Assembly (NCBI GenBank): GCA_964035545.1
Contig: OZ037767.1
Coordinates: 23,824,628 to 23,888,627, forward strand
DNA: 64,000 bases
Reading direction: 5' to 3'
Origin: Bugula neritina
Lineage: Eukaryota > Animalia > Bryozoa
A model generated the notes under the pieces. That model ran no database searches. It was not told the DNA's origin and worked only from the letters and a program-made list of their open reading frames with translations. The position numbers were made by a program, and so were the translations under genes. This document shows, piece after piece, positions 1-64,000 of this stretch; the stretch's first letter is position 1, and every line of letters begins with the position of its first letter.

Positions 1-551
1 ATCATTCTGCCTGACTTCACATTTTCTGCATGTAACTTATGATTCCAGCGACTTCGCATAATATAGCTGTTTCAAGGCATACGGCATATATGTTTTGTTT
101 TATAATTTGTATATTTAGGGTCAATTATTGAGTTTGAAGTTGATTATATGTTATCAGTGTTGCACTTTTCTATATTATAATTTTTGCAACTGAGCTCATA
201 ATCAAGCAGCCATTGTAGTTGGTTAATTCTTTCTTCTATTACAAAATATTTATCGCTTTTATTTCATACAGATGGGAATTCGGTTTTTGCATTACAAAAC
301 CAATTGACTATTTGAGGTTTTATTCTTGACATGCGTTTCTTTTTTGCTTCGATCTTCCGTATTTAAGGTTTTTCGTTAACTGTAGCTGGTGAAGACAACT
401 CTACAAAAGCTGTTCTATAGTCACGGTTGTTTACAGTGCATGTTTAAATAAACTGAATAAAACCACTGATGTTACGCTATAACTTTTCTATGTCATAAAC
501 TCAAAATATAATACATATATGTTTATCGGGCTGATTATTTTGTGTTTGTAG

Positions 552-1891
552 ATGCTAAGAATTCAAGATGTGGAAAAACTTCGCAAGAAAAGAAAAATTG
601 ATTGGATGAAAAAGCTGTAAGTTTTGCAGTTCTTGTCTAACAATTGATGCATTAGTCAGTGCAACTGCTCTATATCTGTAAATCATCATTTTACTGACAA
701 ATTTTATTATTTTAAAGTCTATATAAAGTATTTTATCTTTGCAGTCCAAATTTGTTTTTTTTTCTTGGAAACTATGGTACACAAAACGTCTTTAAATTAA
801 TTTTATGCACTTTTCAAGTACATTTTGGTGCTTGCTCTAATAAATTTAAAGTGCCAAAATTTCTATAAAGAGACTAGCTTAGCAAATATGTATTCCCGCT
901 ATGCACATGCTATAGTGTTATGTTAGACTTCTACCTATTATACAATAATGTACCATTAATTATAATATATACTAATATACTATTAGTATATATTATACTA
1001 TTAGTATATATTATACTCTTAGTATATTATACTACTATCACACTATAATACTAGTTTCTACTATACAACTGATCAGGTATAAAGAAGGAATGCTGAAGGC
1101 AAAGACGGCTGATCCTGACACAATGGCGCTGGTAGAGGGCGCCACAACCGGCATGGTGGCCACTCTAGAACTGGAAGGAGAGGAGGCCGTAGCCGAGTGG
1201 GAGGTTAGACTCATGTGTTTTCCTGCCAAATGTTTTACAGTTCTGTTTTGTCTGAGTTATATAGTCTAATTTTGGAGTAGATTACAAAGTTATTTATAAT
1301 GCTTTTTAGAGCCCTACATAAAATTAATTAACATGTTCATTGACAAAAGCTACCATTAAATTTTGTCCTCTTAAATATAAGGAATTATACTTTTTCGGAG
1401 GTAACTAAAAGCAATATATTTCCTAATTACTAAATTTGTATACCGGCTAATCACTGTTGAAATTATTTTCTCAAACTACATTTAATATAGAAGATTGAGC
1501 TTGATTGAATTCACTAAAGATGTATGTATGTTACGTCATTGTGTAAAGCAACTAAAAAGAGAGAACGTATATAAAAAGATATTTGCTAATCCCTGCCCTG
1601 TATTGTGAAGCAGTTTTATTAATGTAGCATTAAGATTTCCTGTGCAAGTCTTGAAATTTCTTCCAGGTTGATGAGCTCCTGGATTGGACAACCAGTTTGA
1701 ACTTTGAAGATTACGTTACATCCTGGAAACAAGTGGGCACGAGCTCATTATCCGAGACTACAGTGGAGAAGAGGTACTTTTTTACTTCCAACGGTAAAAC
1801 TGGTGATCATAGAAATACAGAGTCTTTGCCAGTGAACAAGGTCGTACAAGAACATATTAAACCTTCTACAGCAGAAGGCACTGTTAGATAG
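552..1891 (+). CDS. C11orf65: C11orf65 / MFI (mitochondrial fission factor interactor) homologue, last three coding exons; 5' exons not identified, probably upstream of the window
   Basis: GT-AG exons 552-616, 1077-1203 and 1667-1891 join in frame: ...LRIQDVEKLRKKRKIDWMKKLYKEGML...EAVAEWE|VDELLDWTNQLNFEDYVTSWKQVGTS...stop. This matches the recalled C11orf65 C-terminal signature (KRKIEWM..Y; EWEVDE.L.WTN.LNFDEY..SW). Confidence 0.85.
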
Positions 1892-2906
1892 CGTTATATT
1901 TTTGGACTCGATGCTTCAAGCTTATAGGATTGTTTTACTAACCTCTCAAGTAATTCTGAATTATTTTATTTCAACAGCAGTTCCATCCTGTGCGGCTTTC
2001 ATATTTAAAATCAATATATAACTTTGAAGTTGCTATCTAACTTATTAATATGGCTACTGGTGGTTTTACAGGTAATGAGTATTACATTGTTTTAATCAAA
2101 GTGTTTGATACTAAACTACACACTGTGTTGCTATCAAGTATGTATCGTATATTTTTGTAATTTGAATAATATATTATATGACCAAGTTTATGAGCAATGA
2201 GTGTTTTGAGATTTGTCTCCTCATTAGCACACGACATGTACAACATAACTGTACAATAATATGTTACTATTATATAGTATTATTAATAAACTAGTAAAGC
2301 ATTCAAACATTTACATGCCAGATGTGTAAAATAGTTATTGGAATACAGAGTATTGTTATAATAATATTAACTGCAATATGACATCATTTTAAATTATTAT
2401 GTAATAACTCATATTTTTCGAAAATGACAACGTAAACAGGTGCATATGCTTATGCATGGTGCTTTATAATTTCTAACTACTAAATTTATATGTAGAAACA
2501 TGCTGCAATGAAGTTTCAGGTATAATACACTGCAGGTAATGTATTTATTGCAGGTAATGTGCTGCAACATTCTCAGGCTTATAACAATTAGCACGGCCAA
2601 TGAAACAAAAACCATTATGTCAAGCAGATTGGGTCTGTTTACTTCAAAATTATGGATAAATATTTACAAATGAAGCTAAACATTAGGGATTAGCTTAATT
2701 CACCCACTTCCTGGTATTAATTGTTTATGTGGTTTTGTGTTTACTGAGGGCCTGTGAATTGTAATTAACAATAGAAGTAAATACTCCTAATTAACTAAAA
2801 CTTATAATATGTGGTTAGATTAGCGGAGTGATAACATATAACATTAATTATACTTACTATATTATTTTTATATTAATTTAAAAGCTTAAAACTTAAAAGC
2901 AGCTGT

Positions 2907-2933
2907 TATATATATATATATATATATATATAT
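2907..2933. repeat. (TA)n microsatellite
   Basis: About 13 TA units read directly. Confidence 0.95.
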
Positions 2934-3601
2934 GAGCACATCCTGGTCTAGAGTGACCATATTGCTGGACTGGACTGGACATGACAGTTCATTACCATTT
3001 CATTACTCATATAGTTGTATAATAATAAATGGTTCTGAGACATAGTTTTGAAAATTGTATATGTTTATTTCAGCATCCTATTTGCTCTCTAAATTGTTAT
3101 TGTTGATCTAATAAAAAGCATGCTAAAATGTAAATAGTTCACAAATTCATTTTCTTGCTATAGTTTTCAAGGTGATTTTTAAACTCCTCAAACTTTGTTT
3201 GGAAGTTGCACATGCAAAATTTACACATTTTTTAATGTGTAGGTACTCAGTTTGAAAAACTGATCTTACTTTACGAACCCTGTACTATAAAGTTTTGGTT
3301 GATAGTATCAAACTATTCAATTTTCTAATTTGTCATAATCTAAACAAAAGTCAAAAATTTAAGCTGCTGATGTGCCATTTGGCTTCAATTTTTGTTGGAA
3401 GTGCCCTAGCTGTCAACTTCTTATTCTTCTATCCGGATAAAAAGTAGTAAGTCTACATGTCATGGCACTGGTTTCATATAGACAGCACTAGTCCTTTAGC
3501 AGCACATATGTCTATCAACTATGTACATCGTAAACAAGAATGTTATTTAAATGGGAAAGTCTGTTAGGATCATTATGGTTGGTAAGATATTAACTCTAAA
3601 G

Positions 3602-3795
3602 AAAACTCATTTATGTTTCAGCATAGTCACTATCTCTGTGAGAACCCCTGGCAGAAAGGATTTTTTAAGGCAGGCTAAGAGTTTATTTATATGTGACACA
3701 GAACCAATTATGATTGGATGCTCTTCCTAACACCACCAATGGCTTTTACTGGGAATCAAACTTATGACCTTGTATTTACACAACAGCTGCTCTCT
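3602..3795 (-). mobile_element. tRNA-derived SINE, degenerate copy
   Basis: The reverse complement (gagcagctg...ggtcataagtttgattccc...gccattggtggtgttaggaagagcatccaatcataattggttctgtgtc...aggggttctcacagagatagtgac) is colinear with the copies at 32753 and 35255. Confidence 0.8.
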
Positions 3796-6700
3796 AGGAT
3801 ATTGAAAAAGAGATTAACTTTAAAGAATTACTCTAAATTATTGTAAAACAGCTGTGGCACTATTGAGATTTAATCTTTATATAATTATTATTTAAGGACT
3901 TATATAATATTATAATAGCAGTCACCAACTGAAAAAACTATTAATATGTAATACATTCAGATAGTGACCAATTATTGCCATCATAGGAAGTTATCTTCTT
4001 TTTTGCAAGTTTTGTGTTTTCTCTGTTGTGGAGTTGGAAGAGTATAGTATAAGGTTAATTTTTTAGTCAGCAATTTTATTACACAGTTTTGCAGAGGAAA
4101 AATACTATATTAAAACTAATTTAATGACATATGATCTATATTAGTTGAAATAGCACGGTGTTTTATAATTCTAAATTCCTCTCAGCCCTATCAACAAATT
4201 CAAATGTGGATTGTATATTGGCTTTTGCTCACTGTAGCCATGGTACAGAAAAAATATTTTTCAACACAAAGCAGTTGAAATTATCTATAAAACCTATTAT
4301 AGCTAATGGACAGCAGTGCTTGTGTTAGTTTTTCTTGTAAGATTTGCCTTCTCTATGACTAACCATCTGTTTTACATGCAGCAGATACGAAGCATGTATG
4401 CATATCAATGTTTTTTTTCGTAACTATGGTTTTGTGCTGTTTCTAATTTTATCACCTTATTGTGTAATTCAATTTTTAGGACCTTGAAAACCTTTCCAAA
4501 AATAGGAATGCTTATCACAAAATCAAAGCCACAATTGAATAGAGCCTATTAAATCTGTGATAAAAACTTGCAAGTCATGTTTTGAATTATATAAATACAA
4601 ATTGACTATTGGCACTATCATTTAAAATTGGCAGTTCTTACTTATAAATAACATATATTGAAATGTTTATTGCTTTTGAAAAATAGATTTTACACTAAGT
4701 CCTTGATTTTGAACTTTTTTCTAAATTGAGCGTTTATGTGAGAGAAAGCTCAATAAAACCTTCACTAGTGCAGGTGTTCTCAAGCCTACATTTTCCAAGC
4801 TCAATTCTTGATTTTTTTTAATAAAATTTTTCCACTCAATTTTTGCTTAGCACAGAAAGCTCACACATTAGTTGTGGTTGTAAATAGCAAGTACATGTTA
4901 TGTTGTAAAACTAAAATGGAATTCCATAAGCAATTACAGGCTAATAGCTCAATCAGAAAAGTGTTTGTGAAATTACTCTTTTGCTAGCTGTTATCAAAAT
5001 AGATTTTCAAATTTTCAACCATGCATGCAAACACACAATCATTTTTCAATTATTTCACTATATTCATAACTACAGGTTTAATTTATATTTTTGAACTTGC
5101 TTGAACTTGTTTGCGAAAAGAATTATGAAATGAAAATACAACAAGTACCTAGGCCTAAAGTAATGCATTTCATGCTATAGTAGCCAAAGCAAAATCTCAT
5201 TTTATCAGTTCATAACTTAACAGATTTGAAGTTCAACAACAACTCTTTGCAACCGGTAATAATAATGATATAAACATTTTATATTAACCTAAATTTTCTG
5301 ATTGGGTAACTTAATATAAAAAACTGTCTACAGCAAAAGAATAGCAGCAGCACTTGCAGTCCAAGGCTAATTGTTGCAAGCAGTGGCATTGTCAACAAAT
5401 TAAGTAAAAACTGTTCACACAATAGCCAAGGGATACATGGTCAGTTGACCAGCTAAAGCCCCAAGAATTTTAATACGCTATAATGCAAAATAATGTGACC
5501 ATAACCGCAAATTTAATGTCATTGCAACATGAATGAAACTTGCGTAGGGCAAGGAAGAGCTTTCCATCAATGCATGGTCAGACTTGAATAAAATCTGGGA
5601 TGTTTCACGTCACAGACTTCTAGAATTATATCTGTTTTTCTATAAAGTGTTTAGACTTTAGTCATATTTATCAAATATAATTGGTTATTTAAATGTTTAC
5701 AGTTTATTTAAATGCAGTGCAAATGCATATAGGTAGGGAAAGGCACTTTAACTCTAAATAAATTACAGCTATAAATGCAGCCTGTTGTATAAAAATTCTG
5801 AAATACTTTTAAATGCCACAAAAAGACAAAATAATCGCTTTATTGACAGGCTGATGTCGAAAATAGAAACAACTGTGATTAGTGGTTATCTTATTTAAAT
5901 ATTATCTGAATATAAATACATGTTTTCTGTATAGCCTTAGCTTTTAAGTTACAGTTCTAAATGGACGGTAGTCAGTACACTAAACTCACTGTAGCAAGTA
6001 TAGCTGAACAGCCTAGATTCTGCCATAGTACAGTAATACAATACCAGTGGCATTTACATTACAACAGATGAGACAATAAATGACATTTGCTGAAGCATTA
6101 CGTAATAATCTAAAGTATTATTCTTTTATATAGCCTACGGAGAGACAATGGCCTATTAGTTATTTAACATCAACCACAGTTACATACATTTATTACTATG
6201 TTGGCAAATTTAGCTTTTCCAATTAGTAGATAACGTTAACCTCTGGCCTCTTACATTTTGCAAATTGAAGTTATAAACCGCATTATTATTTACCAGGTTC
6301 TCAGTCTAGCTCTGAGCTATAGGTCTAAGTATTTCTATATTGACAGGGTTGAGATAAATTAAAAATTATTGAGCTATTTTGAATTTTAACTTTGCATAAA
6401 CAGTTTTAGTAGCGTGTGAAAAGAATTCTTCTTGAAAATAACCATGTGTAGATGTGCAAGGTACAAGCATAAGAAGTTGCCTTTCCATAAGTGGAAGCTC
6501 TTGCGCCCAGAAATAGACTTTTTCTTAAAATTTAAAACCTTGAATATTGATGTGCTTCAAGCCAAAATAAAGCTGCTTTATAGTCAACTATCTTTGTTTC
6601 ATAGAAAATAATTCTTTTAATATGCCAAGAAAATATCATCTTTGCTTAAAACTAAAATTCAATAACCCTGTCACTCATGCAGACTTACACATTTACATAT

Positions 6701-7522
6701 TACTTAAAGTAACGTATTATGATTAATTTGTTCATCTTTAGGCAAAATGTGCAATAAAAAACTCAGCATGTGAAAGTTGATCATGTCCCACAAGCTACCC
6801 CATTAGCTAAATAGAATGACTATACAAAAATGCAAAATAAAAACTAGAAAATGCCTGCATTAGCTTGCCAGAATGCTAGATACTTGGCACTACAATCTCA
6901 TTTCGGAGATGTCACATGTCAGTGAGAGGGTTAGTAAGTGACTTAGTCTCACCATGCACATGGTGGCTTTCCATGCATAACATTCCCTGCAAAGTCAATC
7001 TTTGTGTTTTGAGAAATGAAGAACTTCTTGTAGCAATTATTAAAGTGGCTCAGGGAATTTGATGTTAATTACTGATCATGCTTTGATTAGCTGATCCGGG
7101 TAAGATGGTCTAATGTACAGGCTAACTTTTTCAAAACAAACAAAACCAATTTATTTTAGGTCAACATTGCTTTTTTTGTTAAAAACTTAAAGCCAAGTGG
7201 CTGCAGAAATGCAGTTCAATGCTTTCCTGTAGTGACTAAAACCCATGCTACCGTGCAGTAGATGTGAAGCATGGAAAGCTAATGATTGCGTGCTGCATAT
7301 TTCTGCAGGCCAGATATCAGTTTACAGTAGGCTACAATGCATTACAACACTTTCAATTGACGTTTTGGGAATAGTCCAAAAATCTAACAAGGTAGCCTTA
7401 GAGTTTATCGCAATTGTTAAGAGTCTATATAGGCATTCCCCTTTCTCCTTCTTTTTATAACAAAACAATATTTGAATGGTATCTTTTATAACACATAATA
7501 GAAAGCAAAACATTCCAGGCTC

Positions 7523-7621
7523 TCAGTTACGTGATGTACTCTCACATCATCAATCATTTAGAAGGAAAGTTTAGCCGCATAACGCTCTCTCTTGAAACAG
7601 CGTCAGCCGAACACAGTAAGT
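7523..7621 (+). promoter_or_regulatory. Candidate TSS and non-coding first exon of the sulfotransferase gene
   Basis: Inr-like TCAGTT at 7523-7528, then a CpG-containing stretch of about 90 nt ending in a perfect donor, ACACA|GTAAGT (7616-7621). The SULT ATG at 13399 directly follows an acceptor-like TTCCAG, so an upstream UTR exon is expected. Confidence 0.4.
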
Positions 7622-8322
7622 GTCGCATGCATGTTTTGGCTTTATTATTGCACAAACTTTGTTTTTTTGACAATTTTCATTAACGCACTTTTACAGTGTT
7701 GTTTTTAGCATACTTTTAAGGTTAATTTAGTAAGTAGAGCAACTATTGCTTGCTGGCTATGGCTACGTTGCTATGCTAGAAACAGACAATCGCTAGTCTT
7801 TTGCCATGTTCTGACTATTTTTCTCTAATAAGTTGAATTTGATGTGTAAAAATAAGCATTATGAAAGCTGAACGATTCTGTCCTCTCATTTCTGGTGGTT
7901 CACTTTTCACAGTGGGAAGTTGATTTCCAAAAGTTGTCTACAAAACTCAAGTTGTCCATTCTATGTGCAAGCTCAAATATAAATTTTTTGTTGTATAAAT
8001 TAAACTTTACCAATACGGAGGAGTCTAACAATTTCAACATACCTATTATATGCATGCAGTTACATGCTGTAAGCTTATATTATGCTGTATACATGTGTAA
8101 CCACAATACTGTATGTACCCAAGATGCACACACAATTTTTATATTATACGCAATGTATACAAACTGTAGGTCTGATTGATGTATTAATATGATAACAAGT
8201 ATGAATTCATATTGTGTATTTGCTACGTCTATTCTATACAGCAAATATTGTATTTGTTATGTGAAAGTATCATGGTTCATGAAGTCAGCATTTATTGTTT
8301 TCTTAATATTGTGGTAGTTGCA

Positions 8323-8425
8323 GCAATGGATAAAATTTAAAAAGCCTGTGTTCTAGATTAGAAAAGTAACAAAAGAAGTTATGTTCTCTCAAGAGTTTCA
8401 ACCCTCACCCTAAACAAAAATTTAT
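8323..8425 (-). repeat. Dispersed ~110-bp repeat family, inverted copy
   Basis: The reverse complement aligns by eye with 9988-10095, 11508-11618 and 30105-30212 (core cttcttttgtt...tctagaacacaggctttt...tccattgctgcaactacc). Confidence 0.6.
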
Positions 8426-9151
8426 AAAGCAATTTGAAGAACTTAAGCTATCTCAATTTCTCCACTACTGCTCGTAAATGATAAAATTCTCTCATAACAC
8501 CGGCTGAAGTTTTGAGCTTTACAGAGTCGTTTGGGTGCGGGATGAATCAGTTCCCAACTAATGCATGTTGCAACTTGAAAAGTTCAAGCTAAAGTCATAC
8601 AAATATAGTGTGGTAGTTGTTTGGTAAAGTGAACATTATTTATGATGATTATAAGAATAATTTGGTGATCATCTTCTCTTAATCTGCTTAGAATAAGATA
8701 TTATAGGCCTACTCAACTGCACAGTTGACTGCACATCTGCTATAAATAAATAATTAAATAACAAATTTATTATAAATAATAAACATTATTAGTTGATCAG
8801 TTGAGTATAGCAGTGTGCTGTCGGTATCCAGTTCAAGTCACAAGCATTTGGTGGGCAACAAAACTGTAGACATTAGCAAAGTTGCAGGCATGAGTGAGGT
8901 GAAAAGTTCCGTTATTTTTGACAGGCTTTTAGTGGACTTTAACTCACAGAAGGTATGTCTTATACTTTTGTTTAGATTAGGGAAGGGGGGGACAAGAATG
9001 GTGATCAGTATCAATACTTATATGTTATGTAACTATAGAGTGTAAATCATAGTTATTGATTGCCATCCAAATTCATGCTTGTACTATACTGTACTATTCT
9101 CAACTGCTACTGTCATAGTTATATAAAGTTTATACAAAGTCAACCAAGCAC

Positions 9152-9370
9152 AGCGCATAATAAAATAGCACAGCATAGTAAAATAACACAGCATAGTAAA
9201 ATAACACAGAATAGTAAAATAGCACAGCGCATAGTAAAATAACACAGCATAGTAAAATAACACAGAATAGTAAAATAACACAGCATAGTAAAATAACACA
9301 GAATAGTAAAATAACACCGCATAGTAAAATAACACAGAATAGTAAAATAACACAGCATAGTAAAGTAACA
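9152..9370. repeat. 18-bp tandem minisatellite (AGTAAAATAACACAGCAT), about 12 units
   Basis: Read directly; it explains the repetitive ORFs at 9060-9400. Confidence 0.95.
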
Positions 9371-9987
9371 GTTATTCCAATGAAGCCTTGTAAAATTCAA
9401 TCATTTATGACATGTCTCAAGTGCCAATGTGCTAATGATCTTTCACTGTGTCTCGTGCATTTATGTAATCAAAACTGGTTATGTAAGAATAATCTTTTGA
9501 CTTCAAGTGTGTTGACATCCGTTAACAAATTACTGTGCATTTAAATTCATTACTATACTGTATACTACGTGCATACATGCTATATACAGTTGTACTGTGT
9601 TATACTAAAGGTTATTTGGATCTAACCACTAGGCAGTTGGTTGCCATGACTACGCATATAATAGAATATTCTGATGTTAGTATATGATCATTAAAAACTG
9701 ACAGCAATTGCTGACAGCTAAGACTATTGAACAGCGTTGCTGTGAGATTTAGCTATTACTATTATAGATGGGCAGCATGACGGACGTGCACGTATGTATC
9801 TTTATTCTTTATTAGTCCGGGCATTACATGCATCTCTTTTCACTAATTGAATGTGATAGACAGTAAGTTCAATCTTCCACTAGTCGGAAAGCATAATGAT
9901 AGTAGCTTTGTGGTAGCATATTGTACATCTAGGTACAACAACTGAGAAACTTCAATACCCTAAGTTCTTTGATTCTCTTATAAATTT

Positions 9988-10095
9988 TGATGTGGGCTCG
10001 TGTTGAATTTCTCATAAGAACAACAGTTCTTTTGCTACTTTTCTTTTCTAGAACCTAGGTCTTTCTCAACTTCTCTATTACTGCACCTACCTCAC
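9988..10095 (+). repeat. Dispersed ~110-bp repeat family copy
   Basis: gatgtgggct...ttcttttgctac...tctagaacctaggtcttt...ctctattactgcacctacctc, similar to 11508-11618 and 30105-30212. Confidence 0.65.
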
Positions 10096-11507
10096 AAGCA
10101 AGTGAATATAGATTATTACTCATCAACTATTATTGTTCATGTAGCAGGTGTAGATATAGGTTAATGGCTACAATAAGAATAATAATGACAATAATAGAAG
10201 TAATGGTAATAATAATAGTTATAGTGAGCTGGATAACAACTCAAGCTTCCCTAAAGATGATAAGAACACAATTGGGTCAACATAATATGTAATAATAATT
10301 GCTCTGAGATTATAGGAGATGTGTGCTACCACATAGCATGCGCCACACACTCAACAATATGTAAAATGTTGGTTTGTAGCTTACAGGGCTCAACAGTTTC
10401 ACATGTAAATCTTCTAGTACACACTGTTACTAAATTCTTGGTAATAGTGAGGATGGTTGTGAGACAAAATGTAAAAGTACCGTTTCTATTTTATTAGTTC
10501 ATATATATGTATTTACATTGCATAGTGACTACATGCCTCCTAACATTGTATAGTAATAATGTAAGCAATAATTACTTATAGTATTAAAACTGATGACCCT
10601 AAAATTTCACAATACTGTGATTTATTGGAAAAGGCAAGAGATTATATGGATACCCAACTGTGTTTTAACTTAAATATAATGCCATGTCATGCGGTAAAAG
10701 ATTAGAAAAATGATGGTTTCAGATAAGTTTGGGAATTAATTTTATTTGTGCAACAATCAACAAGGTGGATGGTGTTGAATAATGACTGCACATAACTTGT
10801 TTTGTAATTGTCAATTGCTGCATTTCCGTAGGTAATTAATACACAATCATTACCTACTAGATTGTTTTTAAAATAACAATAACACAGTAAAAACATGTTA
10901 TTAAACTTAAACTTGACAGATAATTATAATTGATATAAGCATTGCCATTAACAACTAGCCAATTGGGTTGTTGCTTATTGTAAAGCTAGTGGCACTGCCC
11001 TGGTGTAAAATAGCTTGAAACACTGGCAGCTCATGTTTTTTATATTAAATATTTATTGGGCATAAGTAGCCTTATTCTTTATTAACAGACAGCTTGCTCA
11101 AATATATTATACTGAAATCAGATTTCCCAAATAATACTGCAAACCCATCATCTCTAATACTGATTGTATCAATTCTCCATGTTTTGTGATGGGTTAGCTT
11201 ACTGAACACCAATTTGGTTGTTATCCGTTTTCTTTAGCTGTTTTACCTCAACTGTTAAATCACCTGATTCATGCAATCATATTAGAACACAGTCCATGTG
11301 TAATGAAACGCTAAGATCTGGGAAATTAAGCACAACTTCTGATTTTCTCAACATCATATGTGATTGCCAAGTCAGCCTATAATTCAGCCTGCAGCTAACT
11401 TTACAAATTTGTTACACAAAACGAAGTAACATAATTATATACCATTTAGGTGTAACAGTGAAGAAATTTTAATATCCCCAAGTTCTTCAATTTTCTGACC
11501 TAATAAA

Positions 11508-11618
11508 TTTTGGTTTGAGATGCAGGCTGAAATTTTTACAAGAACATAGCTTCTTTTGTTAAATTTCCAATATAGAACACAGGCTTTTCTTAGTTTCTCC
11601 ATTACTGCACCTACCTCT
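11508..11618 (+). repeat. Dispersed ~110-bp repeat family copy
   Basis: ttttggtttgagatgcaggctg...cttcttttgtt...tatagaacacaggcttttc...tctccattactgcacctacctc. Confidence 0.65.
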
Positions 11619-13398
11619 TAAAAACTATTAAAATAACGCACAATAGAAGTTAGCATATTCTTCCAAGGAAAAGTAGCAGTTGTTTTTTGCTCTAAAAAAG
11701 CACTACTTAGGATATTTTGCAGTTTGAAATATCTCCAACAGCTCAATCACCATCAATTAGTCATTAAGGCCAAAGTGTGGGTGAAATACTAATAACTATT
11801 ATTAGCAACTTGTTCCTTATTTTAGAACATCACATCTAACCCTAACTTCAATGCTTTAGTGGTTTGTTGATCTGTATTACAGTTACTATTGTGTTAACAG
11901 CTTATCTGACTGTTCTCAAGAGGGTATGATTTTCCTTTTTGGGAAAAATAAAAGTAAAGTTGTAGCGTTGGGGTTACTCAACTTTGTTGGTTCTTACTAT
12001 TACATGCTTTGTGGGACTACACCCAGTTACCACCACAATGCTGCTTATGCTATTATAGCCTGCGTAATGTAACGTACTTGACACTTATATATTAGATGAA
12101 TCAACAATACAATATAATTATTGTTTTATGGAGGCTAGCTGTCATGATTTAACAAATTCAAGACATCCACCCAAAAACCTCAAACCATTGTTTTACTGAT
12201 TATTACATTTATTAACTCGATTAGCCTTTTTAATAGCTATAAAATTGTGTAATTGCTAAGGCTCAGGTTACCCAAATCCTTGAACTAAAGCAATGGAAAG
12301 GGGAATTTTCACACGAATATTAAATACAGTACTTATTTTTTCGAAAAAGCTTTCAGCTTTACTGATTTCTGGTTTCACTGCTTTATTTTCTAAACAGTAA
12401 GTACCTGCTATATAAAAAGGGGGCAGTAAAAATACAGGTTGTTTGATAGCACTGGTTGCAATTTAAAAAATAATACCTTTTCATAAACTTGTAAATCTTT
12501 TTATCAATAAGAAAAATCTTCTTTGCTTTTGGTGGAAGATTTATTACTGTGAGCAAAGCCTGTCAAAATAAATTCAAGCTTGCATAACGCTTGCAGACTT
12601 AAACACTGTATAAGATTTGACTATTCTTGTCTTTTAAGAACGCAGAAACTGTTTAATTGGAAAACAACCACAAATAAAATTTGCTTGAAGCTGCTCAATC
12701 AATCATGAAATCTGTTTAGATCAAAGAAAGTCTAATTAGAATATGTCCCAAACAAAACATAAATTCAATAAAACACAAAGAGCATTAGATTTGTGTAACT
12801 TTTCCTCACAACCTGTGAAAGGATTACATAATGCTATAGTTTGAATAGCCAGTTAGCTATTGAGCATTTATTGATTTGTTATCGATCTGATAATAACAAC
12901 ATAATGGTATTGGTTGTCAAAACAACTAATTTTTCAATAGCAGTGCATTCAAGTTTTGAAAGTCAATTCCCATGAAAAGGACACATCAGTACTTGTATTA
13001 TGTAGCATTCATTATCTAAGCAGTGATCACCTGCCAAGTTTTTAGCACCTGCACCTTGCAGTCTCAAGTGTTTTGTTTTAAATATTGTATCATTAGCCAC
13101 TACTTTTAAAAGAAAAATTCAATTATTTAAACTCATCAAGGTGTTGTTGACTTAGCTCCTGCAAGTTTGATGTTTGACCAAACACGAGATAGTTGTACAA
13201 ACTACAGGTGCAGTGGGTATGCTACCTACTGTAGTATGCATAATGCAATGACTTGAGTTTGCCTAATGTCTACTATTTCACTCGGCATATACCAGATTTA
13301 AGTTTAAAGCCCACACATTTTTTACCATAATTTCTTCTGTGACAAGGATGTCTACAGTTCATTTCCAATGCTGATTACTTGATGTCTACTAGTTCCAG

Positions 13399-16300
13399 AT
13401 GGGTTGTGCAGCCTCTGACACCAGCCATTCTCAAACCAAAACCTCAACCAAGCCGGTTGTTAATGGAGTCCATAAAGACAAAACTGAGGAACCTAAAACT
13501 GACGGAGGGAAAACTGAGGATGAAAGAGTGGCAGTTTTCAAGCAGCTGCTTATGGAGAAGCTCATGTCTATAGCTAATGGTAAGCTATAGCATAAAATAT
13601 GGCATTTATGGTTCTTCAATAATTGAAGCTGTGGCTGAAGAAAATTACAGAAAATATATAATTTCAAGTATACATTCCGCTTTAACATTTAGTTTATATG
13701 AACCAATCTCGTTTATCTACCTTATTTTTAACAATTTGAACCTTAAATAGGAAACTTTTACTTGAAAAGTGGATTTCTTTTTGAGTTGGTATTAACTGAG
13801 CAAAAAACTTTTGAAGTAGCACCTTTTATTAACATGAACTACTCGAAGTAAAACATCTAAACTGAAAGGCATATAAATATAAAATATAGTTTTTAAGCCT
13901 ACACTATAGTAATCAGTTAATCAGTTCACACAAACAAAGTTATAAAACTAAGACTGCTTTAAAATATAGATGTTATAAGACACAAAAAACTGACTTTTGG
14001 ATGTCATAAAACTATTACAATAAATCATGTCTTGCATTTTCACTGGTGACCAGATAATATTTGTGTATTTCAATCTGTATGAATGATTAGAATAACTTGC
14101 TTGGCACATAATTGCCTCCAGTACTTTATATCAGGATTAGCTACACTCCGCAGTATGCAGCAAAGCAAACATTTATGTGTTTCTGGATTAAAGTAGGATA
14201 CTGCATGAAGCAGACAACTCCTAAAAAGTAATTGAAACTGAGGACGCTTATAATTACATAATTTGATTTGACAAATAATCTTCAATGTGAAATATTTTGT
14301 GTTGGTATCAGCTACTGCGTAATTAATGTTGTAAATGATGAAGATGGGGGTGTTTAAAATGATGAATTATGTACATTTGACATTAAATACAACAATTAAG
14401 TAATAAACAGTTCTGTGAGAGTAATTAATGATCTGGTACAGATCAATTATCAATGATTGATTGTATTAGTTTCAAACATTATTTAATAATGTTCAGTATA
14501 ATGGTTAGAGCATACTGCACTCTAGAAATACTTTGAATGTTGTTGCATTCAGTAGTCGGCAAAAAGGATACTTATAGTCGTATGCAGAGTGAGAAAATCT
14601 TACAAGGCAGAAAAGTATATAGACTTAAAATTTAAACTTTAATTGAAATTGAACGTTAAGTCATGTTTGTATTTGACTGCAAAGTAATGCATCTTGCACA
14701 CAGTTCAACTTTGCTTCTCTCTCTATCTAATTTGGGTGTTTGCCAGCTAGAAGATTACACAAAACCAATGACTAAATCCATTAAAATTCTCTTATTGTTA
14801 TGTTACATAATGTATGTGTAAAACCATTTGGGGTATTTAAGAAAAACTTTAGTTAGATAACTTCCTGAAAAGATGAATGTGTCTAGTTAACTCTTTCAGA
14901 GCCTCCAATGAAGCCACTCCAACCCGTTGAAGGCACAGAAAGAACAATCTTGGTTCCGAGTATATTCAACTGTCAAGAAACATTGGCTGAACTGAACGAC
15001 ACAGGAATTCCTACCAATTCTAATGTGGTTGTCACATATCTGAAATCCGGTATGTCTGTTTAAGATCTAACTGACCACCCAATAGATGTGAAATGTCATC
15101 TATAAATCAGTATTATATCTAAAAGTGGCTCAGAGAAAATTATTGCTGAAAGTTCCAAAATAGAAATGCTTTAGTTTAGACTTGTAAATTATGCCTGGGA
15201 CTATTTACACTGGTACACATGCTATATACTATAGCCTCTTCTCATCAAGCACCTAAGCAAAGAGAAAATAAATAATACTTGATAATTTTTAAAATTTTCA
15301 TTTGTTTAGGCTGTACTGATAATAAAATAAAAAAGCTATATAATGAAGTTTATAAAAACTAAGATTCTAAACCAATAGTCAGCTAAATATTATACTCTGC
15401 CCTGAAATCATAGGCCCAGCAAAGTTCAATTTGGAAATTCACAAAACTTATATTCTTTATTTTATGCCACAAAACAATTTAGTTTATAAAGTATTTTATT
15501 CGTTCCAATAGTTATTATGTAAGTTTGTGAATCTCAGCAACTACTTTCTCCAAAATCAAATGAGCTATTAAAGTTGACGAAACATTAGCCATATTTATGG
15601 CTCCGCCATCTGTAAAATGGCTGTAGCCTGTGAGGGAAACTAAGCAAGCCTCGAAGTTTAAGACTTTTTGTTTTGCTTACATTGTTGTTTACAGCATCTT
15701 TGTATAGGGCATTGCATAACATACAAGCAGTTGAATGGTAAAAATAATGTAATGTAGCATCAATAGTTTGTTAGTATTTGTATAGCAAAGTTTTCCAGAG
15801 AGTTTCAAGAAGCTGAATTAAAAACATTAAAGCAAAGCATAATTTTGGTTCAAAAAGATCTTTGCTAAAAACATAAATTGTTGCAAACCTTGTTTAAAGA
15901 CTGGACAAGATATAGATTGACAACTAGGGTCTAGTTCTATAAATGTTTACATTTTTATAATTGAACTCGTACTGCTTTCCAGTGCTTTTACTTTTACTAT
16001 AAAAATTAAATAAAATGTACTAAAGAAAGATCAAGAGTGAAAGTTCAATGTACTGGCTGTAAGTGATAGGTTGTAGCTTCAAAGGAAAGCATAAAACAAA
16101 GATTAAACAAGAACATAAACGAGATATGGGTGCATACACTTGTTTTTATATTATATTCGCTAATTGAAAGCATCCAGCACACTGAAACTAGCAGCCAATT
16201 TATTATGCAACTGCAACTTTTGATGTGTTTCATACAGGTGTAATGCTCAAATGTTCTGTGGTATGTGCAGGTTTATCCCACTGGTCATGGCTACTGTACC

Positions 16301-18855
16301 AAATGTTTCAACATGTTATGAAAAACAAGTGCATGCTCAACTGTATCATCTGACTCATTTTACAGCAGAGTCTGTCACGTGATACTTTGTCTGCCAGTAG
16401 AGCGCTAAAACATAGGTTTCTGGTCGTTTGATCAGTGACATCACAGCCATTGTTATGCAGATGACGAAAATATGACACAAAGCTTTATTGCTTCATAGCC
16501 ATTGAAATGACAAAAGCAATTAAATGTTAAGAAATACCAGCACTAACTTTATTTGCAATATTTTTTCATCTTGAGCCTGCACATGCCTTGCTAACAGCTT
16601 AGCATGAATTTAAACAACCTTGAATACACTAATAGTTGTTAATACCTTCATCAACTTTGTATAAGTTACACATCTACAAATAAGAAGCATCTATATTGTG
16701 TGGGCACATGGGCTTTTGCAACAGATTTCTACGTGACATAAAGATATCAGGGCTGACAGAGAAAGTAAATGTCAAATTGCCAAATCAGCAGCAGCAGTTG
16801 CAACAGCAGCAGCAGTAGCAGCAGTAGAAGCAGTAGCAGTAGTAGCAGCAGCAGTAGCAGCAGTAGTAGTAGTAGTAGTAGTAGTAGTAGCAGTAGCAGC
16901 AGCAGTAGCAGCAGTAGAAGCAGTAGCAGTAGCAGCAGTAGAAGCAGCAACAGCAGCAGCAGTAGCAGCAACAACAGCACTGTATGCTGTTTTTGCTTTA
17001 TCTAATCAACTCACATGCAACTTTTAGGTACTCACTGGGTATGGGAGCTGATGAAAATGTTGAAGAAAGGACAGGCCGTTGCAGATGGTATTCCAAAAGA
17101 AATGGGTCATTTAGAGTTTTTCCCTCCTAGCGTTCTCAGAAAAATCAATGGTAGTGACATGCCAGTGTATGCCACACATTTCCCACTTTGGTGTCTACCC
17201 AAGTCTTCTTACACCAACTCACAACTGGGTGAGTTACGATAGTTGGCCAGCTTTATTACTAAGCCTGAGTAAATTTCTGGTGTCTTTACCAAGGTGGTGT
17301 GAAAACACTAATCATAGTGAAGATAAATTCTACTGCTAGACTCTAGAGCATTAAAAAACAAGCAGCTCATTTTATCAATTTATAATATTAACTCTTTAAA
17401 CTTATTATTTGGATATTGGTCACAAACAATTAAGATGATTCTGAAATTTGAAATGTAAACACATATTTGTGTGCATAAATGTGTGTGTGCATGCCTGCGT
17501 GGTGAGTGCGTGCGCGCGCGTGCGTGTGTGTGTGTGGGCAGGTTTGCCGTATACGCGTGTGAGGTGCACACAAGTGTGTATAAGAATATCAACTAACTTT
17601 AAATTTATTGTCATTACAGTTTATGTATACCGGAACCCTAAGGACGTCTGCGTCTCTCTGTTTTACCATTTCCAAGGCATGTCAGAAGCAAACCCAAAAG
17701 ATTTTCCTCCACTCTCATTTGATCAGCTGTTTGAAATGTTCATGGGACCCTCTGAAGCCAGTATGTATTCATGTTGTATGGCATGACCTCTTGTAGATCT
17801 CTTCAATAGTTTCGTTGTGAATTCTCGTGATGCACTCTGTCATTTATATTCGTGTTCATGTTACTGCTTCCATTTTTTTCTTATGTCTTTTTTTTTATAT
17901 TTGACTTTTTTGCAATTTTGTTGTTGTTGCTGGAATCATTTTTTAGCACAAAAAAGTAAAATATTGAATGTTTTTTTTTAAATAACATGACAGCCACCTG
18001 CAGGTTATCTTACAACAGTTTTGACACGGCTCAACAAGTGGAACAAAAAGTCTAGGTTACTTTTGTGACGTGTACAAGGTTCGAGAGTGACTAAAAAAAG
18101 TAACAGAGCACTCTAGATTATCGCAAGTAATCATAGACTCACAAAGTTATGTAATAATTTTCTAGATTTGATGGGAAGCTGGTTTGATCACGTGGCTGAC
18201 TACTGGGATAACCACAGAACAAATGCCAACATTCTGTGTGTGATGTATGAGCAACTGAAAAAGGTGTAGTGATTTGCTTTACCACCTTCTGTCTATATTC
18301 TATAGCATAAAATGAGAACCTAATTGAATTTTTTCATTCTAATAAGTCTGAATACTTGCTTAATGAAAACTAAAAACTTTTTTTAGGACCCAGTAGCAGA
18401 AATTAAGCGGATAGATGAGCACATTGGAAGTGGTGCAACTGACGAGTTGGTACAGGAAGTGATGGATGCAACCTCTTTCAAGACATTAAAGAAGACAAAA
18501 GAATCATCTGAACAGCATATAGCCTTCTTGTTTAAGGGCACAATGTATAGAAAAGGGGTGGGTAGGCACGTCACCTATTTGAATATAAGCAATTTTACTG
18601 TAGGCTACAACTGACATCTTATACATAAAATTGTATTTAAATATAACTTCAGTTGTATATTTTTTCATATTCATAATAAGTATTATAATATATTAATATT
18701 TGAAAATTGGTATTAATGTTTATTAACTATACATACAGGAAGTGGGAGATTGGAAAAACTACTTCAGTGATGAACAAAGCAGACGTCTGGATGAGAGACT
18801 TGAGCAGTGGCAGAAGGAAAGAGCAGAACCCGTGCCGCTAATATTTGAATTGTAA
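13399..18855 (+). CDS. Cytosolic-type (SULT1-like) PAPS-dependent sulfotransferase with an N-terminal MGCAAS extension
   Basis: Exons 13399-13579, 14900-15049, 17028-17228, 17620-17760, 18166-18263, 18387-18557 and 18739-18855 splice in frame. Motifs: 5'-PSB TYLKSGTHW, catalytic His in ATHFP, 3'-PB YRNPKDVCVS, GSWFDHV, YEQLKKD, RKGEVGDWKNYF. Confidence 0.93.
16786..16980. repeat. (AGC/AGT)n trinucleotide repeat in SULT intron 2
   Basis: Read directly; it generates the spurious poly-L and poly-S ORFs. Confidence 0.95.
17480..17535. repeat. Alternating purine-pyrimidine (TG/CG) tract in SULT intron 3
   Basis: tgtgtgtgtgcatg...gtgcgtgcgcgcgcgtgcgtgtgtgtgtgtg. Confidence 0.85.
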
Positions 18856-19949
18856 ACACGGCAAACGTCCGGCCATGTTGACATTATTTTAATCATTTTT
18901 AGTCGGTGGATATTTTGGTTTTAAAATATTTTTTCATTGCTATTCCACAGTTAGTTGAAAGACAAATACTTTGTAATTGATGAACAACTAAAAATAATGT
19001 AGAAATCAATTTCCTAGAGTTATAGCTTTCTTTGAAGGCTTGCAACATCAGTTGGACTCTTGCAGTTTCTACACAAAAACGCAACTTATTGTTGGCTGGC
19101 TCTGTTACCACGTGATAATCATTTGACTATATTTATAAAAGATATATATTTTTACTCTTGATGAAATAAATACAGTAGAGGACAGTGCCTTTAACCTTTA
19201 ACCTTTACCATGTCAATCATTTAACTTTTATTTGCTTGTATTTCTATAAATACATTTAGTTCCATTGCACTTTTTATTGTTTGTATAGACAGTTTTCTTA
19301 TAAAATACACTCCAAGCCATATTTATTTAATAAGTTTAATATTGTATATTTAAAGACTTGATGTTTACTTTATTTGAAAAATACAGAAAGCTGCAAAAAC
19401 ACAAGGCATTTTATTTTCAATCTGATTTTATTTGCAACCTCAAAAAGCTTAAATATCTTCTACCACCTAAATTCTTCTGAATCATTGAAAAGTTTAGTAT
19501 TTTTAAAGTTTTACCAACATAATGTTTACAGAAATATATGCTACAAAAATAGTCAAAAAAGCATAACTTAAAAATTAATTGTACTTACACTAACCGTCAA
19601 TACAACTTCATTTTCCCATAACACAAAATTCATGCTTGGTAGCAAAAAGTTGTCAATGCAAGACTTTTCTTATTTAAAATATACTGGTAACCATTTTAGA
19701 AACTTCAAAATTCTTTGACATAGTTAGAAGCTTAATAGAAAATAATCTCGACTCAGCATAATTTTGCTAGACACGGTAAAAATGTATTTTGTACAAACAT
19801 CTTTTGCACATTTTATGAATAAAAACAATGCCAGAAAATACATAACAATATGCCAGTAGATGCAATAGTAAAATAGCTAAAACTATATGATTAATAAAAT
19901 AATGCATGTAAAGAAACATTCAACAACCATAGACAGTATGTTGAAAGAC

Positions 19950-22900
19950 CTAATATCCTTTTGAGAAACTATCATACCACGGTAAGTTGGTAATATCAAC
20001 ATTTCCTCCGCACACAATAACTCCCACTTTCTTTATGTCGGCAGGAAGTGAAGCCATCTTGTCTGTAAACAAAGCAGCAACAGCAGCACCGGCAGCAGCT
20101 TCTATTACTTGCTAATAAATAGAATTTGATAATATTTTATGAAAATATTTGAATTTAGTATAAAGGACAAAAATGCTTTAATACTAAAAAATGGGTGTGG
20201 AGTCATGCCATGGTGCAAATCTGTACATTACCTGTCATTAAATTTCAACATTCATCCGTAGATAAAGCTTAAATTACCTTCATGCGATGAAATGAAAACT
20301 TCATTGCTTCAATCATTTCTTCATCGGACTATAAAAAATAATGTTGGTATAACATGTGTAGCCTACACAGATATCATATATATTGAACTATAATTAGAAT
20401 ATTTCTTGCCTTCAAAATTTAGGAAAAAACAAATAGTAGTACATAGTTGATGGAGCACGAGTTATTAGGTATTGGAGTTATGTACTCATGACATATAAAA
20501 ACTAAAATCTGCATATTTATGCTAGAATATTGTGTTTGATAGAATTTGGTTCTTACAATCTCAAACACTTCTTTCTCCGCAACCTCTTGTAGAATCTTGA
20601 AGGTATTGTGGCCAGCTTGCTGTAGTTTAATTCCCTCAGCTATAGTGTCAAGAAATTGGGGAGGGTTTGGCCACTCCCTCTCTCCAGAACGTAGGCACTG
20701 CTCCATCATCTTGCCTTTAATACAAAGTTACAGTCTATTGTATACACCAGCAATTTATGAATGGGTCATATGTTTCTAAGCTCCGCACTATGAGAATGGA
20801 TTTTTCATTCGATGTTTTGAAACTGTTGTATCCAATGAAACCTTAGCCATAAATTCTTGCCCACTGCAACCACAAATTCATCTGTACAAGCATCCACTCG
20901 AATAATGAAAAATAATGGAAACGCAATGATAGCCCAGACCTAATGATCACCTCAGAATATAAGCATTAACATAATAATCAACAACGTTGTCTTATTATTT
21001 ATATATGCACGAGTCATACTTCAAATCAGACACACTTTTAGTTTCGAAATCTAAGAGATAGAATTATATTCTTGAGTGACTTCTTACCAGTTCACGAGTT
21101 TATCTATTAATTTATATTATAGTGATTACTCATCTAAATGTTGCTCCCTGCTTAGACTGAATATAATTATCAAACATAGATTAGGTGACTACACCTTTCA
21201 CCTACCTAACGGTGTTACTAGGTACACCCTGCAAGATGGTCTCAGCGCTTTTATTGCCACTCCAATACCAGAGGCCAAACCTCCACCACTCATAGAAACC
21301 AGTATAGCGTCCACATCTGGTACCTGCTCCAGTAGCTCTAGCCCAATTGTTCCCTTTAATAACACATCTTTGAAATACTATTATGTAATTGAGCTGTATA
21401 AACATAAAAAACAACGTACAAGCTTTTCACCTTCCACATGTAATTTTTGCCCGATCTAAAAAATTGAACCAACCACTGACATGCTGCAAAATAGCATCAT
21501 TTTTCAAATATAAAATAAAAACGTAAAAGTAGAAATAAAATGAACAAACATTTTTTAGTTTATTACTTGAACCACTACTGACGTACACTTTGCACATTCT
21601 GCTATAATATCAGAGCTATCACATACACTTTACCTGTCCAGCTATAATATCACAGCTATCACATGCACTTTACCTGTCCAGCTATAATATCAGAGTTATC
21701 ACATCCACTTTACCTGTCCAGCTATAATATCAGGGCTATCACATACACTTTACCTGTCCAGCTATAATATCAGGGCTATCACATACACTTTACCTGTCCA
21801 GCTATAATATCAGGGTCATCACATGAGCTGATGTACACTTTGCCCGTCTCCTTACATACTTTCTGCATAGCCTCAATCCTGAAAACATATAAAAAATATT
21901 TTCAACAGCTTGTTTAATTTTACTGCTTTTTATCATATGAACTAAATTTACATACAGTAATGTGAACGTTGTATAGCAAATAAAATCACATAAACAATGC
22001 TACTGATTTAGCAGGTTAATGTCTTTTGCATTATTCAAAGATGTACAAGTTTCATTGAGTTTGTTTTTAACTTGAATAAAACAAGTTATATAAAAGTGAA
22101 AAATTGGATGATAAAAGGAAGCTGTAAATGTGTTGAAAACATTTTATATTAACACTAGCAAAGCTTGTTAAATTACCAAAATATATATATATTCTAGTTT
22201 CAGTTATATCGCAATCAACTCTGTGGTCATTTCCAAAGTATTCTTTAATCTGAGTTATACAAAATGTATCTCTCACTTATACCTGCCACTTGGAGTTGGA
22301 TAACACTCGATCAACTCCGCACCAAATCTCTTGATGGCATCCATCTTGCAGGCAGGAGTGCCTTTAGGTACGATAATAGTGCAGGGTAGACCTACCACAC
22401 TTGCTGCTCGGGCTAAGGCTTGTCCATGGTTACCACTGCTATGAGTCACCTACAAGCATCTTACAGTTTGAAAGTATTTTATTATTATGCATCTTTTCTG
22501 AGATTTAAATTTTCTGCTACTTTACTATTATAAAATTAGTTTAAATTGTGCAGAACTCATCAAATAAAAACCTAAAGTTAAAGATGTTTTTGGCTCCGTA
22601 ATTACATTAGAATTGATCAGTAAGCTAAATTTTTTGCCAGAACAATTTGCTTGATTACACTTAAATATTTAATATATTATAAAGTTTTGAAGTTTGGACA
22701 ACATTTTGAACATAAACTACTGGCATTAAAAATGTGGATCTTGGAAGTCACAATACCAGCATGTCTCAACTAAAACCTATAGCTGATGGTGTCATCATAT
22801 TTTAAATTGTTGGGTTAAAAAATTATAAAAACATACAATACTGTAAATTAATATAGTTAAGAGGTCATTTGAAATGCATAGAGAACTATAAACTTGTATA

Positions 22901-23984
22901 GAAAATTATTTATAAGTGAAGTCATTGAAATTTCCACAAAAAATCATAATATTAACAACTTAAAGCGCCAGAGATTATTGTAATTATCATATAAAATATC
23001 AATGCATTGTATTCAAAATTTAAATTCAAGCACAGTCATTTAAATACTGTATTAAACTATTGAAAAATAACCAGCTAAAATATAATGATGTCAGTAGTAT
23101 AGTTCATATATACACTATGTAACTATTACCACTCTCTATAAATGTAATGCACCATGTCTGCTACAACTTATACTTTACAGAGAAGTGTTGAGTTACACTG
23201 AACATACCACTCCTGGGTGTTTCACACCTTCTTTATCACTTTTACTTTTCAGCAGTGCCACCTGTCGAAAATAGTGTATATCATTAGAACAATCATTCAA
23301 TGGAAGCTAAATTGATGAGAGTCAAAACATTCAACACTTTTTAATCGTCCATAAACTCCTATAGATCTATGCTAGACAAAATACACACATATTAGAGCTA
23401 AATAGTCATGGTGTGTATCAGTCGCACAGCACAGTATTGAAAGGAACTCTGTGCTTTGTAATCACTCAGTAGGCGTAGTATTGGGATTCAATGTTTTAAT
23501 AGGTGTATTCTTGTTAGTTAGCAAACTAGTCGCTGTTGTGGGTCTCTAATCTACTTTACCCCCCCCCTCCCTCCTTAAAGTTAAACATTATTGCAGGAAC
23601 TGCAGTAGATAACGAGCATTTTTGAATTCTGAAAAAAATTGCTGTGCAACTAAAACACAAGACACGGCCGTAACTCACAGCGTCTTGGATACCATCTTCA
23701 TACCTCAACTATAAGCATTGAATGTGCACAGTGTTTTACAAGTAAGAGTGTATACTGATCACAAGTTACAAACTCACAGCATTTAGAGCTCCTCTAATCT
23801 TGAAAGCACCCGTAGACTGAAGATGTTCTGCCTTGAAGTACACTTGTCTACCAGTCAGTCTATCTGCCTCGGAACACTGTAATACCGGTGTGTACTTCAC
23901 TTGACCTTTTATTCTCTCTCTGGCTTCTTGAATGTCTTTCAGTGTCACCAGATCCATATCTACAGTCATATTTAATTTTATCAT
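19950..23984 (-). CDS. SRR: Serine/aspartate racemase family enzyme, copy A (loop SSC, candidate aspartate racemase)
   Basis: Eight exons: 23984-23778, 23261-23208, 22449-22283, 21878-21794, 21353-21206, 20714-20557, 20328-20278, 20111-19950. Motifs: PLP lysine TGAFKIRGA, THSSGNHGQA, IAGQGTIGLE, SGGGL, TIAEG, CGGNVD. The start could instead be the ATG at 23969. Confidence 0.92.
21601..21815. repeat. 40-bp tandem repeat (5 full units plus a partial unit) made from the 3' end of racemase A exon 4 and its donor site
   Basis: Unit gctataatatcagagctatcacatacactttacctgtcca; on the minus strand each unit carries GGACAG|GTAAAG. Confidence 0.95.
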
Positions 23985-24971
23985 AGCCTTTGCTCTAGAC
24001 AAGGCTATGGGATTACATATTACACATAGGGAGGGGGTTTTGTCACTAGGTCTTTAGGCTATTTATTAGCTCTTAGTCCTTGAAAATCTAATATCTAATT
24101 GCAACCAGTTGCTGCCATTATCATTTTAACTCTTTACACAGGGGTATATAATATACTTTTAGTACTGTATACCCATACTAAAACAAACAGTGATACGTAT
24201 ACATTTACTACTCATGCTACAACACACAGAAGTATTTACTTTTATTCCTGGTAGTGCAAATAGCTTGATGTTTCACGTATTATTTTTGAATTTTGCAGTT
24301 CCAGTCTGAAACTTGACTTTACAATCAGAGATACTGATAGGGTTAGGCATATACTTTTACTGTTATATAATTCAATAACAATGACATTCAGTGATTTACA
24401 GTGATAGATATAATGATATAATTAAATTAATATTATGGCTATAGTCTACACTCTAACTATAAATATAAGAAACTGAAAGTGAAAGTTATTCACATAACAT
24501 ACTGATACTCGTACTGATAGTGATACCCTTGCAGAGGCTTGAGCCTCTTACAGTTATACTCACTCACTAGCTGATACTTGTCGCAGATCTACTGTATAGT
24601 ACACTTTTCATTTGCTAACTAAAACCTGGTGTTTGTATCATGTGCACAAGTAGCTACTAGTTATATACTACTGCGTTATCTATTAGTATTGTGCAGCTAG
24701 CAGTGTTTCAATGCTTTAGAATTAAGATCTTCAATTGAACAAAGCATTGACATCGGTGCGAATACTAAGACGCTCTTTATTCATGTCGATTCTACGTAGA
24801 TTCCAGGCTATACTTATAGGAACGTGATACGCATCACGATAATATGAATATGCAGTAGTAACTGTATAATGTGGGCAGCTGCAAGCCATATTCATTGAAG
24901 TGGCAGTTCAAGAAGCGACCAATAAGCATCAGGATAATTTGAAAAAGCCCGGCATGGTGAATGTAAAACAT

Positions 24972-25178
24972 AGTACTGTGTTATTGTCACATGGTATAGC
25001 ATATTGTTGTGTTATTGTCACATGGTAGAACTATAACATGCTATGTTATTGTCACATGATATAATAGTATACTGTGTTATTGTCGCATGATACAATATTA
25101 TAAAGCGTTATTGTCACATGATATAATATTATACTGTGTTATTGTCACATGGTCTAACATACTGGGTTAGTGTCACAA
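24972..25178. repeat. ~30-bp tandem repeat (tactgtgttattgtcacatggtat...), about 7 degenerate units between the racemase paralogues
   Basis: The core gttattgtcacatg recurs about every 30 bp. Confidence 0.9.
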
Positions 25179-26016
25179 ATATTGCCGAATTATGCAGTTG
25201 ATAAAATGCTCATGATCATAAATATGTAAACAATATTTTCAGGTTTCAAAAAGGCATATGTTGGAAGTATTAATTATTTCCATAAGGTTACAAATGAGTA
25301 TGTATGCGGGTTGTCTAATTGATTCTCCCTACCACTACAGGTTAGATAGTAGTTAACTAGTTATGATATTAACAATAATGACTTAGCACCTTGGTAAGGT
25401 TTATTGCGGCTTTCATGACTCTAGCTTCTAATCCAAGTGGAACCTTTTCGCATGAAATAAAACAACCATGTGCCCAACTATAGATTGAAAATACAGTAAG
25501 CCCAAGTCAGGCAAAAATCTGTATCATGACATCTAAGACAATTTCTGTCCTGAACCAAATTAGGAAAAATAACAAAAATTTGAGCTGATATCTGTGCAGT
25601 GGATTTTTGTCCGGGCAATGGAAAACAGCAGCTGAGTTTTATATGGAGTCTGGCTTTTAACATGAAACTTGACGATAACACTATGCTGATTTGACCAGAA
25701 AAATTAGAATTTATTTTCAATAAAGTATTAAAATGTGGGAGCGAGCAAAAGGTATATAAAAGTTCCATATTACACATAAATAGGTATATAATATAATATA
25801 TAAACAAAAACATTTTGCTAACCTAATATTCCACTGAGGAATGTAACAAGTGCTAGAGGTGTGACGCAACAAAATAGCAACAGCATAAAGTACTAGCTTA
25901 GTTGTGAAATATAATTTTCAGCAGTATCAAAGTATGAACTGCACAGAAGTAGAACTGAAAATAAATTTATTTATATTTTACAACATTCAACAACACTGGA
26001 CAGTATGTTGAAAGAC

Positions 26017-29000
26017 CTAATATCCTCTTGAAAAACTGTCATACCACGGTAAGTTGGTAATATCAACATTTCCTCCACACACGATAACTCCCACTTTCTT
26101 AATGTCAGCAGGAAGTGAAGCCATCTTGTCTGTAAACAAAGCAGCAACAGCAGCACCGGCAGCAGCTTCTATTACTTGCTAATAAATAGATGGAACTTTG
26201 TTTTTAGTGTTTGATAATATTATTCTATCATAATATTGACACATTACATCCATATGTAGGTGCGTTTTAGTGTTTTGAAATAGTATTCTATTAATAATAA
26301 TATTTGCATGTAGTATATATGGTTTGTATACAGTTACTTCCCAACATATTACAAGAACTTACCTTCATTCTATGGAAAGTAAATTTCATTCCTTCAATCA
26401 TCTCCTCATCAGACTAAAATATTACAAACAGAACAATAAAAAGTGTGAAGGCTATGAGAATGTAGATTGATAATGGCTGCTACGACTGACACAAATGCTA
26501 CTTGTAACCTTTCTATATACTAGTGTAGATATGGTAGTTGATATACACTGCTGCACTATGTGTATAAACAATATGCGTTACTAATTCAAAGTGTTGTAAT
26601 TAAAGAATTTTAACAGCTGAATGGCTAGTATACCTAATGTTAAATAAAGCAAATTATGTTATTAAACACAAATGTCAAGCTAATAACAATGCTAGCACTT
26701 ATAGTTAATTATTTTTAGTAGCTAAAATATTCATTACAAACTGGCTGTCTTCCAAATTTCCTGAATCTTGATGCCAAGATTAAAAGGGAAACCCGCTTAC
26801 CAAGTGGGAAATCCCATCTTTTAGATGTTAACTCCCAACTTGAATATCAAATATACTCAATAAGTTCACAAGAATATTACTACTGGTACACAATATTTTG
26901 TTGGTGCCAGCTATAAGCCAGTGGCTAGCGTAGCTGACCTGTTAAATATTATCCTAAATTATTATAGATATATCCTAGATATATCCTGGTCACTATACAT
27001 TATTATTATAATCATTATATTATTATATTATTATAATACATTCGCATAATGCATGCAAATAGTTTTAATGACTGACCATTTCAAACACTTCTTTTTCTGC
27101 CAAGTCTTTCAAGATATTAAAAGTGTTGAAACCTGCCTGTTGCATCCTAATAGACTCAGCTATAGTGTCAAGAAATTGAGGAGGGTTGGGCCACTCCCTC
27201 TCTCCAGAGCGTAGACACTGCTCCATCATCTTGCCTGCAAAATATTTAAAAGTGAAAATAACATCACTAACTGAAAAGGCTAGAATAGTTGTTTTGTTAT
27301 AAAAAGTGCTATAGAGTTGAGTGGAAAAACCTGTGTGTGTTAATTGCAGTTGTAAACATGCATGTGAAAGTAATTTGGGAACAGAAACAGTGAAAAATGC
27401 GACAGATTCTAGTTTGAAATTGTTTTAGATCATATCATTGAATTAACGAACCAACCAACATTTTTAAGTGTGAATCTTACTTAGGCAGCGCAAATACGTA
27501 GTTTGGTGGTGTTCAGCTAATAAAAATTAACGTTAAACACTTAAATTGGAAATTTAAACACACACAGATTCAACTCAACACATATTTTAAAGAAGGTTCA
27601 TCTATTTGCAATTAAAGATTAAATTTCTTTCTTATATTTATGACCATTTGTTTGGATGGAGAGTCTCTATTGCTTGTAAACCCACAATGTTGTCAGTGAA
27701 CCGAACATCTGGGATCATGTTTACATTCTCTACTGCTCACCAGGTGGCGCTACTAAGTATATCCTGCAAGATGGTCTCAGCGATTTTATAGCAACTGCAA
27801 TACCAGAGGCTAAACCTCCACCACTCATAGCTATCAGTACAGCGTCCACATCTGGTACCTGCTCCAGTAGCTCCAGTCCAATTGTACCCTTCAAAAGACG
27901 CATTTTGAAGAATTGCAAAGTAAGCAAAACACTGTAATAATTCCCAATAATTATACTGTATGGTCCTTGGATTGGACTGAAGGTTATTTGCTAATATTGA
28001 AAACTAAAAATGACTGTCAAACACAAAACAATTTTTAATTTGCAAAATAAATCGGCACATATTTTATCTAAGTCAATTATTATCTGTAGTGTGTGAATAC
28101 TTCATACACACAGAACTTACCTGTCCAGCAATGACATCTAGATGATCATAAGGACTAATGAATACAGCACCTGTCTTAGCTCTCACTTTCTCCATTGCTT
28201 CAACTCTAAAGAAGACACTGACTTTATTGTAAACAGGATACACAGAATATTAGAAACTAAACCTGTTGAGCAGGTAGGTATTTCTACAGCAACAAAAGCT
28301 ATTACAGGACAATATAATATCCTATAATACCTTTTATAAATATTAATTAGTTAAATATTGAGAACACTAGTAGAACATCTACACCTTTTCAGGACCAAAA
28401 CATATAGCTTGAAAACTTTACAAATACTGGAAAACATTGCAAGAGAAAATGAATGCCAGTGCATAAAGCAGATAAAGTTATAAAATATTGAATATTATAA
28501 CAACTACTGCAAACCTGCTTGTTGGACTCGGATAACACTCTACCAACTTTGCTCCATACCCTTTTATGGCATCAGTTTTGCAGACAGGACTGCCTTTAGG
28601 CACGATAATAGTGCAGGGTAGACCTACGATTTGCGCTGCTCGGGCCAAGGCTTGTCCATGGTTACCACTGCTGTGAGTCACCTAAACCAGATAGAAGTTA
28701 GACACAAATGGCTCATGTCAGCAAGTCTTATAGTTGTACATATGCATGGCATACATGCTACTGTTTTATATTTCTTATATATTGGTAGGGGATTAAAACT
28801 CCAATTTTAAAAAATACAAATGGTGTTGAATTTCACAAGGTTTTCAAAGCAATGCTGTAAACTGCAATATCTGCACACTCAAACATCAATATTCAAGGAC
28901 ATTTAGTTATCAAAAAATTGAAACTCATTTCAAAAGTAGAAATCTGTTAAAATCGCAATAAAATATTTTATAAGAATAAGTCAAGTTTCTAGTGATTACA

Positions 29001-29646
29001 ACTTTGGAAGCAAAACATACAATAATAAAGGACAAAATTGTTAAAGGAAGTGAACTCAGCTGGTACATAAATGAGACATTCATTTTTTAAACGACAGTAT
29101 GTGAGGCCTTGAAAATAGATGCTTAGAATTCTAAAGCTTAATATGACATACCACTCCGGGATGAATACTCTGGACTTGACTTTGCTCCTTAATTTTTAGA
29201 ACCTAACAAAAACAACACAACATAATACGTTATGAAATACAAATCTCAGACTATTAAGTGCAACAAAGCTTATTTTGTAAAAAAACTCTCAATTAAAGAT
29301 TATTGTGTGTTTTTAAAGTCTTGCAGAAACTATTATCTGTTGACACTACTAAATAGTCTTTGTCATATTTTACCATCTTCACGTCAAGTGTGCACATTGC
29401 ATAAAACGACAATATAGTTTATACTGATCATACTGACACAAGTTACAAACTCACAGCATTTAGAGCTCCTCTGATCTTGAAAGCACCCGTAGACTGAAGA
29501 TGTTCTGCCTTGAAGTACACTTGTCTACCAGTCAGTCTATTTGCCTCGGAACATTGTAATACTGGTGTTAACTTAATAAATTCACTTATTCTTTCCCTGG
29601 CAGCCTTTACGTCTGCTAATCTTACTATACTCATGACAGCTTTCAT
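26017..29646 (-). CDS. SRR: Serine/aspartate racemase family enzyme, copy B (loop SPY, serine-racemase type)
   Basis: Eight exons: 29646-29455, 29202-29152, 28681-28515, 28205-28121, 27888-27741, 27234-27077, 26413-26363, 26178-26017. Intron positions and phases are the same as in copy A, exons 3-8 have identical lengths, and the PLP motifs are shared. Confidence 0.92.
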
Positions 29647-30104
29647 AGCTGTTCAACTCAGTTCCTACAGCTTCTCTCTGCCAGCTGTTATCCCTTCTAA
29701 TCGTGTTAGCTCTGTTATATTACTATAACTTGTAACCTAGTCTTCAGCTAGACTATGCTGACACCAGTCCTTGCAAAGTGATTAGTCAACTCAGCATACA
29801 GTAGTTAATATATGTTACTATTGTTATATAGTAATTCAATAGATTTATAGGCCTGTAGAAAGTTGACAGTTGGACAGCCCTCTAACTGCATTGTCAAACC
29901 AAGTAGCATTGATTCAATGTTGTTTTTCTCAAACAATGAACACAAAAGGCCTGTTAGCAAAATTAGGTACAGTAGGCTAATGGAGAAATTTTTATAGCCC
30001 AAGTTTCTATTTGCATATATCTGCAGCATTTTAATTTTTTATTCTAGCTAAAGTAGCAAAGAACTTCTAATAGGTAGCCTCAGTTTTGTGTTTATCTTCG
30101 CATA

Positions 30105-30212
30105 TTTTGGTTTGGGATGTGGATTGAGAATTTCAAGAGTATGCAACTTCTTTCCTATATATCTAATCTAGAACCCAGGTTTTCATAACCTCTCCATTAT
30201 CGGACCTATCTT
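30105..30212 (+). repeat. Dispersed ~110-bp repeat family copy
   Basis: ttttggtttgggatgtggattg...cttctttcc...tctagaacccaggttttc...tctccattatcggacctatc. Confidence 0.6.
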
Positions 30213-30514
30213 GAAGGTTGCTAGTTTTTCCAATGCACATCACCTTCCGAGTCGTTTAATTTTGATCAACTATATTAAACAAAACCTGAGTTACTAATTA
30301 ATCGGCATTTTCTTATTTCTAATAAACATTTCCACCTAACGAGTTTGAAAGCAGTGGTTGAAAAAATGATTTGCTAGAAACTTCTTACAAAAAATAAAAT
30401 TGCAACAGAAAATAGTATGCCAAAAATTTCATTATTGAAGATTTTATAATTGTCAAAGAGACAGCTTTTATGTCTGCCATGCAAAAGCATTTTACTGCCA
30501 TAAAGAAAATGTGA

Positions 30515-33500
30515 TTAGTGTTTATTTAACCAAGTCCTCAAAAATTGTTTAAACCGCAGAAGTTCAGCCTGAGTATTAGGATGGTCAAATTGCTTGGTCA
30601 GATATGTCTTGAGATCCTTTTCAGATGCAGTGAGAAACAACTTTTTCCTCTTCCTACAAGGCAACATACCACAAGTTTAGGGGAGGTTACAGATTTTAAG
30701 GCAGGCATTATGTAAGCCAGCATTAGATGAAGATCTCTGTAAACATCACTAAGTTATGTGTAGACAGCGAAAGCATCAGGAGATTGACAAACAAGTCAAC
30801 TTTATAAACACCAGGGGAGACAAGTCCATGCAATAAGGTAATCAATATGGTAATCTAACACAAAATATGGAACATCTTGGCTATATGCTAGTAAACAGTA
30901 CACCAGTAAATCAGAAGCTGATTTTAGTGCATGTATGCAATAGTTAAACTGCATTTTAGCTTGTTTCTAGCTGTTTTAGTGTATTTGTTAGGAAAGTTTG
31001 TACACTACAAACACTAAAGTGCTGTCCACTTGAGTGAAGTTTGCAAGAGATACATGGCTCAGAGCAGCTATACTAAGAGATGTACCTGTTGCTTAGATTG
31101 TCTTCAAACATGGCTTCCAGTGTCATTTGACTGCGTCTCCATGAAAAAATGTGAAGCTGCTGCTCATACCAGTCTAGAATGTTCATGAATGTTCTACATG
31201 AGAGACGCTCTACTTTACAGTCTTCTGGTATGAGGTCTGATAGGTAAATGGCTGAGAACAGCTCAGATGGCTTTACCTGAAGGGTATAGCAACTATTAAA
31301 GTAATAAAACTTGTAGTTGTTGCAATATCAAGTTTTGATTTTCCGATCCTAACCCTTCTTTACAACATCAAAACTAAAAGACTTAATTCAGTTTAAAGCA
31401 AAAAAAAATAATTTCAAAAATAATTGATTGCTTTCTACAATTTTCTAATTTTTATCTAGAAAGACTCATCATAGTTTATTGAAAGGCAACTTATTTCTAA
31501 CTACATTTCTAACATAATATCAATGTTCAACTTTACAAATCAAATGTATTTAACGTTTAATATACCTCGTCTGCAGTATTATGAGATGCTTTTGGTTCAT
31601 CAACTAACTTGTTGATTAGAAGGTTTTTCCAATCAGCATCCATTTGTGTCAAAGCCTGGTACGTCAGCCTTGATTTACCTTTATAATTATTGCAAGGCTA
31701 TTTTCTAAATATATCACAGTTGAAAGAACTATTTCTTGAAGTTATGCTACTCTCCTACACAGTGATATAGATTGTCAGTCTCAATGTTGTTGGTATTTAA
31801 AAATTCGCCAAGGTCAAAGTTCACCAATAGGCCTAATCATTTTAAAAATCAGATGCCCGGTAGTAACTATGAAATAATTATCCTGCACAATCAGCAACTA
31901 TTAAGTTCTTCAAAACACACCTCAAAGTTAAAGTCAAGTTTTAAGAAATGTTGAACTTCAACTTATGTGAATCAATTTTTCAAAAAAATGATTTAATCAT
32001 TGGGAAGTTAATAGAAATTTGCATTAATTATAAACACAAAGCCCAACCAACCTAGTTTTACATACAACATTTATTTGATAAACTTATTTAATGTAGGTAG
32101 TTAACAATCTTGAATATTATATATACATTAAATGAATAGGGAATTACCAAATTTTCTAACTCCGTACTGTTTAAGCTTATGTGCAGATAGCTCTGGGATA
32201 AGGGCATCACTGTCCACCACAGCCATATATGGGCGTTTGCTCTCAAGTGAGAGTTTAACTTCCTTCAACACTTGGCTGCTTCCATGGCAGTCCACAACGT
32301 TAATTGCAGTTTCTTGATCTAAAAGTTGCAACAAAGTTATATACTTAAATTAAGATACATTTTGTGATGTGAAGGAAATCCTTGAAACTATGTTTTTCTA
32401 ATAGAAAGAAAGCCTTGTGACCTTGACTTACAGTTGAAAATTTTAATTAAGTCAGGCATACAAGTTATATTATATATATTATAGTATACTGCACTAATAG
32501 TGAGACAAAATATATTATATAGTCCGCATGCTAGGTTAATACTTAGACATTATAACTAAAATATCAATTAGAAACCTGAGATGTTCAGCTCACCTTTGAG
32601 AAAAGTTTTCCTAGTCATGACTTTAGATACTGCCAAGACCTGCCAGCCACATGCTCCATATTGCAGTCAAAATAACTATCCACAGTGTCACTCGTTCAAA
32701 CACAACCAACCATTATATAACATATGCAACAAATATAATATACGCAGCATAAGGGAGCAGCTGTGGTCTAGGGGTTAGAACGTTTGCCTAGTAAGCACAA
32801 AGTCATGGGTTCGAACACAAACAAAGGCCATTGGTGATGTTAGGAAAAGCATTCAGTCATAATTGCTCCTGTGCCTCATCTGAATAAGTCCTTAGCCCGC
32901 TTTGACAAAAACCTCTTCCATCAGGGGTTCTCACGGGGATAGTGATGATAAACTAGTGTGAGCTTTTTTTTGTAATATATACAGCATAGGCTATAATACT
33001 ACATGTATATAACTCAATCTGTGCACAGCTGCTGTTTTAGGGTTTGTCCCCTCTTCAGCACAAAACCAAGTATTGTGACCCACACCTTTGCAAAAGAAGA
33101 AACGTATGTTTCTACTAAAGCAAATTCAAAAGGTGTGTAAATTCAAGCCAGAGAGCTCAAGTAATTCTAGGAATTACCAGCCATGCACAATATTTTACAC
33201 AAACAGTACACTAACAGGCAATAGATTCTGAGCTAAATTGCACTACCCAAGGTAGAGTGTAGACTATCCAATGGGCAATTGTATTTCTAATTCAACTGAA
33301 CATAATTTAATGATAGGAATATGAATTTTGAGTATTTGACTCAATAAAGACTGAGCTTACTTGGTGTTGCTGCTGAAGCCAACCAAGGTATTTGATGTGT
33401 TCAATTAGTATAGAAACAACTCTTGCATCAGATTTGCCTTCCACAAATAAAGGCACAAAATTATTACTCCTACAGATTCTTGTGTGAATTTTTCGAAAAG

Positions 33501-33833
33501 ATACCAACACATTAAGTGGTATAGAATGATAGGGGGAGTGCAGGAGAGATAGCATGGTGTATAGCTAGCACATAAAAATTACCAAAGGAATATATTTAGT
33601 TTCGGAAAGATTAATATTTCGGTATTTCTGACAAATTTACAAAACCTTTGTGATATGAAAGGTATTTTGAAGCAATGAGGCCAATGCATGTTTAGACAAA
33701 TAACTAGTTGATAAGTATTTTTAAGTACATGATAGTATATTTTAATAGAGCTTTTTAGCAAAACTGTATAAAGACAACAAAAAGCAATCACCACACATGA
33801 CTTCATTGAAGTGTTACAAAAATTATGTTTCAT
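30515..33833 (-). CDS. Divergent KsgA/Dim1-family protein, TFB1M/TFB2M-like (mitochondrial transcription factor B-like), about 360-410 aa
   Basis: Ten phase-compatible GT-AG exons: 33833 (or 33689)-33583, 33469-33361, 33232-33178, 33085-33003, 32639-32594, 32318-32148, 31832-31761, 31678-31566, 31276-31086, 30653-30515, with no internal stop. IPEDCKVERLSCRTFMNILDWY resembles recalled TFB1M [22 protein letters not shown], and NLYHCKSRLTYQAL resembles NVFQFRRKYCHRGL. The 5' end and the exon 4/5 junction are uncertain; the family call is by eye. Confidence 0.6.
32753..32971 (+). mobile_element. tRNA-derived SINE, best-preserved copy, in an intron of the TFB-like gene
   Basis: A-box-like TGGTCTAGGGGTT (32764), B-box GGTTCGAAC (32808-32816), central ggccattggtgatgttaggaaaagcattcagtc, 3' T-run. 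Two other copies lie in the window. Confidence 0.85.
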
Positions 33834-33895
33834 AGTTCAACGGCTTGCAGATCATCTGCCTGGTAGTTGTCCACCCTTGGAAACATTCTATACAT
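33830..33895 (-). other. 21-aa small ORF (MYRMFPRVDNYQADDLQAVEL) between the PHB2 stop and the TFB-like ORF
   Basis: The ATG lies 23 nt after the PHB2 TGA; its own TGA overlaps the downstream ATG (ctATGAaa). The ORF is plain in the sequence; whether it is translated is unknown. Confidence 0.4.
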
Positions 33896-33918
33896 TAGCA
33901 GTGTAAGACTGGCTCTCT

Positions 33919-36900
33919 TCACTTCTTCCTTTTCATGTCATCCACTGACTGATCAAACTCCTTCTCGTTGATATTCAGCATCAAGGTTGAGGCATTGAGG
34001 TACACTTTGTTCTGAGAGTTGGTTAACTACAATAAAATCATGAAAGATGAAAATGCGAGCACTACTCAAGTTACTTCTGGTGTAAAACCTGAGATTTATA
34101 AGTCTGTTGATTTTTTAGTCTGTTTCAGTTTATCCCCTCTTTCACTGGGATGATGAATAGAACTTGTCTCCAGATGAATTAATTAATCAGGGTTCCAGGT
34201 GAATCAAAGAGTTTGTTGCTATTATTTTCATTATTAATATTATAGCGGTGTATTGCTGATACCCACAGGCTGGCTTAAAGGACAAAGAAAATATAAAAAT
34301 TCTTGAGCCAATGAATTTGCTTCAGACAAACATTGCTTGACCGGCTAAACATCACATATACTGGAGTTGCCCGACCATCATACTTACATTGGAATTGTCT
34401 CACTCACCGTCTTAGCAATTTGCTGAGCAGCTCGTATCTTTCTCAGCTTCAAGTAGCCGGGGTTTTCTTTGACGGCCTCGCCTATCATCTTAGCAGCAGC
34501 AGCTTCTCCCTCAGCCTGCACGACTTTCTGCTGTTTCTCCTGCTTTGCTTTCTCCACAAAGAAATGAGCTCTTTGGGCCTCCTGCTGGGCCACCTGCTTA
34601 GCCTCCACAGCTGCAGTGTACTCCCGACCTGACGGATAGCAGTACAGAGCATATGAGTCAAGGGAGAGGACAACTACCAATTTGCAGAGTTATCCTCTGC
34701 CAACACAAAGTAGTACAGAGCTGACGTTTATCAGGACTTACCGAATGAAAGATCTGTGATAGAAACGTCATCCAGTATGATATTGAAGTCTTTAGCTCTG
34801 TTTACCAAATCTCTCCTGATGAGTAGAGAGACCTGCTGACGCTGCGTGATTAGTTGAGATGCATTGAACTTAGCAACTACTCCTTTAAGGACCTGCAAAA
34901 TAGGAACAGTAAAAAGCCTTTAAGGTTTTTTTAAACCTTTATAGAAAGTGAAATCTTTTTAATTAGCTGGGAATAATGGGATAGTTATGCATATGTACTT
35001 TTAAAGTTGTGATACTTAATTAAATTGCAATATAGTTTAAACCTTGAGAAAAACATTATAACTCAAGTTAACTCAACACCATAGACCGTAGCTGATTTCA
35101 AAAGTCATAAAACAAGTTATTCTTTTTGATTACCAATAAGGAAGCTTATTAAAGTCATAATAATCTAACCTAACTATGGACATGCAAAAGTTTTTTGCAA
35201 TAATTGAAGCATCTAATAGCCAGGCTGAATGGCCTTAAAATGGAGCATTTGCTAGGAGCAGCAGTGGTCTAGAGATTAAAGTATGGGCTTAGAGGTCATA
35301 TCCCTAGAAAAGGCCATTGGTGATGTTAGGAAGTGCATCTAGTCAAAAATGCTCCTGTGTCACATTTGAACAAGTCTTTACCTCGATTAAAAAAGAAACC
35401 TTTGCACCACGGGTTGTCGCAAGGATGGTGACTATAAACTCACTTATTTACTAGTGATACTTGCTAGCATAGCATACACACCTCATTAATAATTGAAGGC
35501 AAAACCCTGTCATCATAATCTGTACCAAGTTGCTGGTAGATATGAGGTAAGGCAGACTGATCTGGTCTAGCTAGCACTCTAAGTCCAATATTCACCATCT
35601 GCAAATCTAAAAACCAAAACATTGTGTACATAGACACGGGTGACAACAGTGGCAGCTTCAACACTAGAAACCTTTAATAGGCGGTGAGAAGAAATGCCTA
35701 CTAAAAATCACACTAGGCCCATGTTGACTTGAGAAAAAAACCGGTTGAACGAAACTAAAGAATAGCTTACCCTTGCTTCCTGTTGGAGAGACAATTTTCC
35801 TTGGTTTTGCACGAATGTCATATATAATAGGATACTGAAACCAAGGAACTCTAAAATTAGAAAATGTGTTTCTATGTAAAATGCTGAATTGATTTCAAAT
35901 TGGTCTAAATATGTCACGATAGCAACATTTCTACGCATATGCTTTGATATAATTTTTAACTTTAAGTTCATCAACTCAATTGCAGCTTTGCACAACAGCA
36001 AGAGTGCTATGAGCATGGGACAAACTCACAATGCTAAATTTGAAAATAACACATGTATACAGACCTAAAGTGAATGCCTTCCTTGTATATATCTTTCTGA
36101 ACACCAGATATCCTGTTAAACATAACAGCCCTGTGTCCACCCTCAACTGCAAATTTTAAAACAACACATGAGTTTAATCTAAACTCAGCTAAAAAAGTAG
36201 CCATGTTATAATTAAGGGGCCCTTTCATAGCTTTAGTTTAGTCTCTTGTGGCAAATTTTATTTTAAAAGTGCTTTATATCAACTTTATATCACTTTATTC
36301 CACTAATGCCTAAAACTTAAGACTAAGCTACAGAGTAAAACATTTTAGAACAATAACAATGTGAATGTTGGCATACTTATCATACTTATACTTATAGTGT
36401 TAGTTATACTAACACTAACAGTAACACTTACACTAGCAGGTAAAGTGGGTATGACTTAGGCTACGCAAAATTCAGAAACTAACCACATAACTGAATAATA
36501 ATAATAACAATAACCTGAAAGTGAATCACGTTAAACTTGATAATTATTTTTATTTACTAGCACATTTTTTATTTTCCCCTTTCACTTTCAGTTTCAAATG
36601 CTACGCCTACGGCTACAAGTAAAACTAACAGCAACTGATATCGATAATAATATTGTTATTATTATATTTATACATGTAATCAGAGTCACTAATAGTAATA
36701 GAAATCATAATGACAATGATAATTTTAAATCTAAATCATCACTGATAACTGTGTCTGTTGCCGTTGGTGTTAGACTTGAAGTTGAAGTGTTACTTCAATA
36801 CTTGCCTGTGTATACCGCTTGATAAATTGCGGCAGCAGCTGCACCTATAGCTCCAATTAAACCTACACCAACTCCTGCACCCTTTCCACCACGTGCTAAT

Positions 36901-36923
36901 CTTCCTCCGATGTCCTCCATCAT
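33919..36923 (-). CDS. PHB2: Prohibitin-2
   Basis: Exons 36923-36806 (GC donor), 36146-36065, 35850-35771, 35606-35482, 34892-34742, 34628-34408, 34026-33919. Sequence [90 protein letters not shown] is of the PHB2 type. Confidence 0.97.
35255..35445 (+). mobile_element. tRNA-derived SINE copy in PHB2 intron 4
   Basis: ggagcagcagtggtctagag...aaaggccattggtgatgttaggaagtgcatctagtc...tgctcctgtgtc...ggtgactataaact, colinear with the 32753 copy. Confidence 0.8.
35883..35986 (-). ncRNA. Candidate intronic box C/D snoRNA in PHB2 intron 2
   Basis: On the transcribed strand, a terminal stem GCTGcAATTGA / TCAATTCAGC encloses a C box TGATGA and a variant D box TTGA. No target recognised. Confidence 0.25.
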
Positions 36924-37260
36924 AGAAACAAATCTCAAAACGTTTTGCTTATATAAATAAAAAACTAATGCTCCCAGAAAATGATGCAAACCGGCGTGAG
37001 CGTAAAATGCTGGGTGGTTGTAGGGTCTAGTTAACTAACTGCGCGATCATTCTAATAGTTGTATTAACAATGGGATTTTAACCTGCAAGACATTATTACG
37101 AGCACCTTTTTCTTGTGCACGGTTAAGAACCTGTCGTAAAAGATGAATATATTTACGATTATTAGAAAGCATGATGTATTTTCGCACAGTTAAAAAGGGT
37201 ATTTTTATGATTTAAAAATAAAAATCGCAGAGGCGTAGTCCTGCTCTCTAGCTTGTAGTT
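36924..37260. promoter_or_regulatory. Probable bidirectional promoter region for PHB2 and DAXX
   Basis: The genes are head-to-head (ATGs 1.2 kb apart) and CpG is locally enriched (ccggcgtgagcg, gcgcgatc, tcgcagaggcg). The DAXX ATG follows an acceptor at 38145, implying a UTR exon starting near here. Confidence 0.55.
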
Positions 37261-38153
37261 TAATTTTAGTAAAGAAGTTATTATTAATTCTTAGTATTTA
37301 TTTTGACAATAGAAATTTCTAAAACAAAATTTAAAGTACTAAAACGTAGTTCGGGTTCATTGAAATATCATTATGAATATTAGTAGTTATCAATATGAAT
37401 ATCTGTTCTTCATATTCATATTGATATTGATATTCATATTCATATTGATATTGTAATTGTTGTTCATTTATTGTATAACTGAAACTGTAAATGTAATTCA
37501 AATTAATTTTGTAAGACTAAGTATAACTATTACTTATTTGACATACTCTTAATTAAGTTATTGCTATAACTATAAGTATAAGTATTATAATACAATTACA
37601 TGTGTCTGTGAGTCTCAGTTAGTGTTACTTAATCTTATACTTATAGTTATACTTATTGCTTGTACTCATACTGTAGTTGTACTTGTAGTTCAAGTTGTTG
37701 CTTTAATAAATATATTTAATTTTGATTATAATAATTTATAATATTAATTCTGCCATTCAATTTTATAATTTAATAATCGTAATGGTATTTTACCATTCAT
37801 AATTTTAATTTATAGCAACTAGGCTATAACTTAGAACTTCTAAGTATAACTATAAGTACATATTTATATTAGTATTGATAATTAGGTTCATGTGTAAACA
37901 TGATATTAGTACCATATAACATTTTACTTATAGGTTAGGGCTAGCTAGTGACAATCACAACGTGCCTTGAACCCGATTCTTTTTATTGCTAGTGTATATT
38001 TAATTTAATATTACCATCACCACTATTACTAGCATTAGTACTAGTAGTAACTTACTATCCATTACAATATGAATAGACCGTTGATTAATTTAAGTTCCAT
38101 CTATAATAATAATGTGCCTGATTGTATTCTGTTTATCCACCTCAGTAAATAAT

Positions 38154-41100
38154 ATGTCCCTGGGAGTAAAAAAGCGTATACACAGTTCTGGTGTCGTGAG
38201 AGAACCCTTAACAAAGATATCTAAACATGAAAAAACTGACTTGCACTCAAAGGTATTCAAATCTGACTCTTACACATTACATATTTTTACATATTGGCAT
38301 AATTTGGCACCAGTGATAAGGTTTCTGTGCTGCTGTATTTTTTTCTGAAATAGTTTGACTAATATAGAGCTCTACATTCTCAACAAATGTACTTTTTATA
38401 TAAATTTTGTTTTGCAGAACAGTAATTGCATATGGGAAAACTGATGCCATATTAATAATTAATTAAAAATGTCATTGTTTAGCCAAGAGATTTATTTAAT
38501 ATATTTGTATAATGTTTATTTGTACTAATTTTTGTCCATAATATGCTTGCAGTGTATTTTATAGGAAAGTGACGACACCACCCTATCACAAATGGTAATG
38601 ACTGACTTGCTATCAGCCTGTAGATCTACTCTCAAACCACACGACGCTCAAGGTAAAAGTTAGAGTCAAAGTCAAAACCCACTTTACCTTTTAAAGTCTT
38701 TATTGCTTCCATATTTTGAAACTATGTTTCTGATCCAATAGTAAAAACTTTATACTTATTGTTTTGAAACGGATTGTTTTTTTTTATAGTATTTAGTATA
38801 TGTAATGTCTGTTGAGTGGTATTATAGAATTGAAATAGTGCTCCAACGTGTAGAATGTGTTGTGGAACATTTTAGGGGAAGCAATTTTAAGAAAGATACA
38901 GAAAATATATTCAAAAGCTAGTAAATCGTACGTTGAATCTGAAGGGTTTGTGCGGCGTGCTCAACAAATTAATAATGAAGTAAGATTATCTCCAAACAGA
39001 ATGTGGGTGTTGACCAATGAGTTCTTCCAAGAGCTTAAAGCATACAAGCAAAAGACTCAAGAGGTCGCTGATCCTCAACCATCGGCTTTAAAAGACGATT
39101 CTGTGAGCCAAACAGGAAGTGATGTAGCCAGCAGACAAGAGGAATCAGATTCTAACCAATCAGAAAGTAAAATACGCAGGGTATCTTCTAGTCAGTTACG
39201 TAGAATGGAAGAGTTACTTGAGTCACATCACAAAGAAATCCAACGGTATGAGCAGATGGAGCTTTCTTTTGATGACATGGAAAAAGACGATTCAACTTAT
39301 TTAATATGTGAAAGATTAAAGAGAAGAGCTGGGAAAATTTTTGACAGAATTTGTGAATTGAAAGGACGTTCAACTAGTAAAGGAGGTGCCAGGGAGAAGA
39401 AGTTTAAATACTCTGGCAGCCGATATCATGAACTCAATGTTCTTGTGCAGCGATTTGTAAACAAACAGGATTTTGAGGAGAGAATGCCTGATTACTCCGA
39501 TATTAAAAAGATTGTCAAACTATGCAATGAAAAACATAAGTACTGCTTGAATAAGAATCGAGTTACAGAATTGTCCAAAGAGGTATTACATATTTCAAAT
39601 TATTTTTAAATATGCGATTTAGTTTGTAAAATTTACACGTATGCCACATATTTTTATGATTGACAGGTTAAACTCATACAATTTAAGCATTTATTGTTTT
39701 TCTACTAAAATTTAAATTATCTTGGTTCAATTGCTAATCACTAATGAGTTTTACTATAATTCAAACGAGTGACCTTTTCTTTCCTGTGGAAGGTGTTTGT
39801 AGAGGTCGGAGGAATGATCTCTTCAACTCGGAAAAAAGACTTTGGGCAAGATTTTGGACCCGCCACTGCCAGCCGAGCATTTACCAATGATGTTGAAGAC
39901 CCCGCCACGTTTAGTTCAAGTCTGAAAGAGAAATTGAAAGCAAACCAGATAATTGCTGACAAAAACTTGAAAGAAGAGTTTCAGAGGGTAAGATATTACT
40001 CAATATTTCTTCAATGTAGGTGCTTAATACATTTATCACAGGTGGTAAGAATAGATAATTTGGTCAATCTAATATTCAGTTCAATGTCTTCGCCAATTAT
40101 CTCAAACAATATCTCAAATAGCTTACCAAAAAGCCTAGTAGTTGGCAGTAATTAAACAACTAGTATATTTGAAACTTCAAAAACTACTCCCAAGTGTTTG
40201 TGCACCTTCCTATTGAAAGTGGAACCTGCTTTAACTTTCACACACCATACTGTGAGATTTATAAATGGGTTTCAACTACCTGAAGCTAAGTGGCTGACTA
40301 CATGGTATATGATGTAACATATTAAATGAGGAACATATTTCCACCCTTCATGATGTACAAGTATACAAGTATTTTGTAACTATTGCAATATTAATTTAAC
40401 TTATAAGACCCAGAAAGCCTTTCTATGATGGTAATTTCTTGATATATACGTTCAATTCCTCATATTTCTCTCAGTGGGCCGACCAGCAGTCTAATGAGTT
40501 GGAAGAACAGTCTAAAGAGAAAGATGAAAATAGCAAGGAAGATGTAGAGGAAGATGGTGATGAAAGGTAAGACTCTCTCTCTTGTGCTGGGATATGCTTA
40601 TAGACTGTCTGTGGATATTCTGCTGTGTGGTTAGCAAGTTTCTTGCCCATGTGATCTGCTTAGGGTAGAATAAATATCTGAATACATTATTGATTCCATG
40701 TCTTGTACATTGGCCGCATTTAAGAGAATCACTTCACCATGTTATCTGCTGCTGGTAGGTAACAGAATATTCAAAGTGAATTCACCTTTTTAGTATAATA
40801 AATGATTAATCAATCAGTATATAGAGACTGTAGTGTAAGTAGGGTATAGAGGGAAAGATAATTATAGCCAAAAGTTTCAGCTAATTGTGATTCAGTAACA
40901 TGAGTAAGAATTGGGATATTGCATGTCTTCAAATGAGAGATATCCTCAAATTAATTGTTGTTTTACTCGAATTGTAGACGTAGCTGTTTCAGTGTGAGGC
41001 ATTGTAACCACGTAACTAACTTGTCAGGTTAATGAGAGTTGTTTAATTTACGTGCAAAATGCAGGATAACTGTAAGCTATCGTTAAATAGATTTTTTATT

Positions 41101-42730
41101 TTCATAACGTTCTCACCTATCCTCACCTATCTCCGCTCTGTCCTGACATGAACCATCTTTAATATTTTGGGTTTTTATCTTAAAAAAGATATTTAAGATA
41201 TTACACAAGTTGTTGACACCGGTTTTGCTAATCTTTTAGCTGTGAAGATTTAGATGATGCACTAACCAATGATGCGGAACAGAAGTTACTGGAATTGCCT
41301 CCACTTGAGACAAAAGATGGTGAGCTTAAGCTTTCAAATTCACTCCATAACATAACATACTAGCAATCATTCTTTATCTTTTCTACATCATGCATTTGAC
41401 TTCTATTCGCCGTAGTTAGCATATATTCTATTTTAACTTTAAAACATAGAATCTGCTAACTAACAAACATCTTGGATAACTCTGTGAACAGATTCTCATA
41501 TAATTCTACAGCCAAATTCTAAAAAAGAAGTTTTTTGAAGTTTGAAACTTGAATTATTACCTTATTTGTTTACTACTATCTCCCTGTTTAGTTATACTTG
41601 TAACTTAATTCTTGTTGGAAAGACTAGACAATGTTGTTTAAACTATATATGTAAGGCACTTATATACTTCTGTTGGACACCATAGAGCCCTGCTATATCA
41701 CTTTTTGCTCTTATGACTTTGTAACCAACGATATATGCAAACAGAATAATTATGAGTTAAAAGGAACGAAACTGGTTGCCAATATAAACTAAACACAGTT
41801 ATAGCTTGATACAGGAGATGTATGTTTAACTGCATTTAACGCTGTGGTGTTGGGAAGGGTCTATGTTGGTGGTTTCCAACATGGCTGCGGTTTAGGATTC
41901 ATGACACAATTATCTATCCAGCTAACAAACTCACCGATCTTCTGCTTGAATACTGCCCCTGAACATTTACACATGAGAAACCTTAGCTAACGTAGTTTAA
42001 GATGAGTACACCTACTGCTTGTAGGACATATTAACTCGTAATATGCTCAATTGACACTTTTGTTAGTGGTTGTGATTAATTCGCCTATATTTCTTGTAGA
42101 AATTGTTGATAGAAAGTAGTAATAAGCTGATAATTGATTTTTTATGTAATAAAAATTGATATATAATTTGTTGTCTATTACAAACCATTTCTGTTTCAAT
42201 AGATGACAACGATAAAGCAAGTGAACATTCCTCAACAGCAAAGGACTCTGATGGTGAAAGTCAAAGCTCATCAGGTAGTTGTTCATGTGTTACATGTTAT
42301 GGCTGTAGTTGTCGTTAGTACTGCCAAGATTTAACACTTCAATCATTTATCATCATTTTTCTTAATTTTCAGTTGGTAGAGGTAGAAGTCTTATTAACTA
42401 GTTTTTAAACATACTGATAGACCTCATCATCTGCTGGATATTCTCTGATCACTATGGCAGGTTACTTGTTCTTTAGATTCAGAATCAGACAGTGATAACG
42501 ATGACAAAGTCTCAGATCTCTCCAACCTCGATGAGAGTTCAAATTCCGGCACAGATGAGACGAATGAAGAGCAGAATGGGGAGAGCTCGTTGGCCACAGA
42601 TAATGATGCTCCGCTGCCATCAATATCTAAAAGTGACAACTTTATAAAACACCAATTAACTGAGGCTGATGTCGTACCCTCTCCACAACGTAAGCCAGAG
42701 GTCATCGAACTGGAATCTGACAGTGATTGA
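38154..42730 (+). CDS. DAXX: Death domain-associated protein 6 (H3.3 chaperone)
   Basis: Exons 38154-38252, 38565-38652, 38876-39582, 39793-39987, 40475-40566, 41240-41319, 42203-42274, 42477-42730. Helical bundle, histone-binding domain (EIQRYEQMELSFDDM..DSTYL..RLKRR..IFDRICELKG, YSGSRYHELN, PDYSDI, EDPA), acidic tract, and C-terminal SIM KPEVIELESDSD*. Confidence 0.92.
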
Positions 42731-43999
42731 GCACATAAGAGTTTTACTCACAATCGCTCATATCAAATTTTTTATTGAGAGAACAGAAATCAATGGCTTG
42801 TCAAGTCGAGGCTTAGAAAATGAATTTAAGTCAAACTCGTAGATGAGTCGGTTTGACTCAATTTTAGCACACCTTTAAGTTTTAAGTTCTTGGCACGAAT
42901 ACATTTTTAATATTTATTTAGTGGTAATACATCAATGGAAAGTTAATAAACTTGTCAAGTAGTTGAGCAAGCATATCAACTGAATAGTATATGGAGTAGA
43001 GAACTGTTGAGTACTTTACTCTGGAAATACTTAAGTCAATATGACTTAGGTCTAGCTTATATAGCTTACACATGTTTTGTTTAAAGTGTAAATATTTTGA
43101 AAAAATTGTCTCGACTTTTATAAATTTGTATATAAAGTATGGTGCAATTTACCTAGTTTAGACAATTATTGTAATCTTAGTGTTGAAGATGGTGATTATT
43201 TTGTATCAATCTAATCTTTTTGAATACCATTTTGAGTTATTTTGTTTCAGTTGAAACTCATTGTTATGATGCATTCATGTGTAATGACATTACATTTAAG
43301 TATATCTTACAATTACGAATAAATAATTTTATCAATTAAACATGCTAGTAGCAGTGTGTAAATTATGAGGAAGTATCCTTGTGCTATTTCATTAAAATTT
43401 TAGCACAAGTTGTTGAATCTAAGCTAACGCCAGCAAACTGCATGTGTGTGATTTTAGTAAATTGTCTTGCCATTGTTTATTGTTGTGGTGGTGCGGTGCA
43501 GTTGATGGACTAAGAAAGTATGGACCATTGAAATATAACTCTATGTAAACTACAAGTTTCGATTCAGTGGTATGAGCACATGCACACAACGAAATGCTAA
43601 AGGGTTTACTGCATTGCAATGCTTCATTCATCAAAAAATATATATATTGTAATACTTTTGGGTGAAGAACATTTGTAACCAATATAAATCACTTATTAAT
43701 GAATATGTATACCATCACAATTATTGTCCTAAAGGACTGATGATTGATCACTGAACTCGGAATTTTGTTAAAATATATAAGAAGACAACTCTAAATATGA
43801 TCTATTCGAAAACTGTTTATAATAGCCAAGCTTTCCATCTTCATTTTAGACTAAGGGTGGCTATCCTAGATTTATGTATAAATCAGCAAACGGGGGCTAT
43901 TTTAACAAGGTCTTTTCCAAAGGATTCTTTTGTCAGTATCATTATCATTATGATTATGATGTTTTTCTTTAAGCATCACTATTTTTTAGTTTAATTGCA

Positions 44000-46900
44000 A
44001 TGGACCGACGCTTTCTTACTAGTTTAATTGTTTTATCAATTTACTTTTTCATAAGTTGCCGTGGCTCTCAATTTGATCCATATGAAACTTTGGGAGTACG
44101 TAGGTATTCCTCTGCTGACGAGATAAGAAAAACCTACAAAAAGCTAGCTCGAGAATGGTAAGTGACTGAGTGAGATGTTCGAGTTTGCATTATACTTATA
44201 ATGATAATATAAATATTACTATAACTGTTCAATACAATGCCATTGCTTGTAATAAATCAAACCATAATATTAATTACTATGATTTAAGTATTAGTATAAC
44301 TATAAGTATAACGTATTATTATTATTATATTTAATTTTATTAATTCCTAGTTATTAGCCTAGTAGTTGTTCATCAAATGTAGTGAGTGACCTGGTGAAAT
44401 TGAGATAATATTAATAATAATATTTGTTATTGATATTATATTTATTGTCAGTTATATCACAGCCGGTTTATTTCCTTATAATTGACCTGGTGCTACCAGG
44501 CTGAGGTAGCTATGACTCGCCTTGCCTTTAAATGTGAACTGATCCTCGTATCATGTAAAAACGCACTCATCAAGCAAAATGTTTTTACATGGTAGGCATC
44601 CAGATAAGAATAAAGCTCCAGATGCAAATGAAAAATTTACAGAAATAAACAGAGCCTATGAGGTAAGTCACTAATATGAAAAAAATTATAAGATTACTAT
44701 TCTGAGTTATGTTTTATCTTTAGTTGCTTACTACTTTTAATTGAATTCCCAGATATTAGGAGATGAAAAAAAGAAAGACCAATATGACAGATTTGGTAAA
44801 GTGGAGGACTCTCCCAGCCGCCCACAGGGCAACGCCCAGTTTTTCCGGACTCCATTTGGGGACTTCCAATTTTTCAGTGAAGGCTTTGGGGGACCTGATA
44901 GTAATATAAACAGAATTACAGGAAGGTATGTTAATATTTCATTTTATGTGATCTAGAATCAAGATGTCTCTTATGTTGAAGAACTGATCTTATTAGTTGA
45001 ATTCATTATGAAATTAATGGTCTCTTATTTGTTAAAAAGGTTTAAATATTGAATCATATAGTGGTTTTTATGATATAATTATCATTTAAAAGGAAATAGT
45101 ACAATAAATAAAAAACTAAAAATTTAATTATTGAATTATGTGCATGTTTTAATTATTATACTATGACGTCTGCATACATGTATGAACATCAAAGAGCTAC
45201 AAATATTTACTGATTCTGCAGAATCTAAAAATTTGTGGTTTATTCAACTAGTAGTTCTGGAAGTGAGAATTCTTTTATATATAAAAATATCCCTATTCTA
45301 CGAAGCTTCTTCTGCTTGTTGCAACAATTTAATTCTATTCCAAAACTCTGAGTAGAGTTGCCTGTGTGTAATTATTAATTTTGATAAGACTACTAGAAAA
45401 TAGTAGTAGACCAGGATTGTTTATTTTGTTAGTACCAGTAAGGTGTGTTTGAACAGCTAATACAACACTCTGATACTGAACTAGTTGACAGAGGCGGGAG
45501 TTCTGATTAATTTGTTTAAAGTTTTAAACAATTTGAAAACCTGCGACTGTTTACCTTACTTATTTTGGTAACTAATTATAAAATGAAAACCTTGCTTTGT
45601 TGTTTAAAAGTATCCCTTCAAATAGAAAGATCTAATTATATATCTGATGTGTGAAAAGGTTGTGGCAGTTAAATTTCATTTTGTTGTAATTTATTTTCTG
45701 AATATTTCAACACATAAATCCAGTTTTTGTCATGTCTGTACAGTTATCCTTCTTTACATGAAAGCATTTTAAAAACTGAGTTAGTGTAATGCTTGTGTGT
45801 TCATTTTAAAAACTATTTTCCCATGAATAAATTATGTATAGGTGTAAAGATTTGAGGCACATGTAATAATTACTTGACATCTTTTTATGAACACATTCAC
45901 TTTAGATTTTTAAACAATTACTTTTCAATGTATACTGTTAGTTATGTATTATATTAAATACATATCAATAAAGAAAAACATGCATCTTTAAAACTTCTTT
46001 GCATAATTTAGTTTCCTTTCACGGCATTCTTTAATGAAAGAATGCTATTAGTTTTATTATATTCAAAGATAAGTATTTAAAACCTGATTTTTGTGATTTT
46101 CAATTGTTTTAGATTTCTCCAAAGTCGAGTTTTGCCTGAAAGTTTTACCAAGCCATATTTTTTCTTTGCAACAACAGACTTTTGTTTCAACTGCCTAAGA
46201 GTCCAGCCTATATGGAACCAGTTTACCAAAGATTTGGATATCTTAGGTGAGACAAGTGTTGGTTGCATAGTATCTATTCTAGTTAAAGAAAAACATGTAC
46301 TGGTAGGCCTACCATAAATTTAAAAAGCTGCCTTTGCAAAATATCATCCTTTCTAATGTAACTCTAATTAGTTTTTTAATACTTGCAATGTTTTTATCTT
46401 ACATTGAAAAATGTTCCACCTTGTATATAGTTATAACTTATAACTATACATGTATAAAAATAACAATACATGTATAAATATAACTTTACAGGCATAGATA
46501 ACTCCATATCGCTGAATATTGCCATTTCAATAATATTGAGCAACTTGGCAGCTCTTGTATTTCTTTCATTCAGAATTAGGATATGGTGTGGTGGATGTTG
46601 ACTATAATGGAAACGTTGTGTCAAGGCTTCGGATACCCAGAATTCCGTGCATCGGTGCAGTAGTCAACGGCAGGTCTATTATATTTGAGACTGAAGAGTA
46701 CAGCGCTAAGACCCTCAGAACATTTGCGAGAAAACTAATGCCTGATGACCTCATCATCACTGTAAGTATATGGCAGTCATCGCTGTAAGTGTAATACAGT
46801 CATTGCTGTAAGTGTATCGTATGGTAACTTCGGTAAACTTGTATATTGCGTAGCAACTGCTATAAGTTTGCCTTCATAGTTATTGCCATCTAGGTGGACA

Positions 46901-49900
46901 TGTTCACATTTCTGTATTATATTTTTGATGTTTATAACAATTGCATAAATTATGTACCAGGTAACTGATAACTCAATAGATGAGTTCCTTGGGGGGTACA
47001 AAGATAACAAAGTGCGGGTCATGTTCTTTGGGACTCAAGGCCTGCCTACTATGAGATTTCTTATTGCTCTCTACCAGCTACAGAGTGTTGCAAAGGCTAC
47101 TTATTTTGATCTTAACGCCATCACCTCCAATACCTTTATTGATAGGTAAGCGGGCTCTTATATGTACAGCGTACAGCCTAAAATGTCATTTTCTTACACA
47201 ATTATTGGTCCTCTCTCTCCATCACTAGTCACTTCTCATCACTAACTACTATCTCACTGTCACTAGGTGATCTCACATCACCAACCTGTTTTACTAGTCA
47301 CCTGTTTTACTAGTCACCTGTTTTACTAGTCACCTGTGTACTACTCACCTGTTTTATTAGTCACCTGTTTTACTAGTCACCTGTTTTACTAGTCACCTGT
47401 GTACTACTCACCTGTTTTATTAGTCACCTGTTTTACTACTCACCTGTTTTGCTAGTCACCTGTTTTACTAGTCACCTGTTTTACTAGTCACCTGTTTACT
47501 ATACGTATACTACTTGTTGTATTGTTGTAGATATGATGTTGAGACTGATCAAGAGACTCTACTTATATTTCATGAAGATCCTTCTTTCCCTGTTTATACA
47601 AGCAGTGTAAGTATATATGATACAGTTTATACAGTATATATGATACAGTTTATACAGTATATATGACACAGTTGCCCTGTACAATAGTTCCAATATGAAA
47701 CACTGTTGGTATGTAGTTATTAGCCTTCCAGGGAATAGAGTTTGTGTAACAGTACGCACACACTGTTGTTGCACGTGACACATATTGAGAGAGTTTACTG
47801 ACCATTGTGACTAATCTACATTCCCTTGAAGTAGTCTGTAGTTTTACTCTTTTCAACCTGCTGCAGAAGAAAGAATTTCAGACGTCAGATTTTCTGTCAA
47901 CCATCGGTTCTCACAAATACCTCAAACTACCTCGAATAGCCTCACCTGCCATATTTGATGAGTTGTGTCCAAGTAACCCGGGCCGAACAGGAAATAAGTG
48001 AGTTAGTTACTCAGTCTATATTCTTTGCCCTGCAGGTAACTGTTTTCTTACATCTTCAGGTTCAACTTTCTATCTCATTTCCTATGTTCAGGTGGTTTGG
48101 GTGTACTGTCTTTGTTTGCATTAAAGTGTCAATATTTCTACATCTACAATTAAATTATATATGTGTAATCTAGTGTGGCATTGACTAGACAATTTGCTGG
48201 TAGATTTATTCAGAAAATTTTAATTTGTTATGTGGCACTACCACTCTGTCTTGATTTTCCAATTCTGTAAACTTATATTTATTTCAGTTGTTGTAACAAG
48301 CTGTAGCCTGTAACACCTCAAATTTTTCCTGGTTTTGTTTTTCTTAGACTTCATTTACCAACACATCTTATAATTGTTCTTTGGTTATGAAATTGAAGCG
48401 CTTGGTTAATTATACTCATTAAATACAATTTAAAGTGTGTGCACTCTGCCATGTTATCTTACAGGTACTGTGTGATTCTGACATTTGCCTCTTCCAAGTT
48501 TGACAGTGTGGAAGTATCAGCATTCAGAGATTTCATCTCCGAAGTTGATGTTCCTACGACTACTAAGTTTGTGTATGCGTTTACCGATACCCAGCATTCC
48601 CTGTGCTCAACACTACAGCGACCAGTTGGAGACTTCAAGGTATGCTATACTGACTGCCATAAGCCCTTTCTCTGATGTGTCCACATGGGCTGTACACATA
48701 GCAAGTGTCGGATATACATGCGCATTGAATCAGTAGTTTTTTATACTTTTTTATGCTGCCTTTAAACTTTGAAGTTGAATTCATCAGTGAAATATAACAT
48801 TTCAAGTCCTATGAGATCAATTTAAGTTGATGCAATGTTTCCAAATGTTTTTATGGATGTTTTTAAAAATTGATTGGAAATGCTTAAATGCACCTGCATT
48901 CAATGAAATATTGTTTTTACATGTTGGAAATATTTTTTACAGAAATTACCCAAGACGGAATGTAACTGAGCTAGTTACATTGTCTTCTGGTCTTTTTGTT
49001 GTCTAATCATGTTACCTATTGGCCTTTTCCTCTGCTCTTTAGATAGTGATAATCTCCAGGAAGGAAAGTATGGATGTAGAGTACAGTTGGCTAGACTGGT
49101 GCGCTAGTGAGACTTGTCGCAAGCCACTGGAGGGCATTCTGGGTAGATTAGCTGTCAGTCAGTACAGATTCACAGATAGAAATATGAAGAGATATGATAT
49201 CAAGTGAGTCAGCATAATGTGGTTAACAAAGCAGTTTTGCCATCACTTTACAAGTACGGAAGTTATTTTATGCTCCAGATTTGAAGTTTGGGGGGAAGCA
49301 TTGCCTAAATGTGAACACAAAATTTTACTTTTATGCTAAATTGTAACTCTGTCAATAATTCTGCATATTTAACTATAGCTGAAAGTTAAAAACAAAAAAT
49401 ATGTAAATAGTAGCATAACTACCTTGACGGAATAGGTGCGGGTAGCCCTTACTACTCCATGCAGTTTATTACTTTTGATGTAATATCCTCTGGAATTAGC
49501 TGTAATATTTTTATTTAAAATAGAATTGCGCTTTAAGTCAGCAGAAGGATATCATTGCATCAGTATTCCACTGACGTACATGCAAATCTTAGTGCCTAGT
49601 TCTAAGTTATGAGAAGGTAATAAAGTAACTTGAGTTTTACTTTTGAAGGGACGAACTACAGCCTGGTTTATTTTATCGAATCCTGAAGAGGCTGAGAGAC
49701 TGGTGGGACCACTTCACTTATACATATTTTGATGGGTGAGTTAATACTAGCCACTGTCAGATACTATTCTTATTTACTCAGGGTGGGGGTGCTACTTACC
49801 CTTACATGTTTTGTGTATATTTCCAGGGATCACAGTCTAACTATTATAACTATAATATCCACAACTCTATGCATTGGAATCATCAGTTTCCTAGTCAACG

Positions 49901-51495
49901 TATTAAATTCTCAAGAAAAAAAGACAGCTTCTTCAACAAGCAGCTCAGCCTCATCTAGTAGCACAAATACGAGCTCTTCTAAAAGGTATGCCTCTTGTAA
50001 TGGAGTCTCTTTTGACTCCTCAGCTAAACTATCTTGCTGGTTTCTGCAATGACTTTTAATCTTAACCAAGAATCTCTAGAGTTAATTCCTTATCTAATGT
50101 GACACTTGACTCACTGATATTGGCAGTTTTATCATTTTTATTACTGTAACATATTATAATGCTATATATAATATATGACAATTTGTGTTCTCCTTAGAGG
50201 TGATGACATCATTATTTTTATTACTGTAACATATAATGCCATGTGTAGTATATGACAATGGCTTCTCCCCTTAGAGGCGATGGTAAGTTCACCATCTACG
50301 ACCTGCGCAGTCATAACTATGACAGACTGATCAAAGACGCAGAGCCCGGTCACCGGCTGCTGGTGCTGTTTGTTGATGCCGAGAATAAGCAGGATTATAT
50401 CAAGAGGTTTGCTGACCTTATGATGCCATTTAAAAGGTAAGCAAATAATCATCTATTGAATGGAAGTATCAGGATCTTATACTACCACTGCTGCCATAGT
50501 ATATGCTATTGTTGAAGTACAGTCCTTCTTGCTGTATAGGCAGCCAAAAAGTTATTCAAGTCATTTCGCAACCTTGTTACTATTTAATGCAACGCTGCAT
50601 AATTTTCGGCATGGACTTCAACTGCCTACTTACGATATCACCTCGCCAGCAAGTCTGTAACTTCTCTCATGTCCAACTCAGTTATATATCTGTTTTTGTA
50701 TTGGCTACTCCAGTTTTCTTGTTATTTCTTGCAGAACCCCATACTTATTGTTTGCCTTTCTTTACATTGACAAGTATATCAACTGGTACCAGAGACTGCT
50801 CTCCCTCACTGTTGGTCACAAAGAGCAGTTGAAAGATATACAGTATCAACTTTGTGCTGGTAAGAAACCTCTAGTCTTGTACAAGATTTGTCTGTTTGGG
50901 CACCAGTGCCAAAAAAGTGAAAGTCTGAGCATTGATTACTTCTATTGTGTTGTCAGGTACAGTGTTGGCTATAAATGGCTACAGGAAATACTACAACATA
51001 TATCATCCTAAAACATTAAATATCCGCAGTAGGCAGTCTGGTGATGGCGCCTTTGTCGGCCTGGAGGACAGCTCAGATTCTGATCTAGAAGGTAAGTTTC
51101 TAATCAACTTTTGTCAAGTCAAGTAAAACTTGGTGAATTGTATGAAATTTAAGCTTGCATAGACGTAGGTAAAGTACAGGCATGCAATGAGAGAGTGGGT
51201 TGTGAATTTAGTAGCGTGTTTTATAATTATGATATTGTAAACAGAAGGTGACATGTGGGTTTTTGTAGTAACAACTAATATTTATTTAGGATCAAATGGG
51301 GAAATTCAAGGTATCAATGGCTATCAACAAGAGATAGATGGAAATATGTTGCTGGCGCAAAACAGACTTTTAGATGGCTTGAGTCATTGGGTTGAGAGGT
51401 TGTTTGACGGCTCCCTACTCAAATGTCAGGTGGACCGCTGGCCAATGTTTCCTGTCGATGAAGTCACTAAAACTGAACAAAAAAAGGATCAATAA
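44000..51495 (+). CDS. DNAJC16: DnaJ homolog subfamily C member 16 (ERdj8): signal peptide, J domain, thioredoxin-like domain, TM segment
   Basis: Sixteen exons: 44000-44157, 44596-44662, 44753-44925, 46113-46246, 46574-46761, 46961-47145, 47531-47606, 47867-47997, 48465-48639, 49043-49203, 49649-49735, 49827-49985, 50275-50436, 50735-50859, 50957-51091, 51290-51495. Motifs: DPYETLGV..YKKLAREWHPDKN, DFCFNC, LPRIASPAIFDELCP, GTVLAINGYRKYY..YHPK, LLDGLSHWVERLFDGS..WP. Confidence 0.93.
47283..47498. repeat. 16-bp tandem repeat (CACCTGTTTTACTAGT), about 13 units, in DNAJC16 intron 6
   Basis: Read directly. Confidence 0.95.
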
Positions 51496-52149
51496 TTTAA
51501 AATCACTTCGTTTCATCACACTATTTATTTTCATGTGTTGTAGTTAGGTATTTGTATAAAAGACTGAACAATCAGCGAATCAGGTTTTTTTGTAAAATAA
51601 ATCATGTTGAGTCGTTGTGAATCTCGAATGCTAAAATTATAAATATTGTTTTCCTTATAGGTTATGTCACAAATATTGCTTGTAGTTTCATTTTTTCTGT
51701 ATGTAATAAATTCAAGTATTCAAATATGTTGTATAAAATTTAAGTCCAGCGATCTTATAGATGCTAGATTACTATGCTAATTTACAAACACTCGCAATAT
51801 TAAGCATGTTCTTTTTAGTACCATATTTATTTATTTGTTAATCTTTTTTGTTGCAGCTTATGTTGAAAAATAAATATCGCATATTGCTATTGTTATTGAA
51901 TACTGATCTCCAAACTGGGCAATATGAATATGGGCCTTGTGTAGTTACAATTCAATCTCTGCTCATAAGCATAAACTCAAAATTTGACATAATTAAAACG
52001 CAAATGTAATATACTGAACAACAAATACAATGCACCCTGCTTAAAAAGCCTGGTTTATTATCCACCTGCGAAATAATTGTGCTCAAACCATTACACATGA
52101 AAAGATAACTCTGTAGTGTGACATTATTGTAGAAAACGAATGATCACCT

Positions 52150-52322
52150 TGAACAACCAATCGCAGGGTGGGAAAGCAGCGCATTTATTTTTCGGCCATA
52201 TTGGAATTTCTTTTTCCCATTGAGTGACGTGCGATAGGCTACAGGAGCCCGACTTTTTATATTTTCTCTTGATTTATATTTATCACTCACAAATAAGCTA
52301 TACGATATTATATTGATAAACA
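52150..52322 (+). promoter_or_regulatory. Proximal promoter and 5'UTR of the FUBP gene
   Basis: CCAAT (aaccaatcgc), a reverse CCAAT (tattgg) and a CRE-like TGACGT in a CpG-richer patch immediately upstream of the ATG at 52323. Confidence 0.45.
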
Positions 52323-55300
52323 ATGGAGCAAACGTCAAATGTGGCTTTCACAGATGCTGTTGCTCGAGCAAGACAGGTAATGATATTTAAACCTGGCCTC
52401 GGCTAAAATAAAAATAACTGTAAGACTTAGACTTAGACTAAGATTAACTTTAAAAGTTTCAGTTTAGTCTTTGAGACTTAAACTCAAACGGACTTCAACT
52501 TCATTTAATTTTATCAGTAATTCACTTTCAGTATGGTTGTGAGTATCACTCATGAATGATTATAATAATAATAATTTAAAAGTAAGTGTAACTGTAAGTT
52601 ATTCATATTGATATTGTTGAACTTAGAGTTAGAGTTACAAACTTTGAGTTGAGACTTTAAAAACTTTGCGTTGAGACTCTAACAACTTTGCGTTGTGGTT
52701 GGAGTAAGTCTAACTGCAGATGTATTGTGTAACTATGAAGTCAAAGTTTCAGTTCCATACACTAACACTTAGCATTGCGGTTAGTGTTGCATTCAGTTTC
52801 ACTAATTCATTATCGTTCTGGTAGTTTAAATATTATTTGTCACTGAATGACTGATGATATTATTATTTATAATTATTGTAATTATGTTTATTGGCATAAA
52901 ATTAAAATTTAATTATTTATATCAATATTATTGTTACTATAAGTGTAAATTCATTGCTATTAGTATTAGTCGTACTCTTATTAAGACTGTCATAGAAATA
53001 GACGAGTCATTCAACAGAAGTTCAAGTATTCAGTAGAACCACGGCTTACTCGTTAGCCATTTAACCATTGCGCTTAGTTTTGCGACAACACTAATACTAA
53101 TAGAACAATAAGTTATGCTTGCTGTTAGCCTAAGGTGATATGCATATCATTACAGTTACTATTGATTTGCACTTAGTTTTGTATAACTATGAACTTCAAC
53201 TTGACGTGAAGAACTAATCCTATACTTATACCAAGTCAAGCCCAATACTAAAGCAGTTAAACTTACAGTTTCAATTTGAATTGTTTGTGTATTTTCTAAA
53301 TATTATTAGTAAAGTATTGAGATGGGTGTAGTAATGGAAAAGTGCAGAAAATACTGTTCAAGAATAGTTATGTTTTTTGAGAAATTCAACCCAAACCATA
53401 ATTTGTTAGCAAACTAAAAAAAGTTCAGGCTATGAAACTTTGTCCACTGCTTATTATCATACTGCACTTAAATTTAGAGTATTACTATTGGTATTAGACT
53501 TCTAATAACTATGGAAATCACATTTAATGATTAATTTTCGTATTGATCTTCAATGATTAGATATGGATGTCTGAGAGTCAGTAATTATTATGTTTGGTAA
53601 TTTACTAGTATTGCTTATACTGTGAATATTAATACTACGTCTTATACTATGTTAAATAGTACTTCCTGCTATTCAAGTATTTAGTATTGATAGGCGGTGA
53701 TCATTAAACTATGCCTTAATCACTAAGGCTGTAATATTAATATAGAGACATTAAATTGCCGAATTAAACATTTTTTCTAGATTTCAATTTTGCCTTCAGC
53801 ATACAAAACTGAACAGATTATAAAACTTATCCAACTATCAATATTCATACTTTTAGATTGCTGCCAAGTTAGGCACTGGAAACACTGCTGCTGCTGCCCC
53901 TGGTGCTAGTAACGGAAGTTCTGGTGGTGGATTTGCAACTTCCAACCCTCTCACAGGGGGACTGCCTGATAAAGGAAATCCCAACAACATGCCTTTGGGT
54001 GTGAAGCGACCATTTCCGGGAGGCTCTGGGGATGAGGATTCTAGTGCTAAGAAGCCAGCAGGAGAACCAGATGGTAAATACTTGGCGGTTATGCTATAGG
54101 GAATACCTACTGGAGATGTAGTGCCTGGGTCATTGCTTGAAAGATCCAGTTTTGATTGACTTTTGATACGTTATCAGTCATATCATGTGACTACAGCTAT
54201 TGAAACATTTCAAATTGATATATTTGCTATATTTGTTATTGTCGCGAGTGAGTTGTAAACTACAGAATGTAGTTGCCTGATTTTCTTATCTTCAGTATAA
54301 TGATCTGTTATCATAGTTTACTTTACTATTGTTTAGCCATCACAGCTCAGCTGCGGGCCCTTGCTGACCAACAAAGAACGTCTGCTAAAGATGCTGCCAA
54401 GATAGCTGCCGAGCAAGTCGCTGCCAAACTCAATCAGTCAATCGGAGTAGCCGGAGCTGTCACTGGCGGGGGCGTGGGACCCCATGCTGGTCTGGGCTTA
54501 GTTGTCTCCGAGGAGTGGGCAATTCCCAACAGAGTTGTGGGCCTTGGTATGTATTGTATGAATAATTCTTGGCTAGACTCTGGTTGTGTATTGTATATTG
54601 TCCCCACTCTACCAGATTAAAGTTAGTTTATAATTTAGCTATTTGCAATTTATCAGTCAGTTAATGTTTGTTTAGACTTTAGCAAGTGGTGTACTGTATA
54701 TGTTGATGAATATTTTTGAGAAATTTTAAAATTTGAATGAAATGCGTTAGCTCTACAGCCTGTAGTAATACATTAGTTCTACTATATCTAGCAATACATT
54801 AGCTCTACAGCCTGTAGTAATACGTTAGTTCTACTGTATCTAGTAATACATGAGCTCTGTTGTCTGTAGTAATACGTTAGCTCTACTGTTTCAGTTATCG
54901 GCAGCAAAGGAGAGAGCATCACACAGATCCAAGCACAGTCAGGCTGCCGTATTCAAATCGCTCCAGACCCCCCACCGGGCCAGACTCTGATTGAGCGCCA
55001 GGTCTCTCTCAACGGTACTGCAGACAGCATAGCCAAGGCTAAGGACCTCATCAACAAAACCATCAACGAGGCTGGTCACACGTCTAATGGCGGCATTCCC
55101 TCGGACCAAGGAGGTACGTATGTTGGTGCAAACACGTGGTTGTAGGCTGTAGATAGCACCGAGTAGATGTGACTGTTGTTATATATGTTTATGTCTTTCT
55201 TGTTAAGGCGAGTTCTGTTTGGTAGGACAAACCACCACAGAAATGATGATCCCGGGGAACAAAGTTGGTCTAGTTATTGGTAAAGGTGGTGACACTATCA

Positions 55301-57998
55301 AGCAACTGCAGGCTAAGAGCAATTGTAAGATGATGATGGTGCAAGATGGCCCCTATCAGACCTCTCATGAGAAACCTCTGCGTATTACAGGTTACTATAT
55401 GACTATTACTAGTTTATACTCTCACTATTACTAGTTTATACTCTCACTATTACTAGTATATACTCTCTCACTATTACTAGTTTATACTCTCTCACTATTA
55501 CTAGTTTATACTCTCTCACTATTACTAGTTTGTACTCTCTCACTATTACTAGTATATACTCTCTCACTATTACTAGTTTATACTCTCTCACTATTACTAA
55601 TCTGTACCTCAATTCCATGTAGGAGATGCCAGCAACATTGAGAGTGCTAAGAGAATGGTCACAGATCTAATGAACTCAAAAGATCTGCCCCCTAGAGGGC
55701 CTCCTGGGGTTTCAGGGTTTAACCAGTATGGAGATGCAGGTCTACCTGAGTCGGTAAGCATTCTATCCCATGATTTCTTTTCTTATTTCCCACCTGTGCA
55801 GTCTAACCCTTGAGGGAAGGTGTAACCTGTCCATATATTCAACTATAGGTGCCTGTGCCAAGGGAAGCTGTTGGTATCATCATTGGTAAAGGTGGAGATA
55901 TGATAAAAAACATTCAAGGCAAGTTCAACGTGCGGGTGCAGTTTCAGAACGACACGGGTGGACCGCAGCGAATCTGTGACATCTCTGGAGCTCCCAATGA
56001 TGTATTTGCTGCCAAGCAGCACGTTCTCGAGTTGATTTCCGATAGCGAGGTGAGTCAGCGCTGTTAACTTTCCTCGTGTGCTGCCGTCATGACGCTACTG
56101 TACCCGAGTCCGGTAGCACTTCATGAGTTGTTGTGTTGTAGCAAAGGTCTGGTGGATTGGGTGGAATGAGTAGAGGTGGTGGAGCACCTCGCGGTGGTAG
56201 AGGTGGTTTTGGCGGCGGCGGCCCTCCACGTGGTTACGGTGGACCCGGTGGTCCAGGTGGAGAGGAGCAGACTTCTATGAGAGTCCCTTCGGAGAGGTGT
56301 GGCATTGTCATCGGTAAAGGTGAGTAAACTTCTCTACAACACGCTGCCGTGTGGTTGTCTGTACCTACTTGGCAGCAGATCAAGACGTGGTCTCTGTCAT
56401 TGTAAATAAATCTAAGATAAAACTAGATTAGCACTACTTGCAATCCATAACTGCTTGTGACTAACTGGTTAAGTTATGAGATGGTGCAAACAGCCACACT
56501 GCACTCTATTCTGTACTCTGTTGGTTAGTTTCATTTTCTCAATTGTGAGTTGAACACCACTTGATCATTATCCTATAGCATTGAAGCTCTCGGTACATGA
56601 CTTCCAGCTTGTCTAACTAATTACTAAGCTATACTTTACTTGCTTGTTTGATTGAACATCATGAAATAGTTACTCTGCTGCTAATACTGTCACCACCACT
56701 ACTAGTAGTACTACTACTACTAGTAGTACTACTACTACTAGTAGTACTACTGCTACTAGTAGTGGTACTACTACTAGTAGTAGTACTACTACTACTGCTG
56801 CTGCTGCTACTGCTACTACCACTATTACTGCTACTACTACTGCTGCTGCTGTTATTACTACTAACTGCTACCACCACTACTACTACTACTACCGCTAGTA
56901 TTATTATCACTATACTGCTACTATTATGTCAGGCGGTGAAAACATACGTAGCATATGTGAGATGTCGGGAGCTCATGTTGAGCTGAACCGTAATGCTCCT
57001 CCTGGTCCAGATAAGGAGTTCACTATTAGAGGTTCAGCTGAACAGATCCAACACGCAATGCACTTAATTGGTGAAAAGATATCTATTCCTCCTAGAGGAC
57101 CAGGAGGGCCTGGTGGAGGGCCTGGGGGTGCACCTGGTAAGCAACCTAGCCTGCTGATATCCTGACATCTTGTGTAGGTGTGGCTGTGGTGTATTCACTG
57201 CGGGCTGACTCAACTTCTTGTTACTTGTAGGCTGGGGCGGACCTCCCCAAGGCGGGCCATACGGTGGCGGCGGTGGACCTCCAGGATGGAGTGGCGGTCA
57301 CGGTGGGCCTGGTGGACCTCCCCAACAGCAGGCACAGCAGGGCTGGGGTAACTACAACTACAACCAGTGGGGTCAAGGTCAGGGGCAGACAGCCAATCAG
57401 CAAGCACCTGGCACCGGGCAAGCAGCTACTGGTTGGTATTGAATTCTCCTGCTCTTAAATCTAAAATTGTGCCTGTCCTGTCAGGGGCTAGAGATCTTGA
57501 CACAGCATATTGTACTAGCATACTCACTGTAACCCTTGTACTCTGGGTATAGTACTAACTATAACTCACACTCTCATACTATACTGTAGGTGAGCAACAG
57601 CAAAGCAACGACTCAGCATGGCAGGCCTACTATGCACAGTATTATGCACAATATCAGCAGCCCGGCTCCCAGCAGTCACAATCTGCTCAGCCAGGACAAC
57701 CGGCTGCAGGTGGAGCACCTCAAGCTGCTGCCGCACCGACCTCGGCAGCGGCTGCTCCCGCCACGTCCGCTCAACCAAGTGAGTTTCTTGTGCTGTGTAT
57801 ACGTCGTACTGTCTACTTGTCACGCACACCCGCGTGTTACACAATGCTCTGTGTGTTGTAGAGATAAATCCCGCCACAGGTCAGCCCGACTACAGTGAAC
57901 AGTGGGCAGCGTACTACCGACAGATGGGTTACCACGACCAGGCTGATGCCATCCTCAAACAGGCACAGCAGCAATCTGGACAGGCTCCAGCCCAGTAG
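52323..57998 (+). CDS. FUBP1: Far upstream element-binding protein (FUBP1/KHSRP/PSI family), four KH domains
   Basis: Exons 52323-52376, 53857-54073, 54337-54546, 54895-55113, 55208-55390, 55623-55753, 55849-56049, 56142-56319, 56933-57136, 57231-57431, 57590-57778, 57862-57998. N-box AFTDAVARARQIAAKL, four GxxG KH loops (GSKG, GKGG x3), RGG linker, and C-terminal AWQAYY and PDYSEQWAAYYRQ motifs. Confidence 0.95.
54745..54890. repeat. Degenerate ~26-27-bp tandem repeat abutting a FUBP acceptor
   Basis: Recurring ttagctctac...tagtaatac units. Confidence 0.85.
55402..55600. repeat. 24-bp tandem repeat (CTATTACTAGTTTATACTCTCTCA) filling FUBP intron 5
   Basis: Read directly; it explains the LVIVREYK ORF. 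Confidence 0.95.
56670..56925. repeat. (CTA/CTG/TAG)n trinucleotide low-complexity tract before FUBP exon 9
   Basis: Read directly; it explains the poly-L and poly-S ORFs. Confidence 0.95.
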
Positions 57999-58154
57999 CC
58001 TTTCTCTATACACTCTCTACACACCGTACTTCAGGTAACTGAGATATTCTCTAGCCAGTCTATGTTATACCTGCATGTATATTATATATACTACTATTGT
58101 GTATACATTTTCACACCGCTTGTATGTCTGTCCTAATCAAACATTGAGTTTCAG

Positions 58155-58200
58155 AGCGGTGGTTATCCACCAGCCCACATGGTATGGGCAGATAGCGCAG
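58155..58200 (+). other. Candidate 46-nt cassette exon within a FUBP 3'UTR intron (58035-58282)
   Basis: Donor TCAG|GTAACT at 58035; branch-like CTAAT (58133) and TTTCAG acceptor (58154); donor GCGCAG|GTTAGT (58201); final acceptor TTCTCTTTTACAG (58282). Confidence 0.55.
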
Positions 58201-59621
58201 GTTAGTATAGTTCAGTTATCCTCCTACGAAAACTCTACTGCGCAGTTTGTTATAGCATTTGTTCTCATGTTCTCTTTTACAGGAGATATAATTGTGTGAG
58301 CTGAAGAATTGTACATACTCAACCGACACACTCTGTATTTGTATCTGGTTGCATAATAATCTCATTTGAATATGAATATACCTACCGTATACAGTACATG
58401 AATATTCACTGCATACTCCTTACCATTTACTTATTGTTTGCTGTTTAACATGGTGTATATCAACAATTGAATTTATATTCCTGTAACTCGTATACTGCAC
58501 ATTGTTTACATGCTTGTCTGTACTTCATCTCATTCAGTGCTTCACTCTTCTCGGATCCTCTCATCTTTTCATCAAATCTTGTGATTTCTTGCTATTTTGT
58601 CCTTTTCATATGCATTGTATTGGTTTCATTTTCATCTGCTTAGAGTATTTATATGCCTTGCTGTTTGGAATTATCTCCTACCACTGAATTTATTAGCTAC
58701 ACGAAATGTACATCACATTGCTTTCAGTTTTACATGTACTATATATTCATGCATAGTAGTATAATTGCTAATATTGCACCACTGTCAACTTAATAGCTAT
58801 AACGAAATATAATGTATCGTGTCTCGTATGTTTTGGAATTTTATTGCTGAATGTAGTCTAAGCAGGCAAACTTCGAGACGACTGAATTCAGGTTGGGACA
58901 ACTCTGGGCACACAGTAAGTGTAACCATGATTGCACAACTCCCACATGTTTGCTCTGCAATAGTATTGATATAACTTGTACATACTCGTAGATATGGTGT
59001 TTCCTTACAGTTACTATTCTGTTAGTTAGGAGTTGATGAATAATAAGATACATGCCTTGCACATTTCTCCACCAATACTAGTCTATGTGATGCATCTAGA
59101 TATAAGTTTGTGCATGCTGTTATCATGATTGTGTACACATTATACATGTTGAAACATTACAGTGTAGGGTTTTGGTTTTATACTGTCTAATAATTGTCAT
59201 GACTTCTCATTGTTCGCCACATGCTTGACTTCAATAATGCAGTTTATTCACTTTCATTGCATACTATTATGTTATCGTATCATTGGCTTTATTATGCAAC
59301 CCAGATAACACCAACCAGAGTTATTCTCTCCTCACCAGCCAACACTTCCATTTTATCATCAGTAGAATGAACAACTCCAAGTTCATTGGATTTTAGTATT
59401 TTTCAAGTTTATTTCTTGAGATTTTTATGTAATGTGTATAAAGATGGCTGTTTTTGTGTTGTACTGTACAATGTATTTTGTGTTTGATTAACCTAATATG
59501 TAAATATACTATTCATTATAATAAATATATGTAATAAGCATTAAACATTGGTTATTTTACATAGTATATGCATTAAATGGTAAATTTCAAAATGAAAATA
59601 GGCAGCTTAAGGTCTAAAGAT

Positions 59622-62600
59622 CTACCTGTTTCTGCTATCATCCAAAGGATTGCCCACTACTGATTTATGAATAAAAATGAACAGTGGAATATAAGTTAGA
59701 AAGTCTAAAAAGTCCAGATCTGATTTCTCAGCGAGCACTCGAGTAACATATTCTTCATGCAAAGGGCTGATGCCACCAGCCTTAAGCTCAATAGCTAGTT
59801 TCCCTCTGGATATAGTGTTGGTGTCTAGGTCACAACATGTCTCCCACAACTTCTTGTAGAAATGAACATTAATATCGATGGCTCTGAGATCCAACAAGCT
59901 GTAAATCCTTCGCATGAATTCACTGCAATGCAATCATTATGTGTGTGCAACTAGAAAATGGTCAAAGCCCTTAAAACTTCTCTTATTACAAGATGATAGG
60001 CATGTATTTCAAGTGCAGCAAGAAAATTTTGTGTGGTGTAACAAAATTGCTTACTCTAGTGATGCGATTCTTTGGCTGAGTGCAACTAAAAGTGAAAAGC
60101 ACCTGAAGTCGCATCCTTGGGCTGTATTGTAGCCCAGTGTTTCGGATATCTGTAAAAAAGAAGACGACTGCCTGTTTAAAATAGTCGTAGTTGTAAGGTG
60201 GTTGGGAATCCAGGTAACTCCCAGCAATGTGTCTGGTAGGCAACTGGTGGTGGTTATAAGTATTGAAGCTTTTCAGGATAAACAACATTCTGGCAAACCT
60301 AATTACACTTAACTAGTAGACTTACTCGCAAGACATACTCCTGCTCAACAGTCTTCAGTTCATGGTTCATACTTGTCAGGCCTATTAGAACCTCTTCTAA
60401 AGGTATTTTATTGGAGTCATCTGATTCTTCGGGACTGCTCAACAGCTGAAAAACAATCCAGTTGTGTGACTGCTCAATCAAAATAGTGGATGCTCCACAA
60501 TGATATTTAACAAAAAATCTTGTAGAATATTGAGTACTTACAGCGTTGAAAATTTCTCTATACATGCTTAGAGTGCCCCTGCTGAATACACAGAATTGTG
60601 CCAACCAATCGTCTGCAATGAATAGGGGACAAATGAGATTTACATTTTTAGTGTCAGTTGCAAGATATGCCTGGTGTAAGGCAAAAGTGTTACTGGTGGC
60701 ATTCTATTAGAATATTGATTGAATTCAAAGAGATGGAGTATGCATGTGGTTGCCATTTCCTTCCAGAGAAACAATGTGGCAGAAGTTGTGTGCTCTTGAC
60801 TGAGCTTACCTCGGTGTGTTGCATTTATTGCCAAAAGATTGGGATATTTTTTGCTGCTTAAGCAAATTCTCAGCCCTGCAAATTGAATTTCAATTTGCTG
60901 TGCTTCGAATTTTCTAATGGCCATAATACGTATTTAGTGTTCATAATAACTTCATTTCATCTGCTGTGAAATATGAATACCTTGGAAAAACCTTGAGCCT
61001 CAAATAAATTGAAGTTGGTGCAGTATATAGCTAAAACACATGAAAAAGTTGACAATGCATTGAAAAGCTTGTAATTACTAGATGCTGAATCAAAAGGTTC
61101 ACTTACAGTCGCTAAGATCTCCAATCTCCTCTTCCTTCCTTATTTGAATCTTTTGGAAGTGAAGATGCTGAGTTCTTGCAAGTTTCATTTTCATTGCTTT
61201 CTTTTTTCTTTCCTCAGCTAATCTATCAGCACACAGGTGTATTTGCAAGAACCAAGGATGCTTTACCTCACATACATACATGCTAATTGTGTGCTTCATC
61301 AAATCACTTTAACCTACTGCTGCACTCTATATCATTTCCCAACAGGGTTGGAAAGCCAAATAGGCTAAACCAGGAGTAAATAGTGACAAAAATTTTGTCT
61401 TCAGCAGCGAAAGAGGTCAACCCCATCTTTACCGACTGTACCACCATCCCCTTTACATGGCCATACAATTATTTTACTCATATATATTGTCAGCTGTAGA
61501 AGTTAATACTCCGTTTGGTTAACAGCAGAATAGGAAAGAGCAATAATATTTCTATCTGTGACTTGACCTATTTACAGAATATGGCAGTATTTAATAAAGT
61601 TTAAACGGACTGAAGCTTGCAATATAAAGATGTGTATGAGTGTGTAAGAGAGTGTGCTAAAGTGCATGTGTGAGAGTGTGTGGTGTTAACACAAAACTAA
61701 ATAAAACATATTTTTGCTTCCAGACATTTGAATACCAACTGAGTCAACATTAAAATCAATTTAAATAAAAAGAGTGAAATATTTAGTAATCGGTGACCAT
61801 TTTACTGTCAACTGATTAAAATGAAGAGCGGGGTATCTGGTAGCAAAACCAAAATTCATGTAGAGGAATAAATTTTCTGGTAAGTTCACTTATTGACAAT
61901 TGATAATGTTGAGTCATGCATTTTCATATGGGATGGCATTAAACATAGAGAAGTAGGGTTAGATAACTCCTACAGTATCTCTACATGGCAGTGGATCACA
62001 AAGCTGGAAGCACTTTGAACAGGAAATACACGGCATACAGAGTATATAGAGTGTACATGGCATACAGAGTATATATACAGAGTATGCATGATATACAGAA
62101 TATACATGGTATATAACAGAGTACATATAGCACACAGAGTGTACATGGCATACAGAGTATATATACAGAGTATGCATGATATACAGAATATACATGGTAT
62201 ATAACAGAGTACATATAGCACACAGAGTGTACATGGCATACAGAGTATACATGAGAATGCACATAGTGTGTTTGGTGCAGATGACGTACCTCTGACGTTC
62301 CTGCTCTTCTCTGTATCGTGTATCTACTTTAGCCTTGCCCCATTTACGTTTGCTTACTTCTACTGATTGCTCTTCAGCCGTCTGACCTTCCTCTATTCCT
62401 ATTGGCTCATTTGATCCCTCCTCTTTCACTTCAGTTGGAGCGGGACTTGGTGAACGCCGTTCAATGACAAAGGACATGTCGCTCTCTGTGAGGTAGTAAG
62501 CGTAACACTTTAAAGGAATGCATTATCCAACAAAACCTTAATACAGCGCTCCCACCGTATCTCACTAAGCTCATAGTCGAATACCATATTTAACTCATGG

Positions 62601-63965
62601 ATCAGTTAAATTTGGTTATTTTTTCTATACACACATACATACATAGGCCACAAAACAGGGGTCCAAGCCCTTCTCCTGACTTATAGAATTGCATGAGAAA
62701 AGCATCCGTGAGCTACGGAGGGAGCACTGTAGTATATAAACCATTATATCAATATATACAGACTATCTTAGATATTACACTGTATTAGAACAGCAGTTAA
62801 GGGTAAAGGCTCAAGCAGTCTAGTTACAACAAGTATCAACATTTATCATGAAATATCAAATTAATTTACCGCTTTAAGTTTCAAATTCATGCTGATTGAA
62901 AATGATATTTCTACAAATTAAACTTGCACATTATGAATTAAACTCCGATGTTTGATACTTATGCAATATGTACATAATGTCTGATGCTATCAACTAAGCT
63001 GAAACTTTAGAATTCTAATGTTGAGTAAACATTTGCTTTACACGGGATCACAAGCAAATCTGCAGGTTTGTTTTTGATCAAAAATTATAAAGAGTAAAAT
63101 AAACGTGAGGGCCTACAGCACTCCAACAAAGTAGACAACCATAAGTGTGTTTATATGATATGCATAGTTCACACAAACACTAAAATGCCTGTATACACAT
63201 GTAACTAGCATACACTACCTGTATAGACATATAACTAGTACACATATACCTGTACAAATTTACACTTACCTGGCCTCTCAGGTATCTGTTTACTCTCCTG
63301 GTAAGTCATTGGCTCATCATCTTCAAACACCCATCTTCTCTTGTTTCTCTCTCTGACTGAACTCTCCACGGCATTCTGGGACATGACCAACTGGCCCGCT
63401 CTGCGATTACTGACGACCTTATTCTTTTTCGGAGGCTACAGTTTATACACAGTCGCATGTAAATTAAATTGTATAGAGTGGAAAACTATAAATTTGTTAG
63501 GTAGATGTGTTTTTTTAAATACTAGAGAATATTAGGTTGGCATTATTTTGTCATATTGGTCCCACAACCCATAAGAATTCAAAGAGCATTTCCTAGCACT
63601 TGCCGTCACGTGTCAAACAGTATTTAACCTGGCATATGAGTAAGATACAAATAACCACTAAATGCTATTTGTCTAAAATTGATTTATCCACAAAAATATA
63701 TGGTATTATTTTTGCAATAAAATGGCAAATTATTACCACAGCAGTGACCAAGCTTCTTAACCTGTGTATGTCTGTGATACAATAAGTTATGATATAACCT
63801 CAATGACTTTGAACACATGGTATGCACCATCAAACATAATATGATATGAGATGTATGGTGTAGCAATAGACGAAGCATGTTTGACCTGTACCTGTGGAGC
63901 CTGTCTTGCATCAATATTCGCATAGTTTAGTGTTTGGGCAGCTCTTACTTCTGGCAGAGTAACAA
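59622..63965 (-). CDS. Uncharacterised protein with a C-terminal EF-hand-like region; the 5' end runs off the window
   Basis: In-frame exons at about 63965-63892, 63435-63270, 62485-62290, 61222-61107, 61030-60981, 60856-60810, 60581-60542, 60445-60326, 60149-60055, 59922-59622. C-terminus DFRCFSLLVALSQRI...ELKAGGIS...LDFLDFLTYIPLFIFIHKSVVGNPL. Confidence 0.75.
62030..62252. repeat. Higher-order tandem repeat: 88-bp period built from ~17-18-bp subunits (catacagagt...catgg)
   Basis: 62061-62148 repeats at 62149-62236; it explains the overlapping ORFs at 61970-62262. Confidence 0.9.
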
Positions 63966-64000
63966 CTGGAATGTGTAAATAAGACACTTTTGTTTACTAT

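Follow-up and report, generated by a model that had tools for sequence, protein, structure and literature searches.

The window, that is the whole 64,000-nucleotide stretch of the Bugula neritina assembly analyzed here (contig OZ037767.1, positions 23,824,628 to 23,888,627), carries on its minus strand the 3' end of a prohibitin gene and, directly behind it and on the same strand, a spliced gene that the listing of open reading frames had missed. Judged by its sequence, the upstream gene is PHB2 and not PHB1. Its penultimate exon matches Prohibitin-2 in the PDB with E=3e-32 and Prohibitin-1 with E=1.5e-15, and one PHB2 exon has a match to Band_7 (SPFH/Band_7, E=4e-4). The last coding exon of PHB2 (33919-34022, minus strand) ends with the stop codon TGA at 33921-33919. 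Genomic contigs of a diverged B. neritina lineage ("other lineage") served as the comparison set, and their copy of this exon is 99% identical. The PHB2 intron 34023-34403 is removed in record 5 of the RNA contig X1.

The downstream gene is a real and conserved gene of six exons and a family orphan. All exons lie on the minus strand, are bounded by GT-AG and join in frame without adjustment to give 284 codons and a TAA stop. Exon 1 (33361-33555) begins with the ATG at 33555, which is preceded 9 nt upstream by an in-frame TAG, and contributes 65 codons, including the motif FVEGKSD, before the donor CAA/gtaagc; against the other lineage (93.2% identity) it shows only indels of -3 and +3, with ATG and donor kept. 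Exon 2 (32594-32639) has only 46 nt (44 of 46 bases identical, no indels, GT-AG kept), but without it exons 1 and 3 would not join in frame. Exon 3 (32148-32318), which encodes VVDCHGSS...PYMAVVDSDALIPEL, is the best conserved exon of the gene, with 164 of 171 bases identical, no indels, and five synonymous versus two non-synonymous codon changes. Exon 4 (31566-31678; 100 of 113 bases identical, in frame, GT-AG kept) and exon 5 (31086-31276; 182 of 191 identical) are likewise free of indels, as is exon 6 (30515-30653; 126 of 139 identical), which ends with the TAA at 30517-30515. An AATAAA at 30526-30521 overlaps the final codons of exon 6. The gene is present in a single copy in the genome.

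All six exons and every splice site are present in the other lineage, and reading frame and stop are preserved. The exons are 88-96% identical and all their indels are multiples of three, whereas the introns are 84-90% identical with dozens of indels, mostly of other lengths. The gene is nevertheless fast-evolving: codon changes between the lineages amount to 20 synonymous versus 31 non-synonymous, none of them creating a stop, and only one distant homologue has been found so far. This protein from another organism (P0003) is 36% identical to exon 3 (z=20 versus shuffles), with C, G, PY, AV, DxD and ALIP invariant.

These comparative data bear on the idea that the exons are chance open frames downstream of PHB2 and not a functional gene. 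It would fit the missing family assignment, the very low RNA depth, the two unspliced contigs in the region and the rather high ratio of non-synonymous to synonymous changes. However, chance frames would not be expected to join in frame at five junctions, to keep splice sites, frame and stop while the introns collect dozens of frameshifting indels, or to have a homologous exon in a different organism. We regard this idea as extremely improbable, and it looks refuted on the comparative data.

The initial annotation had proposed ten exons and about 409 codons for the gene, and the comparison of lineages reduces the chain to the six exons above. The two start codons considered there, ATG 33833 and ATG 33689, do lie at these positions, as does the PHB2 stop, but neither is supported as a start. 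ATG 33833 is a GTG in the other lineage, where indels of 1, 1 and 2 bases follow and the frame meets stops. The supported ATG 33555 lies 363 nt past the PHB2 stop on the same strand, instead of the 85 or 230 nt that applied to the other two.

Candidate exons in the introns were also rejected. One, the open frame near 33090-33020, is part of a repeat unit of about 172 bp; in the other lineage, the acceptor of this frame sits at a shifted position. The repeat copy (33000-33171, without assigned strand) lies in intron 1, outside the gene proper, and belongs to a dispersed, partly tandem family with 508 first-look candidates in the genome (64 matches from 40 scored, at 81-89% identity) and very high contig depth in both runs. 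Two mini-exons of 41 and 58 nt, located between 32147 and 31679, chain in frame in the window, but in the other lineage a +1 shift and a TAA disrupt the second.

Between the two genes lies an unusually conserved block (33596-33830, minus strand), whose alignment between the lineages has 228 identities over 233 bases (97.9%). The corresponding values are 89.8% for the proximal 3'UTR, 93.2% for exon 1 and 84-90% for the introns. It carries indels of 1, 1 and 2 bases and is therefore non-coding. The block is single copy in the genome and gave no RNA structure signal (z=0.72). It is probably the end of the PHB2 3'UTR with its poly(A) region, and possibly also the promoter and 5'UTR of the downstream gene. 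In the next gene downstream, a racemase gene, the ATG is preceded by about 330 nt of conserved sequence (90-96%), and promoter-proximal conservation is therefore usual for these two lineages.

Two elements within the block deserve attention. As initially annotated, no AATAAA occurs on the way from the PHB2 stop to the downstream gene, but the initial annotation missed the ATTAAA at 33746-33741. This hexamer, the only AATAAA or ATTAAA between the PHB2 stop and exon 1, is followed by CA and the T-rich tract TTATTTGTCT, is identical in the other lineage (minus strand, 33741-33746), and is likely to be the PHB2 polyadenylation signal. The second element is the pyrimidine-rich, acceptor-like tract TTTTTGTTGTCTTTATACAG, which was found at 33783-33764 as described before; it ends in CAG and is conserved except for the loss of one base from its T run. 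None of the 15 RNA joints listed (out of 52) falls at this tract, and an RNA contig crosses it unbroken. A fusion joint from PHB2 exon 1 to 33763 was likewise missing from these 15, which come from a region that stops short of PHB2 exon 1.

RNA was available as contigs, with depth given as one figure per contig. In the other lineage, one spliced PHB2 contig leads without a break out of the last PHB2 exon, across the spacer and through exon 1 of the downstream gene, and extends about 19-28 nt unspliced into intron 1. Depth is 323-541x for contigs of PHB2 exons, 161x on average for the contig holding the last PHB2 exon, the spacer and exon 1, and 2-5x for the downstream exons, so that the PHB2 exons are about 100-fold deeper than those of the downstream gene. 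The intermediate mean of 161x fits an abundant RNA that ends at about 33844-33702 and is followed by a thin tail, which would place the end of the PHB2 RNA there. Further downstream, record 2 of contig X1 (31085-31301) halts at the exon 5 donor. Record 1 (30529-30652) begins one base inside exon 6, whose first base is 30653, and carries 30 extra letters that do not derive from the intron, indirectly supporting splicing at exon 6.

The initial annotation had PHB2 and the downstream gene co-transcribed. The part of this claim that stands is RNA continuity from the last PHB2 exon into exon 1, seen in the other lineage; the roughly 100-fold difference in depth favours separate genes. A stable dicistronic mRNA is unlikely, because the PHB2 contigs reach 323-541x and those of the downstream gene 2-5x.

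An operon-like arrangement, in which a common primary transcript would be resolved by spliced leader (SL) trans-splicing or the downstream gene translated from a dicistronic mRNA, would draw on the same strand and the short stop-to-ATG distance of 363 nt, on the spliced RNA contig that is unbroken across the spacer, and on the 98% conservation of the spacer, including an AG 10 nt before ATG 33555. Either ctag/CTATACACCATG at 33565/33564 or the CAG that closes the pyrimidine-rich tract at 33764 might serve as the SL acceptor. However, the depths of the two genes differ about 100-fold, a de Bruijn contig over two genes is not equivalent to a single molecule, and a conserved ATTAAA with downstream elements separates the genes. 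The 33764 acceptor lies upstream of this ATTAAA, which is the wrong order for an intercistronic region of the nematode type as found in C. elegans operons. Moreover, a spliced leader in Bugula or in bryozoans is unreported in the literature searched, and no SL-bearing end was seen among the loose ends of RNA contigs listed. Compared with the SL operons of nematodes, tunicates, flatworms, rotifers and chaetognaths, the locus shares the same-strand neighbours, the short spacer and the AG near the downstream ATG, but differs in the roughly 100-fold gap between the expression of PHB2 and that of the downstream gene, and a spliced leader is hypothetical here. We consider an operon-like arrangement quite unlikely.

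The downstream gene might alternatively have no promoter and be expressed solely via PHB2 read-through, as a conjoined gene without spliced leader. The unbroken RNA over the spacer and the low level of downstream RNA are in line with such dependence, as is, less forcefully, the lack by eye of a long six-base periodic tract like the one behind the PHB2 start. The contig that remains unspliced past the exon 1 donor rather indicates plain read-through than a processed chimera. A second cistron after 363 nt with the conserved upstream ATG 33689 would also be translated inefficiently, and conservation of the spacer block is similar to that found close to the promoter of the racemase gene. Expression by read-through only is thus unlikely.

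Together, the spacer-spanning contig, the roughly 100-fold gap in depth and the conserved ATTAAA favour a PHB2 poly(A) site near 33730, a promoter of its own for the downstream gene and some read-through. PHB2 would end at TGA 33919, most likely with cleavage and polyadenylation about 15-25 nt past the ATTAAA at 33746-33741. Promoter and 5'UTR of the downstream gene would probably lie within the same 98% conserved block that holds the PHB2 poly(A) signal, and the continuous spacer RNA would stem from PHB2 transcripts reading through at a low level, or from pre-mRNA, and overlap the 5' end of the downstream gene. Compact animal genomes contain closely spaced tandem genes in which the 3'UTR of one overlaps the promoter of the next and transcription reads through, and the present pair resembles them in the common strand, the 363-nt spacer, the continuous RNA, the large difference in abundance and the conserved poly(A) signal in the spacer. 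It differs in that the spacer (98%) is more conserved than the flanking coding exon, and the transcript ends considered here are predicted ones. The explanation as a whole, with separate, tightly packed genes on one strand, PHB2 polyadenylation at ATTAAA, a promoter for the downstream gene and a TOPRIM-type product, is the one we favour, with slightly better than even confidence.

The initial annotation had taken the downstream gene for TFB1M or TFB2M, an identity that the profile check does not bear out: PF00398 has no RrnaAD match in the exons or in the window, and exon-wise hmmscan of Pfam found no RrnaAD at E up to 10. In a six-frame search of the genome, PF00398 matched on C4, C137 and C1, recovered DIMT1, TFB1M and a KsgA-like gene among these matches, and found nothing at the window, which lies on C3. 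A clear TFB1M is located on C1 near 2.54 Mb, on a different chromosome from the window. When each exon was aligned by Smith-Waterman to the exons of TFB1M and DIMT1 from the same genome, no score exceeded the controls (500 shuffles, minimum p=0.066). For SAM-binding motif I (E/D-x-G-x-G-x-G) the only candidate is VVDCHGSS, which has a single Gly and reads IFQCKGAT in P0003, and no exon with motif IV (N/D-L/I-P-Y/F) survives the comparison of lineages. The TFB1M of the same genome, for contrast, has EVGPGPGGIT and GNLPFNIS.

A strongly diverged TFB2M-like mitochondrial transcription factor with KsgA fold is therefore hard to argue for. By eye, there is a collinear likeness of VVDCHGSS...AVVDSDALIPEL to motifs I and II, of SRLTYQALTQ to RLS..Q and of IFSWRR to F..RRK, in a comparison with the TFB1M and DIMT1 exons of this genome and with human TFB2M. 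PF00398 detects no TFB2M elsewhere in the genome, the N-terminus resembles a presequence, and a protein-atlas RrnaAD cluster was found for exon 5, at the chance level of 0.76. Against these points stand the missing profile matches, pairwise scores that never beat shuffles, and a supposed G-loop that fits SAM binding poorly, with one Gly and its acidic residue replaced by Gln in P0003. The 284 codons also leave no room for motifs III-VI, including an NLPY-type motif IV, and both mini-exons that might have supplied them are broken in the other lineage. Thus the protein shares with TFB1M/TFB2M a nuclear gene, a presequence-like N-terminus and a beta-loop-alpha-beta element with acidic end followed by ..IP.L, but it lacks GxGxG and motif IV, is about 100 residues short, and has neither HMM nor pairwise support. 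A TFB2M-like identity is very unlikely.

The sequence points weakly to a Rossmann-like alpha/beta domain, for which TOPRIM is the best reading. The conserved TOPRIM residues, a Glu closing strand 1 and a DxD closing strand 3, have counterparts in FVEGKSD of exon 1 and VVDSD of exon 3, 64 residues apart; FVEGKSD is identical in the other lineage and VVDSD corresponds to IDGD in P0003, with DxD invariant. Exon 1 weakly matches DUF3226 (E=0.029-0.18) and OLD-like_TOPRIM_1 (E=0.097, profile positions 1-38), in both cases at the start of the profile. Exon 3 weakly matches DUF4435 (E=0.014-0.064, positions 24-62 of 238), a family that includes a TOPRIM nuclease (PMC11464382), and OLD-like_TOPRIM (E=0.18-0.22, positions 31-67 of 67), and its first protein-atlas match is OLD-like TOPRIM (0.88). 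The matches of the two exons are independent and collinear in order.

All TOPRIM-type scores (12-15.6 bits) are far under the curated cut-offs of 23-27. The window was not picked up when the genome was searched in six frames with PF14491, PF24395 and PF20469, and equally weak matches occurred elsewhere. PADLOC and NCBIfam had no match for the downstream exons, PHROGs only sub-threshold matches to families of unknown function, and in the PDB the exon 1 and exon 3 profiles matched no TOPRIM chain, only others below threshold. The exon 1 motif also resembles a Rossmann-like segment of TRPM3 (E ~0.7), and P0003 by itself matches no TOPRIM family.

The N-terminal 38 residues are free of acidic side chains, include four Arg/Lys and three His, and would fit a mitochondrial presequence. 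The likeness to TOPRIM nucleases (OLD, the DUF4435 protein AriB of PARIS, RNase M5) lies in the strand-Glu FVEGKSD with a strand-DxD 64 residues on, and in size, as AriB has 35 kDa (PMC11464382) and the downstream protein about 250 residues after the presequence. It differs from them in its sub-threshold scores, in C-terminal two thirds that match nothing, in carrying no ABC ATPase domain itself, and in being encoded by an intron-bearing animal gene with a possibly mitochondrial product. The TOPRIM reading suggests that the gene behind PHB2 may encode a metal-dependent nuclease or nucleotidyl-transfer protein, and not a transcription factor derived from an rRNA methyltransferase.

PHB2, the six-exon downstream gene and two racemase-like genes follow each other in this order on the minus strand of the window. 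The sequence matches confirm the identity of PHB2: one exon matched prohibitin-2 (E=3e-32) and prohibitin-1 (E=1.5e-15) in the PDB, and another had a Band_7 match. The PHB2 stop codon, TGA, lies at 33921-33919 on the minus strand. By eye, tracts of AGT/ACT type with a three/six-base periodicity were seen in PHB2 intron 1, after the first exon, at 36380-36480 and about 36598-36760; by the same inspection, the downstream gene had no comparably long tract of this type after its start.

Exons of the downstream gene were chosen from the three minus-strand frames as open segments with GT-AG borders. Exons 1 (33555-33361), 2 (32639-32594), 3 (32318-32148), 4 (31678-31566) and 5 (31276-31086), all on the minus strand, form an in-frame chain that is continued to a TAA by exon 6 (30653-30515, also minus strand). 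The six exons join in frame without adjustment to give 284 codons plus the TAA, and the translation of the joined exons served to verify the frame and the codon changes. An AATAAA overlaps the last codons, and the gene is single-copy in the genome. In its last intron, a weak SNORD110-like C/D-box match (30746-30807, minus strand; 24.7 bits for a gathering score of 64, E=0.16) is probably due to chance.

An exhaustive phmmer search with exon 3 identified P0001, an ORF fragment 96% identical to the exon. The contigs with either P0001 or the exon-1 ORF (L007, L008, L011 and L012) originate from symbiont metagenome samples of the 2016 era, are unspliced and genomic, and represent a diverged B. neritina lineage. 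We infer a sibling lineage from the non-coding identity, which is no more than 84-90%. The six exons are all conserved in it, as is each of their splice sites. Exons 2-5 are free of indels and exon 1 has one of -3 and one of +3, versus many indels of 1, 4, 7, 13 and 17 bases in the introns. The codon changes between the lineages are 20 synonymous versus 31 non-synonymous, with zero stops. This pattern indicates that the downstream gene is real and quickly evolving. The JGI contig L007 is without 66 nt, or 22 in-frame codons, of exon 6 (3026 region, equivalent to window positions 30647-30582). These 66 nt are present in the Logan contig L008 and in an RNA contig of the same lineage, and the gap reflects either polymorphism or an assembly artefact.

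The initial annotation had described a 10-exon gene of about 409 codons, of which the comparison with the other lineage leaves six exons and 284 codons. Its landmarks near the 5' end, namely ATG 33833, ATG 33689 and a T-rich tract with a CAG that ends at 33764, are each present in the window. A start at ATG 33833, with an 84-codon ORF, is not supported: in the other lineage the codon is GTG, and the frame is broken by indels of 1, 1 and 2 bases and encounters stops. ATG 33689 does not open the gene either, only a short ORF that ends before 33555. This ORF (33689-33579) has 36 codons in the window and 32 in the other lineage, with a conserved ATG; its conservation is inseparable from that of the whole spacer block, and it is at most a candidate uORF for the downstream gene.

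Additional internal exons were also rejected. The open frame near 33090-33020 is inside a repeat of about 172 bp, and in the other lineage its acceptor is displaced by one base. The third intron, which separates exons 3 and 4, has two mini-exons of 41 and 58 nt that keep the frame in the window; in the other lineage the second of them is shifted by +1 and contains a TAA, which illustrates how easily short GT-AG exons are over-fitted. The repeat with the unit of about 172 bp occupies 33000-33171. A first look at the genome gave 508 candidates for it, 40 of which were scored and yielded 64 matches with 81-89% identity. Some copies follow each other in tandem at distances of about 270-290 nt, for instance near 3.146 Mb on C9 and near 2.722 Mb on C8 of the same assembly.

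The proposed TFB1M/TFB2M identity fared no better. Exon-wise Pfam scans gave no RrnaAD match for any exon, and a six-frame search of the whole genome with PF00398 found nothing in the window. Elsewhere in the genome, this search detected DIMT1 (C4), a KsgA-like gene (C137) and an unmistakable TFB1M with several exons (C1). When the exons were compared one by one with the TFB1M and DIMT1 exons of this genome by the Smith-Waterman algorithm, shuffled controls were never beaten. Profiles of exons 1 and 3 found no TFB chain, and no TOPRIM chain, in the PDB. The resemblances to methyltransferase motifs were noted by eye, and the conserved model is without about 100 residues of the methyltransferase core. 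Overall, we consider a TFB-like identity of the downstream gene very improbable. A weaker RrnaAD-like locus on C1, near 30.80 Mb, was tried as TFB2M and rejected as a generic SAM methyltransferase. The small contig C137 has a strong RrnaAD match (16044-16696, 179 bits) with three in-frame stops; possible explanations are a second DIMT1/KsgA-like gene with introns, a pseudogene or DNA that is not from the host.

With the TFB label unsupported, the protein is unplaced, with a possible TOPRIM domain. In Pfam, exon 1 (FVEGKSD) had a weak, sub-threshold match to the start of OLD-like_TOPRIM_1 and to DUF3226, and exon 3 (VVDSD) to the end of OLD-like_TOPRIM and to positions 24-62 of DUF4435. In PARIS AriB, DUF4435 constitutes the TOPRIM nuclease domain (PMC11464382). 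The matches are in separate exons and in collinear order. The protein atlas, whose results are leads only, also placed OLD-like TOPRIM first for exon 3. Apart from P0001, the exhaustive phmmer search with this exon returned only P0003 and the false match P0002, which was rejected by BLASTP. P0003 is the only distant homologue, with 36% identity to exon 3 (z=20), and the DxD of the exon and the preceding Gly are invariant in it.

Other searches added little. Genome-wide searches with TOPRIM-type families did not single out the window. Exon-wise searches gave zero matches in PADLOC and NCBIfam, and in PHROGs only sub-threshold matches to families of unknown function. Nothing further came from word-indexed searches in which the exon-3 alignment, the exon-5 ORF or the P0003 ORF was the query, and no relative turned up when metagenome contigs were scanned with the exon-3 alignment. 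Exon 2 had no significant similarity to the sequence upstream of the P0003 exon, and the exon-1 ORF of the window was not on record in an exact look-up. Taken together, the chances that the protein contains a TOPRIM-type domain seem to us about even. That this animal lineage carries an OLD/AriB-like TOPRIM nuclease as a stand-alone protein, perhaps with import into mitochondria, is more doubtful.

RNA evidence came from assembled contigs of two runs on 30400-36399, X1 (RNA-seq, other lineage) and X2 (identical DNA). X1 shows PHB2 with its introns removed. An X1 contig of 710 nt runs from the preceding PHB2 exon over the joint 34022>34404 into the last exon, then passes the stop, crosses the entire spacer and all of exon 1, and ends at 33342, 19 nt beyond the exon-1 donor. 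RNA is thus continuous across the spacer, although a contig is not a molecule. X1 depths were 323-541x for contigs on PHB2 exons, 161x for the 710-nt contig and 2-5x for contigs on exons 2, 5 and 6. If PHB2-level RNA ended 210-355 nt into the 710-nt contig, the mean depth of the contig would match the observed value. We infer a drop of PHB2 RNA between about 33844 and 33702, from one depth figure per contig, which is easily over-read. This interval contains a conserved ATTAAA together with a CA and a T-rich element. The earlier statement that no AATAAA follows PHB2 is correct as far as it goes, but an ATTAAA exists at 33746-33741.

Of the low-depth X1 contigs, one (32500-32649) is unspliced across exon 2, and another (33083-33200), in intron sequence, is largely repeat and may derive from other copies. 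Unspliced RNA in the downstream gene fits read-through or pre-mRNA. The exon-6 contig begins at 30652, one base inside the exon (first base 30653), with 30 unmatched letters, as would be seen if exon 5 is spliced to it. A very abundant short interspersed repeat also has two copies in this region, at 32784-32930 (intron 1 of the downstream gene) and 35309-35440 (a PHB2 intron). Contig depth on them rose to about 350,000 in X1 and about 650,000 in X2, with many chimeric joints between the copies.

The spacer block 33830-33596 is 97.9% identical between the lineages, in contrast to 89.8% just after the PHB2 stop, 93.2% for exon 1 and 84-90% for introns. The block occurs once in the genome, had no Rfam match and gave no RNA structure signal on folding. 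A block of about 330 nt before the racemase start codon at 29646 (29650-29976) is similarly 90-96% identical, above the surrounding non-coding DNA. Because of these features, the spacer block would comprise the PHB2 3'-end signals together with the promoter and 5'UTR of the downstream gene. An AG 10 nt upstream of ATG 33555 is conserved in the other lineage and could be a trans-splice acceptor, if the species trans-splices. Co-transcription of PHB2 and the TOPRIM-like gene, with the conserved spacer coupling poly(A) cleavage to spliced-leader addition, is unlikely in our estimate. A literature search found no report of SL trans-splicing or operons in Bryozoa; if the idea were true, the pair would be an operon in this phylum. 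The odds of an operon are low, and PHB2 and the downstream gene, with its model corrected, are probably an ordinary tandem pair.

As it stands, the result is mainly annotation: the gene model is corrected from ten exons to six, the unsupported TFB1M/TFB2M label is removed, and the apparent bicistronic layout is interpreted as tight packing with read-through. The downstream gene is fast-evolving and almost without relatives in 1.8 billion representative proteins. The TOPRIM signature of its protein is coherent, albeit weak, and TOPRIM as a stand-alone protein would be uncommon for an animal. The 235-nt spacer, better conserved than the adjoining coding exon, offers a small test case for shared 3'-end/promoter sequence in a compact bryozoan genome, and would also be useful if trans-splicing in Bugula is confirmed.
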